NCBI GenBank assembly: GCA_964016885.1
Contig: CAXHJY010000880.1
Span: forward strand, 1 to 64,000
Length of the DNA: 64,000 nucleotides
Reading direction: 5' to 3'
Source of the DNA: Eledone cirrhosa
Taxonomy: Eukaryota
Shown here: positions 1 through 64,000 of the stretch, in pieces
How the letters are laid out: every line of letters begins with the position of its first letter
How positions within the stretch are numbered: the first letter of the stretch is position 1
Made by a program: the position numbers and the translations under genes
The notes under the pieces: model-generated
The model's input: only the letters and a program-made list of their open reading frames with translations
Database searches by the model: none
What the model was told of the DNA's origin: nothing

Positions 1-265
1 CAGTCAGTAGGCACCTCTAACAAAATACACCCCCGTCCCACTACCCCCACCCATCCACACATGTAAAGTTATGTTGGTGTCACAACATCCAGTCCGAAAC
101 AAATGAGGTCGTGTAGGTGTCACAACAAAAAAACACACAGTCCACGCTGTAATGTGGCCGTGTAGGTAACACGGTAAAAACCACGGTAAATATTCTGTAT
201 GTTTATAATAAACATTTTGAAGACCTAATCGCTATAGAATAGAATACGTCACGTATTACAATTAG

Positions 266-354
266 ATTCTCGATAAAAGCAAGGGAAGTAATCTACGCGT
301 TTCATTCTTGTTAGAAATCTTCAGGACCACATATCCAGTGCTTTTATCGAGAAT
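266..354 (-). ncRNA. Type I hammerhead ribozyme, retrozyme copy 1
   Basis: Reverse complement of the motif at 895-983; predicted cleavage between 294 and 293. Confidence 0.82.
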
Positions 355-575
355 GACACAGCTAGAGACTTATAGAATACTTAGCTGTGTACAGGAACTG
401 GTTTGAAAGAGCGGTTGCCGGTCCGGCAGAAATTAGAAATTGGAATAAATGCTCTGAAATAGCGATATATATGTGAATATAGACATAGAATATTCGAAAA
501 TATTCTGTATGTTTATAATAAACATTTTGAAGACCTAATCGCTATAGAATAGAATACGTCACGTATTACAATTAG

Positions 576-665
576 ATTCTCGATAAAAGCAAGGGAAGTA
601 ATCTACGCGTTTCATTCTTGTTAGAAATCTTCAGGACCAACATATCCAGTGCTTTTATCGAGAAT
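576..665 (-). ncRNA. Type I hammerhead ribozyme, retrozyme copy 2 (1-nt insertion in stem I)
   Basis: Same motif with an extra base (ggaccaacat); predicted cleavage between 604 and 603. Confidence 0.75.
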
Positions 666-894
666 GACACAGCTAGAGACTTATACGTGACGTATTCTAT
701 TCTATAGCGATTAGGTCTTCAAAATGTTTATTATAAACATACAGAATATTTTCGAATATTCTATGTCTATATTCACATATATATCGCTATTTCAGAGCAT
801 TTATTCCAATTTCTAATTTCTGCCGGACCGGCAACCGCTCTTTCAAACCAGTTCCTGTACACAGCTAAGTATTCTATAAGTCTCTAGCTGTGTC

Positions 895-983
895 ATTCTC
901 GATAAAAGCACTGGATATGTGGTCCTGAAGATTTCTAACAAGAATGAAACGCGTAGATTACTTCCCTTGCTTTTATCGAGAAT
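895..983 (+). ncRNA. Type I hammerhead ribozyme, retrozyme copy 3
   Basis: gtggtc-CTGAAGA(925-931)-t.ttc taacaa gaa.t-GAAAC-gc-GTA(953-955)|gattac. Stem I is extended by attctcgataaaagca/tgcttttatcgagaat (16 bp); stem III is the palindrome ACGCGT. Confidence 0.85.
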
Positions 984-1204
984 CTAATTGTAATACGTGA
1001 CGTATTCTATTCTATAGCGATTAGGTCTTCAAAATGTTTATTATAAACATACAGAATATTTTCGAATATTCTATGTCTATATTCACATATATATCGCTAT
1101 TTCAGAGCATTTATTCCAATTTCTAATTTCTGCCGGACCGGCAACCGCTCTTTCAAACCAGTTCCTGTACACAGCTAAGTATTCTATAAGTCTCTAGCTG
1201 TGTC

Positions 1205-1293
1205 ATTCTCGATAAAAGCACTGGATATGTGGTCCTGAAGATTTCTAACAAGAATGAAACGCGTAGATTACTTCCCTTGCTTTTATCGAGAAT
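1205..1293 (+). ncRNA. Type I hammerhead ribozyme, retrozyme copy 4
   Basis: Identical to 895-983; predicted cleavage after 1265. Confidence 0.85.
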
Positions 1294-1514
1294 CTAATTG
1301 TAATACGTGACGTATTCTATTCTATAGCGATTAGGTCTTCAAAATGTTTATTATAAACATACAGAATATTTTCGAATATTCTATGTCTATATTCACATAT
1401 ATATCGCTATTTCAGAGCATTTATTCCAATTTCTAATTTCTGCCGGACCGGCAACCGCTCTTTCAAACCAGTTCCTGTACACAGCTAAGTATTCTATAAG
1501 TCTCTAGCTGTGTC

Positions 1515-1603
1515 ATTCTCGATAAAAGCACTGGATATGTGGTCCTGAAGATTTCTAACAAGAATGAAACGCGTAGATTACTTCCCTTGCTTTTATCGAG
1601 AAT
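1515..1603 (+). ncRNA. Type I hammerhead ribozyme, retrozyme copy 5
   Basis: Identical to 895-983; predicted cleavage after 1575. Confidence 0.85.
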
Positions 1604-1738
1604 CTAATTGTAATACGTGACGTATTCTATTCTATAGCGATTAGGTCTTCAAAATGTTTATTATAAACATACAGAATATTTTCGAATATTCTATGTCTAT
1701 ATTCACATATATATCGCTATTTCAGAGCATTTATTCCA

Positions 1739-3985
<2,247 letters not shown>

Positions 3986-4278
3986 GAGATTCCAGATTCA
4001 AAGCCATGGCATATATCATCATCATTGTTTAACGTCCATCTTCCATGCTAGCATGGGTTAGACGGTTTTGTTCCATCTGATGTTGGACTGGTCGGGAGAC
4101 CATGTCTCGCTTGACGGAAGTGTCTCTGGCAGGTTTTCTACAGCTGCATGCCCTTCCTAACACCAACCACAATTACAACCTGGGGTCTCATAAATCAGAA
4201 GCACTATTATTAAGGTCCTAGCCCTCTGCCAGCCATACAAACAGCCAAGCATTCTAACAAATTGTTGAGATACTTGAC

Positions 4279-4506
4279 CTTTCGATGAGGTCGTTGGCGT
4301 TCAGAGCCTGATTATTATCCAAACTTCTCTGTCTTTCTTTCTTTGACTTGGCTGTGCTAGTTGAACATTCCTCGTCTTCATCTTCTTGGTCTGAGAGCCT
4401 AGCGTAAGGTGTTGGTGGTTCGTCAACCTTCATGTGACCATAGTCTTTACCAGGGGGGTGGTGCGTTGCTAGGATGTTCATCTCATCCCATTTCGTTTCT
4501 TTTCGT
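4279..4506 (-). CDS. PPP1R2: Protein phosphatase inhibitor 2, coding exon 2 ([34 protein letters not shown]...NDLIER)
   Basis: Matches the I-2 core [30 protein letters not shown], including the GSK3 Thr-Pro site. Acceptor ttttttcag at 4507, probable donor AG|GTCAAG at 4278; 228 nt, phase 2-2. Downstream exons not seen in the window. Confidence 0.92.
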
Positions 4507-5464
4507 CTGAAAAAACCCAAAAAAGACAACAAGTAAATACAAATGTGAAAAATGAAAGGCATTATTATTATTATTATTATTAGGATGAGGTTAAGTTTGC
4601 CTTTCCTCCTTACGGGGTCGATAAAATAAAGTACCAGTAATACACTGGGGTAATTGCTGGCCTTGTGCCAAAAGTAGAAACAATTATTATTATTAGTATC
4701 GGTAGAGAGTCGGACACTCTGCTTTACAGCATAGAGTTACGGCCCTTTAAGGTCTGAGTTCAAATCCCGCCGAGGTTAACTTTGCCTTTGATCCTTACGT
4801 AGTCGATAAAATGAAATACCAGAAATGCACTGGGGTCGATTTAATGAACTTTCCCCCTCTCTAAAATTGTTGGCACAAATCCAGTAATTTTGAGCAAGAG
4901 GAACGAGTTATGATGATATGTGATGTGAGAGAGGGCGACACTGGGTCGGCCTAAATAGCTGACAGTAGCAGTAGCAGTAGCAGTTAGATGGATTGTAAGT
5001 TCAAATCCTTGCCAGGAAGACAGAAATACCAGGACTGGGGGAGGTGAAAGAGGGGGAGGGATAGGAGAATTATGACAAAATGTGAAATCTGAACAAATCT
5101 TGCTGTAAATATCTGACATTTTTGATTGACAGCCAAACACGTGTGGGTGTGTGTGTGTGCATGTACTGTGTTTGATCGTTATACAAAATATTTGTGCATG
5201 GTTAGTCTCAGTGTGTGTGTATATGCTAGTGCTACAGTGTGTGTGTATGCTAGTGGTACAATGTGTGTATGCTAATGGTACAGTATGTGTATGCTAGTGG
5301 TACAGTATGTGTATGCTAGTGGTACAGTATGTGTGTGTGTGTGCATTTGCCATTTGCCTCTCATGGCATTTTTTATAAACTTTTATCTGTTCTATTTGGA
5401 ATGGAGAGCTAGCTGCTTGACAATATGCAGATTATAAATACATAGATACACACACGCTCACACA

Positions 5465-6092
5465 TCATTATCATCATCATCATTTTATGTCTGTTTTTCC
5501 CTGCTTGCAAGGGTGGGACGGGTTCTATTCAGCACAGCATCTCTCCACTTGTCACGGTCCTAGATCATCTCCTCTGTGACCTTCAGCGATCTGAGGTCTG
5601 CTCTCACCACCTCCACCCATGCTTTTCCTGGTCTTTCTCTACTATGCCTTCCCTCTACTCGGATTTCTTGGCACTTCTTTACCCAGCTCCATGCCCATCG
5701 CATGTCCATACCAACGCAGTTTTCTCTCCCGCACACTACAGTTTATCCCTCTTATACCCAGTTTCTCTTTCAAATCGTCCATGCTTGGTCGTTCACGCAC
5801 AATGACACTGCACATCCATTGGAGCATACTTGCTTCATTTCTCTCCAGCTTCGCACATCCTCTGTAGTTGCTGCCCATGTCTCGCTACCATGCAGCATCG
5901 CGTATCTCACACAGGCATCATATAACCGGCCTTTCGAATGCAGGGAGAAACCCTTCTTTGTCAACAGAGGAAGCAGTTCCCTAAACTTCTTTCATCCTGT
6001 CATTCTAGATCCTATGGCACCAGAGCATCCTCCTTCTTTGCTAATCTGATCACCTAGGTAGCGGAAGCTATCAACCACCTCTACAGATCCTA
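5465..6092 (-). mobile_element. RTE-clade LINE 3' fragment, frameshifted
   Basis: FRYLGD, KGRLYDACVRYAMLHGSETWA and LRWYGH motifs with a (GAT)n tail. Related short fragments at ~27040-27320, 44160-44405 and 55215-55500. Confidence 0.85.
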
Positions 6093-6120
6093 CCTGCATT
6101 TCTGTCTATCACTGACACTT

Positions 6121-6490
6121 CATCATCATCATCATCGTTTAACGTCTATCTTCCACGCTAGCATGGGAATTGTCCCACTTGAGATAAGATTGGTTGGGTG
6201 ACCGTGTCTCGCTCGTATAGGACTATCTGGTAGGTTTTCTACGGCTGGATGCCCTTCCTAACACCAACCACGTTTACAGTGTGGACTGGGAGCCTTTTAC
6301 CGTGTTACATACACGGCCACATTACAGCGTGGACTGTGTTTTTTTTTGTCATGACACCTACACGACCTCATTAGTTTGGACTGGATGTTGTGGTACCAAC
6401 ATAACTTTATACAGAAAGGGTGGTGGGAGTGGAAGGGTGGAGTAGGGGTTGGGGTGTATGTTTGGTTTGGAGGGGCCTACTGACTGTAGG
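6121..6490 (-). mobile_element. ~370-bp dispersed non-autonomous retroelement with RTE-like (GAT)n tail; copies at 1-180, 4015-4170, 8000-8152, 24545-24915, 31128-33050, 42432-42805 and 51772-51882
   Basis: Shared cgtttaacgtc..ttccacgctagcatggg...ctggatgcccttcctaacaccaacc...gcctactgactgtag. Confidence 0.8.
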
Positions 6491-7312
6491 TTAACTTCTA
6501 CTACCAATTTATATTATACATACATATATGTGTGTGTGTGTATAATGGTAATTGTTTTGTGACAAAGGAAAAAGAACTGTTAATTGTTAAACCTAAAGAA
6601 TAGATCACAAGTGTCACATGATATTTGGTGATAAGGGGAGAGAAGTATACATTCCTGGAGACAAAAAAAGGTTTTGGTGATCAGGTAGGTGTAAAACAAA
6701 CACATAGCATTGTATTAGTATTGTATTGTAATAACAAATAAAATGGAAAGAACTAAAAATCCACCAACATCAGTTTAACACTAAAACAACATATTAGTTT
6801 AACACTAACACAGCATATTAGTTTAACACTAACACAGCATATTAGTTTAACACTAACACAACATCAGTTTAACACTAACATGACATTAGTTTAACACTAA
6901 CACAACATATTAGTTTAATACTAACAGTAACATAGATTAATACTAACACAATAAACACAGTATATATTAGTTGAACACTAACACTAACATAGCATGTAGT
7001 TTAATACTAACATAACATGTAGTAATTAGTTTAACACTAACACAACATGTAGTTAGTTAGACATCAACATAACATGTAGTTAGTTAGACACTAACACATG
7101 TAGTTAGTTAGACATTAACACTAACACATGTAGTTAGACACTAACAAGTAACACAACATGTAGTAACAGTCTGGCTATAACACATGGTGTGTTACAGCGA
7201 GATTGTTCCCATGGGAGGGAGCAGGCTTATAAGGAAGAAAAAGTATGAATCTAAGACAAAATCCAGTTATCTCACCCTGTTACACTGCTACTAGCTCTGT
7301 AGGATGAGACAT

Positions 7313-7900
7313 ATAGAGTTTAGAAGGATTTTAATATAACACATGTGACCCCTAACTGCAAGTGGGGTCACAATAGAGTTTAGAAGGATTTTAATATAAC
7401 ACATGTGACCCCTAACTGCAAGTGGGGTCACAATAGAGTTTAGAAGGATTTTAATATAACACGTGACCCCTAACTGCTGGTGGGGTCACAATAGAGTTTA
7501 GAAGAATTTTAATATAACACATGTGACCCCTAACTGCAAGTGGGGTCACAATAGAGTTTAGAAGGATTTTAATATAACACATGTGACCCCTAACTGCAAG
7601 TGGGGTCACAATAGAGTTTAGAAGGATTTTAATATAACACATGTGACCCCTAACTGCTGGTGGGGTCACAAAGTTTAGAAGGATTTTAAAGAGAGGAAGA
7701 ATAATATAACACATGTGACCCCTAACTGCAGGTGAGGGTCATAATAGAGTTTAGAAGGATTTTAATATAACACATGTGACCCCTAACTGCAGGTGGGGTC
7801 ACAGTAGAGAACAATATAACACATGTGACCCCTAACTGCAGGTGGTGTCATACTATATTGTATGTGACCCCTAACTCCTGGTGGGGTCATACTATATTGG
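7313..7900. repeat. 60-bp minisatellite with internal hairpin gtgacccc...ggggtcac
   Basis: Period 7321/7381/7441. Confidence 0.9.
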
Positions 7901-7998
7901 GTGACCTTGAGCCAATCCTCTGTGAAACACGCGTAACAGGTCGATACGCAATAAATATTTTTCATATGTAAACGAAACTTCGTTTTTTCTATTATATA

Positions 7999-8029
<31 letters not shown>

Positions 8030-8357
8030 GTTTAATGTCCATCTTCCACGCTAGCATGGGTTAGACAGTTTTGTTCCATTTGATGCGGGAATGGTCGGGA
8101 GACTGTAACTCACTCATACAGAAGTGTCTCTGGCAGGTTTTTTACAGCTGGATATATATATATTATATATATAATATATAATATATATATATTTTATATA
8201 TATATAATATATAATATATATATATAATATATATATATTTTATATATATATAATATATAATATATATATATTTTATATAATATATATATATTTTATATAA
8301 TATATATAATTTTTTACAGCTGGATATATATATATTATATATATATATATAATATGC

Positions 8358-8590
8358 ATGAGGTTGGCTGGACATGCTCACCGATATCCAGAGTTGACAT
8401 TGCACTCAGTGCTCCTTTGGGAGCCCCTACATGGACACACTAGAAGAGGAAGACCAAGGTTAACATATGTTGATGCCCTAAGGACAGACACTGGTCTGTT
8501 GGAGATGCAGGATATGGCAGCGATAATGAGGGACAGAGACCGCTGGAGAGAACTCGTCCATGGATCTCGGGAATTTTACCCGCCTTAGAT
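8358..8590 (+). mobile_element. 3' end of the same RTE-clade LINE
   Basis: [33 protein letters not shown]...; nearly identical to 2828-3014 in the opposite orientation. Confidence 0.8.
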
Positions 8591-8613
8591 ATATATAGAT
8601 ATATATAATATGC

Positions 8614-8641
<28 letters not shown>

Positions 8642-8645
<4 letters not shown>

Positions 8646-8808
8646 GAACCAGTAAGACCCCGACAGCTGAGCTCAAGCCGTTTCGTCGAAACGGCTTGAG
8701 CTCAGCTGTCGGGGTCTTACTGGTTCCTATTACCCACTCTACTACCTCAAGTATTGAGTACTTTGGTGCGTTATGGTCCACCTGGTTCCTTACCACATTT
8801 CCTTCGTT
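8642..8808. mobile_element. Family B short element: 89-bp perfect hairpin made of two half-hammerheads plus tail
   Basis: Arms 8642-8685 and 8687-8730; each reads CGAAACGGC-ttgagctca-GCTGTC-ggggtc. Flanked by (TA)n. Relatives at 38491-38672 and 54481-54620. Confidence 0.75.
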
Positions 8809-9658
8809 ATATATATATATATATATATATGTGAATAGAGAGAATGTTCTCAGCTAAAACATAACCAGCCAATACTCATGACGTACCCACCTCTAATACA
8901 ACAATACCACCACCACCACTATTACCACCACCACCACCACCTTCACCACTATTACCACCATCACCACCACCACCACTATTACCACCACCACCATCACCAC
9001 TATTACCACCACCACCACCACTATTACCACCACCACCACCACCTTCACCACTATTACCACCACCACCACCACTATTACCACCACCACCACCACTATTACC
9101 ACCACCACCACCTTCACCACCACCACCACCACCACCACTATTACCACCACCACCACCACCACCTTCACCACCACCACCACTATTACCACCACCGCCACCG
9201 CCACCACCACTATTACCACCACCACCACCACCTTCACCATCACCACTATTACCACCACCACCACCACCACCACCACCACCACAGAAAGGAAGTAACAGCC
9301 ATTGAGAAAGTGTTGAATTAGTTTAAAAAGAGCGACATTTTGAAATGTGGTTTGGTGGAGATGATGTCATAAGATGTTAGTAAAACAGATTATAGAGGTG
9401 AGACAGGTGTGGTGTAAATGTCAGGTGAGAGATACACAAGAAGGTCTGGTGTAAATGTCAGGTGAGAGAGAGAGAGACAACTGTGTTAGTGAGATAGATG
9501 TGAGAGAGAGAGGTGTGTGAGAAAGATAGAGAGACACAGGTCTGTGTGTGAGAGAGAGAGAGAGAGAATGGAGGAAATGTCAAGTAGAAATAAAGACCCT
9601 GAAATTGATCTTTTGGACCTCTTTGGGTCTTCATCTGAAGAGTAAGTCCACACCTCAA

Positions 9659-10956
9659 TTAACCCATTAACATTACTCTATATATAGTATTGTATTTTCA
9701 CAGTAAAGACTTTACCTCACATAATATCTCATAACATTTACATTACTCTATATATACTATTGTATTGTCATGGTAAAGGCTTTACCTCACATAATATCTC
9801 ACATAACATTTACATTACTCTATATATACTATTGTATTTTCACAGTAAAGACTTTACCTTACATAATATCTCACATAACATTTACATTACTCTATATATA
9901 CTATTGTATTGTCATGGTAAAGGCTTTACCTCACATAATATCTCACATAACATTTACATTACTCTATATATACTATTGTATTTTCACAGTAAAGACTTTA
10001 CCTCACATAATATCTCACATAACATTTACATTACTTTATATATACTATTGTATTTTCACAGTAAAGACTTTACCTCACATAATATCTCACATAACATTTA
10101 CATTACTCTATATATACTATTGTATTTTCACAGTAAAGACTTTACCTCACATAATATCTCACATAACATTTACATTACTCTATATATACTATTGTATTTT
10201 CACAGTAAAGACTTTACCTCACATAATATCTCATAACATTTACATTACTCTATATATACTATTGTATTTTCACAGTAAAGGCTTTACCTCACATAATACC
10301 TCACATAACATTTACATTACTCTATATATACTATTGTATTTTCACAGTAAAGACTTTACCTCACATAATATCTCACATAACATTTACATTACTCTATATA
10401 TTCTATTGTATTTTCACAGTAAAGACTTTACCTCACATAATATCTCACATAACATTTACATTACTCTATATATACTATTGTATTTTCACGGTGAAGTCTT
10501 TATCTTACATAATATCTCACATACCATTTACATTACTCTATATATACTATTGTATTTTCACGGTGAAGTCTTTATCTTACATAATATCTCACATACCATT
10601 TACATTACTCTATATATACTATTGTATTTTCACGGTGAAGTCTTTATCTTACATAATATCTCACATACCATTTACATTACTCTATATATACTATTGTATT
10701 TTCACGGTGAAGTCTTTATCTTACATAATATCTCACATAACATTTACATTACTCTATATATACTATTGTATTTTCACGGTGAAGTCTTTATCTTACATAA
10801 TTATCTCTCGTAATATTGAATCTATGAGATTTTGATATTATCTATTTTTAGAACAATACCTTAACATAAGTATGAGTGGCTGATTGTGACTGGTTTGAAC
10901 AGAAAGAGTTGAGAGAATTCTGGCCAGATATGGCCAGTTTCAATGCTAAAGAGTTA
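9659..10956 (+). mobile_element. MITE-like element (TTAACCC...GGGTTAA-type ends) with its internal 72-bp unit expanded ~16 times
   Basis: 72-bp period. Single-unit version at ~55016-55215; second expanded copy at 62009-63040 in the opposite orientation. Confidence 0.7.
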
Positions 10957-10989
10957 CAGGTGTTTATCACCTTTTCACTTTACAGGTGT

Positions 10990-11730
10990 GTTTACATTCC
11001 TATATATTAAAAAAAGTGTGGGCTTCCTTGAGAGGATGAGTGCTTCAGTTTTCGCAGCACTGATTTTCATTCCAGCCATGCAGTACTCAACATCAAACCT
11101 ATCAAGTGCAAGTCGGAGATCGCCTTCTGTTGAGTTAATGTTGTTTGCAAATTCCAGCCGACCAATTTTATACCAGCCAGTCATGATACCACTTCCAACT
11201 CGGCTGCCCAGGTCAATCCTGTCCATGTAAATAATGAACAGGAGAGGTGACAGTATGTACCCTTGGCCGAGTCTGACTCCCGCATTGAATGGTTTCGATT
11301 TAGCACCATTTATCCAAACACAAATACTCGGGTATTCATTCAAAGACATCAAAACAAGAAGAAGCTGACCATTGATCCCATACTCCTGCACAACCTTCCA
11401 CAGCAGGTCATTAGGAATGCAGTCATATGCCTTTTCAAGGTCTGCAAAACAGGAATATACCTCTTGGCAATACTCTCACGATTTCTCGAAGACCTGCCGC
11501 AGTGTGAATCTGGGGTCAGCTGTGCTAAATCTGGGGTGAAAACTACACTGTTCACCAGCTTGGACTCGACAATCTCCCAGCATCTCTTTGCCAGACACTT
11601 AGCATAGACTCTATCAGGGAGGAGTAACAAGGCGATCCCTTTGTAATTGGAACAATCTCTCTTGTTTCCCTTTTAAAAAATGGGGATTACCACTCCTGAT
11701 TGCCATTGCTTAGGTGCCTTTCCAGATATC
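10990..11730 (-). mobile_element. Degraded RTE/Expander-like reverse transcriptase fragment
   Basis: GVRLGQGYILSPLLFIIYMDRI and AGMKISAAKTEALILSRKP across frameshifts. Confidence 0.75.
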
Positions 11731-11758
11731 CAGGCATATATATATATACATTTATATG

Positions 11759-11804
<46 letters not shown>

Positions 11805-11980
11805 TGTGGTGTCTGTGTTTACATTCACTGTTTATTTATGCACCATAACATAGTTTGTTTAACAAAAAAAAGATATATAAATAAAATAAAGTACCAGTAA
11901 TGAACTGGGTTATTGCTGGCCTTGGGCCTAAAGTAGAAACAAATATATATATATACATATATACATATACACACACACAC

Positions 11981-12011
<31 letters not shown>

Positions 12012-12019
12012 CATACATA

Positions 12020-12740
12020 CAGGGTGCGGACGATATTTGTTCGCAATTTTCAACTGCTAATTTTATGCAAATTTTTTTACTTCCGTTGTCACTCTTGTCT
12101 TCATAAAAACAGTGACTATATTTCCATTATTTATTTTTAGAATAATTGATTATGAATAATTTTGAACCTCCAAATTTATGGAAGAGACACGGAGTTCTTC
12201 TTGGAATCCGCGCCGGGAAGACAAATAAGACCAGAAGATCAACTCCCAGAACAACAGGTGGCTCGCTGTCTCATCCAAAAACGTGCCCAAAGTCATGCAG
12301 ACAAAGTTTCCAGCGACAACATTGGTCTTAGGTGTCATCAGCAGTCAAGGTGACGTCATGCCACCTCATTTCTTCCCTGAGGGCCTCAAGCTGAACACCG
12401 ATGGCTACATCCACGTTCTGAGCGAGGTAGTAAAGCCCTGGATCGACCAGGTAGCTGCAGGTAGGCCGTACGTGTGGCAGCAAGACTCAGCGCCCTGCCA
12501 TACCAGCCGAAAGACCCAAGCCTGGCTGTCAGAGAACTTTGTCGACCACACTTCACCTGACATCTGGCTTCCCAGTTCGCCTGATTGCAACCCCCTCGAC
12601 TTCTTTGTGTGGGGCGCAGTGGAACGAGACACCAACAGATCGAGCTGCAATATGAAAGACGATCTGAAGGCCAGGATCACAAGTGCCTTTAGGGGCCTAA
12701 GTCGGGTGAGAGAGACGAAGGCCTGTAGCCGGTTCCGAGA
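12020..12740 (+). mobile_element. Tc1/mariner DD37D (maT) transposon remnant
   Basis: TA|CAGGGTG end. VWQQDSAPCH...SSPDCNPLDFFVW has 37 residues between the second and third catalytic Asp. Internally deleted and 3'-truncated. Confidence 0.85.
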
Positions 12741-12809
12741 TACAGATATACACATATATATATATACAAATATACACATACATATATATATATATACATA
12801 CACATATAT

Positions 12810-13355
12810 ATACATGGTGGCTGCCAACTCGTTTTCGAGTACGGCCACTACTTTATATCCATGTAGGAGAACCCCTACCGATGCGCTGAACGATTGTGAC
12901 TTTTTAGTCCAGCCAGCGACTTGAAAACTCTGGTACAAACACTACACCTGTGACAATTATTGACACAGTGCTGGGCCCATGGCACCATGTGACGACAAGT
13001 GCAGAGAGATCTCCAGATATAAAGCAATGCCTGTGCCGTGAAGCTTTTATAGTGAGCAAAGGCACTGCACAAAGCCAGTCCCACTCTCTTAACCAAGATG
13101 ATATTTACCAAAAAGAAGAACAAGTCAACATCATTGGATACCATCAGGGTTGCAGGTGTTATATCAGAGTTTTCCTTCTCCTAGAATTCTGCCTTGACAA
13201 AGGCTAAGGGGTCATCTCTCTCGGTGATTTTGGATGGCCATTGACTCTTAAGGGCTCCTTTGCCCTTTGACAGGTTTTGTTTTTAGTCCTGCAGGATATC
13301 CAAAGTCACCCTCCTCACCAAGAAACCTTGGTGGGATTGCCAATCTGTTTCTCTG
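12810..13355 (-). mobile_element. Degraded LINE 3' end with C-terminal C2H2 finger (RTE-type)
   Basis: CSVCTRVFKSLAGLKSHNRSAH at the ORF end. Confidence 0.55.
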
Positions 13356-13395
13356 TAAATATATATATATATATATACATGCATACATACATCTG

Positions 13396-13442
<47 letters not shown>

Positions 13443-13723
13443 ACAGCGAAGGGTTGCATTCGGTTATTTGTCGGAGATTTCTTCATAGAAGCCTTTATTC
13501 TTATAGCTTGGTCTAATCGATTTTTTATATGGTTAATTATGCTAATTGGGAGAGGAAACGGTATATATTTTATCTGGTGATTTTATAGACATGTTTTATG
13601 ATATATATATATATATATGCATGCATACATATATATATATATATGTATATATATATGTATATATGATATATATATATATATATATGTATATATGATATAT
13701 ATATATATATATATGTATATATG

Positions 13724-13755
<32 letters not shown>

Positions 13756-13756
13756 G

Positions 13757-13788
<32 letters not shown>

Positions 13789-54469: not shown

Positions 54470-55885
54470 TATATATATATCAGATAGGGTGTGGTAAAAA
54501 CCAGGTAGACGACAACCCACCAGAGTACTTGATACTTGGGGTAGTAGAGTGGGTAATAAGAGTTCAGATCTAGCTGTCAAAACGGCCGGAGCTCAGCAGT
54601 CAGGGTCCTGAATCTTTTCATTTATGTGTGTATATATATATACATGTGTGTGTGTGTACTTATAATTCAAAGGCTAGCCTTGTCATGCACTATGTCATGC
54701 TGAATCCCCCTGAGAATTACATAAAGAGTACACATGTCTATGGAATGCTCTTTAATGAGCAGGCTGTTCTGTTGATAGAACAATTAGAGCACTCATCATT
54801 ACCAGTGATGGAGATCCATTCTACTTTACTCTGCTCTTTTGATAACATAACACTTGAGACTGATAACAACAATTGATGATAAAAATTGCATGTTTGACCT
54901 TTTGCACCTGCAAATAACCTACATCATGGTGTGTATCTTGTACATGGACAGCTATGTGTGCAATGTCAGTGTGATAGAAAGGCAGAGCTTGGGTGTACTG
55001 AGGGAGAAACTGGGTCATTTACATTACTCTATATTTACTGTTATATTTTCATAAAGGCTTTATCTCACATAATATCTAATCTATGAGATTTTTATATTAT
55101 TTATTTTGAGAACAATACCTTAACATCAGTATGAGTGGCCAGCTATAGCTGGTTTGAACAGAAAGAGATGAGAGAATTCTGGCCTGATATGGCTGGTTTA
55201 AATGCTAAAGGGTTAAGAGTAATCTGAGGTGATGAGGTGCAAGTAAGAAGACTGTTGATATGGATATGTGATGTACATGGATGATGACTGATTGGTGCAG
55301 AAGTGGCAGGAAATCACTGTGGAAGGAAGCTGCAGTAGAGGTAGACCAAGGAAGACCTGGGCAGAGGTGGTGAGAGCTGACATCAAATTACCGAAACTCA
55401 GAGGAGAGGATGAAAAAACGCAGCATGTGGAGAGATGCTGTGTTGAAAAGGACCCATCTAATCCATGTTAGCGTGGAAAAACAGGTGTAATAACGATGAT
55501 AAAAGGTTCTTATCCTTATCAATTATCATCATCATTTAATGTCTGTCTTCCCTGCTAATATGCAGAGCTATTGCCCTCTCAGATGTGCTGAGGGACTGTG
55601 TCTTGTCTACTGCATATGTTCCTGCATTCTACCAAGTGCTCAAATGGGCCAGGTAACCCGTCTAACTCATGCAAGCACGGAAAAGTTAAACAGTGATGAT
55701 GATGATATATATATAAAAACAAAATTGGTTTTTTGCTCTAACATGGTGGATAACTAAATGTATTTGTGAGTAAATAATATTAATATTATTATAATATTAT
55801 TATTAAACCTATGTCACTATTTCTGTGTATGTGTTATGATTACTGTCGTAGCTGAATTATTTGGAATGAGGACTTTACTTTGTAG

Positions 55886-55997
55886 GAAAACTACATCCAG
55901 CAGTTGGTGTCAGCCATGAAGAAAGTCTACTATGATGTCCATGGTATTAACCCTTGTCTGGTGGCAGATGTGTTTAGGTTCATATTTAAAAAGTCAG
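55886..55997 (+). CDS. VCPIP1: VCPIP1 coding exon 4 (ENYIQQLVSAMKKVYYDVHGINPCLVADVFRFIFKKSG)
   Basis: tgtag acceptor and gtaagc donor, phase 0-1. Matches LV.AM..VF...HGI.P.LVADV. Confidence 0.93.
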
Positions 55998-56064
55998 GTA
56001 AGCAATCATCATCATTACCACCATCATTGTCAATATCATCACCATTTTCAGCTTTAGCTCCATA

Positions 56065-56995
56065 CACAGCAAATATATATTTAAATAGGACTACCCTTCG
56101 TTAGCTTCATATAGAGTAAATATATATTTCAGTAGAACTACCCTTCGTTAGCTTCATATACAGTAAATATATATTTCAGTAGAACTACCCTTTGTTAGCT
56201 TCATATACAGTAAATATATATTTCAGTAGAACTACCCTTTGTTAGCTTCATATACAGTAAATATATATTTCAGTAGAACTACCCTTCGTTAGCTTCATAT
56301 ACAGTAAATATATATTTCAGTAGAACTACCCTTCGTTAGCGTCATATACAGTAAATATATATTTCAGTAGAACTACCCTTCGTTAGCTTCATATACAGTA
56401 AATATATATTTCAGTAGAACTACCCTTCGTTAGCTTCATATACAGTAAATATATATTTCAGTAGAACTACCCTTCGTTAGCTTCATATACAGTAAATATA
56501 TATTTCAGTAGAACTACCCTTCGTTAGCTTCATATAGAGTAAATATATATTTCAGTAGAACTACCCTTTGTTAGCTTCATATACAGTAAATATATATTTC
56601 AGTAGAACTACCCTTCGTTAGCTTCATATACAGTAAATATATATTTCAGTAGAACTACCCTTCGTTAGCTTCATATAGAGTAAATATATATTTCAGTAGA
56701 ACTACCCTTTGTTAGCTTCATATACAGTAAATATATATTTCAGTAGAACTACCCTTCGTTAGCTTCATATACAGTAAATATATATTTCAGTAGAACTACC
56801 CTTCGTTAGCTTCATATACAGTAAATATATATTTCAGTAGAACTACCCTTCGTTAGCTTCATATAGAGTAAATATATATTTCAGTAGAACTACCCTTCGT
56901 TAGCTTCATATACAGTAAATATATATTTCAGTAGAACTACCCTTTATTAGCTTTGCACACCTTGCTGCATATACAGTAAATATATTTCCAGTTGA
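56065..56995. repeat. 47-bp minisatellite filling the VCPIP1 exon 4-5 intron
   Basis: Unit cagtaaatatatatttcagtagaactacccttcgttagcttcatata. Confidence 0.95.
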
Positions 56996-57005
56996 ACTCT
57001 TGTAG

Positions 57006-57200
57006 GTGTTATGAGTATCAAGCCTGAAACTGTGATCTACACGGCTAAGAAGCTAGTACGAGAGTGCCATCTCTATCGCTGTATCAACTGTGAAGCTTTG
57101 TGTGAATTTCAAACTCCAAAACGGTCTTTTGGTGATCTGAGTCATTCTTCTGACATGGATGCCAACAAACTGCAGTTCCAGGGCCCGGACGAAGGAAGAG
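57006..57200 (+). CDS. VCPIP1: VCPIP1 coding exon 5 (VMSIKPETVIYTAKKLVRECHLYRCINCEALCEF...PDEGR)
   Basis: tgtag acceptor and gtatgt donor, phase 1-1. Matches V.PE.V...AKK.V....L..C..C.AL.E. Confidence 0.9.
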
Positions 57201-57304
57201 GTATGTATTGGCATTTTTAATCTTTAACCCGCTCTAGGGGTCTTATGTCGCCAATAGAGTAATCTCCCTTTAATACACAATACACTGTCTTAGGGAAGTG
57301 ATTC

Positions 57305-60300
57305 ATATGTCTACACCTATGTTATAAACACCTTAACCACACAGCCATACCTACACCACACAGCCATGTCTACACCTATGTTGTGAAGTGAACACCTTAA
57401 CCACACAGCCATACCTACACCACACAGCCATGTCTACACCTATGTTGTGAAGTAAACACCTTAACAACACAGCCATGTCGACACCTATGTTGTGATGTAA
57501 ACACCTTAACAACACAGTCATACCTACACCACACAGCCATGTCTACACCTATGTTGTGATGTAAACACCTTAACAACACAGTCATACCTACACTACACAG
57601 CCATGTCTACACCTATGTTGTGATGTAAACACCTCAACAACACAGCCATGTCTACACCACACAGCCATGTCTACACCTATGTTGTGATGTAAACACCTTA
57701 ACAACACAGCCATGTCTACACCTATGTTGTGAAGTGAACACCTTAACCACACAGCCATACCTACACCACACAGCCATGTCTACACCTATGTTGTGATGTA
57801 AACACCTTAACAACACAGCCATGTCTACACCTATGTTGTGAAGTGAACACCTTAACCACACAGCCATACCTACACCACACAGCCATGTCTACACCTATGT
57901 TGTGAAGTGAACACCTTAACCACACAGCCATGTCTACACCTATGTTGTGAAGTGAACACCTTAACCACACTGTCATACCTACACCACACAGCCATGTCTA
58001 CACCTATGTTGTGAAGTGAACACCTTAACCACACAACCATGTCTACACCTATGTTGTGATGTAAACACCTTAACAACACAGTCATACCTACACCACACAG
58101 CCATGTCTACACCTATGTTGTGAAGTGAACACCTTAACCACACAGCCATACCTACACCACACAGCCATGTCTACACCTATGTTGTGAAGTGAACACCTTA
58201 ACCACACAGCCATACCTACACCACACAGCCATGTCTACACCTATGTTGTGATGTAAACACCTTAACCACACAGTCATACCTACACCACACAGCCATGTCT
58301 ACACCTATGTTGTGATGTAAACACCTTAACAACACAGCCATGTCTACACCACACAGCCATGTCTACACCTATGTTGTGAAGTGAACACCTTAACCACACA
58401 GCCATGTCTACACCTATGTTGTGATGTAAACACCTTAACCACACAGCCATGTCTACACCTATGTTGTGATGTAAACACCTTAACAACACAGTCATACCTA
58501 CACCACACAGCCATGTCTACACCTATGTTGTGATGTAAACACCTTAACAACACAGTCATACCTACACCACACAGCCATGTCTACACCTATGTTGTGATGT
58601 AAACACCTTAACCACACAGCCATACCTACACCACACAGCCATGTCTACACCTATGTTGTGATGTAAACACCTTAACAACACAGTCATACCTACACCACAC
58701 AGCCATGTCTACACCTATGTTGTGATGTAAGCACCTTAACAACACAGTCATACCTACACCACACAGCCATGTCTACACCTATGTTGTGATGTAAGCACCT
58801 TAACAACACAGTCATACCTACACCACACAGCCATGTCTACACCTATGTTGTGATGTAAACACCTTAACCACACAGCCATACCTACACCACACAGCCATGT
58901 CTACACCTATGTTGTGATGTAAACACCTTAACCACACAGCCATGTCTACACCTATGTTGTGATGTAAACACCTTAACCACACAGCCATACCTACACCACA
59001 CAGCCATGTCTACACCTATGTTGTGATGTAAACACCTTAACCACACAGCCATACCTACACCACACAGCCATGTCTACACCTATGTTGTGATGTAAACACC
59101 TCAACAACACAGTCATACCTACACCACACAGCCATGTCTACACCTATGTTGTGAAGTAAACACCTTAACCACACAGCCATACCTACACCACACAGCCATG
59201 TCTACACCTATGTTGTGATGTAAACACCTTAACCACACAGCCATACCTACACCACACAGCCATGTCTACACCTATGTTGTGATGTAAACACCTTAACCAC
59301 ACAGCCATACCTACACCACACAGCCATGTCTACACCTATGTTGTGATGTAAACACCTCAACAACACAGTCATACCTACACCACACAGCCATGTCTACACC
59401 TATGTTGTGAAGTAAACACCTTAACCACACAGCCATACCTACACCACACAGCCATGTCTACACCTATGTTGTGATGTAAACACCTTAACCACACAGCCAT
59501 ACCTACACCACACAGCCATGTCTACACCTATGTTGTGATGTAAACACCTTAACCACACAGTCATACCTACACCACACAGCCATGTCTACACCTATGTTGT
59601 GAAGTAAACACCTCAACAACACAGTCATACCTACACCACACAGCCATGTCTACACCTATGTTGTGATGTGAACACCTTAACCACACAGCCATGTCTACAC
59701 CACACAGCCATGTCTACACCTATGTTGTGATGTAAACACCTTAACAACACAGTCATACCTACACCACACAGCCATGTCTACACCTATGTTGTGATGTAAA
59801 CACCTTAACAACACAGTCATACCTACACCACACAGCCATGTCTACACCTATGTTGTGATGTAAACACCTTAACCACACAGCCATACCTACACCACACAGC
59901 CATGTCTACACCTATGTTGTGATGTAAACACCTTAACCACACAGCCATGTCTACACCTATGTTGTGATGTAAACACCTTAACCACACAGCCATACCTACA
60001 CCACACAGCCATGTCTACACCTATGTTGTGATGTAAACACCTTAACCACACAGCCATACCTACACCACACAGCCATGTCTACACCTATGTTGTGATGTAA
60101 ACACCTCAACAACACAGTCATACCTACACCACACAGCCATGTCTACACCTATGTTGTGAAGTAAACACCTTAACCACACAGCCATACCTACACCACACAG
60201 CCATGTCTACACCTATGTTGTGATGTAAACACCTTAACCACACAGCCATACCTACACCACACAGCCATGTCTACACCTATGTTGTGATGTAAACACCTTA

Positions 60301-61137
60301 ACCACACAGCCATACCTACACCACACAGCCATGTCTACACCTATGTTGTGATGTAAACACCTTAACCACACAGTCATACCTACACCACACAGCCATGTCT
60401 ACACCTATGTTGTGAAGTAAACACCTCAACAACACAGTCATACCTACACCACACAGCCATGTCTACACCTATGTTGTGATGTGAACACCTTAACCACACA
60501 GCCATACCTACACCACACAGCCATGTCTACACCTATGTTGTGATGTGAACACCTTAACCACACAGCCATGTCTACACCTATGTTGTGAAGTGAACACCTT
60601 AACCACACAGCCATACCTACACCACACAGCCATGTCTACACCTATGTTGTGATGTAAACCCCTTAACCACACAGCCATGTCTACACCTATGTTGTGAAGT
60701 AAACACCTTAACCACACAGCCATACCTACACCACACAGCCATGTCTACACCTATGTTGTGATGTAAACACCTTAACCACACAGCCATACCTACACCACAC
60801 AGCCATGTCTACACCTATGTTGTGATGTAAACACCTTAACCACACAGCCATGTCTACACCTATGTTGTGAAGTAAACACCTTAACCACACAGCCATACCT
60901 ACACCACACAGCCATGTCTACACCTATGTTGTGATGTAAACACCTTAACCACACAGCCATGTCTACACCTATGTTGTGAAGTGAACACCTTAACCACACA
61001 GCCATACCTACACCACACAGCCATGTCTACACCTATGTTGTGAAGTAAACACCTTAACCACACAGCCATACCTACACCACACAGCCATGTCTACACCTAT
61101 GTTGTGAAGTGAACACCTTAACCACACAGCCATACCT
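57305..61137. repeat. Composite 45+19-bp minisatellite (mostly 64-bp period) filling the VCPIP1 exon 5-6 intron
   Basis: Unit ctacaccacacagccatgtctacacctatgttgtgatgtaaacaccttaaccacacagccatac. Confidence 0.95.
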
Positions 61138-61180
61138 GCTAGGGGTTAGCTAATCAATATTTCAATAATATTTATTTCAG

Positions 61181-61286
61181 ATATCCAGCCTACACTAATC
61201 TGTTCATGTCCACATAATGTCCTCCAACACTACAACGCTACAAAAGATATTATCACCAGACAACTCTCTTGTTCACATTGTAAATC
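61181..61286 (+). CDS. VCPIP1: VCPIP1 coding exon 6 (DIQPTLICSCPHNVLQHYNATKDIITRQLSCSHCKS)
   Basis: tttcag acceptor and gtaagt donor; phase 1-2 fits both neighbouring exons. Ends in CxxC like ACNWCHG of vertebrate VCPIP1, otherwise diverged. Confidence 0.8.
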
Positions 61287-61465
61287 GTAAGTAAATATAT
61301 ATATGTTTTTATTCTCTCATTATCAAGCTGGTGTTTGGAGCATAACTTAACAAAGGTTCTTCCATAAAATTATAATGAAGTTTTTTTTTTAGATAAATAT
61401 AAACATTTTAAAAACAAGCAGAGATAGTTTTGTATGAAAAGGGTTTTAATTTTTTGTTGTTTCAG

Positions 61466-61603
61466 GAGACACGTTCGCTTGGTTGACAGTGATGGTTCTG
61501 TTCATTATCGGAATGGTGATCGTACAATCTCCAAGTCTGCTAGGAGCAAATGTGGCTACAGACATTTCTGGAATGGCAAGGAATATGACAATCTCCCTGA
61601 TAT
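61466..61603 (+). CDS. VCPIP1: VCPIP1 coding exon 7 (RHVRLVDSDGSVHYRNGDRTISKSARSKCGYRHFWNGKEYDNLPD)
   Basis: tttcag acceptor and gtaagt donor, phase 2-2. Matches VR.V..DGS..Y..GDRT..S....CG..HFW.GKEYDNLP. The gene continues past the window. Confidence 0.93.
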
Positions 61604-62008
61604 GTAAGTTACAAACGAGAATTCTTTGCTCTCTTCCTGCTGGAAACCACTCAGACATGACATTGGTTGGTGGTAGTGGTGGTAGTGGTGGTGGTAGGTG
61701 GTAGTGGTTATGGTGGTAGGTGGGTGGGTGGGGGTGTGGGGGTTAAGGGCTGCACATGGTTGACCAATTATTATCCAAACGGCCTTAATGAAGCAGAGTA
61801 TTGTGGTGATTTTTGTTGTTGTTTAGCCCTGGTCAGCTGGTTTTTGGAATATAATTTAATGCCCAGTTCACACTGAAAAGACCTTGTGTGGGTGTCATGA
61901 CAAAGAGTACCGACAGGGTGGGCAGAGTGCTTTTTGTCAAGGCACCGTTATTATCACTTTACAGGGTGGACTGGGTGCTTTTAAGGCATGTATGTATATG
62001 CGTAACTA

Positions 62009-63040
62009 TTAACCCTTTAGCATTTAAACCGTCCATATCTGACCAGAATCCTCTCACCTCTTTTTGTTCAAACCAGCTGTAAATGGCCACTCATACTGAT
62101 GTTAAAGTATTGGTCTCAAAATTAATAATATCAAAATCTCATAGATTCGATATTATGTGAGATATTATGTGAGGTAAAGCCTTTACTGTGAAAATACAAT
62201 AGTATATATAGAGTAATGTAAATGTTATGTGAGATATTATGTGAGGTAAAGCCTTTACTGTGAAAATACAATAGTATATATAGAGTAATGTAAATGTTAT
62301 GTGAGATATTATGTGAGGTAAAGCTTTTACTGTGAAAATATAATAGTATATATAGAGTAATGTAAATGTTATGTGAGATATTATGTGAGGTAAAGCCTTT
62401 ACTGTGAAAATACAATAGTATATATAGAGTAATGTAAATGTTATGTGAGATATTATGTGAGGTAAAGCCTTTACTGTGAAAATACAATAGTATATATAGA
62501 GTAATGTAAATGTTATGTGAGATATTATGTGAGGTAAAGCCTTTACTGTGAAAATACAATAGTATATATAGAGTAATGTAAATGTTATGTGAGATATTAT
62601 GTGAGGTAAAGCCTTTACTGTGAAAATACAATAGTATATATAGAGTAATGTAAATGTTATGAGATATTATGTGAGGTAAAGCCTTTACTGTGAAAATACA
62701 ATAGTATATATAGAGTAATGTAAATGTTTTGTGAGATAAAGCCTTTACTGTGAAAATACAATAGTATATATAGAGTAATGTAAATGTTATGTGAGATATT
62801 ATGTAAGGTAAAGCCTTTACTGTGAAAATACAATAGTATATATAGAGTAATGTAAATGTTATGTGAGGTAAAGCCTTTACTGTGAAAATACAATAGTATA
62901 TATAGAGTAATGTAAATGTTATGTGAGATATTATGTGAGGTAAAGCCTTTACTGTGAAAATACAATAGTATATATAGAGTAATGTAAATGTTATGTGAGA
63001 TAAAGCCTTTACTGTGAAAATACAATAGTATATATAGAGT
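62009..63040 (-). mobile_element. Second copy of the MITE-like element with expanded 72-bp unit, interrupted by a LINE
   Basis: ttaaccctttagcattt end; reverse complement of 9659-10956. Confidence 0.75.
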
Positions 63041-64000
63041 GGTTTCTTTATTTGCCACTAGGGCACAAAAGGTAGGGACAGATACAAAGGGGGGAAGTTT
63101 ACATATAATTAACGAGTACAAAAATATAACAATGAAATAACAACAACAAACGAAGTCCTCAATAGGGAGGGGGCATTAACATGGGTCGCACACACCCCGG
63201 AAAAAATGTGCAACCCTTCTCCTCAGGAGCACAAAGAGTAGGTGCTTCCCTCGTCTCCTCTTTTTCCTCTTCTTTCACCTACAGGCTGATATAGAGAGAA
63301 GACCCATTCACTCTGGCCATTCTCCCTACTTTCACCCACCTTTCATAAAACTTGCTGGGGTAGAGCACCTCTCTCTCCATTCTGATCCTTCTTTTAAAAT
63401 GGTATTTGAAAAAGGGGACCAGTTGTTGGCCGGAGAGAAAGTTGTCTGACCTCAGCCCTTTCAGCCTCGTCCACCATACAACTTCTTTAGCCATGGCTAC
63501 CACACAGAGAAAAACCGCCTCTCCTTCGTTTTTGAAAGGGGGAGGCGGTTTGATCGTGACAATGGACTCGGTGGTCAACCGGATTGGTCCCACCCTCGAC
63601 AGTAGTCGTTCCACATAGCCCCACAGGTCAGCAATGCCTGGGCAGTGTACGAATGCGTACGCAACGGTTTCGTCATCATGCACGCATCTCGGACAGATCT
63701 TATTCAAAGGATCTCTACCCAGGCTCCCATGCCTGTGGAGCTTGTCTCGAACGGGTAGAGCCCCTCGGTAGCACTGCCAAGCCAGGGACTTTTGGAAGTT
63801 GTCCATCGGTCCAGGGCCAAACGTCCTACCGAACAGACTGGCCAGTTCATCTTCCTCCATGCCTAGAGCTTCTCCGAGAGCATCGTTGCACCTGCTGCGT
63901 ACCAACCCTCTATAGAATGTCGACGTGGAGTCTCCACTGATTGCCGGGTCCGCTTTCCAGAGGGCCGTGAGCGCCTGGGCACATTCAATGTGCCAGTCGC
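63041..64000 (-). mobile_element. L1/Tx1-like LINE, 3' end (zf-RVT domain and 3' UTR)
   Basis: LAWQCYRGALPVRDKL...CPRCVHDDETVAYAFVHCP, stop at 63279, AATAAA near the 3' end at ~63050. The element runs off the window. Confidence 0.85.

Follow-up and report, generated by a model that had tools for sequence, protein, structure and literature searches.

A young candidate retrozyme family of 310-bp hammerhead repeats with paired Penelope-type ends in Eledone cirrhosa

A 310-bp tandem repeat with a type I hammerhead motif in every unit belongs to a large family in the genome of Eledone cirrhosa that, to judge from its sequence, is a non-LTR retrozyme on every genomic criterion that could be tested; self-cleavage and RNA circles are predicted for it, and its hammerhead fails the Rfam thresholds. 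We consider it probable that the family is non-autonomous, that it has undergone a very recent burst and that it is mobilised in trans by Penelope-like elements (PLEs) by way of an RNA circle. An initial annotation of one locus had proposed a young retrozyme, and that reading held on every genomic point tested, namely the presence of further copies, covariation, youth and the dimer fold.

Layout of the locus and structure of the ribozyme

The locus lies near the start of the window, by which we mean the whole stretch of 64,000 nucleotides that was analyzed (contig CAXHJY010000880.1 of assembly GCA_964016885.1). Units were numbered from the predicted cut, the reference unit being 956-1265 of the window. 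The locus is composed of an inverted and a direct arm placed head to head (Table 1). Identity at a period of 310 spans exactly 683-1740, where three plus-strand units are identical, and the inverted arm agrees with the direct arm at 497 of 498 bases, the sole difference being that stem I of the motif at 634 has one T more. The five motifs of the initial annotation were all recovered at their places, with cores beginning at 925, 1235 and 1545 on the plus strand and at 634 and 324 on the minus strand and with a spacing of 310 bp inside each arm; four of them are identical and the fifth carries the extra T. It had also reported no credible open reading frame, and indeed the longest ATG-initiated frame of the circular unit encodes 30 aa. 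The presence of two arms had been noticed at that stage as well and left uninterpreted, and it is the arms that proved the most informative feature in our follow-up. A search of positions 1-6000 against Rfam returned only chance microRNA matches to TA tracts. Since the repeat that forms the left flank is broken off here and continues further in its other copies within the window, a deletion at the left end is suggested, which probably took away the site A end of this locus together with its left-hand (TA)n tract.

Table 1. Features of the window locus (unit positions are counted from the predicted cut)
Feature	Position	Strand	Remarks
Inverted arm, 1.6 units	188..685	-	unit position 230 (5') to 106 (3'); stops 24 nt before the usual site A; flank non-TA
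Direct arm, 3.4 units	683..1740	+	unit position 38 (5') to 165 (3', site B)
Head-to-head junction of two truncated 5' ends	683..685		microhomology of 3 nt
Type I hammerhead motif	919..961	+	predicted cut between 955 and 956; stem II base U.U; stem III palindromic
Type I hammerhead motif	1229..1271	+	predicted cut between 1265 and 1266
Type I hammerhead motif	1539..1581	+	predicted cut between 1575 and 1576
Type I hammerhead motif, inverted arm	288..330	-	predicted cut between 294 and 293
Type I hammerhead motif, inverted arm, extra T in stem I	598..641	-	predicted cut between 604 and 603
16-bp helix prolonging stem I	895..983 (895-910 with 968-983)	+	in every unit; 4 compensatory changes versus sister family
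5-bp GC-rich hairpin	1131..1143 (one unit given)	+	10 nt 3' of site B; candidate enzyme-binding element
Site A, unit positions 127-139	1702..1714	+	one arm of most family loci ends here; putative first reverse-transcription start
"Tail", site A to site B (unit 131-165)	1706..1740	+	on only one arm per insertion; site B = 1740
(TA)n microsatellite target	1741..2820		adjoins the direct arm at its 3' end
Left flank, broken-off copy of another dispersed repeat	1..187		repeat continues in its other window copies

The proposed structure, in which stem I is continued by an internal loop and a 16-bp helix, was reproduced by folding of positions 890-990, which gave a stem I of 6 bp, the internal loop and the helix at a z score of -5.08, with 0 of 200 shuffles being as stable. 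The whole monomer likewise folded better than its shuffles, both as linear (z -4.3) and as circular RNA (z -4.1). Stem III is a self-complementary hexamer, and two units folded as one RNA are predicted to adopt, at minimum energy, a double hammerhead held together by this stem, in agreement with the earlier suggestion that cleavage may proceed in dimers via a palindromic stem III. A custom hammerhead descriptor had 0 matches in 563,044 shuffled bases. The Rfam search advised in the initial annotation gave a weak outcome: the window motif matched Hammerhead_HH9 only (14.9 bits, E 0.88), far under the gathering score of 52, and had no match to Hammerhead_1 up to E 10. At the base of stem II (10.1/11.1) the window haplotype lacks the canonical pair and has a U.U mismatch; the same U.U occurs in a sister family described below, and an A-U pair occurs in 4 of 16 loci sampled on contig C1. 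Such a mismatch appears to be tolerable, since the axolotl hammerhead HHR_Amex2, whose helix II likewise has a U.U at its base, is able to cleave, to 22% as a monomer and to a higher level as a dimer (PMC7229834). In a study of vertebrate retrozymes, cleavage was absent in 8 of 9 retrozyme dimers predicted for Xenopus (10.64898/2026.07.22.740005). We also observed that several unrelated hammerhead families in the E. cirrhosa genome are mismatched at the base of stem II.

The stems were compared with those of the sister family, which has a 315-bp unit, is 67% identical across the whole unit and was found beside a GIY-YIG match. Among 22 pairs, counted by anchoring with one natural copy per family, so that the contrast is one of two lineages and not of many, 8 change on both sides and stay paired, 1 changes on one side and still pairs, and 1 is broken. 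None of 200,000 random placements reached 8 compensatory changes, and the catalytic core is identical between the two families. Covarying stems in other genomic copies, whose absence would have counted against the initial annotation, are thus present. A reading that we find hardly credible takes the units either for a satellite with an incidental hammerhead look or for the pseudo-LTR ends of an autonomous PLE with its coding part elsewhere; the covariation rules out the satellite, and the pseudo-LTR is considered with the PLEs below. Moreover, six changes that recur across loci (276, 284, 287, 294, 295 and an insertion at 3) all fall inside the 43-nt ribozyme (p 7e-6 if changes were uniform, a value computed after the fact), and the positions affected are tolerated ones, namely a pair that is either G.U or A-U, position 7 of the core, where the base is free, base 10.1, loop II and stem I. 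The main haplotypes have G/A at 276, A/T at 284 and T/A at 287, and an additional C at 3 is present or absent. Judged on these sequence features, the ribozyme is likely to be active.

Size, age and composition of the family

A 34-letter ribozyme pattern had 15,313 exact matches in the 3.0-Gb genome and 0 with the control, confirming the expectation that further genomic copies exist. The first 100 pattern matches make up 16 loci within the first 31 Mb of contig C1, from which about 2,450 loci and 4.7 Mb are estimated by extrapolation, and a similarity search with the window unit gave 319 matches on many contigs. Two samples were analyzed: 37 loci selected by likeness to the window unit, consisting of the window and 36 loci from the 150 listed of the 319 matches (L040 and L041 being treated as a single locus), and the 16 loci that come first on C1 in the pattern listing. 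With a length of 310 bp and a GC content of 34.5%, the unit lies within the limits given for non-LTR retrozymes (about 150-450 bp, GC under 50%), whose arrays run from dimers to large multimers; the arms here range from 0.2 to about 30 units. The insertions consist of units arrayed end to end without coding frame or LTR architecture, and neither unit nor arrays hold a frame with reverse transcriptase (RT) and GIY-YIG; the family is not an autonomous PLE.

Within loci, we counted 52 minor variants in 115,620 aligned bases (0.045%), leaving out L118 and the older plus arm of L045. This level of divergence bears out the initial suggestion that near-identity reflects recent copying, and we take the family to be very young and the product of a recent burst. 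Read in the RNA sense, the minor variants included 9 T>C and 1 A>G changes (p 0.027, uncorrected and one of three tests), a weak hint of reverse-transcriptase errors. Locus-wide haplotypes numbered 15 in the 52 loci, and the haplotype was common to both arms in all 36 informative loci. The sister family has 2,654 candidate places, with copies about 94-95% alike, and ends at the two homologous sites; it is older and has shorter arms in a sample of 30 loci that were cut with 1.5-kb flanks. As a side observation, a search for RNA sets with the repeat listed 6 sequence sets from 4 studies under 4 organism codes, none of them recorded as RNA, which speaks neither for nor against transcription. The 4 sets compared consisted of contigs: one, deep and varied, may be the source of the window itself, and each of the other three had a single 340-nt contig (310 + 30), such as a DNA tandem and an RNA circle would both yield.

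Paired insertion ends and the Penelope-like elements of the genome

Two divergent arms were observed in 30 of the 37 similarity-selected loci, L040/L041 being left out of this test, and in 11 of the 16 pattern-listed loci. Their outer (3') ends cluster at two sites some 26-35 nt apart: site A at unit positions 127-139 (mostly 130 or 139), which is blurred by the unit's own TA run, and site B at 159-167 (mostly 165). Wherever both outer ends could be classified, one was an A end and the other a B end, in 26/26 similarity-selected (binomial p 1.5e-8) and 11/11 pattern-listed loci, that is, in 37/37 loci, with end classes that were drawn after the data had been seen, a B class widened from 158-173 to 156-173 for the pattern-listed loci and L118 left out of their pairing count. 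In 4 of the 30 two-arm loci, the window included, one end lay outside both classes. The 3' flanks were TA-rich in 60 of 67 cases, compared to a background of 12.8%. Target-site duplications of non-LTR retrozymes, where present, are longer than 4 bp; here, informative ones were found in 3/48 loci, compared to 40/2,256 mismatched pairs, the flanks being nearly pure TA.

The inner (5') ends behaved differently from the outer ones, being uniform over the unit (KS p 0.83) and mostly joined with 0-3 nt of microhomology. None of 60 such ends lay within 5 nt of the predicted cut; were as few as 10% of runs to stop at the cut, this outcome would have p 2e-4. The 30 two-arm junctions of the similarity-selected loci all differ from one another, and none of them bears a source junction or flank. 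Either arm may be the longer one (B in 15 loci, A in 11).

Three other origins of the two-arm layout were considered. Twin priming as known for L1 was rejected, since the 5' ends do not lie beside the start of the other arm. Fold-back copying of one arm is unlikely as a general rule, given that either arm can be longer and that most minor variants are found in one arm only. An assembly artefact was rejected because the junctions all differ, the ends are non-random and PLEs show a like pattern.

PLE insertions are described as having an inverted, 5'-truncated arm, a 30-40-bp tail on one end only and AT-rich or (TA)n targets, with a hammerhead upstream of two internal starts (PMC8557442, PMC11167929), and the family resembles them in each of these respects. 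In vitro, the protein of an anole PLE, a predicted dimer, nicks the two strands and extends each of them, using two internal starts that bound the tail (PMC11167929). A link to Penelope had been given in the initial annotation as general background; it is backed here by the inverted second arm, the two end sites about 26-35 nt apart and the (TA)n target.

In the E. cirrhosa genome itself, at least 10,596 GIY-YIG candidates are present; a small part of them was looked at individually, and the genome includes frames of 844-1,096 aa with RT and GIY-YIG. One element, PLE-X, has a unit of 4,281 bp with a frame of 1,278 aa and a hammerhead after the stop. It is young, all 150 copies among the matches listed being identical to a 78-aa query and most fetched copies being 99.2-100% identical over 650 bp. 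A Pfam search of its protein gave no match; its look-alikes in the Atlas bear RT and GIY-YIG families. In a second young element, PLE-Y, the unit measures about 3.14 kb and the frame 909 aa, and the copies are 99-100% identical. The pattern of two arms, two ends and (TA)n flanks was present in 6/6 two-arm loci of PLE-X, in 4/4 of PLE-Y and in one locus each of three older PLE families. The tails measure 56-60 nt in PLE-X and 43 nt in PLE-Y, compared to about 26-35 nt in the retrozyme family.

Unlike PLEs, the retrozyme unit has no RT or GIY-YIG frame, is only 310 bp long, occurs in several whole copies per arm and matches none of the PLE ends compared. We found no likeness between the unit and autonomous PLE sequence in 50 GIY-YIG loci, in PLE-X or in 11 stretches of PLE-Y and two other families, and local alignments of the unit with PLEs around site B were no better than those of shuffles (p 0.17-0.63). 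These comparisons bear on the idea that the units are pseudo-LTRs. Their inverted, tailed ends are indeed those of PLE termini, and only a small part of the many GIY-YIG candidates was inspected; against this, the arms are made of units throughout, up to about 30 copies, without foreign sequence in between, and in the 37 + 16 loci of the family (the abutment at L052 aside), as in 30 loci of the sister family, PLE coding sequence was never found joined to an arm. At L052, an array abuts PLE-X with no TA spacer. This locus was not used as evidence for one chimeric event, since both inner 3' ends are missing and a deletion between two neighboring insertions explains it equally well.

The unit, PLE-X and PLE-Y are each predicted to have a GC-rich hairpin of 5 bp located 9-10 nt beyond site B (at positions 176-188 in the unit); the sister unit has sequence matching the hairpin, which is folded otherwise. 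Its position 3' of site B fits the in vitro finding that the anole PLE requires RNA 3' of its start sites (PMC11167929). We regard the hairpin as only a lead toward a possible enzyme-binding element.

The template of the arms and the place of the family among known elements

Of the 90 arms measured, 77 were longer than one 310-nt unit. Their lengths, from which L040/L041, L045, L118, L132 and two small inner pieces of L119 were left out, averaged 1,188 nt, decayed nearly exponentially and were uncorrelated between the arms of a locus; in the similarity-selected set they depart from the exponential (KS p 0.03), the samples favoring arms with a whole unit. This mean is of the same order as the arms of PLE-X (about 1.6 kb). 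A linear monomer copied from site A or B would give at most 165 nt, and reverse transcription round an RNA circle is therefore the simplest reading of arms that exceed 310 nt. Moreover, private changes were present in every full unit of both arms of L123 and L127 and of the single arm of L034, indicating a bottleneck of a single monomer, the only route by which a new change could reach all units.

A long linear multimer, uncut or slowly cut and derived from a few homogeneous master arrays, could also have been the template for the same element and the same PLE enzyme, with circles being rare or absent and the hammerhead acting in a different step. We consider this unlikely, even though several observations speak for it. 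In vitro, hammerhead cleavage was dispensable for the anole PLE, whose main template was uncut RNA (PMC11167929), and in the ribozyme of the family stem II is weak and stem III very short. Some arrays reach about 25-30 units (L040/41 and L046), the 4.28-kb unit of PLE-X also makes tandem arms (in 8/43 two-arm loci), and in L066 the next-to-last unit of either arm has a private change, at an equal offset, as expected for a multimer. On the other side, the private haplotypes of L123 and L127, in every full unit of both arms, need a monomer step; the 30/30 distinct junctions never include a source junction or flank, the 5' ends do not pile up, and the ribozyme structure has been kept across 33% divergence.

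Multimers may nevertheless have served as templates in some cases. In L040/41, L042, L043 and L046, minor variants recur within an arm, with periods of 2, 3 and 6 units, and the junction of L119 is duplicated; together with the paired change of L066, these cases indicate that a single monomer circle was not the source of every unit. The four long arms underwent local duplication at a later time; L066, and possibly L044, resemble products of a multimer template or of arm-to-arm conversion. A homogeneous array made from a circle could later serve as a linear multimer template.

Such local duplication raises the question whether PLE-type insertion lays down arms of only 1-2 units that then grow in place by unequal exchange or slippage, as has been proposed for vertebrate retrozymes (10.64898/2026.07.22.740005). 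The repeats in the four long arms demonstrate that the process occurs; they were found in only 4 of 52 loci, and most loci are multi-unit in both arms despite a within-locus divergence of 0.045%. Arm lengths decay smoothly, like the run lengths of PLEs, and the older sister family has shorter and not longer arms (30 loci, 1.5-kb flanks). We thus hold local growth to be highly improbable as the general origin of the arrays.

The route via a circle, which we favor, would proceed as follows. The arrays would be transcribed, and adjacent hammerheads would dimerize via the palindromic stem III and release 310-nt monomers, as the predicted structure, the covariation and the axolotl precedent suggest. 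The monomers would then be ligated to circles, as seen for other animal retrozymes. An RT-endonuclease, presumably of a PLE, would nick both strands of a (TA)n tract and start cDNAs at A (about 130) and B (about 165) on opposite strands, the pattern of starts being the one observed. Each cDNA would circle its template past the ligated cut site and stop at random, after about 1.2 kb on average, and the two truncated ends would be joined head to head, mostly with the 0-3 nt of microhomology seen at the junctions. Local duplication would since have lengthened a minority of long arrays, and in some cases the template may have been a multimer. A more specific version, which we offer tentatively and with somewhat less than even confidence, is that a dimeric PLE enzyme opens both (TA)n strands, always placing A on one and B on the other, rolls two cDNAs round one and the same 310-nt circle and joins their ends, that it knows the RNA by shape (the GC hairpin about 10 nt past B) and not by a common sequence, and that ribozyme variants compete in an ongoing burst.

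By their description, Schistosoma Sm-alpha and cricket pDo500, which are transcribed tandem repeats with type I hammerheads, are similar to the family. So is newt satellite 2, a transcribed tandem repeat whose type I hammerhead cleaves as a dimer (PMC7229834). The non-LTR retrozymes of coral, mussel and axolotl are closer still in make-up, being tandem units of a few hundred bp with a GC content below 50%, a type I hammerhead in each and no coding frame (PMC7229834). For these, cleavage and circles were demonstrated and the helper only proposed, whereas here PLE-type junctions are observed and cleavage and circles are predicted; the words "inverted" and "microsatellite" are absent from the available text of that paper. 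PLEs were proposed as helpers of retrozymes there and in a review (PMC7761336), in whose available text retrozyme repeats are said to show no motif pointing to a helper. Vertebrate non-LTR retrozymes, which are tandem hammerhead units of about 300 bp found with PLEs, have been read as non-autonomous derivatives of the latter in a preprint that rests on co-occurrence and similarity and suggests local amplification of arrays (10.64898/2026.07.22.740005). In contrast, the junctions and haplotypes of the present family favor arrays made at insertion, and no homology to PLE ends was found among the PLEs compared. Non-autonomous Chlamys elements of the MRC1 type are similar in being non-coding dependants of PLEs with insertions that are multicopy and arranged head to tail, and differ in belonging to a clade without canonical hammerheads and in generally matching autonomous families at the 3' end (PMC8557442). 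A literature search, whose coverage excluded most subscription papers as well as Dfam and Repbase, returned no description of the family or of retrozyme arrays with paired PLE-type ends.

The retrozyme class is already known, as described in PMC7229834, and the family is a further member, one that brings genomic evidence on reinsertion and on the way in which PLEs employ their two start sites. Animal retrozymes make circular RNAs, and the identity of the reinserting enzyme and the origin of the tandem arrays are the questions on which junctions and haplotypes bear. Since there are thousands of near-identical loci whose tiny unit serves as a barcode as well as a ruler, and since PLEs of like age are intact in the same genome, the helper, the origin of the arrays and the role of the two start sites can be tested with an existing in vitro assay. 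The strict rule of one A end and one B end is an in vivo readout of how a telomerase-related PLE enzyme handles two target strands. A PLE route via an RNA circle has long been proposed for retrozymes, and the placement of the copies in E. cirrhosa points to that route.

Penelope-like elements (PLEs)

PLE-X is apparently an active Penelope-like family. Its tandem unit of 4,281 bp carries a frame of 1,278 aa, in which an asparagine-rich N-terminal stretch is followed by a reverse transcriptase, a zinc-finger-like linker and GIY-YIG, with a hammerhead downstream of the stop codon. The 5' end of the frame contains both end sites, the unit positions at which the arms of an insertion, one site per arm, stop against (TA)n. 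No Pfam family was matched by the frame. Among the PLE-X matches listed for a 78-aa query, 150 of 150 were identical. At one locus of the 310-bp retrozyme family (L052:6378-7830), an inverted piece and a plus arm of PLE-X directly abut the array of 310-bp units without a TA spacer, a junction that reflects either a chimeric insertion or a deletion between two neighbors.

The PLE-Y unit measures about 3.14 kb, with a frame of 909 aa and a tail (the stretch between the two end sites, present on one arm only) of 43 nt. A simple pattern search found no canonical hammerhead in PLE-Y.

Features located in the window and at other loci (L numbers) of the genome
Feature	Location	Strand	Remarks
PLE-X, example copy	L185 (G000:C1:210193700-210201900); frame L185:1054-4887	minus	
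PLE-Y	L186-L191, e.g., G000:C1:295430700-295441300		second young PLE family
310-bp unit, older subfamily	L045 plus arm 6690-7026; L118		more diverged
Sister retrozyme family	L134:6382-6813, L128:3889-4120, L135-L164		315-bp unit; older
Further type I hammerheads	L077, L078, L092, L097, L100-L103, L105, L107, L108, L110, L112, L114		
Dispersed repeat	window 1-187, 6295-6486, 24719-24912, 42602-42800		several window copies
49-bp tandem array	window 31273-32974		amplified part of dispersed repeat also at 1-187
72-bp minisatellite	window 9665-10807, about 62150-62738		two sites
(TGG)n-type repeat	window 45411-48846		3.4 kb

Other hammerheads and window repeats

The sister family shares the two-arm insertion with the 310-bp family. 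Its hammerhead has a longer palindromic stem III; the cut triplet is GUU or GUC. At least 8 more distinct type I motifs were observed near GIY-YIG hits. Most of the further type I hammerheads are mismatched at the foot of stem II, and several sit in (TA)n as short insertions of their own.

Within the window, the minisatellite sites lie 51 kb apart in inverted orientation and are 95-97% alike. The (TGG)n-type repeat, of low complexity and strong GC skew, leaves several frames open for >1,100 codons and is probably not a gene.

Base changes in the 310-bp family

The presence of 276A and 284T (numbered from the predicted cut) in the older subfamily suggests that 276G and 284A of the window unit are derived. 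Across the family loci (L031-L067 and L118-L133), three lineage-defining changes are A>G in the RNA sense (276, 295 and 259), two of them in helices. These three changes may have arisen through A-to-I editing that reverse transcription then made permanent. Read-through of the head-to-head arms, if it occurs, would yield long double-stranded RNA.
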